NCBI GenBank assembly: GCA_035400945.1
Contig: DAONAJ010000014.1
Span: forward strand, 4,740 to 68,739
Length of the DNA stretch: 64,000 bases
Source: Spirochaetota bacterium
Lineage (GTDB): Bacteria > Spirochaetota > UBA4802 > UBA5550
Reading direction: 5' to 3'
Shown here piece after piece: positions 1-64,000 of this stretch. Positions within the stretch are counted from its first letter, which is position 1; each line of letters starts with the position of its first letter. The position numbers and the translations under genes are program-made. A model generated the notes under the pieces. The model was not told where the DNA came from. It made no database searches and saw only the letters and a list, made by a program, of their open reading frames with translations.

Positions 1-719
1 AAGAAGCACCGTTCCGCGCCCAGGTAGGCCACCACGTCCTTCATGATCTTTTCCCCCACATAGGCCACCGCGGAGAGATCGACGAAGACCGAAGGCCTTT
101 CACGGATCAGCTTCCATGAATCCGCGTAGCAGGGAAAGGCCGCGTGGGCAAGGACCAGTTTGAGACCGGGGACCCTGTCGACAAGGTCTATGAAATTCCC
201 ATGATCACCGAAGCCCGCGTGGATGAGGAGCGGCTTGTTCAGGCTGACCGCCTGTTCCGCCGCCGGGACCAGCTCTACAGGGGGATAGCGGTGCCAGAAG
301 GGATGCGCCTTTATGCCGACAAACCCCGGTGATTTTTTCCATTTCTCAATTTCCCTGACCGGGTCATTCTTGCCCCGCGGATTGACGAAGACCCATCCAT
401 AGAATTTATCAGGATGTTTCCGGGTCAGTGAGAATACGGGCCCGTTGTCAGGATCGGGATAAATTGTATAGACGGAATTGAGGATTTTTATGCCGTCATC
501 GGTAAAGTTTGCCGACAGCAAGTTGCCGACACCGCGCAGCGGCTTGCGGGTCAGTAGTTGCTGCAGCAGCCAGACTGCCACATGAGGCGTGACCGGGAGA
601 GGATCGTTCATGCATCCAATCAGGGCTGTTCTGTCCACGCATGCGGCGGACATTTTCGCCAGGAGCGCCTCCGCGTTCATCATCCGTTCGTCATAATGGA
701 AATGGCAATCTATTATCAT
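1..719 (-). CDS. Amidohydrolase-family (TIM-barrel metal-dependent hydrolase) protein, partial (C-terminal part lies beyond the left edge)
   Basis: Absent from the ORF track because it has no stop inside the window. My reverse-strand translation from the ATG (complement of 717-719) reads MIIDCHFHYDERMMNAEALLAKMSAACVDRTALIGC...FVGIKAHPFWHRYP...LLIHAGFGDHGNF...LVLAHAAFP and stays open to position 1. The DxHxH start and later His/Asp pattern are typical of amidohydrolase_2-type proteins. Confidence 0.6.
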   Translation of the reverse strand, partial: MIIDCHFHYDERMMNAEALLAKMSAACVDRTALIGCMNDPLPVTPHVAVWLLQQLLTRKPLRGVGNLLSANFTDDGIKILNSVYTIYPDPDNGPVFSLTRKHPDKFYGWVFVNPRGKNDPVREIEKWKKSPGFVGIKAHPFWHRYPPVELVPAAEQAVSLNKPLLIHAGFGDHGNFIDLVDRVPGLKLVLAHAAFPCYADSWKLIRERPSVFVDLSAVAYVGEKIMKDVVAYLGAERCF

Positions 720-1039
720 ATGAGCCTCCATCACGGTTAGATACAATATCAGATACAGCTTTCACGGAGAAGTCAATATGAAAAAATATGCGGTTGCCGG
801 CATAACATGAGCAATCGCTCATTCCTATTAATTTAAAAAAATTTATATTGATTTTTACAATCCGCCATACTAGCGTGGCAACCGTGATTAAACATATAAA
901 GAGACATACATAACCGGAGGTTTCACCTATGAACACTGTCCGACCCCTGCAACACTAATCCCTTTACAGGTATCAGCTCCCGATGTCTCGCCGTCAGGCA
1001 GGATGAATTCATCGTGGCTGCCGGCCGATGACCGCGTGT

Positions 1040-1067
1040 GATTTCATTTCCGTTTAATAATGAAATC
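1040..1067. promoter_or_regulatory. Inverted repeat GATTTCATT-N10-AATGAAATC (possible operator) upstream of the LolA-like gene
   Basis: Perfect 9-bp arms read directly. They extend to 12 bp with one mismatch (TGTGATTTCATT / AATGAAATCGCA). The repeat lies ~100 nt upstream of the ATG at 1166. Confidence 0.3.
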
Positions 1068-1165
1068 GCATTATGGAAAAAGCTCTATTTCCGCGCATGA
1101 TGCCTGTTGTGCGGGAATTTGATGCATATTATCATGTTGAACAACAATTAATTATGGAGGAAGCA

Positions 1166-2011
1166 ATGAAGCTTATCAGATTCTTTTCATCTCTTGTTTT
1201 TCTATTCAGCTGTTCGGTGGCCTTTTCCGAATCGCCGGTGGAAATGGGAACGCGGTTGATGAAGATCAACGACGACCGGCCGGTCTTTGAAAAGGTAAAA
1301 GCGAAAGGAACCCTTACCATTTACGACAGCAGCGGAAAGGTCAAGTTCACGAAATCCCTCATCATGGGAACCTACACCACCGGCATGGGATCGGCGGCGA
1401 CCTTCGCAGAGAAATACCTCGCCTACATGATGTCTCCGGCGGACGACCAGGGGAACTCCTATCTCATGTACCACTACAAGACCCGGGACGACGTGAAATG
1501 GGTGTATCTGAAAGGCATCCGCAAGGCCAAGAAGGTCACCGGCGCGGACAAGAAGCTGAGCTTCTTCGGCAGCGATTTCACCAACGCCGAGGCGAGCAAA
1601 CCGAATTTTCTGGAATGGAACTACAAATATCTCGGCGAGGAGAAAGTCGAATTCAAGGGCAAGGTCTTTGACTGCTACATGGTCGAATCAACCCCCAAAA
1701 CAAAGGCCATCATGAGCGACCAGGGGTGCGGCCGGAGGGTCTCTTTCTTTGAAAAAAAATCTCATCTTACGCTGCGCCTCGATTTGTATGACGAAAACAT
1801 GATCAAGGTAAAGGAGCTCCGCCTCTTGTCCTTTACGACAAAAAATAACATACATGGACAAAAAGTTAATTACGAAACCGGATTGGAGATGAAGAATGTC
1901 AAAACCGGTTCACGAAGCACCTTGGTCTTCACGGATTTGCAAACCGAAGAAGAATCCAATCTGCGGACGGATGTTTTCACCGAGCAGTACCTGACGCAGA
2001 AATGGTGGTAG
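1166..2011 (+). CDS. LolA-like outer-membrane lipoprotein-sorting family protein (secreted)
   Basis: Start moved to ATG 1166, which follows GGAGGAAGCA and gives the signal peptide MKLIRFFSSLVFLFSCSVAFS. The internal motif KKLSFFGSDFTNAE resembles the SF/W-x-GS-x-FTN-DD signature of LolA_like proteins. Confidence 0.55.
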   Translation: MKLIRFFSSLVFLFSCSVAFSESPVEMGTRLMKINDDRPVFEKVKAKGTLTIYDSSGKVKFTKSLIMGTYTTGMGSAATFAEKYLAYMMSPADDQGNSYLMYHYKTRDDVKWVYLKGIRKAKKVTGADKKLSFFGSDFTNAEASKPNFLEWNYKYLGEEKVEFKGKVFDCYMVESTPKTKAIMSDQGCGRRVSFFEKKSHLTLRLDLYDENMIKVKELRLLSFTTKNNIHGQKVNYETGLEMKNVKTGSRSTLVFTDLQTEEESNLRTDVFTEQYLTQKWW

Positions 2012-2069
2012 GATTGTCATGCGGCCCGAGCCGCAGACCGGTCCAAAGCATTACTACTTGGAGGATAGG

Positions 2070-3596
2070 ATGAAAACATTACGAATGACGGTCATCATCG
2101 CCCTGTTTTTCTTGTGCACCGGCGTATCCTACAGCCAGATCGAGGATCTCTCCGAGGGAAAGGAGAAACAGGCCGCTAAGAAGACCGAAAAAACGGAGGG
2201 GGAAAGCGGCGGCGGCAGCAAGGAAGTCACCTTCGCCCTCCATGGCTATGCCCAGGCAAATTTCGTCGTATCGAGAAACGACATGGGAGTCGGGGGCAAC
2301 CGGTGGATCAATTCCAAATATCAATTCCCCCGGGTAGGTGCCACCCTCCAGCTGGAGCTGGAAGGAAACGCCTATGACGTTGCCCACTTTTTTTCGGCGG
2401 TCCAGATAGAATACAACGCGGCAGGGGAAAAGACCAATTTCCCGAAATTCTATTACCCGAACACCATGCTGCAGTATGTCTACTACCAGTCTATAGCCGA
2501 CTTTAAAAGGGATGAAATCAGCAAGGCGCCGACGGTCAATGTCCGCGAAACCTATGTTGACCTGTACGGAAAACATGTGACCTTCAGGGCCGGCCAGCAG
2601 ATCATATCCTGGGGCGAGATCGAGGGAATCGAAGCCCCCTCGGACGTGGTTATTCCATGGGACTTCACAACCATGAGCAACTACTTTGAATATTCCCGCA
2701 TAGGCGTTGTCGCGGCAAACCTGACCTTCCATTTCGCCAAGCAGCAGCTCCAGTTTATCTGGATGCCGCTGTTCCAGCCGGCAAAGCTGCCGGAAGAATC
2801 CCTTTACAAGAGAGGGGTCACCAGCATCAAGCGGCCGGCCTTTGAAGCGCGCAACGGGGAATATGCGGCGCGCCTTTCAGGACAGATCGGCGACCAGTTC
2901 CGCTACGGCCTCGGGTTCCTCTACGGCTTCGACGACATGCCCGATACCAGGGTGCGGATGCTCAAGAGCCCTTCATCGATACTCGGTTTTGACCTGTTTC
3001 TGCCGAAGGCGGTTTTCACCGACATGTACTATAACCGCGTCATGGTCCCCACCCTCGACCTGAATATCGGCATAGGCGAAGTTTTGTGCTGGAAGGTTTC
3101 GGCGAACGCGAATTTCACCAAGGATTTCTACGGCAAGATTGACCTGATCAAGAACTCGACGGTCACCTACCTGACCGGACCCGAATCGACGAATCTTTTC
3201 TGGAAAATCTATGTCGGTTTGTACCTGGGCCAGCAGTGGATCATCAATTACACCAAGCCGGGGAACATGATGGACATGCTTGAGCTGGTCACGATGCCGC
3301 AATCGAACAAGCTTCCCAACGAACAGATCATCGAGGGGTACGGCCAGCAGTACCCGTACAAATGGATGCTCTCCAGCAATATTCAGAGAAGCTTCGGGGA
3401 AAGCGATGCCCTGGATTTCCAGATCCGTTTCGCCCTGTATACTGACCCGAAATTAAAAAAATGGGATTATGTCGTATATCCCTATCTGATGTATAAATTC
3501 ACCAATGGCGTCAGCACGTCACTCGGTTTTGTCATCGCCAACCGGCTGGGAGACAGCAGGAACATGATCATTTCCGAGACCCGGTACTCCTTCTGA
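2070..3596 (+). CDS. Putative outer-membrane beta-barrel protein
   Basis: ATG 2070 follows GGAGGATAGG and gives the signal peptide MKTLRMTVIIALFFLCTGVSYSQ. The sequence is rich in alternating aromatic/polar residues and ends in ...ETRYSF, the terminal Phe typical of OMPs. It sits directly downstream of the LolA-like gene. Confidence 0.45.
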   Translation: MKTLRMTVIIALFFLCTGVSYSQIEDLSEGKEKQAAKKTEKTEGESGGGSKEVTFALHGYAQANFVVSRNDMGVGGNRWINSKYQFPRVGATLQLELEGNAYDVAHFFSAVQIEYNAAGEKTNFPKFYYPNTMLQYVYYQSIADFKRDEISKAPTVNVRETYVDLYGKHVTFRAGQQIISWGEIEGIEAPSDVVIPWDFTTMSNYFEYSRIGVVAANLTFHFAKQQLQFIWMPLFQPAKLPEESLYKRGVTSIKRPAFEARNGEYAARLSGQIGDQFRYGLGFLYGFDDMPDTRVRMLKSPSSILGFDLFLPKAVFTDMYYNRVMVPTLDLNIGIGEVLCWKVSANANFTKDFYGKIDLIKNSTVTYLTGPESTNLFWKIYVGLYLGQQWIINYTKPGNMMDMLELVTMPQSNKLPNEQIIEGYGQQYPYKWMLSSNIQRSFGESDALDFQIRFALYTDPKLKKWDYVVYPYLMYKFTNGVSTSLGFVIANRLGDSRNMIISETRYSF

Positions 3597-3634
3597 TAAC
3601 TCTTCAGTGAAGATTTTGTTGGAATATCACTGTT

Positions 3635-3663
3635 AAAGACAGCCCTCAGGGCTGTCTTTTTTT
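3635..3663 (+). terminator. Rho-independent terminator
   Basis: AAAGACAGCCC-TCA-GGGCTGTCTTT hairpin followed by a T-run, ~40 nt after the stop at 3596. Confidence 0.7.
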
Positions 3664-3743
3664 ATCCCAATAAATCCAGCTGACGTAAAAAAATATTCTT
3701 GCTAATTTCCGGACCCGCACAATGCCTGATATAGACAGCCGGC

Positions 3744-4391
3744 ATGGAACAGATAGTAAACGACATAATCACGTTTTTACTCCCTAAAAACGACCTGTTT
3801 TTATACTTATTTCTCTTTATCAGCGCCATCATTGAAAATTTATTCCCGCCGATCCCCGGGGACACCATCACCATTTTCGGCGCATTCCTGGTGGGCACCG
3901 GCAGGCTATCCTATATGCTGGTGTACGCCGCTACCACAACGGGCAGCGTGATTGGCTTCATGCTCCTGGTAATGGTGGGCCGCATCCTTGAGCGTGAATT
4001 TTTCATGAATAAAAACTACCGCTTCTTTTCAGCTGAAAGCATTGTGGCCGCGGAACGGTGGTTTGAACGATACGGCTATTTCGTGGTGCTGGCAAACCGG
4101 TTCCTTCCCGGCATCAGGTCCGTTATTTCGCTGGTGTCAGGAATCACACGACTGAACCTGATAAAAGTAGTGCTGCTGACACTGGTGAGCGCTTCAGTAT
4201 GGAACCTGATATGGATCCAGGTCGGCTTTGTCCTCGGCAACAACTGGCAGATGGTAAGGGAAAAAGCGGGAATCCTAATCGAAAGATACAATATCGCCAT
4301 GGGCATCATTATCGCCCTGGCAGTTGTTTGTTTTATCATATATAAAAAGGTAAAAAAACGCGGAAACCAAAAGAACGATAACGCTTTGTAA
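3744..4391 (+). CDS. DedA/VTT-family membrane protein
   Basis: The motif ENLFPPIPGDTITIFGAFLVG, the later LANRFLPGIRS motif and multiple hydrophobic helices are typical of DedA proteins. Confidence 0.75.
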   Translation: MEQIVNDIITFLLPKNDLFLYLFLFISAIIENLFPPIPGDTITIFGAFLVGTGRLSYMLVYAATTTGSVIGFMLLVMVGRILEREFFMNKNYRFFSAESIVAAERWFERYGYFVVLANRFLPGIRSVISLVSGITRLNLIKVVLLTLVSASVWNLIWIQVGFVLGNNWQMVREKAGILIERYNIAMGIIIALAVVCFIIYKKVKKRGNQKNDNAL

Positions 4392-4599
4392 ATATCATTT
4401 ACCTGATGCAGGCAACGGCCAGCAGATGACCGCTCTGTTACAGAGAATGGCAGGAGCCGGATTAATGGCCCATTAATAAAAAATCGATCTAAAAAATACT
4501 TGTTTTTTTATTATACCCTTTGGTAATTGGTATTAAGTCGAACTTTGCATAGAGCATGGTCATGCCCATGCTAAATTCTGTTAAGTTTGATCAATCCTT

Positions 4600-5235
4600 A
4601 TGGCAAAAATCAAAAAGGCTCTTCTCAGCGTGTCCGATAAAACCGGAATTGTTGAATTTGCCAGGGAGCTAGAGACATACAATATCCAGTTTATTTCAAC
4701 GGGAGGGACGGCCAGGATACTCCGGTCAAACGGGCTGGAAATAATGGATGTGGCCGATTACACCGGCTATCCTGAAATGATGGACGGCAGGGTCAAGACC
4801 CTGCACCCGAAGATCCATGGGGGGCTGCTGGGTATACGGTCCAACCCGGAGCACCTCCATGACATGAATGAATACAACATCGAGGGCATTGACATGATCG
4901 TGGTCAATGTCAAGCCGGTTGAAAAGGAGACGCTCAGCCGGGGGCTTACCCTCGAAGACGCGATGAACAGGATAGATATCGGCGGCATTGCCCTTCTCCG
5001 GTCCGCCGCCAAGAACTTTAAAAGCGTCACGGCAGTCACAGACTCCGGAGATTACGACGCGGTAATCGAAGAGATGCGGAACAATAACGGTGCCGTGTCT
5101 GCTGAAATGAATCTGCAGCTCGCTATAAAGGTTTTTGAAACGACGTCCAGATATGACAGCCTGATATCTGAGTACTTGAGGCAGAAGGCATTACTCGGTT
5201 TTTCTGAAAAAAAATATATTGAGATTCCCCGGTAA
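4600..5235 (+). CDS. Stand-alone PurH N-terminal (MGS-like / IMP cyclohydrolase) domain protein
   Basis: ALLSVSDKTGIVEFARELE..STGGTARIL...DYTGYPEMMDGRVKTLHPKIHGG...IDIGGIALLRSAAKNF aligns by eye with residues ~1-200 of bifunctional PurH. The ORF stops at 211 aa and has no AICAR transformylase domain. Confidence 0.7.
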   Translation: MAKIKKALLSVSDKTGIVEFARELETYNIQFISTGGTARILRSNGLEIMDVADYTGYPEMMDGRVKTLHPKIHGGLLGIRSNPEHLHDMNEYNIEGIDMIVVNVKPVEKETLSRGLTLEDAMNRIDIGGIALLRSAAKNFKSVTAVTDSGDYDAVIEEMRNNNGAVSAEMNLQLAIKVFETTSRYDSLISEYLRQKALLGFSEKKYIEIPR

Positions 5236-5314
5236 TTATAAGTTTTGGCATTTATGGCAAACCGGCGAAGACCAATAACAAATATAATAATAACAATTTA
5301 ATCGGAGGTAGTAC

Positions 5315-7297
5315 ATGGCTGAAGTTACTCTTAAAGAGATTTATCCAGTGCCCGAAAGTTTCAAGAAAAAGGCATACATCAAAAGCCGCGCTGACTACGA
5401 AAAAATGTGGAAAGAGTCCCTTGCTGATCCAGACGCCTTCTGGGCAAAGATTGCCGAGGAGTACGTGACCTGGTTCAAGAAATGGGACACGGTCAACACC
5501 AGCAACTATGCCAAGGACATGAAGGATTTCAAAATCGAGTGGTTTAAGGGCGGCAAGCTGAATGTGTCCTACAACTGTCTCGACAGGCACCTGGAGAAGA
5601 GAGGGAACCAGGTAGCCCTCATCTGGGAAGGAAACGATCCCAGCGAAGACAAAAAGTTCACCTACAAGCAGCTCCATGAGGAAGTCTGCAAATTCGCCAA
5701 TGTTCTCAAGAAAAACGGCGTCAAGAAGGGCGACCGGGTTACCTTCTATCTGCCGATGATCCCCGAGCTGGCAATAGGCATTCTCGCCTGTACCCGTATC
5801 GGCGCGATCCACTCTGTCGTTTTCGGCGGCTTCTCCGCTGAAGCGCTCCGCGACCGCGTCAACGATTGCGACAGCCAGGTGCTTGTATCCTGCGACGGCA
5901 CCTTCCGCGGCGCCAAGGCTGTTCCCCAGAAAGACAACGCCGACAAGGCCCTCAAAGAGTGCCCGGGCGTTCGGTGCCATATCGTTGTGAAACGGGTCGG
6001 CGACCAGATCAAGTGTACCTGGAACGACAAGACCGACAAGTGGTGGCATGAAGAAATGGCAACAGTCGACGCCAAATGCGAACCGGAACACATGGATGCG
6101 ACGGATCCCCTGTTCATCCTCTACACCTCCGGATCGACCGGAAAGCCGAAAGGCGCCATGCACGGAACCGGCGGCTACCTGACCTACGTGGCCTTTACCC
6201 ACAAGATTATCTTCGACTATCATGAAGGCGACATCTACTGGTGTACCGCCGACATCGGCTGGGTAACCGGACACTCCTATATCTGCTACGGTCCCCTCGC
6301 CAACGGCGCGACCACGATCATGTTCGAAGGCGTTCCCAACTATCCGGATCCGGGCCGGTTCTGGCAAGTTGTTGAGAAGCACAAAGTCAATATTTTCTAC
6401 ACCGCTCCGACCGCTATTCGCGCGATCGCCAAAGAAGGCGACAGCTGGGTCGACAAGCACAACATCAAGTCCATCCAGCTCCTCGGTTCAGTCGGCGAGC
6501 CTCTGAACCCCGAAGCGTGGAACTGGTATTATCAGAAGATCGGCCGCGGCGAGTGCCCGATCGTTGACACCTGGTGGCAAACCGAGACCGGTGGCATCCT
6601 CATCACCCCGCTTCCCGGCGCTATCGACATCAAACCCGCCATGGCGACGGTTCCCTTCTTCGGCATTGAGCCCTGCATCGTTGACGATGAAGGCAAACCC
6701 CTTGAAGGCGTATGCCAGGGCAACCTCTGCATCAACCGCTCATGGCCTGGTCAGATGATGGGCGTGTACGGAGATCCCAAGCGGATGTTCGACACCTACT
6801 TCTCGCAGTTCCCGGGCAGGTACTTCACCGGTGACGGCTGCAAACGCGACAAGGACGGCTACTATCAGATCACCGGCCGCGTTGACGACGTCATCAACGT
6901 ATCCGGTCACCGGATGGGGACCGCTGAGGTCGAATCGGCCCTCGTATCCAACAAGAACGTGGCCGAGTCCGCCGTTGTCGGTTATCCGCACCCGATCAAG
7001 GGCCAGTCGATCTACGCGTTCGTAACGCTGAAATCCGGCGTTGAGAAATCAGACGAACTCAAGAAAGAGCTCGTCGCCACCGTCCGCAAGGAGATCGGCC
7101 CCATCGCGACACCGGAAATCATCCAGTGGGCGGACGTTCTTCCCAAGACCCGGTCAGGCAAGATCATGCGCCGGATCCTCAAGAAGATCGCCGCCAGCGA
7201 CTTCGACAAGAGCGGCATGGGCGACACCTCGACCCTCGCCGACCCGTCTGTCGTTGACACGCTGATCGCGGGCGCAAAAGAAGTTCAGGGCAAGTAA
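5315..7297 (+). CDS. acs: Acetyl-CoA synthetase (AMP-forming)
   Basis: 660 aa. Canonical Acs motifs [40 protein letters not shown] and [11 protein letters not shown] are present. Confidence 0.95.
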
Positions 7298-7318
7298 GTC
7301 TTCCGCAAATGAAACTCG

Positions 7319-7349
7319 AAAAGCGGCGATGCAAATCGCCGCTTTTTTT
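7319..7349 (+). terminator. Rho-independent terminator after acs
   Basis: AGCGGCGA-TGCAAA-TCGCCGCT hairpin followed by T8. Confidence 0.75.
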
Positions 7350-7409
7350 TGCCCATGACGTTGACATTCTCCATCAACCCTTACCTGCCGCGCTCCCTAC
7401 AATTAAAAC

Positions 7410-7438
7410 TTGACTTACTATCTTGGTTTATTTACTAT
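7410..7438 (+). promoter_or_regulatory. Putative sigma-70 promoter (TTGACT-17-TACTAT)
   Basis: Hexamers read directly, ~33 nt upstream of the lipoprotein ATG at 7471. Confidence 0.35.
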
Positions 7439-7470
7439 AAAACTGACCATCCTTGATGCGGAGTTTGCAT

Positions 7471-7920
7471 ATGAAAAGAGTATTTATCCCGGTTTTGGTC
7501 CTTCTGTTATCATGCGGCATATCAACCGTCCAAAAGGGAAATTCCGGCGCTACCGGTGCTTCGTCATCGGCATCAAAGAACGAGGCAAAGCCGGATACGG
7601 AGCGCTGCAGGGAATACGAGGTTCCTGAAGGAAGTGATTGCTACCTGACCGGCGTCAGAGCGGTGCCCTGCGGCGACTGCGAAACAGGGGTAAAGCTCTA
7701 TGTCATAGCCTATAACGTGGGCAAAGCCTCCCATCCATGGGGGTTTGAGCTGTCCCGGATCAGGGTCCCCGCCGCCAGGGCCGAGGAATTTGAAACACTG
7801 GTATCACGATATTCCCCGGTAAAATGCTCAGGCGTCATTGTACTGCCCCCCTGCGGTCCGGAAGCCAAGGATATGAATTTAAAAATACCATGGCCCGCAT
7901 GGGTCCGGTTTCCGCAGTAA
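7471..7920 (+). CDS. Hypothetical lipoprotein
   Basis: MKRVFIPVLVLLLSCGIS contains a lipobox (LSC). I prefer this start over the upstream TTG extension in the ORF track. Confidence 0.5.
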   Translation: MKRVFIPVLVLLLSCGISTVQKGNSGATGASSSASKNEAKPDTERCREYEVPEGSDCYLTGVRAVPCGDCETGVKLYVIAYNVGKASHPWGFELSRIRVPAARAEEFETLVSRYSPVKCSGVIVLPPCGPEAKDMNLKIPWPAWVRFPQ

Positions 7921-7972
7921 TCAAAACAGCTTTTCTGAAAAATAAAAAAAATTAATAAAATCCTCCATCTGC

Positions 7973-8001
7973 TTGACTTTGTCCCATCCGATACATATTT
8001 T
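7973..8001 (+). promoter_or_regulatory. Putative sigma-70 promoter (TTGACT-17-TATTTT) for the riboswitch-kimA-like transcript
   Basis: Hexamers read directly. The predicted TSS lies ~4-8 nt before the first riboswitch helix. Confidence 0.35.
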
Positions 8002-8011
8002 ATTCTCTATT

Positions 8012-8130
8012 GTTACGCCGAGATCCGGGCAATCCCCGGATGCGGGGGACCCGTTTTGTTGGGGCGTATTCCAATACCGGATAGGGCACTTCCAAGCCCG
8101 AGCCCGTCAGCTAACCTCGTAGGCGATTGG
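8012..8130 (+). promoter_or_regulatory. c-di-AMP riboswitch (ydaO-yuaA / kimA motif)
   Basis: The segments GCGGGGGACCCG, UUGGGGCGUAUUCC and GAGCCCGUCAGCUAACCUCGUAGGCG match the conserved ydaO-motif blocks GGGGGACCC, GGGGUGAAUCC and ACCCGUCAGCUAACCUCGUAAGCG. CGCC (8016-8019) can pair with GGCG (8122-8125) as the closing helix. A KimA-like transporter lies directly downstream. Confidence 0.8.
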
Positions 8131-8204
8131 GAGGCCCTGTGAAGCTGCCTGCATGACAGTTTTATTTTCCCGCCTCCATAGTTTCTTCCGGTGCCGGAGG
8201 CCCT

Positions 8205-10208
8205 ATGAACAACGATGAGAATAAAGAACCGCTTTTCAAACGATTAAAACTGCTGCTTATCGGCAAGTCGCGCAGCGTCTCTGACCCTTCCATTTTCCAC
8301 AAGCTCTCCCTGATCGCTTTTTTCGCATGGGTAGGATTAGGCGCCGACGGGCTTTCGTCTTCCTGCTACGGCCCTGAAGAAGCCTTTCTGGCCCTGGGGA
8401 AACACCATTACCTGGGCATTTTCGTCGCCCTCGGTACGGTAATCACCATATTCGTCATCAGCGCCAGCTATCATCAGATTATTAAGCTTTTCCCGACCGG
8501 CGGAGGCGGCTACCTGGTGGCCAGCAAGCTCCTGTCGCCGTCAACAGGCATGGTTTCGGGGAGCGCCCTTCTCATCGACTATCTCCTGACCATAACCCTT
8601 TCTGTCGCCAGCGGCGCCGATGCCCTTTTCAGCTTCCTGCCCGCTACCTGGATACACTATAAGCTGCCCGTTGCCGTCTTTGGCGTCATCCTGCTGATCT
8701 GGCTCAACCTCCGCGGGGTCAAGGAGTCGGTTGTTCCCCTGGTCCCCATTTTCCTAATATTTCTAATAACCCATGGCTTTGCCATCATCTATGCCTTTAT
8801 CACCCACGCCGGCAATATGCCGGATATTGTCAGCTCCACCGTGACAGAGGTCCGAAGCACCAGCGCGGAAATGGGAACCCTCGGAATGATATTCCTCATC
8901 CTCAGGGCCTACAGCATGGGGGCCGGAACCTTCACCGGTATCGAGGCAGTATCCAATGGTATACCGATCCTGCGCGAACCGAAGGTGAAGACCGCCACCC
9001 ACACCATGAATTACATGGCGGCTTCCCTTGCCATCACGGTTGCCGGCCTCATGATCGCGTACCTGCTCTTTCATGTCGAACACGTTCCGGGAAAAACCCT
9101 CAACGCGATCCTCTTCGCGAATCTTTCCAGAGACTGGGCCCCGGGTCTCGCCCAGGCCTTCATCCTGGTCACGCTGCTTTCCGAGGCGGTCCTTCTTTTT
9201 GTGGCCGCACAGACCGGCTTCCTTGACGGGCCCCGGGTGCTCTCGAACATGGCCCTTGACCGCTGGGCTCCCACCCGGTTTGCTTCCCTTAACGACCGGC
9301 TGGTGACACAGAACGGCATACTCATCATGGGCATCGCGTCGATAGCGCTCATGGTTTATTCAGGGGGCTCGGTCAAGCTCCTGGTCATCTTCTACAGCAT
9401 CAACGTATTCATAACATTCTCACTCTCCCAGCTGGGCATGGTTCGGCACTGGTGGATTGCGAGAAAAAGCGAGGACCACTGGAAGAAAAAACTTTTCATC
9501 AACGGCGTCGGCCTCATTCTCACCTCGTTCATACTCGTCTCGGTGGTTGTCCTCAAGTTCAACGAAGGGGGATGGCTGACCGTTTTCATTACCGGATCCC
9601 TGGTGGCACTGTCCGTCGTAATTAAACGCCATTACAACCGGACCGGAAAGCTCCTCGGCAGGCTGAAGGGCCTTGTTGAAATCGCCGAGATGGACATGGC
9701 ACGGTATGAAAAGAAGCGGCGCCCGTGGAAGAGAACGCAGGAAGTGGATCCAAAGGCCAGGACCGCGGTCCTTTTCGTGAACGGCTTCAGCGGCACGGGT
9801 CTGCATACCCTCTTCACAATTTTAAGGATCTTCCCGAAAATCTACAAAAACTTTATCTTCATCCAGATCGGCCTTATCGATTCAGGCCTCTTCAAGGGCG
9901 CCGAAGAGATATCCCAGCACAAGGCCCACATCGAGCAGGAGGCGAACCGGTACGTCAGCTATATGCGCGCCCACGGGTTCAACGCGGAATGCCGCACCGC
10001 CATCGGGGTTGACGTGGTCGACGAGTCGGTGCGCATCGCGACGGAAATCGTTAAAGCCTATCCACGGTCCATTTTCTTCGCCGGGCAGTTGGTGTTCCCG
10101 GAGGACACTTTCTTCACCCGGTGGCTCCACAACTACTCCGCCTTTGCGATACAGCGGCAGTTCTACACCCGGGGCATTTCCATCCTCATCCTGCCGATCC
10201 GGCTGTGA
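8205..10208 (+). CDS. KimA/YdaO-like APC-superfamily transporter (probable K+ uptake) with a C-terminal cytoplasmic domain
   Basis: 667 aa with ~12 hydrophobic helices. The N-terminal LLIGKSRS...GADGLSSSCYGPEEAF resembles the KimA/APC signature. A ~200-aa soluble C-terminal domain follows. The gene is preceded by a c-di-AMP riboswitch, as B. subtilis kimA (ydaO) is. Confidence 0.65.
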   Translation: MNNDENKEPLFKRLKLLLIGKSRSVSDPSIFHKLSLIAFFAWVGLGADGLSSSCYGPEEAFLALGKHHYLGIFVALGTVITIFVISASYHQIIKLFPTGGGGYLVASKLLSPSTGMVSGSALLIDYLLTITLSVASGADALFSFLPATWIHYKLPVAVFGVILLIWLNLRGVKESVVPLVPIFLIFLITHGFAIIYAFITHAGNMPDIVSSTVTEVRSTSAEMGTLGMIFLILRAYSMGAGTFTGIEAVSNGIPILREPKVKTATHTMNYMAASLAITVAGLMIAYLLFHVEHVPGKTLNAILFANLSRDWAPGLAQAFILVTLLSEAVLLFVAAQTGFLDGPRVLSNMALDRWAPTRFASLNDRLVTQNGILIMGIASIALMVYSGGSVKLLVIFYSINVFITFSLSQLGMVRHWWIARKSEDHWKKKLFINGVGLILTSFILVSVVVLKFNEGGWLTVFITGSLVALSVVIKRHYNRTGKLLGRLKGLVEIAEMDMARYEKKRRPWKRTQEVDPKARTAVLFVNGFSGTGLHTLFTILRIFPKIYKNFIFIQIGLIDSGLFKGAEEISQHKAHIEQEANRYVSYMRAHGFNAECRTAIGVDVVDESVRIATEIVKAYPRSIFFAGQLVFPEDTFFTRWLHNYSAFAIQRQFYTRGISILILPIRL

Positions 10209-10234
10209 CGAAAACAGGAGTGGAGGAAGGATCA

Positions 10235-10912
10235 ATGTCCATGGAACAGCTCATCAGGGTCTTTGACAGAAAGCGCGACCCCTACATGGAGTGGCACGAC
10301 GGCCCGAGCCTCCAGGAGGTCGACTCGGCCATGGCTGGCCTTGCTCCGGAAGAGCGCGCCGAAGCGTCGCGCCTCGTAGCGGAGCGGATCAGGAACGGCT
10401 ACGATCCCTACCTCGGCAGGGCCGCGGAGATACTTGGAACGGATGAATGCCGGAATGCCCTGAACGAGGTCCTGGCATCAGGGCCGGGTTCGTATGGCGC
10501 GGGAAATATCGCCAGGAACATCCTGACCATGGGCAGAAGCGAAGATGCCGTCGCCGCCCTGCGGTCCATCGTGGGAAACCGGTCCCTCGGATGGCCGGAA
10601 CGTATCGACGCCCTGGTCAACCTGAAGATCGCCATCGATTCCTCCGGCGGATCAAGGCCGATTACCGATTTCATCACCCCTGAATTCGAAACAGTAATAT
10701 TCGAAGCCCTTTCAGATGATGACTACCTGGTTCGCTACCACGCAGCCGAAGCACTGCTCAAGGCTGCCGGGGATAAAACCGAACTATCAGACCACAAAGA
10801 ACTCTTCAGTTATATTTGCGGCAAACATGCCGTTGACGGAACACCTGACGATGCCGACCGTGAAGGATTCCGCCGGGCCGCGGAAATCTTGCGAAACATA
10901 CTGGAGAAATGA
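10235..10912 (+). CDS. HEAT-repeat-like hypothetical protein
   Basis: I prefer ATG 10235, which follows GGAGGAAGG, over the 10121 extension that overlaps kimA. The sequence is helical and repeat-like, e.g. DDDYLVRYHAAEALLKAAG. Confidence 0.5.
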   Translation: MSMEQLIRVFDRKRDPYMEWHDGPSLQEVDSAMAGLAPEERAEASRLVAERIRNGYDPYLGRAAEILGTDECRNALNEVLASGPGSYGAGNIARNILTMGRSEDAVAALRSIVGNRSLGWPERIDALVNLKIAIDSSGGSRPITDFITPEFETVIFEALSDDDYLVRYHAAEALLKAAGDKTELSDHKELFSYICGKHAVDGTPDDADREGFRRAAEILRNILEK

Positions 10913-11259
10913 TCATGGTATTCCAGGGCCCTGTCATAACTGAAACCCACCAGCAGGACCAGGAATTGGCCCGCATAGAGCTGGAGTTTCTTGGCGATGC
11001 TGTTAATGGGCGCTTTGCCACCCTCTTTTGCCTCTGGGGCGGGGTTCCGTACCTGACCGCGGACGGCTATCAGCCCTTTACGGGCCGGGTGATTGAGAGG
11101 CTTCAGGCCGATCATTTCGTTGCGGAATTATACGGACGTTTCCGGTGTCATCATTTCGATTGCACGACTTTGATCATAGAAGCAAGGGGGAGAACGGCGC
11201 GCATCTACGAGAATAAACAGGACCATGCGGTGACTCTGTTCCGGGAAGACCACCGATAA
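10909..11259 (+). CDS. Hypothetical protein (116 aa)
   Basis: ATGA start/stop overlap with the upstream gene suggests translational coupling. I recognise no motif. Confidence 0.4.
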   Translation: MIMVFQGPVITETHQQDQELARIELEFLGDAVNGRFATLFCLWGGVPYLTADGYQPFTGRVIERLQADHFVAELYGRFRCHHFDCTTLIIEARGRTARIYENKQDHAVTLFREDHR

Positions 11260-11296
11260 AGCGCGATACGATGAAAGAAACTACATTGCGCCACTT

Positions 11297-12277
11297 CTAC
11301 TTCTTCTTTGTGAAGTATTCATGGAAGAGCTCCCGGTTGATGTTCAGCAGGCGGTCACGGATCTGGGTCATGTTTTCGAAATTGTAGCTCTGCAGGCTGT
11401 AGTAATCCAGGAGCCAGAGGTATTTATTGATAAGGCGGGGCATGATGTTCGAGGCCTCCACCTGTCCCCTGTTCATCTTCTGATAGGTCAGCTCCAGGTT
11501 GTAAATGTCCTTCTGGATTCCTTCGACCTGGTGCGCGCTCAGGTTGCGCTTGACGTAAAAAATATCATGGATGTAGCCGTAGATGGGGATCCACTCGGCA
11601 ATATCCTTGAAATCGGCCCGCTCTTTTTTCACGATCTCCACCAGTTCCTGGATCGGCTTCGCCTTCAGCAGACTCAGGTCGATCTCGGCCGGGTCTATGA
11701 AAAAGGCCTCGCGAAAGGAAAGGAGGCTCTTCGACGTGTCGCCGGAATGGAAGTAGGCCTCGCCGAGGATCGCCATGAGGCGCGCGCTGCTCTTGTAGGA
11801 GCCCCGGGCGTACTCGAGGGTGTCGATCGCCAGCCTGTATTCCTCAAGCCGCAGGAAGCAGTCCCCCAGGTTGAGGAGAAACTGGAAATTGTTCGATGTG
11901 TCCTGCTGCTCCCGGAAGGCGAACTTGTAGTTGTCCGCCGCCTTGATAAAGATGTACCGCATGGCGTACTTGAAGGCTGACGAGGAGACCATGTTCTTTC
12001 CCTCCGCGTACTCGTTGAAGACCTCCCACTGCTTCATGAGGTACTCGGCGGTGTCCTTGCCCTCTTCGAGGGTCTTCATCTCCTTTTCACGGTTGTTCCA
12101 GAATTTAGCCACCCGGTACGACTCGATGAGGCCGGGATAGTCGGCATCGATGTCCATCAGCTCGTCTATTTTGGCGACCGCGGCCGCGAACTCGCCCTTT
12201 TCGAGGAGCTGGTACACCTCGTTGATGCCGTTCAGGATCGGATCATCGGAAAATGTCAGTTGCCCGTTCTTGTCCAT
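11297..12277 (-). CDS. TPR-like helical-repeat protein, third gene of the phosphoesterase/ATPase operon
   Basis: 326 aa. TPR-like segments include NLGDCFLRLEEYRLAIDTLEYA and AILGEAYFHSGDTSKSLLSFREAFFIDP. The start is 5 nt after the ATPase stop. Confidence 0.6.
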   Translation of the reverse strand: MDKNGQLTFSDDPILNGINEVYQLLEKGEFAAAVAKIDELMDIDADYPGLIESYRVAKFWNNREKEMKTLEEGKDTAEYLMKQWEVFNEYAEGKNMVSSSAFKYAMRYIFIKAADNYKFAFREQQDTSNNFQFLLNLGDCFLRLEEYRLAIDTLEYARGSYKSSARLMAILGEAYFHSGDTSKSLLSFREAFFIDPAEIDLSLLKAKPIQELVEIVKKERADFKDIAEWIPIYGYIHDIFYVKRNLSAHQVEGIQKDIYNLELTYQKMNRGQVEASNIMPRLINKYLWLLDYYSLQSYNFENMTQIRDRLLNINRELFHEYFTKKK

Positions 12278-12282
12278 CGCCT

Positions 12283-14430
12283 TTAAAGCTCTACGAAATT
12301 CCCCCAGTTCCGCTTGTCGCTCTGGTGCGTGAATATTATCACCTGCCGCTTGTTGGAAACATACGACACCAGGTCCCGGAACCGGTTACAGCGTTCATCA
12401 TCCATAAACTGGAACGGTTCGTCAATCAATAATGGGATCGTGGTGCTCCCGTTGATGATGAAATCGGAAAGGGTGAATTTCAGCGAGAGGAGCAGCGCGT
12501 GGACGACGGGGGGCGTCATCTCGTCGGACATCCTGTTTTCCGTTATCATCTGCAGAACCGCGGCGTCGTCGATCTTGGTGATGTACTGGTTCCCCGTGAG
12601 GTGGTTGAACTTCTCCAGGGTGCCGTCCAGGAGCTTCCGCAGCTGCTTTTCCTCGCTGCGCTCCACGGCGCGCGTCATCATGCGGGTGATGAAATACATC
12701 GAGTTCCTGTTGACCTTCCATTTTTTCAGTATCCGGTCGGCGCTGTTCCTCTCCTCGATGAGGGCGTTCATGGCCCCGCTGTTGCCTGACGCCTGGAGGA
12801 ACTCGTTGTCGATCTGCTGCAGGATGCGCTCCTTTGTCTCGATCTTTTCTTTTATGAGTCCCGCCTCGGTACCGATGTTCCGGATCAGCTCCTCGATCTT
12901 GCTCGTCTCGTTTTCTATGTCATCCACGATGTTCAGGGTGTCGATGCTGGTGTGGATTTCGTCCTTAATGATTTCCTCTTCCTTCTTCAATTCATCCAGC
13001 TTTTTCTGAATCCTCACCATGTATTCTTCCTCTTTCAGGGAGCTCTTGATCATGGCAAGGTCCTTCTTCCGCTCCGTGTAATTGACGTAGTCCTCGAAAT
13101 ACTGCAGGAGGAGCTCGTAGATTTCGGTAAGCTTGTAGTCCTCCAGCACCACCTTGCTCTTCTCCATCAGGGCCATGATTCGCTCTTTGAAGCGTTTCTT
13201 TTCCTCTTCCAGCTTCTGAAGATCCCTGTCGCGCCTGATCAGCATCAGCCCGACGCCGATGGCGGCATAGGCCATGCAGGCGAGGCCGATTATCCCGAGC
13301 AACAGGTACAGGTCCTTGAAAAAGTGGAACCCGTTTTTTATCAGCACGGTCGCAAGCGCGGCGAGAGCGCCGGCGGAAACCGCGATGGCCGCCCTCTTCA
13401 GCCTCCTGGCCTTCAGCTCCCTCCTGAAATAAAAATTATCGATCTTTTCGTTGAGGTTCCTGATGTCGTTGAACACCTCCTGGAGGCGGTCAAGGTTGGT
13501 GCTGTCGGTGATATCGATCTCGCTGAACTGCGGGAACATGGCATCCAGCTCGGTCTTCATGTCGGCCATTGACTTTATCTTCTGCTGCTCGCTCTGTATC
13601 TCGTCCTTGATGTCCTCGAACTCTTCTTTCAGCTGCTCGACCTTGTGAAGGTTCTCGATTATCTTGTTCAGGATTTCCTTCTGGCTGTTGAGGGAGTTTA
13701 GGGAGCTGTTCAATTCGTCCACTTCGCACTGTATCGTGTTTTTTTCCCTTCTGAGCTTATCGTGCCGTGAATCCCTGATGTCCATTATCTGGATCTTCTT
13801 TTCAAGGTCACGCTTTTTGTCTTCAAACCGCGCGACTTCAGGAGGCAGCCCGCCGTCATCCGCCATGCCCGTGTCAAAAATCCTTTGCATGTTCAGGTAC
13901 TGGTTGTAAAAGCCGGTGTTTTCATCGAGTATGATCCGCTTGAGCACCGGAAGATCCAGGAAGGAATCCCTGGCAATATCGGAGGACGCCGGGACAAAGG
14001 AAGAGTTGATAAAGGAGACGATATCGAACCGTCCCAGGAAGTCCCGGAGCATCCTGCCTTCGAAATCCTTGTAAAAATGATTCTGGACCCTGTTGTCCTG
14101 GCCTTCCGACTTTGACTCGGAATAGATGACCTTTTCCGCGTTGTTCTGGATATACTGTATCCGGTAATTCTTATCACTGGTGTTGCAGATGCGGTAATAT
14201 CCGCTGTCGGACAGGGAAAAGAACAGATCCAGATAGAGAGAGTTCCATACCTCGTCGCCCAGGAGCTTCCGCTCGGAAAACTTACCCCACAGGACATCCA
14301 CCATGCTCCGCGCCAGGAGGCTTTTCCCCGATCCGTTCTTGCCGTAAACAATGGTAAGCCGGTCGCTGAAATCAATGACACGGTTATCGAAGAGCCCGTG
14401 CCTGTAAACCATGCACTTTATATACTGCAC
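12283..14430 (-). CDS. Rad50/SbcC-like ABC-type ATPase with a central coiled coil interrupted by two transmembrane helices
   Basis: The N-terminal Walker A is GKNGSGKS. The C-terminal Walker B/D-loop is IPLLIDEPFQFMDD. Long heptad-like Glu/Lys/Leu-rich arms flank a hydrophobic hairpin at about residues 347-398 (AAIAVSAGALAALATVLI...LLLGIIGLACMAYAAIGVGLMLI). Confidence 0.8.
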   Translation of the reverse strand: MQYIKCMVYRHGLFDNRVIDFSDRLTIVYGKNGSGKSLLARSMVDVLWGKFSERKLLGDEVWNSLYLDLFFSLSDSGYYRICNTSDKNYRIQYIQNNAEKVIYSESKSEGQDNRVQNHFYKDFEGRMLRDFLGRFDIVSFINSSFVPASSDIARDSFLDLPVLKRIILDENTGFYNQYLNMQRIFDTGMADDGGLPPEVARFEDKKRDLEKKIQIMDIRDSRHDKLRREKNTIQCEVDELNSSLNSLNSQKEILNKIIENLHKVEQLKEEFEDIKDEIQSEQQKIKSMADMKTELDAMFPQFSEIDITDSTNLDRLQEVFNDIRNLNEKIDNFYFRRELKARRLKRAAIAVSAGALAALATVLIKNGFHFFKDLYLLLGIIGLACMAYAAIGVGLMLIRRDRDLQKLEEEKKRFKERIMALMEKSKVVLEDYKLTEIYELLLQYFEDYVNYTERKKDLAMIKSSLKEEEYMVRIQKKLDELKKEEEIIKDEIHTSIDTLNIVDDIENETSKIEELIRNIGTEAGLIKEKIETKERILQQIDNEFLQASGNSGAMNALIEERNSADRILKKWKVNRNSMYFITRMMTRAVERSEEKQLRKLLDGTLEKFNHLTGNQYITKIDDAAVLQMITENRMSDEMTPPVVHALLLSLKFTLSDFIINGSTTIPLLIDEPFQFMDDERCNRFRDLVSYVSNKRQVIIFTHQSDKRNWGNFVEL

Positions 14431-15545
14431 AGCCAGTCCTCCAGGTTTGTAAACCCGTCACGGGTGATTTTATTCAGGGATAGGGCGAAATCGGTCTTGT
14501 CAATATCGTGGGGCAGGCCGCCCTGGTCAATCTGTTCTTTTATGATTTTATAGAATTCCCCTCGCAGCGAATTCTCGTACTGGAATTCCTCTATGAGGGA
14601 ATCGATCGTCGGCACGCTCCGGTCGATGAAGTCCAGCCTGAAAAACTCGCTCCTGTAATTCTGGATTTCATACTGGCGCAGGACAAAGTCCCGCTCCCCC
14701 GTCAGGACTACCTGCTGGATGGCCTTCTTCGACCTGTTGTTCTCCAGCAGTTCCTTGATGGGGCCCATGGTCACCAGGCTGGAACAATCGACCTGGTCAC
14801 GGTACAGCTTCATGGAATTGACGGTGAGCCGCTTGATCTGGTACAGTCTGTTCTCCTTGATGACGATGGATATGATGTAACGGTCTCCCGTTTCATCAAA
14901 GGACGTGGCCTCGGGGCTCCCGGGGCAGACCCCGATGATGCGGTCCATGATCTTGAACATCTTGAAGCTGTGGCAATAGCCGAAGGCGTAAAAATCCAGG
15001 CCCAGGGTCTTGATGTCATTCTTCTGGAGACGGTACACCAGGTAATCGTTCTTCTCATTGTCAAAATCGAAGTCAGCGTGGAACAGCCCGATGTGAAAAC
15101 CCTCTTCGGATATTTTTTTTACTTTCGATAGATCGTATCCCAGGCTGCCCGACAGGCCGTAGACATAGACCTTCTGACCGTTCTTCATGTACAGGTAGGG
15201 AGTCGCGGTCATGGTGCTCGAAAAAAGGCAGGATGCGTTGAAATCAAGAACCGGGGGGGCAATGACGTTCCTGCTGGTAAGTTCCCCTTTTCCCGGCGTA
15301 TACACAATTTCAGTGCCGGCGTTCCGCAGTGCCCTGAATTCCGTCCTGATAATGTCGATTATGTCGCTGCCGACGGAAGCGTTGTCAATGAGGTCGCCCC
15401 CGATGAGGAAGAGATCATGTCCCCGGGCAATAGCGGCAATACGCTTGAAGGTATTTACCCTGGCGTAATCGGGGATATGGGTATCATTGGGCCTGATACC
15501 CAGATGAATATCCGACATGAACAAAATCTTGATTTCGCTATCCAT
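14418..15545 (-). CDS. Calcineurin-like metallophosphoesterase (Mre11/SbcD-like) with degenerate motifs III and V/VI
   Basis: Motif I is FMSDIHLG, motif II is LIGGDLID and motif IV is GLFHADFD. The GNH[D/E] motif is replaced by PGKGE and the GHxH motif by GYCH. The stop overlaps the ATPase start by 13 nt. Confidence 0.8.
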   Translation of the reverse strand: MDSEIKILFMSDIHLGIRPNDTHIPDYARVNTFKRIAAIARGHDLFLIGGDLIDNASVGSDIIDIIRTEFRALRNAGTEIVYTPGKGELTSRNVIAPPVLDFNASCLFSSTMTATPYLYMKNGQKVYVYGLSGSLGYDLSKVKKISEEGFHIGLFHADFDFDNEKNDYLVYRLQKNDIKTLGLDFYAFGYCHSFKMFKIMDRIIGVCPGSPEATSFDETGDRYIISIVIKENRLYQIKRLTVNSMKLYRDQVDCSSLVTMGPIKELLENNRSKKAIQQVVLTGERDFVLRQYEIQNYRSEFFRLDFIDRSVPTIDSLIEEFQYENSLRGEFYKIIKEQIDQGGLPHDIDKTDFALSLNKITRDGFTNLEDWLCSI

Positions 15546-15710
15546 AAAAGCGTCCCATCAAATCGCGGAAAAATAAGCATCAGATGTGCTATCTATATTG
15601 TCGTTTAAAACATTGTAATTCTAAAGTTTTTATGTACCTATAACCTATCCTTCCCTCACCAAATTAAAAAGAATCTCTGCCAGATAAAAACGTACAAGCC
15701 AATTAATAGA

Positions 15711-15877
15711 AGACCCTGTAGCCATCCTGGGGAAAAGGCGACAGGGATATCGCCGATTCCGCCGAGAAAAACCAGGTGCGCTGATGAGGATGACCGAGTG
15801 CAGAGCCGACACGGGATCTGCCGAAAAGGTTCTGCTTTACACGAGGCGGACGGGCAGGATGGCTATAGGGAGTCTTT
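15711..15877. ncRNA. Unclassified structured RNA candidate (~165 nt) closed by a 16-bp helix; strand unresolved
   Basis: CCCUGUAGCCAUCCUG (15714-15729) pairs with CAGGAUGGCUAUAGGG (15855-15870): 15 Watson-Crick pairs plus 1 G-U. An inner helix is UCCGCC (15758-15763) / GGCGGA (15845-15850). Internal hairpins are GGCGA-N8-UCGCC and GCAGA...UCUGC. The GC-rich element sits inside a 500-bp AT-rich intergenic region. Confidence 0.4.
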
Positions 15878-15888
15878 TCAAATGCAAA

Positions 15889-15916
15889 TGATTATTTCCC
15901 TTTTTTTAATTGACAA
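15889..15916 (-). promoter_or_regulatory. Putative sigma-70 promoter on the minus strand (TTGTCA-16-TAATCA) pointing into the structured element
   Basis: Read on the reverse complement. The predicted TSS is ~15882, a few nt before the closing helix. Confidence 0.3.
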
Positions 15917-16049
15917 ATACCAGTTCAACGTCAAAAAGACTCATCTGCACCCCCATCAGGTTCAATGTCTCCCATGACCCTGATATGACATAACTCGTCA
16001 TTCACCCCTGCCGGCGGATGACGGCAAAATAGATTATGAGAGATACAAC

Positions 16050-17063
16050 ATGACCGACAAAGGCAAATCCGGTGAAGAGAAATTCAAGTATTTCGGCCAT
16101 ATCGGCCGGATAGCGGTTATTTTTTTCCTGGGATTCTCCCTCTTTCTTATCGTATCGACCATCATGCTGATATTCCTGACCAAGCCCGATCGCGAGGTCG
16201 TGGTTCCCGATGTCGAGGGTAAACAGTTTATGGAAGTCTATAACAGTCTGGTCCGCAGGGGCATCAAGCCCGAGATCAAGTTCAAGGACATTGCCGATAT
16301 CGATGACGGCACCGTCCTTTCCCAGTACCCGAAAAAAGGAAAGGTCGTTCCCGAGAACAGCAGGATCAAACTGGTGGTGAGCCGCTCCGAATACTACATC
16401 GACGTCCCGAACCTCATCGGCAAGGAGCTTCCCCTGGCGCTGAACAACCTGAGGAACATCCACCGCCATGACCGGACCCTTTCCCTCGGCACCGGCGTGA
16501 TATCCTACATCCCCTCCGACAAGGTTGCCGACAACACCGTTATTGACCAGAGCCCCCGGGCCGGCGAAAAGGTCAGGCCTGACCGCAAAATCAACCTTCT
16601 GGTCTCGACGGGTAAAAGCGCCGCTGACGCGGTCATGCCCGACGTCAGGGGCCAGTCCATAGAGCTCTGCTTTGACCTGCTCCGGGCCAAGGGACTCACG
16701 GTTACCGAAGAAATCGTGGCCACGGATGATCCCGCAAAAAGCGGACTCGTCGTATCGCAGACCCCCGCCAAGGGGGCACCGGTGCGGAAGGGGGACGCCT
16801 GCACCCTCCAGGTCAGTTATAATCGGCTTGACAAGCGCCCCTACGCGGCATATGAAAAAATTGAATTCCAGATACCCAACGACGAAACGCAGGGTCTCTA
16901 CGAGGCGTATATCGAGGACAGCCATTCCAAGAGAATCAGGTTCTCGAAAAAGGCGGGACCCGGGCAGAAGATAGTGTTCGTCTTCAGGCGCGAGGGCAAC
17001 GCGACGATCACGTTCCGCCGCGATAAAAAACGTATAGATGACATGACCATCAATGTCGACTGA
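16050..17063 (+). CDS. Membrane-anchored PASTA-domain protein (three PASTA repeats, no kinase or PBP domain)
   Basis: N-terminal TM helix IAVIFFLGFSLFLIVSTIMLIFL. Three repeats follow the pattern vP-V.G....a...L...G........d.....G.V..Q.P..G..v.....i.L.vS. Confidence 0.7.
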   Translation: MTDKGKSGEEKFKYFGHIGRIAVIFFLGFSLFLIVSTIMLIFLTKPDREVVVPDVEGKQFMEVYNSLVRRGIKPEIKFKDIADIDDGTVLSQYPKKGKVVPENSRIKLVVSRSEYYIDVPNLIGKELPLALNNLRNIHRHDRTLSLGTGVISYIPSDKVADNTVIDQSPRAGEKVRPDRKINLLVSTGKSAADAVMPDVRGQSIELCFDLLRAKGLTVTEEIVATDDPAKSGLVVSQTPAKGAPVRKGDACTLQVSYNRLDKRPYAAYEKIEFQIPNDETQGLYEAYIEDSHSKRIRFSKKAGPGQKIVFVFRREGNATITFRRDKKRIDDMTINVD

Positions 17064-17730
17064 AGAAAAAAAACTGCTCATATCCCCCTCCATCATCGCG
17101 TCAGACCTGACGACGATCGGGGAGCAGGTGCGCGCCTTCGACGGCAGCATCGTGAACCTGCTCCACCTCGACGTCATGGACGGAAACTTCGTCCCCAACC
17201 TTACCTTCGGTCCCGGCTTCATCAGCTCTTTAAAGAAACATACGGCCATTCCCCTTGATGTGCACCTGATGATTGAACTGCCGGAGCGGTCTATCGGGGA
17301 GTACCTTGAATCCAAGCCCTGGGTTGTCACCATACACTATGAAAGCACGCGGTTCCCGGCGAGGATACTCCAGCAGATACGGAAGGCAGGCGTACTGGCG
17401 GGAATTGCCATAAACCCCTCAACCCCGGTGGAAGCCATCTTTGATCTGTTACCCTACGCTGACATGGCCCTTGTCATGTCGGTAGACCCCGGCTTTTACG
17501 GCCAGGCCTTCATGGAGCCGGCTATCGGCAGGATACAGAAGCTCGCGGCCCACATCAGGTCGGTCCCCGGACTCAAGGTCAGGATCCAGGTCGACGGGGG
17601 CATCGGACCGGACAACATAGCCCATGTTGTCAAGGCTGGCGCTGATATTGTCGTCGCCGGCAACGCCGCCTTCAAGGGGGGCGACGTCAACAAGAACGTG
17701 CGGGAACTCCGCGAAAGGGCAGGCGCGTAG
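17053..17730 (+). CDS. rpe: Ribulose-phosphate 3-epimerase
   Basis: The motifs PSIIASD, LHLDVMDGNFVPNLTFG, LDVHLM, MSVDPGFYGQ.F and VDGGI are present. It overlaps the PASTA gene by 11 nt. Confidence 0.9.
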   Translation: MSTEEKKLLISPSIIASDLTTIGEQVRAFDGSIVNLLHLDVMDGNFVPNLTFGPGFISSLKKHTAIPLDVHLMIELPERSIGEYLESKPWVVTIHYESTRFPARILQQIRKAGVLAGIAINPSTPVEAIFDLLPYADMALVMSVDPGFYGQAFMEPAIGRIQKLAAHIRSVPGLKVRIQVDGGIGPDNIAHVVKAGADIVVAGNAAFKGGDVNKNVRELRERAGA

Positions 17731-17830
17731 TATAATTCTGTTCACTGCTCCTTATTTTTTTAGTATCCAGATAAAGTTCCCAAAAACTATTCCCGCAATA
17801 CCCCGGCGGGGACTCGTATAATCCAACTAA

Positions 17831-17943
17831 TTTTAAGACCCCTGTCTATAACTTTTCCAGATGACATATGCCTTTTCATGCTTCAGATAAACTCTATTGC
17901 GTTTCTTGAGCCGGGCTGGCTGGTGGAGAAGATTTCTGGATTT
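17831..17943 (+). repeat. Direct repeat copy 1 (~113 bp)
   Basis: Roughly 90% identical by eye to 18834-18946. The two copies share a 41-nt identical core, TGACATATGCCTTTTCATGCTTCAGATAAACTCTATTGCGT. Confidence 0.8.
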
Positions 17944-17973
17944 AAAAAATACCGGCGCGGCATCGGATCGGCT

Positions 17974-18005
17974 AAAAAAAAAGCCCCTGGCGCAGGGGCT
18001 TTTTT
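17974..18005. terminator. Bidirectional rho-independent terminator
   Basis: A9-AGCCCCTG-GCG-CAGGGGCT-T6. It lies 24 nt downstream of the minus-strand stop at 18029 and also faces the plus-strand repeat copy 1. Confidence 0.75.
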
Positions 18006-18028
18006 GATTCGTAATAAGGCATTTTTTA

Positions 18029-18685
18029 TCAGTATGCTATGCAGAGAAGATGGTACGGAGAATTACACGTCGCGGTAAGAGTTTCTTGGTCATTGATCCA
18101 ATAATAGCTGTTCCCATTATCATAGGAACCCAGTATCCCGGAAGATAAATTTGATTCGGATGTCCACGAATTACATGTAAAGGTCGAGGAATAAGAAGAA
18201 CCATCATGCTGGCTCCCCAACCACCAGTTTGCATCAATTCCGATCGCTGCTTGAAGGGTCAACATAATCCCGCTAGAGTCCCACAGATCGCTCCAGTGAT
18301 CTTTTAACAATTGCGCCTGTCTTGTAGCAGCATCAAATCCATAGACCGGTAATTCCGCATACCTGGCCGGAACAAGGTCCTTAATATCACCATTTCTAAC
18401 CCCTGGAAAAGAAAGAAAGGCCTTTTTTACCGACGCGTTGTCCAGCAGGGTATAACCATAAGCGGCATCTACGCACAGGTCATTCGCACCGGTGCTGCCG
18501 CTCAGGTTTCCGTTATGCAGACCGCCGTCGTAAATATAGATCTGTTTCGGCGCGACTGAATTCAACAACGCAAGCCCCAGCAGCATTGGATCGTTTTCAT
18601 TTGAGTCATCGCACCCCACAATGGCGGGAGCGAACAACAGCCCCGCAACCAGAACAAAAAGCATAATCCGAAAGAAAAACTTCAT
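18029..18685 (-). CDS. DUF1554-like lipoprotein
   Basis: Lipobox signal peptide MKFFFRIMLFVLVAGLLFAPAIVGC. Contains GNLSGSTGANDLC and the C-terminal CNSWTS...YWINDQETLTATCNSPYHLLCIAY Cys pattern seen in DUF1554 proteins. The C-terminal region resembles that of the 62338-63678 product. Confidence 0.6.
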   Translation of the reverse strand: MKFFFRIMLFVLVAGLLFAPAIVGCDDSNENDPMLLGLALLNSVAPKQIYIYDGGLHNGNLSGSTGANDLCVDAAYGYTLLDNASVKKAFLSFPGVRNGDIKDLVPARYAELPVYGFDAATRQAQLLKDHWSDLWDSSGIMLTLQAAIGIDANWWLGSQHDGSSYSSTFTCNSWTSESNLSSGILGSYDNGNSYYWINDQETLTATCNSPYHLLCIAY

Positions 18686-18833
18686 GTAAAATCCCTCCCA
18701 TAGATTTTAAATCAGACTATTCAACCAGAAAGGATAAAATTCGTGTCCCTGGCGCATATTGTCAAGCAATATGAAAACCCGGGGCAAGGCCCGCATCCCC
18801 GACACCATCCCCCCTTCAGGGATATCCAAAAAA

Positions 18834-18946
18834 TTTTAAGTCCCCTGCCCAGAACTTTTCCAGTTGACATATGCCTTTTCATGCTTCAGATAAACTCTAT
18901 TGCGTCTCTTGAGCCGGGCTGGTAGATGGAGAAGATTCCTGGATTT
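18834..18946 (+). repeat. Direct repeat copy 2 (~113 bp)
   Basis: See copy 1. In this copy the core is preceded by TTGACA, where copy 1 has ATGACA. Confidence 0.8.
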
Positions 18947-19095
18947 TAATCTGGACCTTGTGTGAATACAGAGCTTTTTCCAAAATAACAAATAGAATTG
19001 ATTTTTTTGAATAATCTGACAGTGTATCTGCATGACGCCAATACGGTGAACAGGGAACTGCAGGCGACCGTGACCTGAACTTATCGGAGGATTCC

Positions 19096-19713
19096 ATGAC
19101 CACTATCCAGTTGCAGGCTCGCATCGAGTGCCCGGAATGCGCTCTTCCTATTCCCCTCAACGGCCCCTGGCTTTCGGTCCACTGCGACAACTGTCAGAAC
19201 GATTTCGAACTTGATGAAAGCTACTGGATCGGTGTCATCAAAGAGCTGACGAGCGACCTCCATGAAATGAAGGCCAAACCGGAGAAAATGGTGATATTCG
19301 ACGAATACGGAACCAATATCCTTTTTTGCAAAACAAAACCCCGCTGCCCCCGATGCAAGACGATTTATCCGGAGCAGGACGGTACGCAGGAAAAAACTTT
19401 CCAATGCGGGTCATGCGGCAAATCGGCTACCGTAATGCCCGCTCCCGAATGGATTGGCTCGGCAATCCCGAAGGTAACCGTATTGTACAATGCCACGAAA
19501 GGGCAAACTGCGGCGGATTCCCCATACATGTCAAAACCGATCGTATTCTCCTGCCTTCAGTGCGGGGCTGCCCTCAAGGTTGACGGAACCTCGCGCATAG
19601 TCTCCTGTTCCTACTGTGATTCAGACAATTACCTTCCCGACGCGCTCTGGCTTCGGCTCCATCCCGCCAGCATCATGACCAAATGGTATTTGGGACTGGG
19701 TAGCAAGAAATGA
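19096..19713 (+). CDS. Multi-zinc-ribbon hypothetical protein
   Basis: GGAGG RBS. Paired CxxC motifs are CPEC...CDNC, CPRC...CGSC and CLQC...CSYC. Confidence 0.55.
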   Translation: MTTIQLQARIECPECALPIPLNGPWLSVHCDNCQNDFELDESYWIGVIKELTSDLHEMKAKPEKMVIFDEYGTNILFCKTKPRCPRCKTIYPEQDGTQEKTFQCGSCGKSATVMPAPEWIGSAIPKVTVLYNATKGQTAADSPYMSKPIVFSCLQCGAALKVDGTSRIVSCSYCDSDNYLPDALWLRLHPASIMTKWYLGLGSKK

Positions 19714-19961
19714 TAATGAAGCGCGCCCTGCATGAATTGCTCTGACCCTTCCGAAGGGTTTCTACCCGTGTGACAAAGATGCTCTTTTCCCCGCCGCTGT
19801 CATATTCACAAGCCTTTTCATGAACCGTCATGGAGAAAAAGGACGCACGGCCTGCCTCGATCAAAGTCCGTTAAGAACCATTGTACCGCAACGGCCTCAG
19901 AGCAGGCCTGCCCCTCTTCCCTGGCTAATGATCGCTATGATCCGGCACCGCACGCGCACGA

Positions 19962-21934
19962 GTCAAACCATTCAAGGGTATCCCGGACGGTTGCATCGGC
20001 AACCTGGTGGACAACTCCGTCGTGATAACCGAACACTTCGCGCGCCTCCGGGAAACGGGCCTCCCGGGCAGGGAGGCGGCCGTCGCCTCAGCGAAGCAGT
20101 TCGCGGCCCCCTTCATCGCCTCGACGATCACCATCATATCCGCCTTCCTCCCCATGGTCGTGACGCGCGGCGTCATGGGCCAGTTCATCAGGTGGATCCA
20201 GATCGTCGTCATGATCGCGCTCACCTTCGCGCTCATCGAGTCGCTAACCCTTCTGCCGGCGCGCCTGCAGTTCTTCGGAAGGCGCGGAGCCCAGCCTGCG
20301 ACCGCTGCGGGGGCCCGCGCGCAGGCCTGTTCCGCATCATCAAGAAAAGGTTCTCCGAATTCATCCGCCATTCGCTCGGTAAAAGGCGGACCGTCTACCT
20401 CCTGCTGACGTTCCTGATCGTCTCATCACTCGCTGTCACGGCGCTGTTCAACCGTTTCGAGCTCTTTCCGCCCGAGGGCGTCGAGTACTACGCTCTCCGA
20501 TTCGAGATGCCGGCCAGCACCACTCTCGCCGCGACGGACCTCACGGGCCGTGACCTCTCCGCGCTGGCGGTGAAGGCGCTGGGTAAAAAAATCGCGGCTT
20601 CGGTCACGGCTCATGCCGGCCGCCAGTCGCTCGGCGTCGGCGATCCCCAGAGCAGGACCGGGGACAACACCGGCCTGGTCCTCATACAGATACGGCCGGA
20701 GCTGGTCCCGGACCTCGGCGTGAGCGAAATGCTCGCAAAGCTCGCGGCCATACGGAAGCCGGCGGGCGTGGCGTCCCTGGCGTCATCCTCGATCCAGGGA
20801 GGACAGCCCATCGGCAAGCCCCTCACCCTGCGCTCGTCAAACGTGAAACAGCTCGAGGGCCTCGCACGCGCGATGGTCGGCCGGCTCGCCCGGATACCGG
20901 GCGTGATCAATCCCTCCACTGACGTGGAGTCGGGCGGCGCCGAGCACCGCGTCACGGTGCGGGGCATCATCGCGGCAATGGGCCAGACGAGCATATCCGG
21001 GGCATCGGGAACCAGCTCAGTATCGCCCTCCAGGGCAGGCCGATAGCCACGCTGAGCGAATCCAGGAGGGAGCACAAGGTCGTCGTGCGCTTTGACGACC
21101 GGGACAAGTCGGACTTCGGGAGCTTTACCCGTACCCCGCTGCTGATCAGGCGTAACGCCTTCATCCCGCTGAACAAAATTGCCGACTTCTCCGGGGGGGA
21201 AGCGCCGTCGACCATAAAAAGCTACAACCATATGCGGTCGATAACAATAACCGCGGACACGGACCCGAAGAGGATATCTTCGGCGCGGCTCAACATGGAC
21301 GCTCGCTCTATGCTCCGCGACCTCTCGTCCCGGTTCCCCGATGTGACGGCCGTATTCGGCGGCGAGGAGAAGGCCACGCGCGATTCGCTTCAGTCCCTGG
21401 CGTTCGCGATGCTCCTTGCCCTGCTCGGGATATTCGCGACCCTCGTCTTCATGTTCAGGAGCTTCGCGCGGCCCTTTCTCGTCCTGTCCACGATCCCCCT
21501 GGGAATCATCGGCGTGCTGTACGCCTTCACGATCACCGGCAGGCCGCTGAGCTTCATGGCGTTCATTGGCGTCGTGGGCCTCTCCGGCGTGGTCATAAAC
21601 TCCTCCATCATACTCCTCGACCACATCGAGGAGCTCCGCGAAGGCAATCCGGGTATGGAGCTCACGGAGCTGCTGGTCAGGGCATCCTCCGGCCGCCTTC
21701 GGGCTCGGCGGGTATGATCCCATAATCGCCCCCCTCACGCTGGCCCTCTCATGGGGCATGATCGTGGGCACGGTCCTCTCGCTGATATGGCTCCCCACCG
21801 GCTACCTCATATTCAAGCGGATATCCGGCCGCTTTTCACGACGGCCGGACCCTGTCCCGCCGTGGCTCGTGGACAGGCCGAAAACAAGGGTTCCAAAAAA
21901 GAAGCTGGTAAGTGCCCGCGCAGATAGGATTTGA
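19962..21934 (+). pseudogene. RND (AcrB/HAE-type) efflux transporter pseudogene: 5'-truncated with at least three frame changes
   Basis: RND-like sequence runs through frames 0, 2, 1 and 2. Frame 0: IGNLVDNSVVITEHF...ASTITIISAFLPMV. Frame 2: FRIIKKRFSEF...periplasmic-domain-like. Frame 1: LAFAMLLALLGIFATLVFMFRSF..PLGIIGVLYAF...GVVGLSGVVINSSIILLDHI. Frame 2: WGMIVGTVLSLIWLPTGYLIF...stop 21932-21934. About 350-400 N-terminal residues of a normal RND are missing. Confidence 0.7.
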
Positions 21935-22025
21935 ATCCTGGTTACAAACCCTAAAGCGGGGGCTGGGGCGCCGGGATAAAGGGAGGAAATAAACTGATTA
22001 ATTTCCCCTTTTTGGCTATTTTCTA

Positions 22026-22055
22026 TTGACAAAAAAATAGGGGTAAAAATAAATA
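22026..22055 (+). promoter_or_regulatory. Putative sigma-70 promoter (TTGACA-18-TAAATA) for the rpsP operon
   Basis: Hexamers read directly, ~30 nt upstream of the rpsP RBS AGGAGG. Confidence 0.4.
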
Positions 22056-22083
22056 AATTCCTAATCATTACAGGAGGACTGTT

Positions 22084-22347
22084 GTGGCTGTTAAGATACG
22101 CTTACAGAGAATGGGGACGAAAAAGAAGCCATTTTACCGGATTATCGCCGTTGACGAAAGGGAAAAAAGGGACGGCAAGTTCATTGATCAGCTGGGACGC
22201 TACCAGCCGATAGTTGACGGCGAACAGCTGGTCGTTGACGAGACGAAGTTGTTCCACTGGCTTGGAAAAGGCGCGGTACCGACTCATACCATCATGCAAC
22301 TTATAAAGAAAAAGGGGTTGTGGCAGAAATTTAAAACCGCCAAATAA
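22084..22347 (+). CDS. rpsP: 30S ribosomal protein S16
   Basis: GTG start after [46 protein letters not shown] is canonical S16. Confidence 0.95.
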
Positions 22348-22364
22348 TTCCACAGGAGTCGGAA

Positions 22365-22601
22365 ATGAACTATAAAGAACTCGTCGAGTACATGGTCAAA
22401 TCCGTTGTTGACCATCCGGACCAGGTGGAAATACGAGAGGTTGAAGGAGAAAAATCGACAATCCTCGAATTGCGGGTAACGAAAGAAGACATCGGGAAGG
22501 TTATCGGAAAACACGGCAGAATAGCCCGGGCGATACGGACCATCATAAACGCTTCCGCTACAAAATCTGGAAAACGGGTGGTGCTGGAAATACTCGATTA
22601 A
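22365..22601 (+). CDS. KH-domain RNA-binding protein (YlqC/KhpA family)
   Basis: 78 aa with [15 protein letters not shown] (GxxG KH motif). It occupies the conserved position between rpsP and rimM. Confidence 0.8.
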
Positions 22602-23128
22602 TGACAGATGACTATATCCGCATAGCTGTTGCCGCCGGGGCCCACGGCCTGACCGGCCGCCTGAAGGTCCTGGTTATCTCCGATATCAGGGAACGATTTG
22701 ACGAAGGTAAATCAGTTTTTATAAAGACCAAAACCGGCTATCGTGAATTCAAAATACTGAATTTCATCGAGCAGAAAGGAAGAAGCGGACTCCTGCAGCT
22801 CGAGGGCATACACGACCGGGATACAGCCCTCGCATTGAAAGGTTCCGACATTTGTATAGAACGGGCGGAAGCTGAACGGACCAGGGACGACCTGGACGAG
22901 GACAGTTATTATTATTTTGACGTTATCGGATGCGTCGCTTACTGCAAGGACCGGCTGCTCGGCACCGTGACTGACATCCTTGAGGCGGGCTCCGGAGAAA
23001 TACTTATCATATCGAACGATGAAGGGAAGCAGTTCATGGTTCCCTTTGTTGAATCGATGGTGGATACGAAGGACATACGGAACAGAGTACTGGATATCAA
23101 TCCCGTTGAGGGCCTGTTTGAAGTTTAA
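22601..23128 (+). CDS. rimM: 16S rRNA processing protein RimM
   Basis: I.IA...GAHGL.G.LKV N-terminus and a PRC-barrel-like C-terminus. Conserved synteny, and a TAATG overlap with the upstream gene. Confidence 0.85.
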   Translation: MTDDYIRIAVAAGAHGLTGRLKVLVISDIRERFDEGKSVFIKTKTGYREFKILNFIEQKGRSGLLQLEGIHDRDTALALKGSDICIERAEAERTRDDLDEDSYYYFDVIGCVAYCKDRLLGTVTDILEAGSGEILIISNDEGKQFMVPFVESMVDTKDIRNRVLDINPVEGLFEV

Positions 23129-23816
23129 GATTGTGACACTGTTCCCCGATTTTTTCGCCTCTCCGCTGCGCAGCGGCCTGCTCGGGAAAGCGGTGGAAGG
23201 CAGAATCATCGACGTCACGATCACCGATATCCGGAATTTTGCGACGGACCGGTACCGCAGCTGCGACGATTATCCCTACGGCGGCGGTTCCGGAATGGTG
23301 CTCATGCCGGGGCCCCTTGACGGGGCCATCGAAAGCGTGAAGGAAAAGGGCACCAGGGTGGTGCTCACCTCGGCATCGGGCAGGCTCCTCAACCAGGACC
23401 TGGTCAAGGAGTTTGCGGCGCACGATGATCTCTGTATCGTGTGCGGGCACTACGAGGGCGTGGACCAGCGGGTGATCGACCGCCATGTTGATTACGAGAT
23501 CTCCATCGGCGACTACGTGCTCTCCGGCGGAGAGTACGCCGCACTGGCGATCATCGACGCGGTTTCCCGGTACGTGCCGGGGTTCATGTCGAACAGCGAG
23601 TCCCTGAACGAGGAGAGCTTTGAGCTGGACCTGCTGGAATATCCTCATTACACGCGTCCTGAGGATATTTTCGGAATGAAGGTCCCCGGGGTGCTGCTGA
23701 GCGGCAACCACAAAATGATACAGGACTGGCGGCGCGAGGAAAGCCTGAACAAGACCAGACGGACCAGGCCCGATTTGTACAGAAAACATCTTATAAGAAA
23801 AATATCAGGAGAATGA
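23118..23816 (+). CDS. trmD: tRNA (guanine37-N1)-methyltransferase TrmD
   Basis: (M)KFKIVTLFPDFF..., DDYPYGGGSGMV, CGHYEGVDQRV, SIGDYVLSGGE. The start is placed at TTG 23118, overlapping rimM by 11 nt. The exact start is uncertain and GTG 23133 is an alternative. Confidence 0.9.
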   Translation: MKFKIVTLFPDFFASPLRSGLLGKAVEGRIIDVTITDIRNFATDRYRSCDDYPYGGGSGMVLMPGPLDGAIESVKEKGTRVVLTSASGRLLNQDLVKEFAAHDDLCIVCGHYEGVDQRVIDRHVDYEISIGDYVLSGGEYAALAIIDAVSRYVPGFMSNSESLNEESFELDLLEYPHYTRPEDIFGMKVPGVLLSGNHKMIQDWRREESLNKTRRTRPDLYRKHLIRKISGE

Positions 23817-23819
23817 GCG

Positions 23820-24266
23820 ATGGACATCATGCAGGAAATTGAAAAGAAAATAATGCCGGTCGACAGGAAGATAAATTTCGAAATCGGCGACACGGTCCGC
23901 GTACACTACCGCATCGTTGAGGGAAACCGCGAGCGAATCCAGGTTTACGAAGGCATTGTGATCGCCATCGACAACAAGGGCGTCAGCAAGACCTTTACCG
24001 TCCGGAAGCTCTCATTTGACGTCGGTGTCGAGCGGATCTTCCCCGTATACTCGACGAGGATCGCCAAGATAGACGTCGTGCGGAAGGGCAAGGCCCGCCG
24101 CGCCAAACTCTACTATCTCAGGGAGCGGACCGGCAAGTCCGCCAAGCTGCGCGAGAAGACCGGAAAGGGCGGCAAAAAGCATTCAGCCGCCGCGGCCGAC
24201 GTGCCGGGGACCCATGCCGCCGATGAAGCGGCCCCCGCTGAAGGGACAGCCCAGCAGGAATCCTGA
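23820..24266 (+). CDS. rplS: 50S ribosomal protein L19 with an Ala/Lys-rich C-terminal extension
   Basis: [30 protein letters not shown]....[21 protein letters not shown] is canonical L19. About 30 extra C-terminal residues follow. Confidence 0.95.
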
Positions 24267-24287
24267 TATCCCGGGACCGGGCTTTAG

Positions 24288-24998
24288 TTGGAACCAGCAA
24301 ACAATACCGGTGGCATCACTGAAATCAAAAAGGCGGGCGATGAGTCCGCCTTTTTGCATTATCCCACCTTTGCCATAGAAAAAAAGCTGCTGGAGGAAGG
24401 CATTTCTCTCATCGCCGGCGTCGACGAGGTCGGCAGAGGCGCCCTGGCAGGGCCTCTCTGCCTCGGCATCGTCATCTACCAGGCATCCCTTATCGCCTCC
24501 ACTGAAGGTCCCATCCCCGGCATCAACGATTCGAAAAAGCTGACCCCCCGGAAGCGAAAATCAAGCCTTGAGCTGATCCGGGCCACCGCACTCCACGCGT
24601 CATCGGTTCTGGTGTCCCACCGCACCGTTGACCGGCTCAACATAAATGGCGCCACAGAATTTGCACTAAATCGGCTCATCGGGAGTATACCTATTAAGCC
24701 GGATATAATTATACTCGATGGAAATTTTTCTTTTCAAGCGCCGGTTCCCATTCGTTCAATATTGAAAGGGGACGCTCAATCGATATCAATCGCATCGGCC
24801 TCCATAGTGGCGAAGGTGCGCCGCGATACGATCATGGAACGGTTCGACGAGATGTACCCCGGTTATCACTTTGACAGCAACAAGGGCTACGGCACCGGGA
24901 AACACCTTGAGGCGCTCGCCGCCCGGGGGCTCTCACCGATACACCGGAGGAGCTACGAGCCGGCACGGAGCATGGTTACACCCGAAGGTGATCTGTGA
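24288..24998 (+). CDS. rnhB: Ribonuclease HII
   Basis: IAGVDEVGRGALAGPL, DSKKLT..KR and YPGY.F..NKGYGT..H are present. The start codon is uncertain because the frame has only a TTG at 24288 and no ATG before the catalytic motif. Confidence 0.85.
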   Translation: MEPANNTGGITEIKKAGDESAFLHYPTFAIEKKLLEEGISLIAGVDEVGRGALAGPLCLGIVIYQASLIASTEGPIPGINDSKKLTPRKRKSSLELIRATALHASSVLVSHRTVDRLNINGATEFALNRLIGSIPIKPDIIILDGNFSFQAPVPIRSILKGDAQSISIASASIVAKVRRDTIMERFDEMYPGYHFDSNKGYGTGKHLEALAARGLSPIHRRSYEPARSMVTPEGDL

Positions 24999-26062
24999 TG
25001 AGAATAGAACCGACAGGCACCATACGGGTCTCGGGTAAAAGCGGCGTTTTTGACCAGCTCGGCGATATTAAGAAGGGGACGGAGCTTCCCGCAAAGATCG
25101 TCAGCCGGATCAGCGGCCGCGAAGCGGTCCTCGAGATAGGAGGCAAACGGATCCATGCCGAATTCCAGAAAGGGGTCCCGGCCGGCGCAGCCATAACCCT
25201 GAGGCTCGAGGACATCAGGGACAATTCGCTGTTTTTCAAACTGGTCGACCCGGGAGGGAGGGAAGCCTTCGCGCGTCGCCTGGCGGAGATGGCCATTGCT
25301 GACCAGGGACGGATCCAGGCAAACATTGCCAGCGCCCTGGCTAAACACCCGGCGGGAATATTTGAATTGAACGCCCTGCTCCTCGGGCTTCAGACCAGGC
25401 AGGAGAAAAAAGACGGGGGAATAACCGGGCTTCTGAGCCTCCTGGCGAGGCTGGGAATTGATAAAAATGTTGTCTCGGACCTTTCCCTCCTCCTCTCCGG
25501 TTCCCGCGTTGACGCAAGGGCGTTCCAGTCGCTCATGGTGATTATCGGGTTCGACCGGGAACGGTTCAGGAAATGGGCATCGGGAAAACCGGAGAGCATG
25601 GAGGCCATTATCGATGCCGTTATCGAAGGGATCAGCGGAATCAATGATAACGAGATGAAGGAAGCAGTGCTGCGTCAGCTCATTGCCCTTCTCGGCAATT
25701 CTACTGAAACGCCGACAGGATATGTTTCCGGGGAACTCCCCTTTGCCGATGATGATGAAACCCGACCGATACATTATCTGGGAAAAGATGACGCGTGGGT
25801 TTTCAGCATCGATTTTTCTGCAATGGGCCGCATCGAGGTTCTTGCCCGCAAGGCGCGGGATGGATATTACCTCTCTCTGTTTTGCGGCAAGCACGAGACC
25901 CTTGAAGCTCTCAGACAGCATGAAGGGGAGTTAAAGAAAAATATCAAAAACATAGACCCCGATATACATATAAATTTCTATAATACGGCGAAGGCCATAA
26001 ATAAAATAGTTGAAATTTATTCATATTTCTCACTAAATAGTGTATTTGATATACGGGTTTAG
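24995..26062 (+). CDS. Hypothetical protein with a FliK-like (hook-length control) C-terminal region; occupies the YlqG position
   Basis: ATGA overlap with rnhB. The C-terminal FSIDFSAMGRIEVLARKARDGYYLSLFCGKHETLEALRQHEGELKKNI resembles the FliK C-terminal pattern (LG.v.v.l....l.v.f.....t...L......L...L). This is a weak, by-eye call. Confidence 0.4.
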   Translation: MMRIEPTGTIRVSGKSGVFDQLGDIKKGTELPAKIVSRISGREAVLEIGGKRIHAEFQKGVPAGAAITLRLEDIRDNSLFFKLVDPGGREAFARRLAEMAIADQGRIQANIASALAKHPAGIFELNALLLGLQTRQEKKDGGITGLLSLLARLGIDKNVVSDLSLLLSGSRVDARAFQSLMVIIGFDRERFRKWASGKPESMEAIIDAVIEGISGINDNEMKEAVLRQLIALLGNSTETPTGYVSGELPFADDDETRPIHYLGKDDAWVFSIDFSAMGRIEVLARKARDGYYLSLFCGKHETLEALRQHEGELKKNIKNIDPDIHINFYNTAKAINKIVEIYSYFSLNSVFDIRV

Positions 26063-26063
26063 G

Positions 26064-26345
26064 ATGAAAAATGATAGGACGGGGGTCGCCCTGGAATATT
26101 CCGGGGACGTCCCGAAAATCCTGGCCGTTGCCAGGGGGATGCTATTTGAAAGGCTGATCCGGATCGCCAGGGAGCACAACATCACCATATATCGGGATTC
26201 GGATCTGGCCCAGGTGCTTGCGCAGCTGCCGGTGGGAAGCGAAATACCGGAGACCCTCTTCAGGGCCGTATCAGAGGTGCTCGCGTACTGCTACCGGATT
26301 AATGCAGACTTTAAATCCAAACTGGACAGCATGGGAATAGTATAA
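26064..26345 (+). CDS. FlhB C-terminal-domain-like protein (EscU/YscU/HrcU family, YlqH-like)
   Basis: GVALEYSGDVPKILAVARGMLFERLIRIAREHNITIYRDSDLAQVLAQLPVGSEIPETLFRAVSEVLAYCYRIN aligns with FlhB-C after the NPTH autocleavage site. ATG 26064 follows the upstream stop by 1 nt. Confidence 0.7.
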   Translation: MKNDRTGVALEYSGDVPKILAVARGMLFERLIRIAREHNITIYRDSDLAQVLAQLPVGSEIPETLFRAVSEVLAYCYRINADFKSKLDSMGIV

Positions 26346-27574
26346 TGGCCAAGATGAGAAAGATTTCCGTTGAGGAGTTGAGGCCCGGGATGGTATACGA
26401 CAAGCCCATCTACGTGGACAGCAACAACATGCTCATCACCGCCAACTCCCCCATCAAGGAATCGGACATCAAAAAGCTGATGACCTGGGGCATCACCGAG
26501 GTCGAAACGTCCGGCATCCTGATCAAGCGGATGGAGATGGGGGAAGAAAAACCCGCCGAAGCGACAGAAACGAACAATTCCGCCGAACCGGTCTCTCCCC
26601 CCAAGGAAATTGACATCGACAGCGAAAAGAAGATCGTCAATGATTACAATGATCTCTTAAAAAAACGGAAGGGCCTTATTGAGGTACACAACCGCGCCAG
26701 GAACGCCGTTGAGGCAGCCTACAGGTCGATCCGCAACAACGTTCCCTTTGAGACCCGTGACCTCGAAGACGCGGTCCAGAGCATCGTAAAGCTCCTAAAA
26801 GACAACAGCAACATATTCCTTTTTCTCTACGGCCTTGATGAAGGGAAAGACTATACCCTGACCCATTCGGTGAACGTGACCTTCTATTCCCTGATCATCG
26901 GTATCGCGCTGAAATACAACCCCGTCAAACTGAACGACCTCGGACTGGGGACGCTCCTCATCGACGCGGGCATGATAAAGCTGCCGGTGTACATCATCCA
27001 CAAGCAGTCAAACCTGACCGACCAGGAATTCAACCAGATCAAGACACACCCTCTCCTGGGCTACAAGGCCCTGAAAGAGCTGGGCAAGATCAAGGAAAGC
27101 TCCGCCATCATATCGCTCCAGCACCACGAGCAGTTTGACGGCAAGGGATATCCCCGCGGCCTTCGGGGCAACGACATCGACGAGTTCGCCCGGATCGCCG
27201 CCATCGCCGACAGCTACGAAGCGCAGATATCGAACCGGAGCTACCGCAAAAAGGTCTACTTCTACCACGCCATGCGGAATCTCCTGTCAAGCGGCGTGAA
27301 CAAGTTCGATCCGGTCATCCTCCGCGTTTTCCTGTCGCGCATGTCGGTCTACCCCATCGGCTCCATTGTCGAGTTGAACGACGGCGCCATCGGCATCATC
27401 ATCGGATCGGTACCGGAAAAGCCGCTCCGTCCCATCATCAAGGTCATCTTTGACAAGGACCGCAAGCGCATCGAAAACACCACCATCATAAGCCTCCTCT
27501 CCGAGTCTTCCCTCTATATTGTCAGGGCCCTCGACGAGGCAGAGGTGGGCATCAACATCTTTGACGTGCTGTAG
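26345..27574 (+). CDS. HD-GYP domain protein (probable c-di-GMP phosphodiesterase)
   Basis: HSVNV...H..., HHEQFDGKGYPRGL (HD-GYP signature) and ADSYEA. Its start overlaps the upstream TAA stop by 1 nt (TAATG). Confidence 0.85.
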   Translation: MAKMRKISVEELRPGMVYDKPIYVDSNNMLITANSPIKESDIKKLMTWGITEVETSGILIKRMEMGEEKPAEATETNNSAEPVSPPKEIDIDSEKKIVNDYNDLLKKRKGLIEVHNRARNAVEAAYRSIRNNVPFETRDLEDAVQSIVKLLKDNSNIFLFLYGLDEGKDYTLTHSVNVTFYSLIIGIALKYNPVKLNDLGLGTLLIDAGMIKLPVYIIHKQSNLTDQEFNQIKTHPLLGYKALKELGKIKESSAIISLQHHEQFDGKGYPRGLRGNDIDEFARIAAIADSYEAQISNRSYRKKVYFYHAMRNLLSSGVNKFDPVILRVFLSRMSVYPIGSIVELNDGAIGIIIGSVPEKPLRPIIKVIFDKDRKRIENTTIISLLSESSLYIVRALDEAEVGINIFDVL

Positions 27575-27580
27575 GCCGCG

Positions 27581-27946
27581 GTGTCAGACCGTTTCCACAA
27601 CCGGAACTTCGGCTCCGACGGCGAAGACCGCGCCGCTGACTTTCTCGAAAAAAAACAGTTCAACATCCTGGAGCGCAATTACCGCCACGGCAGATACGGC
27701 GAGATCGACATCATCGCCCGGAGCGGAGACCTTGTTGTCTTCGCCGAGGTTAAGCGCCGCGGCGCCGAACGCTACGGCGGCGCCCTCTACTCCATCAGCA
27801 GAAAAAAAAGGAACAGCCTGAAAACCGCGGCCCAGTCTTTCCTCGCGGCTAACCCCGAGTATAACCGTCCCGGGATCACCTTCCGCTTCGATCTCATTTC
27901 AATACGGGATAACGCAATAGAATGGATTGAGGACATGTTCCGGTAA
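27581..27946 (+). CDS. yraN: YraN-family (UPF0102) endonuclease-like protein
   Basis: G...E..A..FL....F.ILERNYR...GEIDIIA......VFAEVK.R is the canonical YraN pattern. GTG start. Confidence 0.8.
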   Translation: MSDRFHNRNFGSDGEDRAADFLEKKQFNILERNYRHGRYGEIDIIARSGDLVVFAEVKRRGAERYGGALYSISRKKRNSLKTAAQSFLAANPEYNRPGITFRFDLISIRDNAIEWIEDMFR

Positions 27947-27966
27947 CGCACCGGGATATCCCGCGG

Positions 27967-28785
27967 TTATTTCCTGAGGGAACGGTACTTGCGCACCATT
28001 TTTCTATTGATAAAATTCATCACAAAGGGGGCAAACCTGCTGACCCACCAGAGCACCTTCGCGTGGAACGGGAAAACTATCATCGCCTTTTTCCTGGCAA
28101 CGCCGTCGAGGATGATCTCGGCGGCCCGGTCCGGCGAGATGAGCCGCCGGGGCATGAATTCCATGTAGGTATCCCGGTCCGTTCCGATGATCTCTATGGC
28201 GTCGTAAAAGGAGGTTCTCACGATCCCCGGGCACACCAGGGTCATGCGCACCCCCAGGCCTTCCGTCTCGTGGCGCAGGGCCTGGGAGAGGCCCACCACG
28301 CCGTATTTCGCAGCGGTGTACGGAGCGTTGATCGAGAACGGGGCAAAGCCTGCCATGGAGGCCACGTTGACGATGTGGCCCCTTCCCTGGCGGGCCATGA
28401 CCGCGTAAGCGGCCATGGTGCCGTAGAGCACCCCGAAGAGGTTCACATCGAATATTTTCCTCCATTGTTCGATCGTCAGGTCCCGGGCATCCGCCGAAAT
28501 CCCGATGCCGGCATTATTGAAGAAATAATCAATGGAACCGAATTCCGCGGCTGTGTCTGCCACAGCCCTGAACACGGCGCCTTCATCGCCCACGTCAAGG
28601 GTGACCGCGCGGGCATGGCATCCCATGCCTTTTATTTCGTCAGCCGCTCGCCGTGCTTTTTCGCCATTGATGTCTGCAACGATAACCCTGGCGCCCCGCG
28701 AGGCAAGGCCGAGGCAGAGGGACCGCCCCATGCCGGAGGCACCGCCGGTCACGATAACGGTTTTATCCTTGTATGGATTTTTCAT
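27967..28785 (-). CDS. Short-chain dehydrogenase/reductase (SDR)
   Basis: The start is trimmed to MKNPYKDKTVIVTGGASGMGRS (TGxxxGxG). NNAG and YTAAK (YxxxK) are present. Confidence 0.85.
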   Translation of the reverse strand: MKNPYKDKTVIVTGGASGMGRSLCLGLASRGARVIVADINGEKARRAADEIKGMGCHARAVTLDVGDEGAVFRAVADTAAEFGSIDYFFNNAGIGISADARDLTIEQWRKIFDVNLFGVLYGTMAAYAVMARQGRGHIVNVASMAGFAPFSINAPYTAAKYGVVGLSQALRHETEGLGVRMTLVCPGIVRTSFYDAIEIIGTDRDTYMEFMPRRLISPDRAAEIILDGVARKKAMIVFPFHAKVLWWVSRFAPFVMNFINRKMVRKYRSLRK

Positions 28786-28807
28786 TTCTGATGTCCGGTT
28801 GTTCAAC

Positions 28808-28835
28808 GCAGGCGGGGTCACGTGACCCCGCCTGC
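28808..28835. promoter_or_regulatory. 28-bp perfect palindrome GCAGGCGGGGTCAC|GTGACCCCGCCTGC in a divergent promoter region
   Basis: Verified base by base. It lies 23 nt upstream of the SDR start (28785, minus) and ~125 nt upstream of the OYE start (28959, plus). Confidence 0.5.
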
Positions 28836-28958
28836 ATGATTTATCCATGTATCTCATTCATTGTAAAAATTGTCAAACAATATGATCATAAGAAGTTGAC
28901 ATGGCCCCGACGGTAATCCAACCTACCATAAAGTATTATCTTAAAAAGGAAAAATACA

Positions 28959-30137
28959 ATGGCAAAAGACAAGCTCTTCACACCCGGCACCATCGGTCCA
29001 CTGAAAATCAGGAACAGGACCATCCGTTCCGCCGGCTTCGAGGGGATGTGCCCCGGCGGCTTCCCTTCGGATTCACTCATCAACTATCACCGGTCCGTGG
29101 CCGCCGGCGGCATCGGCATGACCACCGTGGCCTATGTTTCGGTGACCAACGGCGGCCGCACCTTCAGCCACCAGGCCTGGATGCGGCCCGAGGCCATACC
29201 CTACTTCAAAAAGCTTACCGACGCGGTGCACCGCGAGGGCGCCGCCGTCTCCGTGCAGCTCGGTCACGCCGGCAACATGGGCGACAGCAAGGTCTCGGGG
29301 GACCGCGCCGTCTCTCCGTCTGGCCGTTTATGCCTCTTCGGTCTCACCCTCCCGAGAAAAATGTCTGAATCGGATATCGAGGAGTTGGCCCGGGCCCACG
29401 GCAGGGCCGTGGCCATGGCATGTGAAGCGGGTTTTGACGCGGTGGAGATACACGCCGGCCACGGCTACCTTATAAGTCAGTTCCTTTCGCCCTTCACCAA
29501 CCGCCGCACGGACCGCTTCGGCGGATCTCTTGAAAACCGCGCCCGTTTTCTCAGGATGGTCATGAAAGAGGCGAGAAAGGCAGCGGGAAAGAAAACGGCT
29601 GTCCTGGTAAAAACGAACCTGGAGGACGGCTTCTCCGGGGGCATGGATAAAAAAGAAGGGATTGAAGTAGCCAAAATCCTTGAAGATGAAGGCGCCGACG
29701 CCCTGGTCCTTTCCGGAGGCTTCACGAGCAAGACCCCCTTCTACATGTTGCGCGGCCTGACCCCCCACAGGGAACTCATCAGCTACCAGAAAGACCCCCT
29801 CATCAAGCTGGGCATGATCATGTTTTCCCGCATCATGATCAGGGACTATCCCTACACCGAGGCCTTTTTCCTTGAAGACGCCGTAAAAATACGCGATGCG
29901 GTGAAGCTCCCCCTGGTCTACGTGGGAGGCCTTGTCTCACGGAAAAAAATCGACGAGGTCCTCGGCAGGGGCTTCGACTTCGTGGCCATAGCGCGGGCCC
30001 TGGTGGCTGAGACGGATTTCGTGGACAGGATCAGGAAGGACCCGTCCCATGTGTCCAAGTGCCTGCGGTGCGGCCCCTGCAACAGCTGCGTTGCCACCAT
30101 GTACATGGGGGAGATGCGCTGCACCTACGAGGGGTAA
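28959..30137 (+). CDS. NADH:flavin oxidoreductase (Old Yellow Enzyme / 2,4-dienoyl-CoA reductase-like family)
   Basis: L.IRNR.....M, HAGHGYLISQFLSPFTNRRTDRFGGSLENRARF and GRGFDFVAIAR are the classic OYE TIM-barrel motifs. Confidence 0.85.
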   Translation: MAKDKLFTPGTIGPLKIRNRTIRSAGFEGMCPGGFPSDSLINYHRSVAAGGIGMTTVAYVSVTNGGRTFSHQAWMRPEAIPYFKKLTDAVHREGAAVSVQLGHAGNMGDSKVSGDRAVSPSGRLCLFGLTLPRKMSESDIEELARAHGRAVAMACEAGFDAVEIHAGHGYLISQFLSPFTNRRTDRFGGSLENRARFLRMVMKEARKAAGKKTAVLVKTNLEDGFSGGMDKKEGIEVAKILEDEGADALVLSGGFTSKTPFYMLRGLTPHRELISYQKDPLIKLGMIMFSRIMIRDYPYTEAFFLEDAVKIRDAVKLPLVYVGGLVSRKKIDEVLGRGFDFVAIARALVAETDFVDRIRKDPSHVSKCLRCGPCNSCVATMYMGEMRCTYEG

Positions 30138-30162
30138 TCATCACCCGGGTAAAGTTCCGTGT

Positions 30163-30993
30163 TTACGCCGGCCTCCGGTACCGTTTCATGAAACCGTTGA
30201 CCACGGCGGAAATGAGCCGGTTCGGAACCCAGTGAATAAAACAGAAATGAAGTTTGTTGGTCAGGCCCGGGATGACCCTGGACCTTTTCTTCATCACACC
30301 CCGGTACCCGGCCCTGGCGACCTTCTTCGCGTCCATGGCGGCGCTATGGACCAGGGAACCCACCGACCATCTTTTAGGGGTTTTCACAAGGCCGGCGGAA
30401 TCAAGGAAATTTGTCGCCGTGGTTCCTGGGTATAAGCAGGTGACGGCAACGCCGAACTCCTTCATCTCCCGGGCAAAGGCCTGGGTGAAGCTTGACACGT
30501 ATGCCTTGGTTCCGGCATAGGCGGCCCAGAAGGGAAGGGGCTGAAAGGATATGGTTGAAGCTACATTGAGGATGCGTCCCCTCCGCCGCTCCTTCATCTT
30601 CCAGCCGAAGAGCTGACAGAGGACCGTCATGGTCATCATGTTCAGGACAACCATCCGCTTCACCCGGTCAGTGTCCAGGTCGAGGTGCCTGCCGGCGAGG
30701 CCGTAGCCGACATTGTTGACCAGTATATCGATTTCAATCCCGTCCTTTTCGCAGAAATCAAAAATAGATTCCGCCGCGTCCTGCTCCGACAGATCTTTCT
30801 GAATTATGATGACACTCTGGCCCGGCGCGACGGGCTTGAGCTCTTCCCTGAGGCGGACAAGCTCCTCCATGACCAGGCTGACCACCACCAGGCTGCAACC
30901 GCCCCGGTGGAAGCAGCGGCAGAGCTCACGGCCGATGCCGTTTCCCCCGCCGGTGACAAGGACCGTGGCATGGTGTGATGGCATTGATATCAT
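30163..30993 (-). CDS. Short-chain dehydrogenase/reductase (SDR)
   Basis: VLVTGGGNGIGRE, NNVG and YAGTKAY (YxxxK) are present. Confidence 0.8.
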   Translation of the reverse strand: MISMPSHHATVLVTGGGNGIGRELCRCFHRGGCSLVVVSLVMEELVRLREELKPVAPGQSVIIIQKDLSEQDAAESIFDFCEKDGIEIDILVNNVGYGLAGRHLDLDTDRVKRMVVLNMMTMTVLCQLFGWKMKERRRGRILNVASTISFQPLPFWAAYAGTKAYVSSFTQAFAREMKEFGVAVTCLYPGTTATNFLDSAGLVKTPKRWSVGSLVHSAAMDAKKVARAGYRGVMKKRSRVIPGLTNKLHFCFIHWVPNRLISAVVNGFMKRYRRPA

Positions 30994-31162
30994 TTCAACT
31001 CCCGCTTAAATAAATGGAAACCTATTAGTATGAGCGGCGCGCCTTTCGCTCACTCCGCCGCAAATAGGACATCCTGTCCTAGCGGCTCCGGCAGCCATCC
31101 TGGCTGCCTGTTCGCTGAAAGGCGGCGCCACTCTCACCTTCCCCCATGGCAGGGAAACTGCG

Positions 31163-32005
31163 TCATTCGCCCGGCTCTTTCACGTAGAGCTGCCTGGCAA
31201 TCCAGTGCATCGGCATGGTTCGCCGGAAGAGGAGGAAATACGCCGCCAGGGCAAAGACCGGCATACCGATGCCGTACGCTGCGAGGAGGCTCCCGGTCAC
31301 TTCCCTGATCCCCATGACCGACAGGGCCGCCAGTATCGCCAGGCCGAGGCACAGGACCCACTGCGTGGCGAAATAAAAGACCAGGATCCGCGGCACCCCG
31401 GGGACCCTGTCGGACGGGATCGTCCTGTCCATCTTCGCGCCTTCCCGCGTGAAACCGACAAAGCCGTATATGAGCATGGGGGCGAAAAACAGGGCCATGA
31501 CCACGAGCGTCCACCATACCCTGCTGGCATAGAAGAATGAGATACCCATCATTTTACCCGGCTCCCACAGGGCGCCGTTGTTCACGCTCATGTCATAGAG
31601 GAATCGCTGGTACCCGGTGCAGTCCCACCCGCACACCAGGATGAACCAGAATATGATCCATGCCACCATCCAGTTGGCATGGGCCCCGTAGTAGTTCTTC
31701 TTCTTGACCAGCAGGAAGGTGGTCCAGTATCCCAGGATCCCCTGGGTGATGTTGGTCACCGCGAATATGGTCACCAGCCACGCCGGAATGTCGCTGAACG
31801 TGGTGGCCACCTGCATTGTTTCCCACTGGGTATGCTCCCAGAGAAGATACAGCCCCGAGGGCGCGAAAAAAATAGAAAGAAAGAGAAGGATAAATATATA
31901 CCATTTATTATTAAACGGCTTTTCCTCCTTTTCAAGCTGCCGTGCCGCCGCAGCCGCAAAGGTCGCGCCAAAAGCGTACGACCAGACGATATCAACCTGT
32001 ACCAT
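31163..32005 (-). CDS. Hypothetical polytopic membrane protein (Trp-rich)
   Basis: 280 aa with ~7 hydrophobic segments and a GGAGG RBS upstream. No family recognised. Confidence 0.5.
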   Translation of the reverse strand: MVQVDIVWSYAFGATFAAAAARQLEKEEKPFNNKWYIFILLFLSIFFAPSGLYLLWEHTQWETMQVATTFSDIPAWLVTIFAVTNITQGILGYWTTFLLVKKKNYYGAHANWMVAWIIFWFILVCGWDCTGYQRFLYDMSVNNGALWEPGKMMGISFFYASRVWWTLVVMALFFAPMLIYGFVGFTREGAKMDRTIPSDRVPGVPRILVFYFATQWVLCLGLAILAALSVMGIREVTGSLLAAYGIGMPVFALAAYFLLFRRTMPMHWIARQLYVKEPGE

Positions 32006-32090
32006 GTAAAACCTCCATGCTGTTATATAATGAAGGGGCCATTTTTTGTCCCCCCCAACCCCCCGTGGGGGGCTTTATGCTCAAATGATG

Positions 32091-32114
32091 GTAAAAGAGT
32101 CCCCCTGCGGGGGA
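32091..32114 (-). terminator. Probable intrinsic terminator after the START-domain gene
   Basis: On the minus strand, a UCCCCC-GCA-GGGGGA hairpin is followed by CUCUUUU. A second CCCCC/GGGGG hairpin lies at ~32059-32072. Confidence 0.45.
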
Positions 32115-32193
32115 TGTAGGTGGCTTTTAGACAAGCCTTGATACCATCATCTACCGTTGGGGCAAATCCATCATGCCCTCTGTCTTACTACTG

Positions 32194-33189
32194 CTATTTG
32201 TACTTTGCGATGATGCTCTCCACCGACACATCCGAAGCGCCGCAGTCGGTCACGATCATATCGATTATTTCCCCTACCATTTTCTTGTTTTCCTTCAGCT
32301 TCCGGGCAGCCTCCCTGTCGGGAACAATCGAATCCAGGTACGCGAAATAGAACTTCATCGAGGCCTTTTCAACGCTCTCATAGGTGGCGCCTGACTGAAC
32401 GATGTTCTTTATTGAATTCCTGTCGTTCTGTATTATCGTCTGCAGGGCCGCCCGGTTCCCCACAAACTTTGCCAGCCTGTTGAACAGGAGGTTCTGTATG
32501 TAGGCCTCGTTCCTCGTCCTGGTATCGATGGCCCGCTCCTCTTCGCTGCCCCGCGCTGCGTCGCTGTATTTCCTGTTCGGCACCATGGTCCTGAGCTTTT
32601 TCAGCGTTTCGTAGGGATAGCTCTTCATGACGGCATAGGCCACCCTTTTAGGGATGTCCCCCGCGGGGTCCACCAGGAGCCTGTAGATGAACTTGGTCCT
32701 GTTTCGCCCGAGGAATTCCATGTCAAAGACGCCGTTCATCATGGTGACCCGCACCCGGTTCTTTTCCAGGGGAATTTTGATCTCCTCGGTGGCCCCAAAG
32801 GAAATGGCAGCCCTGGCCCTGTCCCAGTCGTACACGGTTTTATCCTTCAGAGCCACGTCCCTTTCCTGGATTATGGGCGGTTTCAGCACCAGGTAGATGG
32901 CCATGGTGTTCCGGTCATACCGCTTTTCCACCTGCGCTCCATGACAATCGGCGATCCAGTTCCGGTAGGAGGGAACGTCGCGCAGCACTTCACCGAGGAC
33001 CTCCATCTTTTCGTCAATGGCGGTGACCGCCATGTATTCCATCAGGTCCGTGCCGGGGACTGAACGCTCATAGACCTTTATCCCGCTGCTGTTCTTAACC
33101 AGCGACCATGTTCCCGTCGTACCGGCATTGGCTTCATTGATAATGACCAGAGAAATAAATGCGGTGAGAATAATTAATAACCTCTTCAT
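32194..33189 (-). CDS. Secreted START/SRPBCC-like lipid-binding domain protein with a helical C-terminal extension
   Basis: Signal peptide MKRLLIILTAFISLVIINEANA. W.LVKNSSGIKVYER.VPG....EYMAV..ID......EVLRD...Y..WI..C is START-like. Confidence 0.65.
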   Translation of the reverse strand: MKRLLIILTAFISLVIINEANAGTTGTWSLVKNSSGIKVYERSVPGTDLMEYMAVTAIDEKMEVLGEVLRDVPSYRNWIADCHGAQVEKRYDRNTMAIYLVLKPPIIQERDVALKDKTVYDWDRARAAISFGATEEIKIPLEKNRVRVTMMNGVFDMEFLGRNRTKFIYRLLVDPAGDIPKRVAYAVMKSYPYETLKKLRTMVPNRKYSDAARGSEEERAIDTRTRNEAYIQNLLFNRLAKFVGNRAALQTIIQNDRNSIKNIVQSGATYESVEKASMKFYFAYLDSIVPDREAARKLKENKKMVGEIIDMIVTDCGASDVSVESIIAKYK

Positions 33190-33255
33190 GTTTGCAAAAA
33201 CACCTCCAGTGAAATTCCAATTTATTTAAAAACCGTCTGATTATCCTATAATTAA

Positions 33256-33271
33256 AGCATGAAGCGTGCCA
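33256..33271 (-). promoter_or_regulatory. Sigma-54 (-24/-12) promoter TGGCACGCTTCATGCT
   Basis: The minus-strand sequence matches the consensus TGGCACG-N4-TTGCW at all fixed positions but one (A for T at -14) with correct GG/GC spacing. It lies ~65 nt upstream of the START-gene ATG and downstream of the adjacent sigma-54 activator gene. Confidence 0.65.
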
Positions 33272-33563
33272 AAAAAAATTTCGACAGCTCATAGGCTCTG
33301 AAATATCACACTGCATTATTAAAAAATTTTTCATGGGTCCCCTTTCCCCCTGAGGGGGCATCAATTAATATGTTTTAATGCATTGCATATCTTCATAGGC
33401 GCTACTTGCAGACGGCAGGGGGGCGTATCGCAGGGGGATTCGTGCGGGTTTTAGGATAACGCAGCCTGAACAATAACAATCCATGTCCCATATCAGAGCT
33501 ATCTGTCCCGTTTTCCGGACAGGACGGCACCGGATCACTTCAAATGATGCGATGTGGAAAAAA

Positions 33564-35690
33564 TCAGTCGGTAATCTTGTACTTCTGGAGCTTGTTGAAG
33601 AGGGTCGACTTGGGCAGACCGGTTATTTCAGCCGCCTTTCGTACATTGCCCTTCGCCTGCCGGTACGCCTCGGCAAGAAATTCCCGTTCGATGCGCTCGA
33701 TCTCCGCCGCGACATCACAGCCGTTCAGGACCGCGTCCTCGATATAGGTCTTCATGGTGGCGTAAAAATCCATCATCCGCGACGTGTCCGAGATCGCGCC
33801 GATCGCCTCCAGGTCCTTTTCGGAAATCTTGTTCTTGTCGGTCATCACGAGCATGCGGTGGACCAGGTTCTCCAGTTCCCTGACGTTGCCCCGCCACTCC
33901 CGGGAGGTGAGGAAGCGCATGGCCGATACGGTGAATTCGATGTTCCGGGCGCCGGTGTAATCGTACTTTTTGATAAAATGGTCGACCAGGAGGGGGATAT
34001 CCTCCCGCCGCTCCCTGAGGGGCGGGAGATATACCGGAAGGCCGTTGATCCGGTAGAAGAGATCTTCCCGGAAATCGCCCTTGCGGATCTTCTCCTCGAG
34101 GTTCTGGTTCGTAGCCGTGACGATCCGGACATCGACCCTGATGGACGACTCGCCGCCGATGCGCTCGAACACCCCCTCCTGGAGAACGCGGAGGAGCTTG
34201 GTCTGGAGCTTGGGGCTCATGTCGCCGATCTCGTCAAGAAAGATGGTGCCGCCGCCTGCCAGCTCGAACTTCCCCTTCCTCTGGCGGTCAGCACCGGTAA
34301 AGGCTCCCTTCTCGTGGCCGAAGAGCTCGCTTTCCAGGAGCTCCGGGGGGATGGCCGAGCAGTTCAGTTTGATGAAGGGCTTGTCCCGCCGGGGTCCCAG
34401 GGCATAAAGGGCGTCGGCGATGAGCTCCTTGCCGGTCCCGCTCTCACCCCTGATGATGACCGGGATCGTGGACTTCGCCGCCTTTTCAATCACGCTGAAG
34501 ATCTCCTTCATCTTCCTGCTCTGGCCGATTATGTTCTGGAAACTGGAGGAATAGTCGAGCTCCTCGTGAAGATATACGCTTTCGTTCTTCAGCTGTTCCA
34601 GCAGCCTCGAGTTTTTAATGGAAATGGCCGCCTGTTCGGAGAGCACCCCCAGGAGGGTGCGGTCATATTCCGAGAAGGCCCTCGCGGCCTTGCAGGCAAT
34701 GATCAGGGCCCCCGCGACAGCGCCGTCAACGGTGACCGGGAGACCGTACAGGCTCCCGATTGAAAAATTCTTCAGGGCTGCCGCAACGCCGGCATCTCCG
34801 GCGTGCGCTTCCGAAGATACGGCAAGAACCTCGGCCGTGTCGATGATCCTGCCGCCTATCACGCACTCCATCTCCCCGCCGGGATCGCAGGAAAAGCTTC
34901 TCGTTTCGGTGATCACTTCCATTGACCCGCTCCGGCCGTTCCGGAGGACCATGAAGCAGCGGTCTGTCTGGAGGAGCTTGTTGGTCTCCAGGGCTATGTT
35001 GCTGAGCGTCTTTGCCAGCTCTTCATGGGAGGATATCTTGCGCCCTATCTCCATCAGGGACGCGATTTCCTTCACGTGCTTCTCTCCCATCTGGTACCAG
35101 GCCATGATGTAATCCCCCAGCATCCTGGAAAAGGCAAGGCCCATGACCGATATGAGGAAAAAAAACGCCAGGCGGTCAATCACCAGTATGTAATCCACGG
35201 GCACCTCGTGATAGGTGAGGTCGAACCATGAGAGCATGATGATCACCGGCACACACAGGGCGACGCTGAAGACCGTGTACCGGGTGCGGTACCTGATACC
35301 GCCGCTGAAACCGATCAGGTAATAAATGATAACGAGGGGGTCCTGCATGACGCCGTTGCGGTTCATCGTGTAAAAGGAGAGGGTAATGATGCTGATCGTC
35401 ACGAAGGCGGTATCGAGAAAAAGGGTCACGAAACCGGTCCAGGAGCGGAAATAGCCCTTCTGTAAAACCAGGTATATGCCCGCGGCAATGGCGGACATGA
35501 CGATCCATTTGCCGATGCTCAGGATCCAGTATGAGGGAAGGAGGTACCCCAGGAAAAAGCGGAGCGCGAAAATGAGGGGTATGAAGGCAAGGAGAATGAC
35601 CAGCCTGAACCGGGCCACCAGGAGCTCGCCGCTCCGTTGCTTGTCTTCGAAAATTTCCTCGACCAGATTCAGGCGTTCTTTCCGTGACAT
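33564..35690 (-). CDS. Sigma-54-dependent transcriptional activator with an N-terminal ~6-TM membrane domain and a GAF domain
   Basis: The AAA+ core carries GESGTGKE, GAFTGA and RFRxDLFYRI-like FREDLFYRI. The C-terminal Fis-type HTH is NVRKAAEITGLPKSTLFNKLQKY. About 200 hydrophobic N-terminal residues are followed by a GAF-like region. Confidence 0.9.
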   Translation of the reverse strand: MSRKERLNLVEEIFEDKQRSGELLVARFRLVILLAFIPLIFALRFFLGYLLPSYWILSIGKWIVMSAIAAGIYLVLQKGYFRSWTGFVTLFLDTAFVTISIITLSFYTMNRNGVMQDPLVIIYYLIGFSGGIRYRTRYTVFSVALCVPVIIMLSWFDLTYHEVPVDYILVIDRLAFFFLISVMGLAFSRMLGDYIMAWYQMGEKHVKEIASLMEIGRKISSHEELAKTLSNIALETNKLLQTDRCFMVLRNGRSGSMEVITETRSFSCDPGGEMECVIGGRIIDTAEVLAVSSEAHAGDAGVAAALKNFSIGSLYGLPVTVDGAVAGALIIACKAARAFSEYDRTLLGVLSEQAAISIKNSRLLEQLKNESVYLHEELDYSSSFQNIIGQSRKMKEIFSVIEKAAKSTIPVIIRGESGTGKELIADALYALGPRRDKPFIKLNCSAIPPELLESELFGHEKGAFTGADRQRKGKFELAGGGTIFLDEIGDMSPKLQTKLLRVLQEGVFERIGGESSIRVDVRIVTATNQNLEEKIRKGDFREDLFYRINGLPVYLPPLRERREDIPLLVDHFIKKYDYTGARNIEFTVSAMRFLTSREWRGNVRELENLVHRMLVMTDKNKISEKDLEAIGAISDTSRMMDFYATMKTYIEDAVLNGCDVAAEIERIEREFLAEAYRQAKGNVRKAAEITGLPKSTLFNKLQKYKITD

Positions 35691-35964
35691 GGCAGAGAGG
35701 GTAACCGCCGGCGTTTATTTTTCAAATGTTTTTTGGACTGGGATGAAATATATTCCCATGCCGCAGGGGGGGGTTCGCGTCCCTTACCGCGGCATGCCCA
35801 TGATCCCGCCTGTCACCGACACACGTTCCCGCCTTCAAAATAAATAAAAATATTTCTTGTATATAATCAGTCCGGTTCAATAATTATCCCCGCAGCACAC
35901 GAAAGGTAATAACCGGTTTTTGGACATCCGTACACTACAACATACCATTCAGAAGGAGCCGCAT

Positions 35965-36750
35965 ATGAACGTTAAAGAATTATTCGATCTCAAGGGGAAG
36001 AAAGCGATCGTCACCGGCGGAGGCCGGGGGATCGGAAGCTTCATTGCAACCGGGCTTGCCGAGGCGGGCGCGGACCTGGTGATCGCGTCGCGCAAGATCC
36101 AGAACCTCGAAAAAGAGGCGAAAGAACTCCAGTCGCTCGGCGTGAAGGTCATCCCGGTCAAATGCGACATTGAATCCAAGGAAGACATTGACAACCTGGT
36201 AAAAACGTCTGTTCAGGAATTGGGAACTGTAGACATCCTGGTAAACAACGCCGGCATAACCTGGGGGGCGCCGACCCTGGATTTTCCCCTGGACAAGTGG
36301 GACAAGGTCTTCAATATCAACGTGCGGGGACTGTGGATCCTCACCCAGCAGGTCGCCAAAATCATGAAGGAAAAGGGCGGCGGGAAGATCATAAACATTT
36401 CGTCAATATTCGGCTCGCGCGGTTCCCTCGAAATAGCGCACCCCGCCGTGCCCTACAACTCGTCAAAGGCGGCGGTCGAGATACTCACGAAGAACCTGGC
36501 GGTCAAGCTGGCCCAGTACAAGATATACGTCAACGCCATTGCCCCGGGGTTCTTCCACACCGACATGATGGAATACATTTTCAAGCCGGAGATGAAGCCC
36601 ATCCTTGACGCGATGGTCGGCCAGATCCCCCTCATGAAGGTCGGCGAAGAGAACGAGATAAAAGGCCTTGCCCTCTTCCTCGCTTCCAGGGCGTCGGATT
36701 ACGTCACCGGCGCCGTAATTCCGGTCGACGGCGGACTCGGAGCAAAATAA
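35965..36750 (+). CDS. Short-chain dehydrogenase/reductase (FabG / gluconate-5-dehydrogenase-like)
   Basis: ATG 35965 follows AAGGAG. AIVTGGGRGIG, NNAG and YNSSKAA are present. Confidence 0.85.
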   Translation: MNVKELFDLKGKKAIVTGGGRGIGSFIATGLAEAGADLVIASRKIQNLEKEAKELQSLGVKVIPVKCDIESKEDIDNLVKTSVQELGTVDILVNNAGITWGAPTLDFPLDKWDKVFNINVRGLWILTQQVAKIMKEKGGGKIINISSIFGSRGSLEIAHPAVPYNSSKAAVEILTKNLAVKLAQYKIYVNAIAPGFFHTDMMEYIFKPEMKPILDAMVGQIPLMKVGEENEIKGLALFLASRASDYVTGAVIPVDGGLGAK

Positions 36751-36775
36751 CAATTTTCCGAAGATGCCGCACTCC

Positions 36776-36806
36776 GAAAAAAACCCGGCTCCAGGCCGGG
36801 TTTTTT
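36776..36806. terminator. Bidirectional rho-independent terminator between convergent genes
   Basis: A7-CCCGGC-TCCAG-GCCGGG-T6. Confidence 0.75.
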
Positions 36807-36821
36807 GTTGCCATGATGCTG

Positions 36822-39578
36822 TCAGCCTTTGAGGACGCGGTGGAGAACGGCCGCGACATCCTCAATGCGGTACGGCTTCGCAAGAACGTCGCAAAACCCG
36901 AATTCCGTAAACCGTGACATCACCGGGTCCGATGAATACCCGCTGGAGACGATGGCCCTGACACGGGGATCAATGCCGAGGAGGGCCTTAATGGTTTCCT
37001 CGCCGCCCATGCCGCCCACCACGGTCAGGTCGATGATGACGGCGTCAAAGGGCCTGCCCTGGGAGGCTGCGGTGCGGTACCGGTCCACCGCGGCGGTGCC
37101 GTCGCCGGCGCTTTCTGCCTCGTAACCCAGGGTCTTGAGTATCGCGCAGGCCGTGTCCCTGATCGACTGCTCGTCATCCATCACGAGGATCTTTCCCGCG
37201 CCGGCGCCCGGCGTTATCCGTTCTTCGCGGTCGACGCCGTACGGTCGTTCAGAAGCCGGCATAAATATCTGAAAGGTCGTTCCCCTGCCCGGTTTGGATT
37301 CTACCGAGATCGAACCGCCGTGATGCTTGATAATGGAATAGGCGGTGGCAAGACCGAGGCCGCTGCCGTTTTGCTTCGTGGTAAAGTAAGGGTCGAAAAT
37401 CCGGTTAAGGTTTTCCGGGGAAATGCCGGTGCCGGTGTCGGAAACGGTTAGCTTGACGAACTTTCCCTGGCTGACCGATACATTTCTGGCCTTGATACTG
37501 ATCGTTCCGCCCTCCGGCATGGCCTGGATCGCGTTGATGGCGAGGTTCTGGATCACCTGGCTCAGCTGCCCTTCGTCGGCCTCAACCATCAGCAGGTTGT
37601 CAGGAAGTTCGAAGGAGCAATTGACCCGCGTGCCGTGGCAGACGAACTCCGCCGAGTCCCTGATGACGCCCGGCAGGGTGATGGTTTTCTTCACCGGGGC
37701 GCCGCCCCTGGCGAAGGTAAGGAGCTGCTGCGTCAGGTCCTTTGCCCTCAGCGCGGCCTTTTCCGCCAGGCCCAGATGTTCTATTATTTCCGGCTCCTTC
37801 GATCCCATCATTTTCGACAGGGAAATGTTTCCCAGGATGGACGTGAGGATATTGTTGAAATCATGGGCGATGCCCCCGGCAAGGACACCCATCGACTCGA
37901 GCTTCTGCGACTTGATCTGCTCCGATTCAAGCTTTTTCTGCTCGGTGATGTCTTCAACCACCCCGACATAGCCCAGGACGGCCCCGTCATCCGAAAGCAC
38001 CGGCGTGCCCATCGACCGGGCCCACACGACCTCGCCCCTCTCCGAAAGCATCCGGTGCTCCTTCATCCATCGGGTCCCCCGCTGCACCGCGTCCGCCCAC
38101 GATTCCAGCACGGGCGCCAGGTCATCCTGGTGGACGATGCCGGCCCATCCGTTCCGGGCGATCTCGTCCAGGGAAACACCCGTCAGCCTGAGGAGGTGCG
38201 GGTTGGCGTACACGATGCCGCCGGACGCTCCGGTGAGAAAAATGCCGATCGGCGCCGTTTCCGTGAGCATGCGGAAGCGCTCCTCGCTCTCCATGAGGTC
38301 GTCCGTCGTCCTCTTCAGCTCCGTGACGTCGTGGAACATCCCCAACTGGTATTTTTTGCCGCTGATGGTCACGATCGAAGCATTGACGTCCGCGTAAAAA
38401 ACGCTTCCGTCTTTTCTTTTGACCGGCAGTGCCCTCGCTATGTAGCCGCCCTCCTCCCCCTGCCTTTTAAAATGATCGATGACCAGGGGAAGGCCCCATT
38501 CAGGATGGATATCCTTGACGCCGAGGGACGGGATCTCGTCAGGCTCATACCCCAGCATGGAACAGATCGCCCTGTTCCCGGAATAAAATTTCATGGTCTC
38601 AATATTAGCCAGGAGGATGCCGTCGAGGGAATTATCGAAGATGGCCCTGAATCTCTCCTCGGAATCCCTGATGGTAAGCTCCCCGCGTTTGCGTTCGCTG
38701 ATATCCCGTATTATGGTCTGGATATACAGCTCGTCGTTCATGCGCAGAGGGATCGCGGCGACCTCCACGTCAAACTCCCGTCCATCGGGAAGAATGAAGC
38801 GTTCCGCCATCCAGGGGGCCAGCTTCTCGCCCCCGATTATCGCCTTTATCCGATTGGCCGCTTCGGCACGGTAATCTGGATGCACAAATTGGATCACCGG
38901 TTTTCCTATCAGTTCCGTCGCGCTGTTCGTCCCAATTAGATCCACAATGGCCTGGTTCGCGTACTGAATGATACCTTTTTTGTGGAGGATGATGCCATCC
39001 GGGGAAAGCTCTACCAGGTTGCGGTAGCGTTCTTCGCTTTCAAGGAGCAGCTCTTCGGTTTTTTTCCGTTCTGTGACATCCACGATTATTCCCTGGATGC
39101 CGATGATCGAGCCATTTTCATAAATCGGGCTCCTGGATGCCCGCACCCACCGAAGCTCCCCGTTTTTATGATACACGCGATAGTCATCCGCTTCGTAGGA
39201 CTCTGGAAAACCCTTTTCAAACAGCTTTTTCGCAATATCGACATCGGCAGGATACAGGAAATCCATGAATTGCCTGTCCAGCATGTCCTGCGGGGTATAT
39301 CCGAGAATCTTTTCTATGTTTGAAGTCAGATACACGATCTTTCCGGTCATGTCCGTCTCATAAATGACCTCATTCATATTCTCAACCAGGCGGCGATAGC
39401 GTTTTTCACCTGCGGCCATATCCTCTTCGGAACGAGCAAGAGCGGTGTCCCCGGAAGAGGAGGCACCCCCTGTTTTTTCTCCTGGTTCGTATTTTTTCAG
39501 CATGCCCTCGAGTTCCCTGATTCTCTTTTTAAGTGATGAAACTTCCTTTTTCATATTTTCATTCATATTTGCAGGCAT
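36822..39578 (-). CDS. Hybrid sensor histidine kinase (coiled coil, multiple PAS domains, HisKA, HATPase_c, receiver)
   Basis: H-box IAHDFNNILT, G-box GSGLGLA, the receiver ILVMDDE...IIDL and four or more PAS-like repeats. I prefer the start MPANMNEN (ATG 39578 after GAAGGA) over the upstream TTG at 39626. Confidence 0.85.
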   Translation of the reverse strand: MPANMNENMKKEVSSLKKRIRELEGMLKKYEPGEKTGGASSSGDTALARSEEDMAAGEKRYRRLVENMNEVIYETDMTGKIVYLTSNIEKILGYTPQDMLDRQFMDFLYPADVDIAKKLFEKGFPESYEADDYRVYHKNGELRWVRASRSPIYENGSIIGIQGIIVDVTERKKTEELLLESEERYRNLVELSPDGIILHKKGIIQYANQAIVDLIGTNSATELIGKPVIQFVHPDYRAEAANRIKAIIGGEKLAPWMAERFILPDGREFDVEVAAIPLRMNDELYIQTIIRDISERKRGELTIRDSEERFRAIFDNSLDGILLANIETMKFYSGNRAICSMLGYEPDEIPSLGVKDIHPEWGLPLVIDHFKRQGEEGGYIARALPVKRKDGSVFYADVNASIVTISGKKYQLGMFHDVTELKRTTDDLMESEERFRMLTETAPIGIFLTGASGGIVYANPHLLRLTGVSLDEIARNGWAGIVHQDDLAPVLESWADAVQRGTRWMKEHRMLSERGEVVWARSMGTPVLSDDGAVLGYVGVVEDITEQKKLESEQIKSQKLESMGVLAGGIAHDFNNILTSILGNISLSKMMGSKEPEIIEHLGLAEKAALRAKDLTQQLLTFARGGAPVKKTITLPGVIRDSAEFVCHGTRVNCSFELPDNLLMVEADEGQLSQVIQNLAINAIQAMPEGGTISIKARNVSVSQGKFVKLTVSDTGTGISPENLNRIFDPYFTTKQNGSGLGLATAYSIIKHHGGSISVESKPGRGTTFQIFMPASERPYGVDREERITPGAGAGKILVMDDEQSIRDTACAILKTLGYEAESAGDGTAAVDRYRTAASQGRPFDAVIIDLTVVGGMGGEETIKALLGIDPRVRAIVSSGYSSDPVMSRFTEFGFCDVLAKPYRIEDVAAVLHRVLKG

Positions 39579-39808
39579 ACCAATTCCTTCGCAGGTCCCG
39601 CTACTGAGGTTTTCAGGGATTATCAATCTGACATTACATCAGGCGAAACAAGAGGTCAAGAATAATAAAAAATAATAAAATCAGAAGCATGGCCGCTGTA
39701 TCCGCCATACGGGAGCCATCTTCTCCATGCTGACCAAAAACTTTTTCTTGACCGCAGGCAAAAAAAAGACTATCCTGCCCTAACATCGAACAGGTCAGGG
39801 GGGATAGT

Positions 39809-40207
39809 ATGAATATAAAGCGTTTTACCATCGCCGGCATCACTGTTTTTATCACGATACAGGCGATAGACTGGCTCGTCCACGGCGTGCTCCTGGCAAA
39901 GTGGTACCAGGACATCAAGGGCCTGTGGCGGACGGAGATGATGGACCTCATGTGGGTCATGGTGCTGGGATCGCTCTTCTTTTCCTTCATGTTCGTCTTC
40001 ATTTTCACCAAGGGGTACGAGGCGCGGGGCGTGGTGGAGGGCGCGCGGTACGGCCTTTTCATCGGTCTCCTGGTCAATGTATACGGCGTCCTCGGCCAGT
40101 ACGCGATGTACCCGATCCCCTTCGGGCTGGCCATGATATGGCTCGCCTACGGCATGATCGAGATGGTCCTCGCCGGCATGATCACCGCCACGATCTATCG
40201 AACATGA
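39809..40207 (+). CDS. Small membrane protein (DUF1761-like)
   Basis: 132 aa with 4 hydrophobic helices and a GGGGGA RBS region upstream. The family call is tentative. Confidence 0.45.
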   Translation: MNIKRFTIAGITVFITIQAIDWLVHGVLLAKWYQDIKGLWRTEMMDLMWVMVLGSLFFSFMFVFIFTKGYEARGVVEGARYGLFIGLLVNVYGVLGQYAMYPIPFGLAMIWLAYGMIEMVLAGMITATIYRT

Positions 40208-40274
40208 CATAATCAGCACGGGGGAGCGGGGCCAGAAATTCTTGACAAAAACCCGCTCCTGTTAGAGAAGGACA

Positions 40275-40351
40275 GAAGAATGACCGGCGTTTTAAGATGG
40301 AATTGACCATCAGGGAATTCTCGCAGTATCTGCATGTCGCACGCCTGGGCA
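40275..40351 (+). promoter_or_regulatory. ZTP riboswitch (pfl motif)
   Basis: P1 is AGAAU (40276-40280) / AUUCU (40316-40320). The conserved GACCGGCG matches consensus GACUGGCG. P2 is GAUGG-AAUUGA-CCAUC, then GGGA, then the 3' element ACGCCUGGGCA (40341-40351), whose ACGCC can form the pseudoknot with GGCGU. The layout matches published Fusobacterium and Thermosinus ZTP aptamers. glyA lies downstream. Confidence 0.75.
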
Positions 40352-40378
40352 TGTATTACTCTGCTGCAGGAGTGCACC

Positions 40379-41908
40379 ATGGAACAATCTATTATCTTAT
40401 CGTACCTTGAGCAAAACGGTGCGGAAAGCATCAACAGCGCCTTTCTCGCATTTCTTTCCAGCCTCGAAACCATAGCCCGGGTCGCGCCGGAAGTTTCCCG
40501 GAGCATCGTGCAGGAGCTGGCTGACCAGCGGTCCAGCCTTAAGCTGATCGCGAGCGAAAACTATTCATCGCTGGCGTCCCAGCTGGCCATGGGCAACCTT
40601 CTGACCGACAAGTACGCTGAAGGATACGCCTACCACCGGTTTTACGCCGGCTGCGACAACGTGGACGCCGTCGAGGACATGGCCGTCGAAGAGGCGAAGA
40701 AGCTCTTCGGCTGCGATCACGCCTATGTGCAGCCGCACAGCGGCGCCGACGCCAACCTGGTCGCCTACTGGGCGATACTCTCGACCCGCATCGAGATGCC
40801 CCGCCTGAATTCCCTGCAGGCGAAAAACACCAATGAATTGAGCGACGCCGACTGGGCGTCCCTCCGTCACGACATGGGGAACCAGAGGCTCCTCGGCCTT
40901 GACTATTATTCCGGCGGCCACCTGACCCACGGCTACCGCATGAACGTCTCCTCGCGCATGTTCGACGCCCATTCCTACACGGTAAGCCGGGAGACCGGCC
41001 TCATCGACTACGACATGATAGAATCGAAGGCCCGGGAGCTTAAGCCGCTTATCCTCCTGGCCGGATACAGCGCCTATCCCCGCGCCATTAACTTCAAGAA
41101 GATGCGCGAGATTGCCGACCGCGTCGGCGCCGTGCTCATGGTCGACATGGCGCATTTCGCGGGACTCGTCGCCGGCGGCGTCTTCACCGGCGAGATGAAC
41201 CCCGTCGCCTACGCCGACGTGGTTACCACCACGACGCACAAGACCCTGCGCGGCCCCCGGGGCGGCATGATCCTGTGCACCAACGAGTTCGCCGACGCCG
41301 TGAACAAGGGCTGTCCCCTGGTGATCGGCGGCCCCCTTCCCCACGTCATGGCCTCCAAGGCGGTGGCCTTCCGGGAAGCCAACAGGCCCGCGTTCAAGGC
41401 CTACGCCGCGGACATCGTGAAGAATTCCCAGGCCCTTGCCCGCTTCTGCATTGAAGCAGGCATGGATGTTGCCACGGGCGGAACCGACAACCACCTCCTC
41501 CTGGTGGACGTCAGGAACTTCGGCCTCACGGGACGCCAGGCGGAAAGCGCCCTCCGCGATTGCGGCATCACTCTTAACCGGAACTCGCTTCCCTTCGACG
41601 TGAACGGGCCCTGGTACACCAGCGGCATCCGCGTCGGCACCCCGGCGGTGACGACCCTCGGCATGGGCATTCCGGAGATGAAGGAAATAGCGCAGATCAT
41701 GCACGGCGTCCTCGCCAACACGAAGGCGCAGACCGATCCGAAAACCGGCAAGAAAAGCCTTGCAAAATATGACATCACAAACAACGCGAAGGATGACGCC
41801 CTGGCGAAAGTGAAGCACCTCCTGTCTCGCTATCCGGTGTATCCAGAGCTCGACCTTGACTTTTTGCTCGATTCCTTTGTCAACAACGGCATGACGGTGG
41901 CGGTGTAA
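40379..41908 (+). CDS. glyA: Serine hydroxymethyltransferase (long form, ~509 aa)
   Basis: LIASENY.S, YAEGY...R.Y.GC, TTTHKTLRGPRGG and related motifs are present. ATG 40379 follows AGGAG. The ORF-track start at 40334 lies inside the riboswitch. Confidence 0.9.
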   Translation: MEQSIILSYLEQNGAESINSAFLAFLSSLETIARVAPEVSRSIVQELADQRSSLKLIASENYSSLASQLAMGNLLTDKYAEGYAYHRFYAGCDNVDAVEDMAVEEAKKLFGCDHAYVQPHSGADANLVAYWAILSTRIEMPRLNSLQAKNTNELSDADWASLRHDMGNQRLLGLDYYSGGHLTHGYRMNVSSRMFDAHSYTVSRETGLIDYDMIESKARELKPLILLAGYSAYPRAINFKKMREIADRVGAVLMVDMAHFAGLVAGGVFTGEMNPVAYADVVTTTTHKTLRGPRGGMILCTNEFADAVNKGCPLVIGGPLPHVMASKAVAFREANRPAFKAYAADIVKNSQALARFCIEAGMDVATGGTDNHLLLVDVRNFGLTGRQAESALRDCGITLNRNSLPFDVNGPWYTSGIRVGTPAVTTLGMGIPEMKEIAQIMHGVLANTKAQTDPKTGKKSLAKYDITNNAKDDALAKVKHLLSRYPVYPELDLDFLLDSFVNNGMTVAV

Positions 41909-42008
41909 TAACGCCATCTTTTAGCCTGAGGCAGGCGCGGTCACGAGACCGCGCTTACACCATGATGCGTCTATTACGGGGATGGAGGGTTCAACCCGCG
42001 GAATGGTT

Positions 42009-43457
42009 TCAGTAGTTGTCCCTGATAAGCCTGATCATATCGGTCTTGAGTTTTTTCAGCCGGTCTGACAGGCTTATTTTGTATATATGCGGGTTCAGGA
42101 GTCTCCGGTATGTTTTATCGAGTGCCTCGATTTCCTTCCGGCGGTACTCCTGTATCTCCTGCAGCGAAGGACCGGCGCTTATGGCCCTGCCTTCCTTCAT
42201 GACCGGCGCCAGGAGCTTTCTCGCCGAAGCGTAATCGGCAAGGGTGAAGTGCGAATAGTCCGTTGCCGGATGGTTGAACCGCACCGGCGCCCTGCGCGCG
42301 ATCAGGGCCTCCAGTTCCCCCTCCTCATCTTCAAGGTAGATAAGGTCCGCCAGCGCCTGGTTCCTGTCGCTGTAGAAGCGCATGATGTTCTTCACGCCCG
42401 GGTTGGTTATCTTTTCCGCCTGGTTCGATATCTTGATGCGCGGATCTAGGGACTCACCCCGGTTCGTTGCCACGATCTTGTACACGCCGGTCAGGGCCGG
42501 GTCGTTCCACCCGGTCACCAGGCGTGTTCCCACGCCCCAGGCCTCGATGGGGGCGCCACTCTCTATGAGCTGCCGCATGATCCACTCATCGAGGTCGCTG
42601 GAAACGAAAATCTTCACCTCCCGAAGCCCGCTGTCGTCCAGCATCGCCCGGGCCTTCTTGCTCAGGTACTCCAGGTCTCCGCTGTCGATGCGCACCGCCA
42701 TGAGGGAGGGCTTTTTTTCCCGGAGTTCCCTGAAAACGGCTATCGCGTTGGGTATGCCCGATTTCAGCGTGTCGAAGGTGTCCACCAGGAGCACGCACCG
42801 GTCAGGGTACATGGCGGCGTATTTACGGAAGGCCTCGAGTTCCGAATCGAAGTTCATCACCCAGCTGTGGGCCATGGTGCCGCTCACCGGGATGCCGTAC
42901 TGTTTCCCGGCCAGGGTATTGGACGTCGACGACGCCCCGCCGATGAACGCGGCCCGCGCCGCTGACAGGGCGCCGTCGGCCCCCTGGGCGCGGCGGAGGC
43001 CGAATTCCATAACCGGCCCGTTTCCGGCTATGGAGACGATGCGGGCCGCCTTGGTGGCGATGAGGGACTGGAAATTGATGAAATTGAGGAGCATGCTCTC
43101 AACCATCTGGGCTTCCATGAGGATCCCGCTGACGCGGACGAGGGGCTCGTTGGGATAAACCACGGTCCCTTCCGGTACGCTGAACACGTCCCCCCTGAAC
43201 CTGAAGCCTGACAGGTAATCGAGAAATTCTTTCTTGAAGGTGCCGCGGGAATCAAGGTAGTCGATCTCCTCGCCGGTGAAGCGCAGTCCTTCAAGGGTTT
43301 CAAGGAACGGCCCCAGGCCGGCGAATACCGTGTATCCCCCCTGGAAGGGCTCCCTGCGGAAGAACATTTCGAACACGCCGCGGTCGCGGGGACAGTTGAA
43401 GAAGTATCCCTGCATCATGGTGAGTTCGTAGAAGTCTGTCAGGAGAGATAGGTTCAT
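42009..43457 (-). CDS. pncB: Nicotinate phosphoribosyltransferase
   Basis: LLTDFYELTMMQGYF, FGLRRA, GTMAHS and the ~480-aa length fit this family. Confidence 0.85.
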   Translation of the reverse strand: MNLSLLTDFYELTMMQGYFFNCPRDRGVFEMFFRREPFQGGYTVFAGLGPFLETLEGLRFTGEEIDYLDSRGTFKKEFLDYLSGFRFRGDVFSVPEGTVVYPNEPLVRVSGILMEAQMVESMLLNFINFQSLIATKAARIVSIAGNGPVMEFGLRRAQGADGALSAARAAFIGGASSTSNTLAGKQYGIPVSGTMAHSWVMNFDSELEAFRKYAAMYPDRCVLLVDTFDTLKSGIPNAIAVFRELREKKPSLMAVRIDSGDLEYLSKKARAMLDDSGLREVKIFVSSDLDEWIMRQLIESGAPIEAWGVGTRLVTGWNDPALTGVYKIVATNRGESLDPRIKISNQAEKITNPGVKNIMRFYSDRNQALADLIYLEDEEGELEALIARRAPVRFNHPATDYSHFTLADYASARKLLAPVMKEGRAISAGPSLQEIQEYRRKEIEALDKTYRRLLNPHIYKISLSDRLKKLKTDMIRLIRDNY

Positions 43458-43465
43458 GGGCGCCG

Positions 43466-44086
43466 CTACAGGTCCTTCGATTCGATGATCCGGACTCCCT
43501 TCCGCTTCATGTCGCTGATCGACCGTTCAATTGATCCGCCCGGCACATCGATCCCGCGGCAGGCGTCGAGAATGACCAGGGTGGTGAACCCGAAAGAGAC
43601 CGCATCCATAACGCTGTAAAAGACGCAGTAATCCGTGGCCAGGCCGCAGAAGAAGACACGCCCGGCCCCGATCGACATCAGGTACCCGTCGAGGCCGGTC
43701 TTTGTCTTTTTGTCGTTTTCCAGAAACGCCGAGTATGAATCCACGGCGGGATTGGTCCCCTTGCGCACGATGAGGTCAAAACGGTCGGGATTCAGCCCGG
43801 GATGAAATTCTGCGCCGCCGGTGCCGGCGACGCAGTGGTCCGGCCACAGCGTCTGGCTGACACCGCCCAGGTCTATCTGTTCGAAGGGTTTTTTCCCCGG
43901 ATGATTCGATGCGAATGACGCGTGGTGTTTCGGATGCCAGTCCTGGGTGGCAACGATGCGGTGGAACCGGTCCATGATGCCGTTAATGACGGGGACAATC
44001 AGGTCGCCCTCGCGTACCGCGAGGGCGCCCCCGGGACAGAAGTCATTCTGCACGTCAGTGACGATCAGGACATCACGGGCTGTCAT
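43466..44086 (-). CDS. pncA: Nicotinamidase / pyrazinamidase
   Basis: LIVTDVQNDFCPGGALAV, WPDHCV and GLATDYCV (catalytic Cys). Adjacent to pncB. Confidence 0.85.
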   Translation of the reverse strand: MTARDVLIVTDVQNDFCPGGALAVREGDLIVPVINGIMDRFHRIVATQDWHPKHHASFASNHPGKKPFEQIDLGGVSQTLWPDHCVAGTGGAEFHPGLNPDRFDLIVRKGTNPAVDSYSAFLENDKKTKTGLDGYLMSIGAGRVFFCGLATDYCVFYSVMDAVSFGFTTLVILDACRGIDVPGGSIERSISDMKRKGVRIIESKDL

Positions 44087-44122
44087 CGGTCCCTTCCCGC
44101 AGAAAGCTGCTGATTGCCCGTG

Positions 44123-45790
44123 TCATTTCTTCATCCTGGCGAGCTCCATGGCCCGCAGCTCCTTGCGAAGGATTTTCCCCACTCCGCTCTTCGGCAGCGT
44201 GTCGATAAATTCGACCATGGTGGGCACCTTGTACTTCGCGAGCTTTTCCTTGCAGTAATCCATGACCTCTTCGGCTGTCATGGTCTCGCCCGGCTTCAGC
44301 ACCACGAAGGCCTTCACGGTTTCGCCGCGGTAGGAGTCGGGGACCCCGATGGCGCAGGCCTCGAGGATCTTCGGGTGCTCGAAGAGGACCTCGTCGATGT
44401 CGCGCGGATAGATGTTGTACCCTCCGGCGATGATCATGTCCTTCTTCCGGTCGACGATATAGAAGTATCCCTCCTCGTCCATGGTGCCGATATCACCGGT
44501 GAAGAGCCACCCGTCCTTCACGGTCTTGGCGGTCTCGTCGGGCATCTTGTAATAGCCGCTCGTCACCTGCGGGCCGCGGATGATGACCTCACCCGGCTGG
44601 CCCTGGGGCATGTCCTTCGTGCCTTCCTCCAGGTCGACGATGCGTACTTCAGTGTCCGCGATCGGCAGGCCGATGGAACCGACCTTGGTCTTCCCCCCCC
44701 ACGGGTTAATCGTCACCACGGGGCTCGTCTCCGAAAGGCCGTAGCCCTCGCAGATCTGGGACCCCGTCTTCGACTCGAATTCCTTTATGACCTCAACGGG
44801 GAGCGGGGCCGCGCCGGAGAAGCATCCCTTGATCGATGATATATCATACTTGGCCAGGTCGGGATGATTGAGGAGCCCCACGTAAATCGTCGGCACCGCA
44901 GGGTAGAAGTTGATCCTGTGCTTGTGGATCGCCTCCAGTATCGTCTTCGGCTCGGGCCGCGGTATCAGCACGTCGGTGCCGGCCTTCCATATGGTCAGGT
45001 TCATGACGCAGGTAAGGCCGAAGGAGTGGAAGAAGGGAAGCACGCCGAGCATGACCATCTCCCCTTCCACGAAATCCGGAAACCATGCATTGATCTGCTG
45101 CACGTTGGAGGAAAGGTTCTTGTGCGTCAGCATGACACCCTTGCTCACGCCGGTGGTGCCGCCGGTGTACTGAAGGCTGGCCAAGCTGTCAAAATCGACG
45201 GATATTTTCGGGTCCGCGGCAGGATATTTTTTTATGACATCCATCCATTCAAACACGTCCGGCGTCGGCGGGATGTCCCGGTGCTTGTCCTTGGCCACGA
45301 TGGGAAGGAGCTGCTTTTTCGGGAACTTGAGGTGGTCCCGAATATGGGCGACAACGATCTTCTTTACCGGGGTCTTCGGCTTGAGCGCTATCATGCGGGG
45401 CCCGAGAAGATCGAGGGTCACCAGGACCGTTGATTCGGAGTTGTTCAGCTGGTGCTCAAGCTCGGTGTCTGTATAGAGGGGGTTGTTCATGACCACGACC
45501 GCCCCGGCCCGCCATGCGCCGTAGCTCGCGATCACGATCTGCGGCATGTTGGGCATCAGCATGGCCACCTTGTCGCCCGGCTTGACACCCATATCAATGA
45601 GGGCATTGGCAAAACTGTTCACCATGTCGTTAAGCTGCTTATAAGTAATTTTTACATCAAGGAAGATGAGGGCTGGTTTATCAGGATATTTTTGAGCCAT
45701 CCTGTTGAGGGCGTCCGCCACGGTTATACGCTCATACTGCACGGCAGAGACCACGCCGTTAGCATACGATTTCAGCCATGGTTTATCCAT
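44123..45790 (-). CDS. Long-chain-fatty-acid--CoA ligase (AMP-binding family)
   Basis: YTGGTTGVSKG, GYGLSETSP, TGDIG..DEEGYFYIVDRKKD and PKSGVGKILR are present. Confidence 0.85.
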   Translation of the reverse strand: MDKPWLKSYANGVVSAVQYERITVADALNRMAQKYPDKPALIFLDVKITYKQLNDMVNSFANALIDMGVKPGDKVAMLMPNMPQIVIASYGAWRAGAVVVMNNPLYTDTELEHQLNNSESTVLVTLDLLGPRMIALKPKTPVKKIVVAHIRDHLKFPKKQLLPIVAKDKHRDIPPTPDVFEWMDVIKKYPAADPKISVDFDSLASLQYTGGTTGVSKGVMLTHKNLSSNVQQINAWFPDFVEGEMVMLGVLPFFHSFGLTCVMNLTIWKAGTDVLIPRPEPKTILEAIHKHRINFYPAVPTIYVGLLNHPDLAKYDISSIKGCFSGAAPLPVEVIKEFESKTGSQICEGYGLSETSPVVTINPWGGKTKVGSIGLPIADTEVRIVDLEEGTKDMPQGQPGEVIIRGPQVTSGYYKMPDETAKTVKDGWLFTGDIGTMDEEGYFYIVDRKKDMIIAGGYNIYPRDIDEVLFEHPKILEACAIGVPDSYRGETVKAFVVLKPGETMTAEEVMDYCKEKLAKYKVPTMVEFIDTLPKSGVGKILRKELRAMELARMKK

Positions 45791-45853
45791 ACACGAAACC
45801 TCCTAACATTGTTTTTTGAGAGCACGCATACGGTAAGAACTGTAATGATTAAT

Positions 45854-45881
45854 GACAATGGCCCACTGACTGGCAATTGTC
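45854..45881. promoter_or_regulatory. Inverted repeat GACAATGGCC-N8-GGCAATTGTC overlapping a minus-strand TTGACA (possible operator of the acyl-CoA ligase promoter)
   Basis: 10-bp arms with one mismatch, read directly. It lies ~65-90 nt upstream of the ATG at 45790. Confidence 0.3.
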
Positions 45882-45943
45882 AATCAATATTATTGTCTTA
45901 CAATGATGATTTGAGGGCAGGATAGTGCAGGATTACATCAATG

Positions 45944-47647
45944 CTATCTGACGGAATACCTGAAGGTTTCCCGGGCTGACTGGTTCCCGGCGCGGTCGGC
46001 TATGGATGCGGTTATCACGTGCTTCCCCTTCGACCAGATTGCGTTAAGGCGGAGGATTTCGATGCAATGCCGGTCCGGGTCATAGTCCCAGGCCACAGCG
46101 CGGCCGTCCACCTTGACCTGTGCGGTATTCAGATCGATGCCGGTGCCGGAGTCTCCGATATAGAGGCGGAGCTTATCCCCGGCATTCACCCTTGTGCCGT
46201 TCCTGAACCGTATCCGGGGCGGCGCATCGTCCCTGGCGAGAAAGAATTTTCCCATCCTCATGACAGGAATCCGAAAGGCCTTCCTTCCCTTGTCATAGGT
46301 CGCGCCGGCGCAGGAGAAGTACCTGCCGTTTCTGGAAAAGCGGTACACGGCGACCCTGTCAAAATCGCCGCCATCATAGGAGATTGAGAGTTCCGCCGCC
46401 CTGTCGATGCAGAGGTTCGTCGGCGACAGAGAATAGACCGCGCTCAGGGAGGTTATGCCCGGTATGCGCACCCGGGGCTGCCCCTCGATTTCCATCTTCA
46501 GCGTCTCATCGTAGAGGGCCGACCCCCGGGGGAATGATATGATGCATTTTTTATCTTCGCTTCCCAGTTCAAGGGAGCTCCCCCTGGCGAGGTTTGCCGC
46601 CGGTGAAGGCGGATCTTCCGGGAGGCGGTCAGCCCTGACCTGAAAGGCGAGGACCGTGGCGTTGTTCGCAGCATCATAGCAGATAATCGTGATGTCGGTG
46701 ATCTTCCCTACCTTTCCCGCTTTCACCGTCCCGTTTCCGCTGATCCGGTCGAAGAGAAACATGGTATAATTGCTCAGGTCGGAGGCGTCATAATCATAAT
46801 AGAGGCCTACGCGGTGGCTCAGGCTCCGCTGGATGCGCCGGTACCGGATCTGGTACAGGAGCCGTCCGTCGGCATAGCAGTCGAACCCGTAGGGGGCGAC
46901 GCCGTTTTTAATGCCGATCCGGTCATAGGCGTTTACGGTGATACCCACGGTCCCCGACACAAGGGGGATTGCTTTTGCCTTCACCGTGCAGCTGTTTTTC
47001 CCGGCGGTTATGACCGGGAACCGCGCCGCGCGGGTCGAACCGTCAACGCGGGACAGGCCGTCCATGGGCACCAGTGACACCGCCGTTATCACCGGCGGAT
47101 TTTTATCGTCAACCATGATACCGCTGGTGAGGGGGTTCACCGGCTCGCCGTCCTCCCCCCGCACCTCGAAATGAAAATGCTCCAGGCCGATGCCGCTCTC
47201 GCCCGAATAGCCGATAACGGTCCCCTTTTTTACCGGAATGGCGGTCCTGTCTAAATCCGCCCTGAAATCCTTCCTGTTTTCAATCTGATAAGCGTACCCC
47301 CTGATTTTCTGATTCTTCAGGATGGCCTCGTCAAACCGCTCCAGGTGGCCGTAGAGGGTGCTCCAGCCGTTGCCGTGGGTGATTATCACGGCGTAGCCGA
47401 TGCCCCACTGCTGGTACATGACGCTGCTCACATACCCGTCATCGGCAGCGGACACCGCGTACCCGGTCTTGCCGCCGGTGCTGACATCAATGCCGTGATG
47501 AAAATGGGCGCCCCGGTACTCCCCGAAGGTGCCGGTTATCATCGCCGGCCTGTCAATGGGCCAAAGAAACGAGGGATCGGCAGCCATGCCGGCTGCGGCA
47601 CCGATCAATATCATACTGCTGATGGATAGTGCGCGGATCAGTTTCAT
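45944..47647 (-). CDS. M23-family metallopeptidase with a large C-terminal extension
   Basis: Signal peptide. HHGIDV (HxxxD) and GLEHFHFEV (HxH) motifs are present. Confidence 0.8.
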   Translation of the reverse strand: MKLIRALSISSMILIGAAAGMAADPSFLWPIDRPAMITGTFGEYRGAHFHHGIDVSTGGKTGYAVSAADDGYVSSVMYQQWGIGYAVIITHGNGWSTLYGHLERFDEAILKNQKIRGYAYQIENRKDFRADLDRTAIPVKKGTVIGYSGESGIGLEHFHFEVRGEDGEPVNPLTSGIMVDDKNPPVITAVSLVPMDGLSRVDGSTRAARFPVITAGKNSCTVKAKAIPLVSGTVGITVNAYDRIGIKNGVAPYGFDCYADGRLLYQIRYRRIQRSLSHRVGLYYDYDASDLSNYTMFLFDRISGNGTVKAGKVGKITDITIICYDAANNATVLAFQVRADRLPEDPPSPAANLARGSSLELGSEDKKCIISFPRGSALYDETLKMEIEGQPRVRIPGITSLSAVYSLSPTNLCIDRAAELSISYDGGDFDRVAVYRFSRNGRYFSCAGATYDKGRKAFRIPVMRMGKFFLARDDAPPRIRFRNGTRVNAGDKLRLYIGDSGTGIDLNTAQVKVDGRAVAWDYDPDRHCIEILRLNAIWSKGKHVITASIADRAGNQSARETFRYSVR

Positions 47648-47771
47648 GATTTCCCATGGAAGCTGAAACGCCGCGATTCGATCAAGAATAATTTCTCATT
47701 GACAGGATAAAAGGGGAGGATAGATTTAAAATCTCTCCGGGAACCGGAATAACGCACACAAGGAGGCTGTC

Positions 47772-48107
47772 ATGAAAAAAACTCTGGTGCTTATCCTTGC
47801 CATCTTTGTCGCCGCTGGCCTTGCCGGCTGCGGGAAAAAAGTCCCTCTCCCCGATGACCAGAAGGCCTTCGCGGGGAAATGGATAGCCGATGACGGCACC
47901 TTCGTCACCATTTACCTGGACGGCGGCGGTGATCTGAAGGGTTCAAACACGACCATCACCGGCGGCAACACGACCATTGCCGGCGACTCCCTGACCATCG
48001 GCATGGGCCCCATCAAGAAGACCATGAAGATCACCGAGAAGCCGAAAGATGTGGCAGGGAAAAAAGTCCTTGTCCTTGACGGCATTACCTACACAAAGCA
48101 GCAATAA
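47772..48107 (+). CDS. Hypothetical lipoprotein
   Basis: MKKTLVLILAIFVAAGLAGC lipobox. AGGAGG RBS. Confidence 0.55.
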   Translation: MKKTLVLILAIFVAAGLAGCGKKVPLPDDQKAFAGKWIADDGTFVTIYLDGGGDLKGSNTTITGGNTTIAGDSLTIGMGPIKKTMKITEKPKDVAGKKVLVLDGITYTKQQ

Positions 48108-48175
48108 CGCCGGGGGGCGCGCCTCGGCGTGCCCCGTGCCGCATATCAACTGCACCATCACAGGGGTTTTATCAG

Positions 48176-49066
48176 ATGATCCGCTATCGTATCGCCAGAT
48201 TCTTTATCCGCCGCTACAGCCGGCGGTGTGACTGCACAAAATACCGGGGGATGAGAAAATGGGAGGAAGCTGCCGCGGCAAAATATATCAGGCTCCCGGA
48301 ACAGTGCCTGGTAACCCCGGTCGCCATAGGCGGCCATCCGGCCGAGTGGGTTGAATGGAAAGGGGCCGATGCCGGAAGGGTCATCCTCTATCTTCACGGC
48401 GGCGGGTATGTCCTCTGCTCGCCGCGGACGCACCGTGACCTCATCTGCCGCATCGCCCGCGCCAGCGGGGCCCGGGCCCTTTCCCTGGAATACCGCCGGG
48501 GTCCGGAGCATCCCCACCCGGCGGCGGTTGAGGACGCCGTCGCCGCCTACCGGTGGCTCTTAAAACAGGGCACCGATCCGAAGCGGATCGCCGTCATGGG
48601 AGATTCCGCCGGTGGCGGCCTGACCCTGGTGCTGCTCCAGACCCTGCGCAGGCTGAAAATCCCCCTCCCCGCCTGCGCCGTGTGCATGTCGCCCTGGGCC
48701 GACCTGACCTGCTCGGGCGAAACGCACCGGACAAACATGAGAAGGGACCCCGTCCTGCCGGCGCCGGTCCTGCCGGGCTTCGCGCGTCTCTATCTTCCCG
48801 AGGGCGACCTTGCCAATCCCGCGGTGTCCCCCCTCTTCGGCGACTTCGCGAAACTGCCGCCGATCCTGATCCATGTGGGCACCGACGAGATACTCCTGGA
48901 CGACTCGCGTCGCGTTGCCGAAAAGGCACGCCAGGCCGGCACCGCGGTGGAGCTGAAAATCTGGCCCCGGATGATCCACGTGTTCCAGGCCATGGCTTTC
49001 ATGCTTCCCCAGGCCCGCCAGGCGATACGGGAGATAGGTGCCTTCGTTCAGCGCCAGATGCCCTGA
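48176..49066 (+). CDS. Alpha/beta hydrolase (hormone-sensitive-lipase-like esterase)
   Basis: LHGGGY oxyanion motif and GDSAGG nucleophile elbow, with a late Asp/His. The start is uncertain; M at 48251 is an alternative. Confidence 0.8.
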   Translation: MIRYRIARFFIRRYSRRCDCTKYRGMRKWEEAAAAKYIRLPEQCLVTPVAIGGHPAEWVEWKGADAGRVILYLHGGGYVLCSPRTHRDLICRIARASGARALSLEYRRGPEHPHPAAVEDAVAAYRWLLKQGTDPKRIAVMGDSAGGGLTLVLLQTLRRLKIPLPACAVCMSPWADLTCSGETHRTNMRRDPVLPAPVLPGFARLYLPEGDLANPAVSPLFGDFAKLPPILIHVGTDEILLDDSRRVAEKARQAGTAVELKIWPRMIHVFQAMAFMLPQARQAIREIGAFVQRQMP

Positions 49067-49217
49067 AGTCGCTGTGCCGGGTGAAGGTATCTGCGCCACG
49101 GGCCGCCGGGAATTCCGGGACCGGTGAACCGGTGACGCCAATCTTGCTTTAGTGTTGACATACCGGTGCCCCTTTGAGTTAAGGTTAACAACCGCAGGCT
49201 TTCAAGGAGCAAGGGGC

Positions 49218-49736
49218 GTGGGAAATGATCTGAAAAAATCGTTAAGCGTCGGCATTAAGGGCGATGTGGTTTTGATAGTTGCCGAGGGAGAGATGCGGGC
49301 ACCGGACTGCTTTGCCATGAATGAATATCTCCTTCCGTACCTGGACCATGTCGGAGAACCGAAGAAAATCTATATCGATCTCAGCCGCTGTGACTACATG
49401 GATTCCACGTTCATCGGCGTCATTGTCGCCCTCACCAAACGGTGCAGGGCGAAGGCGTGCGACAGCATCAGGATCGTGAACCCCTCGGACAAGGCCGCGC
49501 TTTCCATGAGGAAACTTGTCGGCATTGACGAGATAGTCGTCGTCGAGAATCCTGAACTGGGCGACATCCCGGTATTCAGGCTGGTCAATAATCCGTCCTC
49601 CTACGATTCCCGGAAAAACATCGAGCTGATGTTCGAAGCCCACCAGGCCCTGAGCCAGCTCAGCGAACAAAACAGAAAGGAGTTCAAGGACCTTCTCGAA
49701 GAGTTAAAGAGGGTGCTGAAGTCAAGGATGAAATAA
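49218..49736 (+). CDS. STAS-domain protein (anti-sigma-factor-antagonist-like) with a helical C-terminal tail
   Basis: IYIDLSRCDYMDSTFIGVIVAL...IRIVNPSDKAALSMRKLVGID is STAS-like. A GTG start after AAGGAG is proposed, and the ORF-track TTG at 49152 is also possible. Confidence 0.55.
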   Translation: MGNDLKKSLSVGIKGDVVLIVAEGEMRAPDCFAMNEYLLPYLDHVGEPKKIYIDLSRCDYMDSTFIGVIVALTKRCRAKACDSIRIVNPSDKAALSMRKLVGIDEIVVVENPELGDIPVFRLVNNPSSYDSRKNIELMFEAHQALSQLSEQNRKEFKDLLEELKRVLKSRMK

Positions 49737-49833
49737 GGGATTCACCTGTCCCGTGTATCACGGCTTCTCCCCTCAAACACAACGATCATATGCATAATGG
49801 ATGTCACACCACACGGAGACATGTATTACTCTC

Positions 49834-50505
49834 ATGAAAAAAACCACCGCCACGATCCCCCGCCTGCCGGCCCCATGGACGCTCCAAGGCCATGCCTTTG
49901 CCTTTCTGGTGAAAATGCCGGAAGACGACCTGGACAACCGGTGTTTTGTAGTTCCGGAAATCGCCGGGAAACGGGCGGGGCGCTTCAGCGTTTTAATGTA
50001 CGTGAATTACAGCAGTTCCAATGCGGGAGCGTATCACGAGCTCATGTTCCTGCCCGCCCGGCATGATTTCAACGGCAGCAAGCGATGGACCATCAGCAAG
50101 ATATATGTTTCCGGCATGGAAACCCTTGTCAACGGGCGGGAGAACTGGGGCATCCCTAAAGAAATGGCAAGCTTTGACTCCGTTATCGGCACCAGCGGCG
50201 TTGAGCGGGTTCGGGTGAGCGCGGGAAACAGCGTGTTTGCCGACATGGAGTTCGCTCCCTGCGGGCCGTCCTTTCCCGTGACCAGTTCCCTTATGCCTTC
50301 ATTCATACGGACCCTGGCTCATTACAGGGAAGGGAAACTCTATACCGTGACGCCGGCATTGCGTTGTATGTCACGGCTGGCCCGGGTTCGCGCCATGACA
50401 ATCAATGGAGATTTTTTCCCCGATGTTTCCCGGGGGAAGATTATCATCGGCGGGTACCTGGGAAACTTTACCGCTGTTTTTCCAGAGGCCGGGATTACCG
50501 GCTGA
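49834..50505 (+). CDS. Acetoacetate-decarboxylase-family (ADC-like) protein
   Basis: LPAPWTLQGHAFAFL and GRENWGIPKEMASF resemble the ADC-family beta-cone signatures. This is a by-eye call. Confidence 0.5.
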   Translation: MKKTTATIPRLPAPWTLQGHAFAFLVKMPEDDLDNRCFVVPEIAGKRAGRFSVLMYVNYSSSNAGAYHELMFLPARHDFNGSKRWTISKIYVSGMETLVNGRENWGIPKEMASFDSVIGTSGVERVRVSAGNSVFADMEFAPCGPSFPVTSSLMPSFIRTLAHYREGKLYTVTPALRCMSRLARVRAMTINGDFFPDVSRGKIIIGGYLGNFTAVFPEAGITG

Positions 50506-50730
50506 TTAAACTGCCGCTATCCGAGCGGTGGATAAGCCCGCTTCACCGGTACACACCTTTGAAGAATTTATAGTAATATAAATCATCAGGCTTTGTCTGA
50601 ATGGAACACGCCGCTTCTCCCATGGTTTCGCCGCAATCGCCGGCTTTACCTTCCCCGTGCGTTGAGCAGAAATCAGGCTTTAAATAAACGGTGGCGTTCT
50701 TAATCGTATGGAAACCCCGGTTATAACAGT

Positions 50731-50925
50731 TTATTCCCCAGACCCGTACTCATAGGTATAGGTCCCGTCGGGTAAAAACGTAAGTACACTGCTGGAAAGA
50801 AGGGAGCCGTATTCAAAAGGATTTTTCGTCAGAAACCCCTGGCCGATACCGCGGTCACCGGCCATGATCAAGGTTGCGGATACCAGCGGCAGAATGACAC
50901 CCGCAAGGATGCTGATCTTTTTCAT
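50731..50925 (-). CDS. Small secreted hypothetical protein
   Basis: MKKISILAGVILPLVSATLIMA looks like a signal peptide. Short ORF with no other support. Confidence 0.3.
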   Translation of the reverse strand: MKKISILAGVILPLVSATLIMAGDRGIGQGFLTKNPFEYGSLLSSSVLTFLPDGTYTYEYGSGE

Positions 50926-51098
50926 ACCCACCGCCTGATGAATGATATACATGCATACTAATCAACATTTGCAATCATTTCAATAAATTTTTTATCCGAG
51001 ATATGATTCCTGATCGATAGTCGCCGTGAATAGATGCAAAAATGTCTTGATTTTAACCGGCTTGCAGTTGAAGGATTCTCACTATCAATGCACGAGGT

Positions 51099-51962
51099 AT
51101 GCAGATGGATATTCAAGGGGCTGTGATTCTCATCACCGGGGCTTCAAGCGGCATCGGCAGGACCGCGGCCATAGCCTTTGACCGGGCCGGAGCGAAGGTC
51201 GCCATGGCCGCGCGGCGCAGGGAGAACCTGGAGGAAAACGCCGCGCGCATGAAGAACGCCCTGGTACTACCCACCGACTTGTCGGATGAACGGCAGGCCG
51301 TGGCCATGGTGGAAAAGACGGTGGAGCATTTCGGGAGGATCGACGTCCTCATCAACAACGCCGCCGCCATCATCGTTTCCCGCGCCGACGAGGTTACCTC
51401 CGACGACCTCCTCCGCTCCTTCAGGACGAACGTTGTCGGCCCCGTGGCAGCCACGAATTGCGCTGTCAGTTTTATGCGCGGCCAGGGGTACGGACACATC
51501 ATCAATATCGGGTCCCCGGGCTTCATGATCGGCGTCCCCCTGTACACGCCCTATGTCTGCTCGAAGGCCGCCATGTGCGGGTGGACCCGCACCATCCAGG
51601 CAGAGTGGGCCGGCACGGAAATACGGGTGAGCGAGTACTTTCCCGGCTACATCAGGACCGACTCGCCGGCGGAATCTGGCTACGGCCCGGTCGAGCAGGA
51701 CACCATCATCGACCCTGACCAGAATTTCATCACGAAATTCTTCACCAGGCCCAAAACGCCCGACGACGTGGCGCGCCAGCTGATCAGCCTGGTGCGGAAG
51801 CCGAAACCCCTGGTCTATTCAAGCTCCCTTACCGGCTTCGGCTCCTGGGTGGCCAACATCCCGGGAAGGCGCCTTTCCATCGCGCGCAACATGGCCACCG
51901 CGGCGCGGAAGCGCCTCGGCCTGGAAACCTTCGGGAAACAGCCCAGGGTCACGATTCATTAA
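51099..51962 (+). CDS. Short-chain dehydrogenase/reductase (SDR)
   Basis: ILITGASSGIGR, NNAA and YVCSKAA are present. Confidence 0.85.
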   Translation: MQMDIQGAVILITGASSGIGRTAAIAFDRAGAKVAMAARRRENLEENAARMKNALVLPTDLSDERQAVAMVEKTVEHFGRIDVLINNAAAIIVSRADEVTSDDLLRSFRTNVVGPVAATNCAVSFMRGQGYGHIINIGSPGFMIGVPLYTPYVCSKAAMCGWTRTIQAEWAGTEIRVSEYFPGYIRTDSPAESGYGPVEQDTIIDPDQNFITKFFTRPKTPDDVARQLISLVRKPKPLVYSSSLTGFGSWVANIPGRRLSIARNMATAARKRLGLETFGKQPRVTIH

Positions 51963-53925
51963 TAATCGACCGTATTGCCTCGTCCAGGCGGGACAGGTCG
52001 CCGGCGGCCGCCAGCACCCTGTTGTAGAGGCTGATAACTGCTTCTTTATGCAAGCCAAGCTGTGAGGACAGCAGAGCCGCGTCATTATCGGAAAGTTCCC
52101 TGATGGCGCCGCCATCCAGCCCCAATGCGACATAGAGGAGCTTGCATAACGCGATGAGCATATCCTCTCTTTTCTTTGTGATGATTTCCGCGTCAGCCAT
52201 GCTTTTCAGCATGGTCTGCTCCGACGCGTGGAGCCGGTTGGCGAAAATCTTGATGAGGCGCTGGGCAAACACCGGGTTGTTCTCGATAAGAACATCCAGG
52301 TTGTCCGCCTCGGCAACGGCAAGGAGGCACTCTGTACGGCACACGGCCGTCGCAAGCCGCGGCTGGTTGCCCACAATGGCCATCTCGCCGAAAATGTCCC
52401 CTTCCGACAGGGTTACCATGCGCACCTTCTCGCCGGTTTCAAGGGTCTTGATAATGTCCACTTTCCCCTTTCTGATGAGATAAAAGACCTTCCCCTCCTC
52501 GCCCTGTTCAAAGAGAACATGGCCCTTGCCGAAGCGCCACTCCTTCTGCATCACCGACACGGGCCTCACGAAGAGCTGCCTGATGCTTTTAAAGCCCGGC
52601 AGGTGCAGGTTGAAAAACAGCCCCCGAGTCACCCGGTACAGGTAGTACTTGATCAAAAACGCGCGGTAACCCCACGGCCGCTCCGTGAGGCGCACCAGGG
52701 TGCCGGAAAGCTGCTTCCGGTCATCGCGGCTGTCCCATATCACGGCCGCGGGCACCGGCGGCGACGAAAAGTTCGAGCAGGTAAAGGTCAGAGAACACCG
52801 TGTGCCGACCCTGATGGGGTCCACTGTTTTGAGGTAGCAGTTCCCCGCTGTGACATGGTATGTGGTGGTCCTGATGACCGAGTTATCCTTCTGTATATCG
52901 ACATCGATGATGATGGGGATCCGTATCATACTGTTTTGAAAATATTTCGGGTTCACCACGCCCACGAAGAAAAGGTTCAGGCAGTACAGCGCGGGGAGCA
53001 GGGTAAAAAGCATAACGGTCTCTTCAGCCGCCAGCCGGTACCGCAGCAGTCCCATGAGGGCGTCCCGATTGACGAAGCAGGCGGCGGCTGCGGCGATCAT
53101 GACGGTGATGACGGCCCCCCTCATCTTCCCGATGCTCAGCCTGAAGAAGGGCACATATTCGCGGTTCTTCGAACCCATGGAGCGGAGGATCCACCGGGCG
53201 TGCTGAGGCTCCCGCTGAATGGTTTGCCACTCCTCGATGGACATGTTGTGTTTCCGCAGCCCGTCCAGGAGGGGAAGCGTCTGCGACCTGGCGAGGAGGT
53301 ACTCCATCCCCATGATGAGCGTGACCAGAAGGGGCGCGATCCAGTAGGTCCCGGCGCCGCCGCTCATGAGCATCGTGTCATAGAGGCCGTGAAACAGGAG
53401 CGGCACGATGAACGCCCCCAGGGCATGGCGGAGTCGGTTACCGGGGGACCCGCTGAAGCGCATGAGGGCCAGACCGTATCCCATGAGGCCGCAGGTAAGG
53501 ACGTGGAGCGGCACCGAGCTGAAGAGCCGCACCACGATCACCGGTTCACGCACCGCCAGAGCGTACACGATGTTTTCCACCGTTGCGAAGCCGAGGCCCA
53601 GGAGCATCGCGGAAATCGTCATGTTCAGGACCATGAGCATCGGCGGCGTCCGGTAGGTGAGGACCAGGATGAAGATAAAGGCCCCGGCCTTCTCGATCAT
53701 GGCGGCGCTCAGGAATCCCCGGGCGAGGGTGCTCTGAAACACCAGATAGTTCATGAAAAAAGAACCGGCCAGCAGCAACAGGAGCGCGAGGATGGAGCCG
53801 TAAAGAAAATTTTCCAGGTGATAGAGGTAGCTTGGCTTGACCAGGAAATACCGGTAATAAAAGAAATAAATGACCGGGATCGGAAGAATGGCCAGCAGGA
53901 TAAGGAAAGGTGTCATCGATGGCAC
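51949..53925 (-). CDS. Fusion protein: PrsW-like polytopic membrane (protease) domain + PilZ-like beta-barrel region + cyclic-nucleotide-binding domain
   Basis: The N-terminal ~8 TM helices carry GLGFATVENIVY and FHGLYDT, similar to the PrsW-family FA..EN and H...D/N motifs. The middle region is RIPIIIDVDI...YHVTAGNCYLKT. The C-terminal part is FEQGEEGKVFYLIRKGKV...GDIFGEMA (cNMP-binding). Confidence 0.65.
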   Translation of the reverse strand: MPSMTPFLILLAILPIPVIYFFYYRYFLVKPSYLYHLENFLYGSILALLLLLAGSFFMNYLVFQSTLARGFLSAAMIEKAGAFIFILVLTYRTPPMLMVLNMTISAMLLGLGFATVENIVYALAVREPVIVVRLFSSVPLHVLTCGLMGYGLALMRFSGSPGNRLRHALGAFIVPLLFHGLYDTMLMSGGAGTYWIAPLLVTLIMGMEYLLARSQTLPLLDGLRKHNMSIEEWQTIQREPQHARWILRSMGSKNREYVPFFRLSIGKMRGAVITVMIAAAAACFVNRDALMGLLRYRLAAEETVMLFTLLPALYCLNLFFVGVVNPKYFQNSMIRIPIIIDVDIQKDNSVIRTTTYHVTAGNCYLKTVDPIRVGTRCSLTFTCSNFSSPPVPAAVIWDSRDDRKQLSGTLVRLTERPWGYRAFLIKYYLYRVTRGLFFNLHLPGFKSIRQLFVRPVSVMQKEWRFGKGHVLFEQGEEGKVFYLIRKGKVDIIKTLETGEKVRMVTLSEGDIFGEMAIVGNQPRLATAVCRTECLLAVAEADNLDVLIENNPVFAQRLIKIFANRLHASEQTMLKSMADAEIITKKREDMLIALCKLLYVALGLDGGAIRELSDNDAALLSSQLGLHKEAVISLYNRVLAAAGDLSRLDEAIRSIINES

Positions 53926-54425
53926 TGTATCACCGCATGTATCATGGCATTGCTACGGTTCTGATCCATGGTTCTATTATATATTGAAACCATCCGACCG
54001 CATTTTGATTTTCTTCATTGATAAAACCTCTTCAATACAATATTATCAAGCATTTTTTATCTCGTGTCATGGAGCAGGAATACATGAGGATATCCTCCCC
54101 CCCTTATCCCGCATTTATGGTTTTTCTTAAGGCCCCTTTCATTACGGCAACGTTCAATAAAAACTGGCACCCTGTATGATTTTCCCCCTTTATGAGTAAT
54201 GTATCACGACGCCACACTTTTATCATGTGAAAAATTGAACGCAACCCAGTTATTTGGATAAATGACCAAAAAATTAATTACCCGGGCATAATTAATTTCC
54301 TTTACAAATATCAGTGCGCTGAAAAAATCAGAATACGCGTATCAGTGGGGAATGCGGGAAGATACGACAGGCCCTCATACCCCACCGATGGGCAGCCAGA
54401 TTAATAATTTTTGGAGGATAGGTTC

Positions 54426-55715
54426 ATGAAAGATGTGGTAATCGTCAGCGGCTCACGAACTGCGATCGCGAAATTCGGCGGGGCCCTCAAGTCTGTCCCC
54501 GTAGTGGATCTCGGCGCACTGGTAATAAAAGACGTATTGAAAAAAGCGGGCCTCCGTCCCGTGGTCAGCGACGCAATGAAGGAAGCGGCGCCCGACAAGC
54601 TTAAGGATCAGGGCATGATCGACATCGAGAAGAAAGCCTATACCTGGGACAACTCCCTTGCCCCGATTACCGTGGACGAGGTCATCATGGGCAACGTCCT
54701 TCAGGCCGCCCAGGGCCAGAACACGGGCCGCCAGGCCATGATCAAGGCCGGCATCCCCAAGGAGACACCCGGCTTCACCATCAACAAGATCTGCGGATCA
54801 GGCCTCAAGGCGATAGCAGAAGGCGCCCAGGCCATCATGTCCGGCCAGGCGGATGTCGTCATCGCCGGCGGCCAGGAAAACATGACCCTGGCTCCCATGG
54901 CGCTGAAGGACGCCCGCTGGGGATACCGGATGGCCATTTCCGGCGTCGGGGAAGTTCACGACCTGATGGTCTTCGACGGCCTGTATGAAATATTCTACGG
55001 ATACCACATGGGCCTCACCGCTGAAAACATCGTCAAGCTCTACGGCATCAGCCGCAAGGAGCAGGACGAGCTGGGCGTTCTGTCCCACACCCGGGCGCGG
55101 AAAGCAATGAAAGAAGGGCTTTTTAAAGAAGAAATCGTGCCGGTGGTCCAGAAGGGACGCAAGGGCGACGATATATTCGCCGAGGACGAGCGGCCGATGG
55201 ACACAACCCTGGAAAAGATGATGGAAATGAAGCCGGCCTTCGTGAAGGACGGCACCGTCACAGCCGGCAACGCATCGGGCATTAACGACGCGGCGGCCGC
55301 TGTCCTCATGATGAGCGCCGACAAGGCCAAGGAACTGGGCCTGAAGCCGGTGCTCAAGATAAAGGCCTTCGCGGGCGGCGGCGTTGACCCGGCGTACATG
55401 GGCCTCGGCCCGGTTCCGGCCGTCAGGAAGGTGCTGAAACTGACCAAGATGTCCATCAAGGATCTGGAAATGATCGAGCTGAACGAAGCCTTCGCGGCCC
55501 AGGCCATCGGCTGCTTCCGCGAACTCGGACTGGACAACGAAAAGCCGAACCAGCTGGGAAGCGGCATTTCCCTGGGCCACCCGATCGGCTGCACCGGCGC
55601 CAGGATGATGGTAACGGCCATGCATCACATGAAGCGCAATAACATCGCTAACTGTCTCATCACCATGTGTATCGGCGGCGGCATGGGATTTGCCATGATT
55701 GTTGAAAAAGTGTAG
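54426..55715 (+). CDS. Acetyl-CoA acetyltransferase (thiolase)
   Basis: MKDVVIVSGSRTAIAKFGG, NKICGSGLKA (active-site Cys), NEAFAAQ and GHPIGCTGAR...CIGGGMG. ATG 54426 follows GGAGGA. Confidence 0.9.
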   Translation: MKDVVIVSGSRTAIAKFGGALKSVPVVDLGALVIKDVLKKAGLRPVVSDAMKEAAPDKLKDQGMIDIEKKAYTWDNSLAPITVDEVIMGNVLQAAQGQNTGRQAMIKAGIPKETPGFTINKICGSGLKAIAEGAQAIMSGQADVVIAGGQENMTLAPMALKDARWGYRMAISGVGEVHDLMVFDGLYEIFYGYHMGLTAENIVKLYGISRKEQDELGVLSHTRARKAMKEGLFKEEIVPVVQKGRKGDDIFAEDERPMDTTLEKMMEMKPAFVKDGTVTAGNASGINDAAAAVLMMSADKAKELGLKPVLKIKAFAGGGVDPAYMGLGPVPAVRKVLKLTKMSIKDLEMIELNEAFAAQAIGCFRELGLDNEKPNQLGSGISLGHPIGCTGARMMVTAMHHMKRNNIANCLITMCIGGGMGFAMIVEKV

Positions 55716-55734
55716 CGATACTGTTTATTACGAC

Positions 55735-55764
55735 AAAAGGCCATCCCCCGGGACGGCCTTTTTT
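55735..55764 (+). terminator. Rho-independent terminator after the thiolase gene
   Basis: AAAAGGCCATCCC-CCG-GGACGGCC hairpin followed by T6. Confidence 0.6.
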
Positions 55765-55825
55765 ATTTGTTGACAAAAAGATATTTTTTAACCAAAGTGA
55801 GCCATCACTCATTCAGGAGAATTTT

Positions 55826-56254
55826 ATGAAAAAAACGATGATCGCGCTTACCATGGTTGCATTTTGCATCATGCTGACAGTCACCCTGCTGGCCGCGTTT
55901 ACCGCTGATTCAGTCATCGGAACCTGGCTGGTGCCGAAGGGAGACGCCAAGGTTACCATTTACAAGTGCGGAGAAAAATTCTGCGGCAAGGTATCATGGC
56001 TCAAAACGCCGGAGGACCTCGACACCAAGAACCCCGATCCGGCCAAGCGGAAAAACAAGATCCTCGGCATGGACATGCTCTGGGGGTTCCATTTTGAAAA
56101 AGGCGAATGGGTCGGCGGCCAGATCTACGATCCTGATTCGGGAGACACCTACAAATGCAAAATGTATCTCAAGAGCGACGACAAGCTGAATGTCAGGGGC
56201 TACGTCGGCGTGCCGTTATTTGGAAGATCAGAAATTTGGACCAGAGTCAAATAA
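55826..56254 (+). CDS. DUF2147-family secreted protein
   Basis: Signal peptide. G.W.......V.IYKCGEKFCGKV.WL...D..NPD...R......G...L........W.GG.IYDPDSGDTYKCKMYL...D.L.VRGYVG is the DUF2147 pattern. Confidence 0.7.
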   Translation: MKKTMIALTMVAFCIMLTVTLLAAFTADSVIGTWLVPKGDAKVTIYKCGEKFCGKVSWLKTPEDLDTKNPDPAKRKNKILGMDMLWGFHFEKGEWVGGQIYDPDSGDTYKCKMYLKSDDKLNVRGYVGVPLFGRSEIWTRVK

Positions 56255-56411
56255 ACTTGACAACCTGTCAGTTTTTGCTAGTGTATCGTCCATAATTGTT
56301 TCATGACCTGGTGGGCAATGTCCTCTTTCCGTGCCGCAGGTGACGGGAATTATGGAACCATAGCGCTACAATTCAGGTCTAATCAGCAAAAATCAAACGG
56401 GAGGATCATCT

Positions 56412-56873
56412 ATGAAAAAATTTCTAACTATGCTCATGGTTTTACTGGTCACCGTGGTGTTTACCGGCGTCAAGGTAACGGCAGCAGAAAATCTCGCGGG
56501 GATATGGAAAACCATAGCTGATGAAGGTCCTGACAAGGGAAAGGCCAAATCCCATCTGCAGATCTACGAAGCAAATGGCGTATACAACGCAAAAGTCGTC
56601 AAGCTGCTGCTCAAGCCCCAGGATACCCTTTGCGACAAGTGCAAGGGAGCGCTGTACAATAAACCCGTTGTCGGCATGAATATCTTCTCCAACATGAAGA
56701 AAACCGGCAAGGTTGACAAGGATTTCGGCGAGGAATATGCCGGCGGCCAGATCATGGACCCGGACAACGGAAAATTTTATACCTGTAAAATCTGGATCAA
56801 GGGAGACACCCTGGTAGTCCGGGGTTACCTGGCCTTCTTCTATAGAACACAGAGATGGTACAGGGTCAAATAA
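56412..56873 (+). CDS. DUF2147-family secreted protein (paralog)
   Basis: Shows the same pattern: GIWKT..., CDKCKG, GGQIMDPDNGKFYTCKIWIKGDTLVVRGY. Confidence 0.7.
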   Translation: MKKFLTMLMVLLVTVVFTGVKVTAAENLAGIWKTIADEGPDKGKAKSHLQIYEANGVYNAKVVKLLLKPQDTLCDKCKGALYNKPVVGMNIFSNMKKTGKVDKDFGEEYAGGQIMDPDNGKFYTCKIWIKGDTLVVRGYLAFFYRTQRWYRVK

Positions 56874-56953
56874 CCCGTCAAAATTCAATTAACAAAAAGA
56901 GCATCCCGGCGGATGCTCTTTTTGTTTTGCCGCTGACGCAAGACCTGAGAGCT

Positions 56954-57748
56954 TCAGAATTTCATGCCTATCCCCATTCCGCCGGGGACGAGGGTAAAAA
57001 ATATCTCATTGTCATACCCGTCGCCGTAGCCGGTTTTCTCACCGCCTTTATATTTTGCTTCATAGCTTTTCAGGGCTTTTAGATTCTTCCTGGGCTGCGT
57101 GAAGATATTGAGCAGCGATACCGCCTCGCTCTCGCCGAAGGTGATCAGCCCGTCTGTCCAGGGGCGGTTGAAGGCCAGCACGGTCGTGAGGCCGGCGCCG
57201 ATATTAACGACGAGGTTCAGGACATGGGGCATCCACCCCCATCCGTCCGCTTCCACTTCCGCGCACTGCCGAAGAATGTCTTCCGCCTGCAGGAGTTTGG
57301 CCTGCCGCTCAGCCGCCGTATTCGCCGGCATGGACCGTAGCCTGTCAGGCAGATAGGCAGACTTGAACGGCGTTATGAGGAGCCCGCCGACGCCGAGAGC
57401 CGTTGTGCACCCCCCGATGAGCATGTCCTCGGCAAAGGCCCGGTTCCTGATTTTCCTGGTATAGAGCGGGTGGTGGTCATGGCGCCAGTCGTTCCAGTGG
57501 TGGCCCGCCAGCGTCCCCTGGACGATGGTTGCAGAGGCATAGATGGCCATCCAGCTGTACCACCATGCCTGAGCATGGGGCTGGGCGCTGTACAATGCGT
57601 TCTCGATATAATTGAGCCGCTCCGTTACCTGCGCGTCGGAAAGGGCCGCCGGCGCCGGCTGGGGTTTCTTCTGGGCAAAGGCCTGACCGGCCGAAGAGGC
57701 CATGATCATCAGGGCAACGATAAGACATAGAAAACGGTTGTTCCTCAT
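56954..57748 (-). CDS. Hypothetical secreted/envelope protein
   Basis: The start is trimmed to MRNNRFLCLIVALMIMASSAGQAFAQ (signal peptide). The protein ends in ...GIGMKF. No family recognised. Confidence 0.45.
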   Translation of the reverse strand: MRNNRFLCLIVALMIMASSAGQAFAQKKPQPAPAALSDAQVTERLNYIENALYSAQPHAQAWWYSWMAIYASATIVQGTLAGHHWNDWRHDHHPLYTRKIRNRAFAEDMLIGGCTTALGVGGLLITPFKSAYLPDRLRSMPANTAAERQAKLLQAEDILRQCAEVEADGWGWMPHVLNLVVNIGAGLTTVLAFNRPWTDGLITFGESEAVSLLNIFTQPRKNLKALKSYEAKYKGGEKTGYGDGYDNEIFFTLVPGGMGIGMKF

Positions 57749-57778
57749 ACATTCCTCCATCGGGATAGAATAATTATC

Positions 57779-58432
57779 TTACTTCATTGGCGCCAGTGCG
57801 CCGCGAATAAACCTCATGACTCCCTTGACGATTCTCTCGTCATTGTCAAGGGCATCGTGACCTGCGAAAATCTTCATCCGTTCCATAAAATATTTTGATG
57901 TGTACGAGTACTGCAGGACCAGGAGGAGATTGTCAAGGCAGAAGGACGCGATCCACTCATTGACATCATCTCCAACGAGCCCCTTTTTCTTCGCATCGGC
58001 GATAATGTGGCGGTAGTACCGGGCCGTGATTTCCTCCATTTTTTTCGACAGCCGCGCCGACATGTGGGATAGGCTCTGGGACGTGAGATCATGGTATATC
58101 TGGGTCAGTTCAGGATATTTCCGCGAATACTCCTGGGTCGCCCGGACCAGTTTTTCAATCTTGTCAAACACGGTGCCGGTCGAAAGGTCGATGGAGGAGA
58201 TGAGCTTCTCGAGGATCCGGAACCCCTCGTCGGCAATGGCCATATAGAGGTCGTCCTTGGAGGCAAAGTAATTGTAGAGTGACCCGATGCTGATGCCCGC
58301 TTTTTTTGCTATGTCATTGATGTTGGCGGCCACGAAGCCCTTGCCGGCAAACTCGTTTATGGCGACATTGAGGATCCTCTGGCGCTTATCCTCGGATATT
58401 TTTTCAAATGATTCTTTATGGAATTTTGTCAT
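57779..58432 (-). CDS. TetR/AcrR-family transcriptional regulator
   Basis: The start is trimmed to MTKFHKE. RQRILNVAINEFAGKGFVAANINDIAKKAGISIGSLYNYFASKDDL is a canonical TetR HTH. Confidence 0.85.
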   Translation of the reverse strand: MTKFHKESFEKISEDKRQRILNVAINEFAGKGFVAANINDIAKKAGISIGSLYNYFASKDDLYMAIADEGFRILEKLISSIDLSTGTVFDKIEKLVRATQEYSRKYPELTQIYHDLTSQSLSHMSARLSKKMEEITARYYRHIIADAKKKGLVGDDVNEWIASFCLDNLLLVLQYSYTSKYFMERMKIFAGHDALDNDERIVKGVMRFIRGALAPMK

Positions 58433-58691
58433 GACCTTCCACCTCTGGCACTGTTTAATACCAGCGTAATGAGTGAACAATCAATCAGTATAAAAGTCAA
58501 CTCATAAATAAAATTTAAACCCGGCATAGGGTTAATTTTTCTAAATTGCTTAATTTTTTTATGGCTTTCGAATCGCATCCTGATATACTTCATCTGCGGT
58601 AACAATCACTTATACCATAAACCATATAACTTGAATTGAGAAAACCACCTGCTTCTGGCAGGATACTATACCAGTACATATCGGGGGCCAG

Positions 58692-58991
58692 ATGAAACCA
58701 ATAAAAGTTGTATCTACCTTGCTGGTTTGTGTGCTGGGAATTACCATCATGATGGGATGCAGCAGCACGTATACGGGCAAGATCGCGGTCAAAGGCAATG
58801 AGCCCTTCACTTATCTGGCCCTGGTGACTGATAACGGCGACATGAAGATAACCGGCCCCCTTGAGAAGAAACTCAGGGAACATTTTCAGGGCAGGCGGGT
58901 CACGGTAAAAGGAACTATTGTGAAAGAAGGCAAAGGTTTCCTGTCATTGAGGGAACTTGAAGTGACCGAGATAGTGAATTCCGGGGAGTGA
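58692..58991 (+). CDS. Hypothetical lipoprotein
   Basis: MKPIKVVSTLLVCVLGITIMMGC lipobox. Confidence 0.5.
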   Translation: MKPIKVVSTLLVCVLGITIMMGCSSTYTGKIAVKGNEPFTYLALVTDNGDMKITGPLEKKLREHFQGRRVTVKGTIVKEGKGFLSLRELEVTEIVNSGE

Positions 58992-59002
58992 ACCGGGTAT
59001 AA

Positions 59003-59779
59003 TCACTTATTTAGATCATAGACAATCTTGATCCCCTTCATGGGAAGGAGAAGATCGACGATATTGGCATGATCAAGATGTTCCGCTACTTTCCCGGCAA
59101 AACCGCCGGTCAGGATTACTGAAAACCCCCGCCCGTATTCCTTCTCTATTTTTGCGATGATTCCTTCGGCAAGGGATACCCATCCGTGGAAAAAACCCGA
59201 CTTGAGGGCGTCGCTCGTGTTCTTGGCCACCACCCGGGCAGGCTTCTCAAAGGGCACCTCCGGGAGCTGCGAAGCGCGCAACGAAAGGGACTTAATTGCC
59301 GTGTCTATTCCCGGCGCGATGATGCCCCCGTCAAATACCTTTTCCTCCAGGAGCACGCAGAAGGTAACGGCCGTTCCGATGTCAACGACGATGGCCCCGC
59401 CCCCGTATTCATTAAACACGGCCGCGGCATTCACAATACGGTCCACGCCGAGCTGCCGCGGATCGTCATACCGTATGGTGAAATTAAGCCTGCTCGCGCA
59501 GGATATTTCGTGGGCGGACAGGCCGAGGTTTTTCCTCCCCATGGCATGATAGGCATGATTTATCTCCGGCACCACGCTTGAAAAGGCGAGTCCCTTTATA
59601 AAGTACGTGTCCGTGCCAATGCCGCAGCGGAACATCCCGTCCTGCACATGGCGGTACAACTCATCGGGAGCGGTATTCTTCACCGTCGGAAAACGGAAGG
59701 TGTACTCCGGGAATATCTGTTCCTCCGGGTACAATGCTGCTGTTGTGCTGGTGTTTCCTATATCAAAACCGAGAATCAC
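59003..59779 (-). CDS. coaX: Type III pantothenate kinase
   Basis: ILGFDIGNTSTT, VDIGTA.T and GGIIAPG are present, and the ~258-aa length fits. Confidence 0.85.
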   Translation of the reverse strand: MILGFDIGNTSTTAALYPEEQIFPEYTFRFPTVKNTAPDELYRHVQDGMFRCGIGTDTYFIKGLAFSSVVPEINHAYHAMGRKNLGLSAHEISCASRLNFTIRYDDPRQLGVDRIVNAAAVFNEYGGGAIVVDIGTAVTFCVLLEEKVFDGGIIAPGIDTAIKSLSLRASQLPEVPFEKPARVVAKNTSDALKSGFFHGWVSLAEGIIAKIEKEYGRGFSVILTGGFAGKVAEHLDHANIVDLLLPMKGIKIVYDLNK

Positions 59780-59831
59780 TCTTGTCCTCGATAGTCATGG
59801 TGCAGGATATAATGCGGAGCCATGCCCGGTA

Positions 59832-60938
59832 TCATCTCAACCGCTCCAGGGCGCCCTGCCGCTTGACAGCCCGGGGGAGGTATATCAGCCCCACCCTGTT
59901 CTTCGGATCGATAAGCAGGAGACGGTTCATGACATTGATGCATCCCCGGTAATCGCCCTTTTCATACAGTTCGATGCCCTGCTTTTCAAGGAGGGCGGTA
60001 TCCGCGGAAAGATGTTTGCGGATTTTTTCCTGCTCCTCCCGCGCGGCAGGAAGGTACTTGCCGGCGCTGTCCAGGACCGGCAGGGCCTCGTAATAGCGCT
60101 TGTCCTTTGCCAGTTTCATCCCTGTTTCATAATCGCCTTCGGCCTTCTTGATGCCTGCCAGCTGGTCCCGGGCTTCCCTGTTTGTGCTGTCCAGGGCGAG
60201 GGCTTTCGCGTAGTTGTCCTTTGCTTCATCGGTTTTGCCCTTCCGCAGGGCATTCCCGGCTAGGGTAAGGTACCAGTCTATTCGCGCGGCGGTATCGCCC
60301 GCCGGAACAACGCCGGTAACCTCTTCCTCGGGATTGAAGTTATATGAAATACCGCCGATAAAATTGACGCCGTGAAGAGGCTTTCCCGAAAGATACTGCA
60401 GGGAATACTCGGCCCCGGCCCGTATCATGAAACCGGACTTAATCGGGAAAAAGAATCCCGCCTTCGCCAGAAGGCCCGGCTTCAGGGATTTGACATTCTT
60501 GTGCGACCTGCTCGCGAAGAGGTGCACATAGGATCCCATGGCCGATGCCCCGAGATAAGCCTGGAAGTGGGGCACTATCGGGTAATAGAACAGCGGACCG
60601 GCAGCCAGCGAGACCGTCTCGAGATATGACCTGTCGCTCTCCTTCATGGGATAGCGTGAGTAAAACAGGTCCATCTCTCCCATCAGATACGGCACGATCC
60701 CCCGGTTGCCGTATGAGAAGGTGCCGCCCGCGGTATAGGAGCCCCTGAACCGGTTCTTATAATATCCCTCGATCAATGAATAGCCGGCCTTCGCGCCGAT
60801 GATGATGTCGCCCCGGGATTTCTGCCGGTCTTCGCCGCGGACGGGGTCCGCCCAAAGAACAACAATGGCCATAAGCGCGAAGGTCAGGATGACATGTATT
60901 CGTGCGTTACTCATGCATTTAATAAAAAATCCACTCAA
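59832..60938 (-). CDS. Putative outer-membrane beta-barrel domain fused to C-terminal TPR repeats
   Basis: Signal peptide. The N-terminal half alternates Gly/Tyr/Ser-rich strands (GAKAGYSL..., YTAGGTFSYG). The C-terminal half is TPR-like (NYAKALALDSTNREARDQLAGI, YEKGDYRGCINVMNRLLLIDPKN). The start may be M9. Confidence 0.55.
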   Translation of the reverse strand: MSGFFIKCMSNARIHVILTFALMAIVVLWADPVRGEDRQKSRGDIIIGAKAGYSLIEGYYKNRFRGSYTAGGTFSYGNRGIVPYLMGEMDLFYSRYPMKESDRSYLETVSLAAGPLFYYPIVPHFQAYLGASAMGSYVHLFASRSHKNVKSLKPGLLAKAGFFFPIKSGFMIRAGAEYSLQYLSGKPLHGVNFIGGISYNFNPEEEVTGVVPAGDTAARIDWYLTLAGNALRKGKTDEAKDNYAKALALDSTNREARDQLAGIKKAEGDYETGMKLAKDKRYYEALPVLDSAGKYLPAAREEQEKIRKHLSADTALLEKQGIELYEKGDYRGCINVMNRLLLIDPKNRVGLIYLPRAVKRQGALERLR

Positions 60939-60939
60939 A

Positions 60940-62172
60940 TCAGTTTTGATTTAATTCCCGCGCCAGCACCTGTTCGAGGAGCTTTGCTTCAGGCGTTCCT
61001 TCCAGACGCCTGCCATTTATAAAAACCGTCGGAACCGCGCGGACCTTCATGGCACTCCCCAGCTCAACATTGTCATGGACCGAGGAACGCGAGGTCTCCG
61101 ACATTGCTTCCTTCAAAAAAATCGCGAATTCATTCCGGCCCGGGCGCTCTTTAAAATAGTCCTTGAAGCCGGCCATGACGTCACCGGAGCGGATCCGGGA
61201 GATATTGGCCCGGTAATGCCTGTAATGATAGTCCATGAATTCACTGAATATTCCCCGGCGGGCCGCGGCGCTGAATGCCTGGGCCGCCACGCATGAATTG
61301 GAATATGCAGTCTTCGGTATATGGCTGTTGCACACCGTGTCAAGGGGAAAACTGTAATAATCGATGCGGATCTTACCGGGGAAGCGCGACATGAGGTAGC
61401 GCCCCGTTTCGTAAAACTTCATGCAGGCGGAACAGAAAAAGTCCGTAAACGCGACAATTCTGATCGGGGCCGACGCCGGACCGATAGACATGGCGCTTTC
61501 AGGGAGGGAGACGTCTTCCTGCGCGAGGGAATAAAAATGCTCTTCGAATTTTATCAGTTCCGCCGCGGACGGTTCCGCCGCCGCCCCCCTGGCCTCCATG
61601 AATGCTGAAAGGAAAAACACGGAGAGCACCATGAACAGCACCGCAAAGGACAGGGCCGCTTCAACGGGACGGTTATGGGGATCCCTGACCAATGAAACAA
61701 GATCACGATACATAGAGCGCAGGCCGACGCCTTCTTCATTGACAGATACATACCAGAGGAACAGGGTTATGCATATGAGGATATTGATGACATAGGTTGC
61801 AATGCAGAGCCGGCATGAAAGCTTCAGGAAAATGAGGATTGAACCGAGGACAACATCAATAATGACAAAGGCGACCGCCACCGGCAGCTCCATGGCAAAA
61901 CTTGGGATATGCCAGGAATCCCCGGCGGTTATCGCCAGTGTTGCGGTAATAACGAGAAGCAGGTATCCGATCAGTCCGTAACCGGCCACGGGGAGGCCGA
62001 ACAGAACCGCATACCCGGACCGGCTCAGCTGGGCGCAGGAATTATCAACGCCGCTTCCGCACGCTGCAGTGGCAAAGCCGGAATGGGGAAAGTAATGCTG
62101 GTAGAGCAGCATTGAAGCGACAATCCCGCCCATGACAGATAACAGCATTATTGACAGAATGTATCTCTTCAT
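60940..62172 (-). CDS. Vitamin K epoxide reductase (VKOR)-family membrane domain fused to a DsbA-like thioredoxin domain
   Basis: The loop cysteines CGSGVDNSC and the TM CxxC (SCRLCIATY) are typical of VKOR. The C-terminal FTDFFCSACMKF thioredoxin CxxC and VPTVFING complete the fusion. Confidence 0.75.
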   Translation of the reverse strand: MKRYILSIMLLSVMGGIVASMLLYQHYFPHSGFATAACGSGVDNSCAQLSRSGYAVLFGLPVAGYGLIGYLLLVITATLAITAGDSWHIPSFAMELPVAVAFVIIDVVLGSILIFLKLSCRLCIATYVINILICITLFLWYVSVNEEGVGLRSMYRDLVSLVRDPHNRPVEAALSFAVLFMVLSVFFLSAFMEARGAAAEPSAAELIKFEEHFYSLAQEDVSLPESAMSIGPASAPIRIVAFTDFFCSACMKFYETGRYLMSRFPGKIRIDYYSFPLDTVCNSHIPKTAYSNSCVAAQAFSAAARRGIFSEFMDYHYRHYRANISRIRSGDVMAGFKDYFKERPGRNEFAIFLKEAMSETSRSSVHDNVELGSAMKVRAVPTVFINGRRLEGTPEAKLLEQVLARELNQN

Positions 62173-62337
62173 ACGCCCTGTATGCTATCACGATGAATCA
62201 AAGCGTCAATACAATTTTATCATCCTGCCGGTTGCAGTTGACACAGAAGGGAACTCGTTAAAATTAAAAAATCCTGCTGATACAGAATTCTATAATGAAA
62301 AAATTATTCTATCATAGATAAAATAATGCCTGACATA

Positions 62338-63678
62338 TTACCAGCATACACAAAGGACATGTCGCGAATTATTGCAGTTATCAGGTCCATCGTCAATCCA
62401 TGTGGAATCTGTTTTATTAGTGGTGCCAGTTTCTCCCTGAGATGCGTTAGTGCCCACGGTCCATCCCGTGCAGGTGTTGCAAGCAACACAGGCATCCGTG
62501 ACAAGGTATTTCCCCGTATAATCGGAACCGGACCACCATTTATTCTGTGCAATGTCTGCATTCTTAAGATTTTCTAAAATGCTGCCGTCTAAAAGATCAG
62601 TCCAGCTGGTTGCTATTTCAGTGCCTGTGGGGCCCACAATCCTTTTACCTGTTGGTACACCAAAATTGCCCGGCATGGCAGCAATGCAGTCAGAAGTTGT
62701 TATACTGATGAAGGCCCTTACATTAAGACAGGGGAGTGTTGGATATAATGCACTCTTGGCATCCACGCAATAGTCGTCTATATCCGCTCGTGCCGAAGCC
62801 GTTGTCGTTGTCGTTAGATTACCGGTATGGGTATCAGTAGCAAACATGTATACAGCATCGCTCTGGGTGGTGACCGAAACAGTCACATACGCTGAGGTGT
62901 TGCTGTCGCTGTCGCGCACCACCACGTTGAAGTAGTAACTTGTCCCCGGCGTCAGCCCGTTGGATACAGCGGTTACGATGTCCTGCGTCCAGTCCGTTAC
63001 AACAGTACCATTGGCCAGAGCCAATTCGGGAGTGGATATATTGTTGCTTGAGGAACGATAGACGCAGTACATTAGTTCTGACTGCGGCGTCTGGGCGTCT
63101 TCAGCCCTGGTCCAGTTGAGCTGGACACTTGTTGTCGATATGACGCCATTGGTTATGATGCCGCCGTTGCCGGGGACCGGAAATTCATCTGACGCGGTCA
63201 GGGTAGTTGCTGATACGGTCTGGTACGCGGCCATGTTTCCGTCGCCGTCGCGGACCACAACAATGAAATAATAGGTGGTCCCGGGCATCAATCCTTCCGC
63301 ATCGGCTGAAACGATGTCCCTTGTCCAGTCGGCCACAACGGTGCCGTTAGCTTCAGCCAGGACCGGCGTGGATATATTATTGCTCAATGACAGATAGACC
63401 CTGTATTCAAGATCGTCCTGCGGCGTCAATTCATCTTCCCCGGGCATCCAGGAAAGTTCGACGCCAGTTTCAGTTATGGAACCTGCGGTGATTATGCCGC
63501 CGTTGCCCGGGACCGGGCTGCCGTCTTCAGGAATGGCCGGGATGATCGGCAAGGTTTCGAATTTCATGGTCTGATCAAAATCATCACTGAAGCATGATTG
63601 GGCCATGACACTCATGGTGACTATCACAAGGACGCCCAGGACAATACGCAACGATGAAAGTATCAGTTTTTTTCTCAT
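62338..63678 (-). CDS. Secreted protein with two tandem FN3-like repeats and a C-terminal DUF1554-like Cys-rich domain
   Basis: The start is trimmed to MRKKLILSSLRIVLGVLVIVTMSVMA. Two ~105-aa repeats follow (PVPGNGGIIT...TYYF.VVVRD.D.N..AY.TVS.TT). The C-terminus is CNTCTGWT...WIDDGPDNCNNSRHVLCVCW. Confidence 0.65.
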   Translation of the reverse strand: MRKKLILSSLRIVLGVLVIVTMSVMAQSCFSDDFDQTMKFETLPIIPAIPEDGSPVPGNGGIITAGSITETGVELSWMPGEDELTPQDDLEYRVYLSLSNNISTPVLAEANGTVVADWTRDIVSADAEGLMPGTTYYFIVVVRDGDGNMAAYQTVSATTLTASDEFPVPGNGGIITNGVISTTSVQLNWTRAEDAQTPQSELMYCVYRSSSNNISTPELALANGTVVTDWTQDIVTAVSNGLTPGTSYYFNVVVRDSDSNTSAYVTVSVTTQSDAVYMFATDTHTGNLTTTTTASARADIDDYCVDAKSALYPTLPCLNVRAFISITTSDCIAAMPGNFGVPTGKRIVGPTGTEIATSWTDLLDGSILENLKNADIAQNKWWSGSDYTGKYLVTDACVACNTCTGWTVGTNASQGETGTTNKTDSTWIDDGPDNCNNSRHVLCVCW

Positions 63679-64000
63679 ACCTGCCGCCCTTCGTCTTGAA
63701 GGGATATTTTTTGTCGGATACCGGGTTACGTAACGGGAACAGCGAGGATCTGCGCTAACCGAGGGATATCCATACAAACATATAAAAAACAATGGTTGGG
63801 TTCAAATTAATTATTTGGAAATAAAAAAATATTCTACCTGGGCGGGTTTTTGTAGGGAAATTCCCTGATTTCTTCATAAGAAAATTACGGATTTTTATAC
63901 AAAATCGCTTTTATATAGAATTTATTGAAAGATCGCAAAATCAAGCCTTAATGCGGAAATCGCCAAGCCGTTTAATCAGGCCATCCCGCTCGATCCTGTT

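Follow-up and report, generated by a model that had tools for sequence, protein, structure and literature searches.

The window, a 64,000-nucleotide stretch of DNA from a Spirochaetota bacterium (contig DAONAJ010000014.1 of GenBank assembly GCA_035400945.1), contains a compact three-gene operon, which probably encodes a new, three-subunit and catalytically degenerate derivative of the YhaO/YhaN (SbcF/SbcE) pair, acting as a membrane-anchored, ATP-switched clamp or scaffold that belongs to the core genome of uncultured Spirochaetota. The three genes are located on the minus strand, i.e. gene 1 (14418–15545; 375 aa, an Mre11/SbcD-family, YhaO-like phosphoesterase with a degenerate active site), gene 2 (12283–14430; 715 aa, GTG start, a YhaN/SbcE-like ABC ATPase of Rad50 type), and gene 3 (11297–12277; 326 aa, a cytoplasmic, all-helical TPR-like protein). 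All other features are likewise on the minus strand, unless otherwise mentioned.

Operon structure and upstream region

Genes 1 and 2 overlap by 13 nt (14418–14430), and genes 2 and 3 are separated by 5 nt (12278–12282). The GGAGGA Shine-Dalgarno sequence of gene 2 (14437–14442), which precedes the GTG start (14428–14430) by 6 nt, is embedded in the conserved final L-E-D-W codons of gene 1, in agreement with the single, translationally coupled operon proposed in the first-pass annotation. Gene order and tight junctions were identical in the related Spirochaetota and Leptospirales MAG loci holding all three genes, and it is to such sufficiently complete loci that the conservation of the trio refers; the overlap of genes 1 and 2 (4–22 nt) was kept in all related loci but one. 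In comparison to three relatives, dN/dS was 0.05–0.11 for each of the three genes (0.07–0.10 for gene 1), and because of these values and the conservation of the trio in complete loci, the genes are not chance ORFs. Judged by the shared order, junctions and low dN/dS, the trio is considered one functional unit. The family members, all from MAGs, were labelled as hypothetical proteins or carried generic names.

Two conserved non-coding blocks were identified upstream of gene 1. Block 1 (15897–15945), with columns invariant in seven loci, includes a promoter-like TTGTCA-N17-AATCAT site found by consensus scan and is a candidate promoter or operator of the operon, and block 2 (15589–15630), with the core AACGACAAT..AGATAG, is located 45–85 nt before the gene 1 start. 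Between them lies a GC-rich palindromic insert (15714–15870, no strand), with 16-nt arms (15714–15729 and 15855–15870) of 94% complementarity and a fold z-score of −3.6. The structured RNA previously suggested for this region is thus real as an inverted repeat, but a search of the insert against Rfam gave no match, and among relatives the insert was shorter (locus L006), different (L008) or absent (L009 and L010), so that by sequence comparison it is not a conserved RNA.

Phosphoesterase subunit

Gene 1 scored 24.4 bits against Pfam Metallophos (cut-off 21.5), and at E ≤1e-4 its family profile matched only Mre11/SbcD chains among solved structures, with a best E-value of ca. 1e-9; the three weakest rows of the search were nuclease MPE and Lmo2642. 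Gene 1 is accordingly assigned, by its sequence, to the Mre11/SbcD family of phosphoesterases. Motif I (D12-x-H14; 15504–15512) is retained, with both residues invariant in 41 sequences, and metal site 1 (D12, H14, D51, H192) is intact. At the motif III position (15282–15296), P84-G-K-G-E88 replaces PGNH(D/E) in the alignment. The family consensus PGegE aligns with PGNHD of Thermotoga maritima Mre11, and GNH is changed to GxxE throughout the family, with the middle two residues variable in 32 members, whereas GNH is intact in the two-gene outgroups. The gene 1 family is thus without two residues of known role in Mre11: the motif III His, which exonuclease activity requires, and the Asn, a ligand of the second metal. 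In motif V, aligned as G189-Y-C-H192 (14970–14981), the first His is missing in the subclade of the window and GHxH is present in more distant members, while the second His (H192) is invariant in 41 homologues, with the divergent locus L032 as the exception. Of the seven canonical residues in the Mre11 active site, most members retain five, and the C-terminal helices are present with a conserved SLRGEF motif. The earlier recognition of a degenerate nuclease-like protein thus holds, and the loss of motif III suggests that the enzyme would have little nuclease activity, if any.

ATPase subunit

Gene 2 exceeded the Pfam cut-offs for both AAA_23 (43.7 bits) and AAA_27 (27 bits, cut-off 22), and several ATPases of the family are named YhaN in the JGI annotation, in line with the kinship to Bacillus YhaO/YhaN suggested in the first pass. 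In the search of the family profile against the PDB, Rad50 chains were leading, with weak SMC and AriA matches at the bottom. The best Foldseek match of the AF2 model (pLDDT 78.7, pTM 0.50) was Rad50 7zr1 (E 6.5e-13), with LmuB and JetC also among the matches; since the pTM is only 0.50, the geometry of the arms is uncertain. The ATPase is of Rad50 type and belongs with YhaN/SbcE; the halves of its split head are joined by long helices, as had been read from its two Walker motifs. Walker A, GKNGSGKS (residues 30–37; 14320–14343), has nearly invariant G30, N32, G35 and K36. The conserved Walker B motif LLIDEP (residues 667–672) is part of the Walker B and D-loop segment PLLIDEP (residues 666–672; 12415–12435) with invariant P666, D670 and P672, and is followed downstream by the H-loop F-T-H702, where T701 and H702 are invariant.

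These four elements are kept, but other residues stand in place of the Q-loop glutamine and the LSxG signature, a degeneracy of the ATPase itself which was absent from the first-pass annotation and was found by outgroup alignment. The Q-loop position reads S143-S-F-V-P-A148 (13987–14004) against T-x-F-x-x-Q in the outgroups, the glutamine being changed to Ala or Ser in the family and kept in the outgroups. The signature position, M638-T-P-P-V-V-H-A645 (12496–12519), replaces LSxGxxDQ and includes an invariant H644, which by its conservation could stand in for part of the signature motif.

Two hydrophobic segments of gene 2, ca. residues 347–365 and 374–399, reached Kyte-Doolittle values of 1.97 and 2.35 in 19-residue windows, and both are located mid-way along long predicted helices (310–365 and 374–399 in the AF2 model). 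By hydropathy and the modelled helices, the apex of the ATPase is predicted to be a transmembrane hairpin (ca. residues 347–399; 13234–13392) at the place of the Rad50 zinc hook, flanked by basic residues and with ca. 8 residues in its loop. Because of these flanks and the short loop, all of the ATPase outside the hairpin is expected to be cytoplasmic, with the head below the inner membrane. All of the 30 family ATPases had at least one hydrophobic segment at the same place, and most had two distinct ones, in spite of the poor sequence conservation of the region. The TM helices proposed earlier at the hook position are therefore present but not special to the trio: two-gene relatives in other genomes have the hairpin together with intact catalytic motifs and no TPR gene, and thus the hairpin is an ancestral feature of the YhaN class and no novelty of the trio.

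The best-conserved block of the ATPase is neither the hairpin nor the head; residues 436–450 reached a column identity of 0.80, compared to 0.74 for Walker A. The block belongs to a family-specific, membrane-proximal helix (residues 433–458, KLTEIYELLLQYFEDYVNYTERKKDL; 13057–13134), which most two-gene outgroups lack in the alignment and which is unconserved in the remaining ones. This helix is a candidate docking site for the TPR protein.

TPR-like subunit

Gene 3 scored 32.3 bits against TPR_16, marginally under the cut-off of 32.7, and gave only weak generic TPR matches against the PDB; two recognisable TPR motifs were located at residues 128–200 (11678–11896) in Pfam and PDB searches. The AF2 model was all-helical (pLDDT 89.9), and no TM segment was predicted in gene 3. 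The third partner noticed earlier as TPR-like is a soluble TPR-like solenoid, confined to the three-gene family, strictly syntenic in complete loci, and, with identities of 46–97% between loci, better conserved than either of its partners. Like the TPR gene, the 433–458 helix is confined to the three-gene family relative to the two-gene outgroups, and from this co-occurrence, as a single evolutionary event, the TPR subunit may be supposed to dock on this helix.

Genomic setting

The trio sits within a conserved housekeeping block (PASTA, rpe, S16-trmD-L19), and this location was constant from 97% down to ca. 50% TPR identity; synteny with PASTA, rpe and trmD reached a relative having 36% ATPase identity. 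The identities of TPR and Rpe were correlated (Spearman 0.91), i.e. the locus diverges in step with its neighbours. Adjacency to the PASTA-domain envelope protein was conserved, but because PASTA/rpe and the trio are divergently oriented, they do not constitute one operon. In loci L001 and L002, an Apyc1-like gene adjoins the TPR gene, and one of the two-gene outgroups stands directly 3′ of ftsA-ftsZ. On this comparative evidence, the locus is taken to be a vertically inherited part of the core genome of uncultured Spirochaetota labelled Leptospirales. The trio did not map to any well-characterised housekeeping family with a known function, the TPR gene co-occurred in the complete related loci, and the TM and coiled-coil predictions agreed with the architecture first proposed.

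Relation to known systems

The closest characterised counterpart is Bacillus subtilis SbcE/SbcF (YhaN/YhaO; COG4717/AAA_27 with a Metallophos partner), a likeness that rests on the published description, the AAA_27 score, the JGI names and the two-gene relatives. In both systems the phosphoesterase and Rad50-like ATPase genes are adjacent, the CxxC zinc hook is missing, and a central hydrophobic domain, described in 2009 as insoluble in SbcE (PMC2811018), replaces the hook. The trio differs by its shorter ATPase (715 aa, compared to a predicted 106 kDa for YhaN), by the conserved 433–458 helix, by an obligate third gene for a TPR protein (in B. subtilis, yhaN is instead flanked on its other side by yhaM), by its confinement to uncultured Spirochaetota, and, as judged against the two-gene outgroups, by replacement of the Q-loop glutamine and LSxGxxDQ and a partner without motif III. 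With SbcCD and Mre11-Rad50 it has in common the fold, Walker A and B, D-loop, H-loop and antiparallel helical arms, and in gene 1 Mre11 motifs I, II, IV, part of V and the PGS motif; however, it has a TM hairpin for the zinc hook and much shorter arms, lacks motif III, the Q-loop and the signature motif, and scores far under the NCBIfam cut-offs for SbcC, SbcD, Rad50 and Mre11.

Alternative explanations

Since B. subtilis SbcE/SbcF have roles in DSB repair and in competence and assemble into polar foci (PMC2811018), the trio could be a still-active nuclease of DSB repair or DNA uptake, the TPR protein serving as an auxiliary factor for recruitment and other residues making up for the lost ones. 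Strong purifying selection, the five retained Mre11 residues, and the invariant or nearly invariant Walker A, Walker B and H-loop agree with this reading, and with metal site 1 intact the motif loss seen in the alignments does not prove loss of activity. We nevertheless find it unlikely, as the motif III Asn and His are missing from every member and the Q-loop and signature motif are gone too, whereas the two-gene relatives keep everything. The degeneracy of both enzymes would also suit a trio repurposed away from DNA, e.g. as a membrane-associated coiled coil that scaffolds proteins of the envelope, of division or of motility, TPR being the protein-binding adaptor, and so would the peak of conservation, which lies in the TPR subunit and the membrane-proximal helix instead of the head, the adjacent PASTA gene and the outgroup following ftsA-ftsZ. 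This is more doubtful still: the ATPase head matches Rad50 over any non-DNA ABC protein, the trio shares its transcript with no envelope or division gene, and adjacency to the divergent PASTA/rpe genes may be inherited synteny only.

The first-pass annotation had considered a defence module, and an SMC-like anti-phage or anti-plasmid system (Lamassu, Wadjet, Gabija-like) sensing foreign DNA at the membrane would account for the SMC/Rad50-type head and coiled coil shared with LmuB and JetC, for the weak but full-length PADLOC match of gene 2 to one LmuB model (49 bits, E 1.3e-13) and the weaker JetC matches, and for the Apyc1-like gene in L001 and L002. Such likeness is, however, generic to SMC heads and common to Rad50, and the profile and fold matches are weak. 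PADLOC found no match for gene 1, a single weak and implausible PtuA ATPase match for gene 3 (E 0.003), and no LmuA/LmuC or JetA/B/D partner, and made no defence call; no TPR gene homologue was found in viral contigs or plasmids. Unlike Lamassu and Wadjet, the trio is membrane-anchored and vertically inherited, fixed in its housekeeping block and diverging at the pace of its neighbours, and we regard a role in defence as very improbable.

Simultaneous motif loss in both enzymes points to a change of mechanism, and the assembly is probably not an end-processing nuclease. In CFTR and TAP1/2, Walker A and B are kept and the signature motif is degenerate, suggesting stable ATP binding with little turnover; these transporters are heterodimers in which one site is degenerate, whereas in the trio, presumed to be a homodimer, both sites of the head would be affected. 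By analogy, the complex may still bind nucleotide and hydrolyse it poorly, and would then serve as an ATP-switched clamp or scaffold keeping a cytoplasmic ligand at the membrane, for which DNA is the most plausible candidate, as assumed from the history of the family. In these uncultured Spirochaetota, the trio is thus most likely a membrane-tethered, nucleotide-switched clamp or scaffold rather than a nuclease or a defence system.

Operon organisation and coding constraint

The locus is made up of three minus-strand ORFs, which encode a Mre11/SbcD-like phosphoesterase (gene 1, 14418-15545, 375 aa), a Rad50/YhaN-like ATPase (gene 2, 12283-14430, 715 aa, GTG start) and a TPR protein (gene 3, 11297-12277, 326 aa). 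The overlap between genes 1 and 2 is 13 nt and the gap between genes 2 and 3 is 5 nt, exactly as read in the first-pass annotation. The GGAGGA Shine-Dalgarno sequence of gene 2 lies on the minus strand at 14437-14442, 6 nt 5′ of the GTG codon and within the final codons of gene 1. At 14431-14445, the bases for the ATPase Shine-Dalgarno sequence and start codon also encode the conserved phosphoesterase C-terminus L-E-D-W-L-C, and a translational-coupling constraint may lie behind part of the conservation of this peptide. A consensus scan of the coding strand gave no terminator-like site within the operon. All three genes encode constrained proteins and are neither chance ORFs nor decaying pseudogenes, with dN/dS values of 0.05-0.11 per gene in comparison with three relatives.

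ATPase with a central membrane hairpin

Pfam matches of gene 2 were AAA_23 (43.7 bits) and AAA_27 (27 bits, cut-off 22). Walker A (GKNGSGKS), Walker B with its acidic residue (LLIDEP), the D-loop and the H-loop (FTH) were invariant or nearly so. The Foldseek search with the gene 2 model placed C. thermophilum Rad50 at the top (E 6.5e-13), followed by MukB, Smc5/6, YydD, JetC, LmuB and SbcC, and when the ATPase family profile was compared with solved structures, Rad50 chains led and weak SMC and AriA matches came last. The initial reading of a split-head, Rad50-type ATPase was thereby upheld. Two head motifs were replaced throughout the trio family: the Q-loop glutamine by Ala or Ser (F-x-P-[SA]), and the LSGG-type signature by (N/T)-P-x-x-x-H, in which H644 is invariant. 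The glutamine and the signature LSxGxxDQ are retained in the outgroups, i.e. two-gene pairs of phosphoesterase and ATPase that fall outside the trio family and are without the TPR gene.

The AF2 model of gene 2 (29 homologues, pLDDT 78.7, pTM 0.50) consists of an N-terminal head half (residues 1-200), long helices at 222-298 and 310-365, a short loop, helices at 374-399, 402-424, 434-464, 468-498, 509-547 and 551-612, and the C-terminal head half. No CxxC zinc hook was found in the apex region, which instead holds a hydrophobic hairpin at residues 347-399. Hydropathy identified two segments in the window protein (347-365 and 380-398), and at least one central hydrophobic segment was present at the same position in 30 of 30 family ATPases, with two in most. 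The early proposal of a central TM hairpin between long helical arms agrees with these profiles and with the modelled helices on either side. The hydrophobic stretch is the region of lowest sequence conservation in the ATPase. Its flanks are basic (RRELKARRLKR before, RRDRD after) and the connecting loop is about 8 residues long, on account of which both arms are predicted to be cytoplasmic under the positive-inside rule. The best-conserved block of the ATPase is a membrane-proximal helix at residues 433-458, with a column identity of 0.80 versus 0.74 for Walker A. In the alignment this helix falls into a gap in most outgroups, and the remaining outgroups are not conserved there.

Degenerate phosphoesterase

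Gene 1 scored 24.4 bits against Pfam Metallophos (cut-off 21.5), and in NCBIfam it reached 14-25 bits, far under the cut-offs of 78-500 bits. Membership of a known NCBIfam family was discarded, as none came near its cut-off. Against solved structures, the gene 1 family profile (41 members) matched only Mre11/SbcD proteins at E ≤ 1e-4, with a best E-value of about 1e-9; its weakest three matches (E about 0.005) were nuclease MPE and Lmo2642. The metal ligands of motif I (D12, H14) and motif II (G50, D51) were invariant in the 41-sequence alignment. Motif III, GNH(D/E), was absent from the family: all 32 of the 32 members had P-G-x-x-E, which in the residue-level profile alignment is placed onto P-G-N-H-D of T. 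maritima Mre11, so that both the Asn metal ligand and the catalytic His are lost. The two middle positions vary among the 32 sequences and are never N-H. This family-wide loss bears out the description of gene 1 as a degenerate Mre11/SbcD-like partner.

Among the 41 homologues, the motif IV His (H156) was nearly invariant, and of the two His of motif V the second (H192) was invariant. The first is replaced by Y, F or S in the subclade of the window (G-Y-C-H in the window protein) and is retained by more distant family members. A PGSPE motif that comes after motif V is invariant or nearly so. The C-terminal motif SLRGEF, conserved in the family and also present in one two-gene outgroup, is probably part of the ATPase-binding helices.

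TPR protein

Two TPR motifs were recognisable in gene 3 (residues 128-200), outside of which the protein is family-specific; the top Pfam match, TPR_16, scored 32.3 bits, just under the cut-off of 32.7 bits. AF2 modelled the protein with confidence as a solenoid made up of helices throughout (pLDDT 89.9). A fold search against the PDB returned weak, generic TPR matches only (best E 2.8e-3, full-length TM-scores about 0.3) and no specific structural relative. Gene 3 has no hydrophobic segment. Across loci, the TPR protein showed the highest identity to its window counterpart (46-97%), while the ATPase ranged from 18% to 92% and the phosphoesterase from 24% to 95%. The TPR-like third partner that was initially suggested keeps its place in the operon and is the most conserved subunit.

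Upstream region

The intergenic region upstream of gene 1 is 505 nt long and contains two conserved non-coding blocks. One, at 15897-15945, includes a sequence on the operon strand that resembles a promoter, TTGTCA-N17-AATCAT; the other, at 15589-15630, has the invariant core AACGACAAT..AGATAG. Seven loci, the most distant with about 68% ATPase identity, share both blocks, and a search by eye gave nothing convincing in either for LexA-box, sigma-28 or sigma-54 motifs. Between them lies a GC-rich palindrome with 16-nt arms (15714-15870), which is shorter in one relative (L006) and absent from two others (L009 and L010), and other GC-rich palindromes occupy the same spot in L008 and in L022, where a perfect 20-nt hairpin is formed. 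The spot looks like a hotspot for GC-rich palindromic inserts. No Rfam match was obtained with the whole window at gathering thresholds or with the upstream region to E 1. The palindrome noted in the first pass is thus real; the view of it as a conserved RNA element did not hold, since it is variable or absent in relatives and without an Rfam match, and a riboswitch-like leader reading of the hairpin was dropped as the hairpin is not conserved among relatives.

Distribution and genomic setting

Among 5.8 billion proteins, 46 relatives shared words with gene 2, and the named ones all came from Spirochaetota MAGs; several are annotated 'YhaN' by JGI. A profile search of 1.84 billion representatives returned 115 clusters at E ≤ 1e-30, taken here as the trio family, 560 at 1e-10 and 6824 at 1e-3. 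At least 33 related loci were found in GTDB species representatives, and among the matches listed all were MAGs labelled Spirochaetota, Leptospirales or Leptospiraceae. Named members of the clusters with more distant TPR proteins, again all from MAGs, were annotated as 'hypothetical protein' or generic TPR. A conserved neighbourhood was evident in that the order phosphoesterase-ATPase-TPR was constant in every related locus holding all three genes, and the junctions were nearly so: with a single exception each, the related loci have a 4-22-nt overlap of genes 1 and 2 and a 2-10-nt gap between genes 2 and 3, the exception for the gap being a truncated locus.

The trio locus belongs to the core genome. 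It is flanked by a divergent PASTA-domain gene and rpe, in the window as in many relatives, and the block trio-PASTA-rpe ... trmD ... HD_5 is common to the window and L001, a locus with 36% ATPase identity. TPR identity followed that of Rpe (Spearman 0.91) and of the PASTA protein (0.90) over 18 loci, and no homologue of the TPR protein was found in IMG/VR viral contigs or PLSDB plasmids.

A likely lipoprotein ORF at 18029-18685 (-), without a Pfam match, shares about 33% identity with a DUF1554-annotated gene; in L003, L004 and L011 the latter is the gene just upstream of the trio. Two ORFs without Pfam matches (10235-10912 and 10909-11259, both +) converge on the TPR gene; conservation of the former, at about 80% identity, does not extend beyond L006 and L008. 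In the 36%-identity relative, the convergent gene adjoining the TPR gene (L001 11164-13329, L002 5837-8002) encodes a 721-aa product that combines an Apyc1-like metallo-beta-lactamase domain with one that binds cNMP. Elsewhere in the window, a c-di-AMP riboswitch (8006-8140, +, 87 bits) immediately precedes a 667-aa APC-type permease ORF (8205-10208, +, Pfam AA_permease_2), presumably a c-di-AMP-controlled transporter, and a ZMP/ZTP riboswitch (40270-40357, +, 48.9 bits, above the gathering score) is at the start of ORF 40334-41908.

Relationship to two-gene YhaO/YhaN pairs

After the trio family, the nearest phosphoesterases (E 4e-12 to 6e-4) were paired with an ATPase of 665-820 aa, with the TPR gene absent, in 5 of 5 loci examined. 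These phosphoesterases retain GNH(D/E) and GHxH, and their ATPases keep the Q-loop glutamine and LSxGxxDQ where alignable, and also have the central hydrophobic hairpin; the same motifs and hairpin recur in a more distant set of ATPases (P0408-P0435). The AAA_27 cut-off was reached by 8 of 8 outgroup ATPases tested, one of them exactly at the cut-off. In one outgroup (L045, 5322-9501), the pair has intact Mre11 motifs and an ATPase with the TM hairpin, and is preceded at a distance of a few hundred bases by ftsA-ftsZ, with one methyltransferase gene in between; a 144-aa Cys/His-rich ORF without a Pfam match comes next and overlaps the ATPase stop codon.

The trio resembles YhaN/SbcE (AAA_27, COG4717) in its AAA_27 score above the cut-off, in the hydrophobic centre replacing the hook, and in the adjacent YhaO-like phosphoesterase gene. 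The B. subtilis YhaN (SbcE) protein is described as having a unique, hydrophobic-rich and insoluble central domain and no CxxC, and as interacting with YhaO (PMC2811018). Because the outgroups and this description show the same trait, the membrane hairpin is an ancestral trait that marks the YhaN class, and its standing as a peculiarity of the trio is lost. Gene 1 shares motifs I and II with Mre11/SbcD but lacks motif III, and gene 2 shares Walker A/B, D-loop and H-loop with Rad50/SbcC but lacks the Q-loop Gln, the signature and the zinc hook. Specific to the trio family are the loss of motif III, the replacement of Q-loop and signature, the TPR gene and helix 433-458. The trio is a three-subunit, catalytically degenerate variant of YhaO/YhaN, a known kind that has hardly been studied, and not a new class. 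Literature searches returned one functional study of the YhaN/SbcE branch, on B. subtilis SbcE in 2009, and no further work on membrane-anchored Rad50-like or SbcEF proteins; the ABC-ATPase classification of PMC7544218 lies outside the comparison.

Proposed function and alternatives

A Rad50-type head, a Mre11-type subunit and a co-inherited TPR subunit are combined in the trio, and both enzymes have lost catalytic residues. The cytoplasmic head is tethered to the membrane by the hairpin and paired with the Mre11-type subunit. Preservation of Walker A, Walker B and the H-loop suggests that nucleotide is still bound, and the analogy of degenerate ABC sites suggests a change in head engagement or hydrolysis. 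Lacking metal site 2 and the catalytic His, the phosphoesterase would have little or no nuclease chemistry. The family-specific helix near the membrane is the candidate binding site of the TPR subunit. The whole assembly would act as a clamp or scaffold that is switched by nucleotide and tethered to the membrane, and the ancestry of the complex makes DNA its most likely ligand. Confidence in the identity and architecture of the trio is high, and in the clamp or scaffold function low to moderate. The observations of the first pass were thus confirmed and its interpretation was supported in part only.

In a bolder reading, possible although doubtful, both enzymes are now pseudo-enzymes serving as a membrane-bound, nucleotide-switched scaffold, the highly conserved TPR subunit on the membrane-proximal helix is the business end, and the complex possibly does not act on DNA. 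A function unrelated to DNA altogether is improbable taken separately, and gains weight if merged with the pseudo-enzyme reading. Persistence of most metal ligands and of strong selection would favour an active, SbcEF-like repair or uptake nuclease, which the missing motif III residues nevertheless make unlikely.

A defence module of Lamassu, Wadjet or Gabija-like type, as raised in the first-pass annotation, is very improbable. PADLOC gave weak LmuB and weak partial JetC matches for gene 2, a weak PtuA match for gene 3 and none for gene 1, and the assignment was rejected because these are generic SMC-head matches only. The partners are missing as well: beside the weak LmuB match, the Lamassu effector LmuA and LmuC were not found, and the JetA kleisin, JetB KITE and JetD nuclease genes of Wadjet JetABCD are absent from the operon. 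The core-genome block, vertical inheritance and the lack of a TPR copy in IMG/VR contigs and PLSDB plasmids likewise speak against defence.

Implications for the YhaN branch

Within the Rad50 family, the YhaN/SbcE branch is widely distributed, the trio-family profile reaching 560 clusters at E ≤ 1e-10, and a hairpin in place of the zinc hook is a general feature of the branch, which points to Mre11/Rad50-like machines working tethered to the membrane. Carriers of the trio are uncultured, and we infer its function. In this one lineage, catalytic motifs have been stripped from both enzymes, a constrained TPR subunit has been gained and the trio is under tight selection, and it therefore offers a natural separation-of-function variant, in which the role of the membrane-tethered Rad50 architecture could be told apart from nuclease chemistry. 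If the pseudo-enzyme reading is true, the trio would be a bacterial example of the Mre11/Rad50 machinery put to a use that does not involve DNA cleavage.
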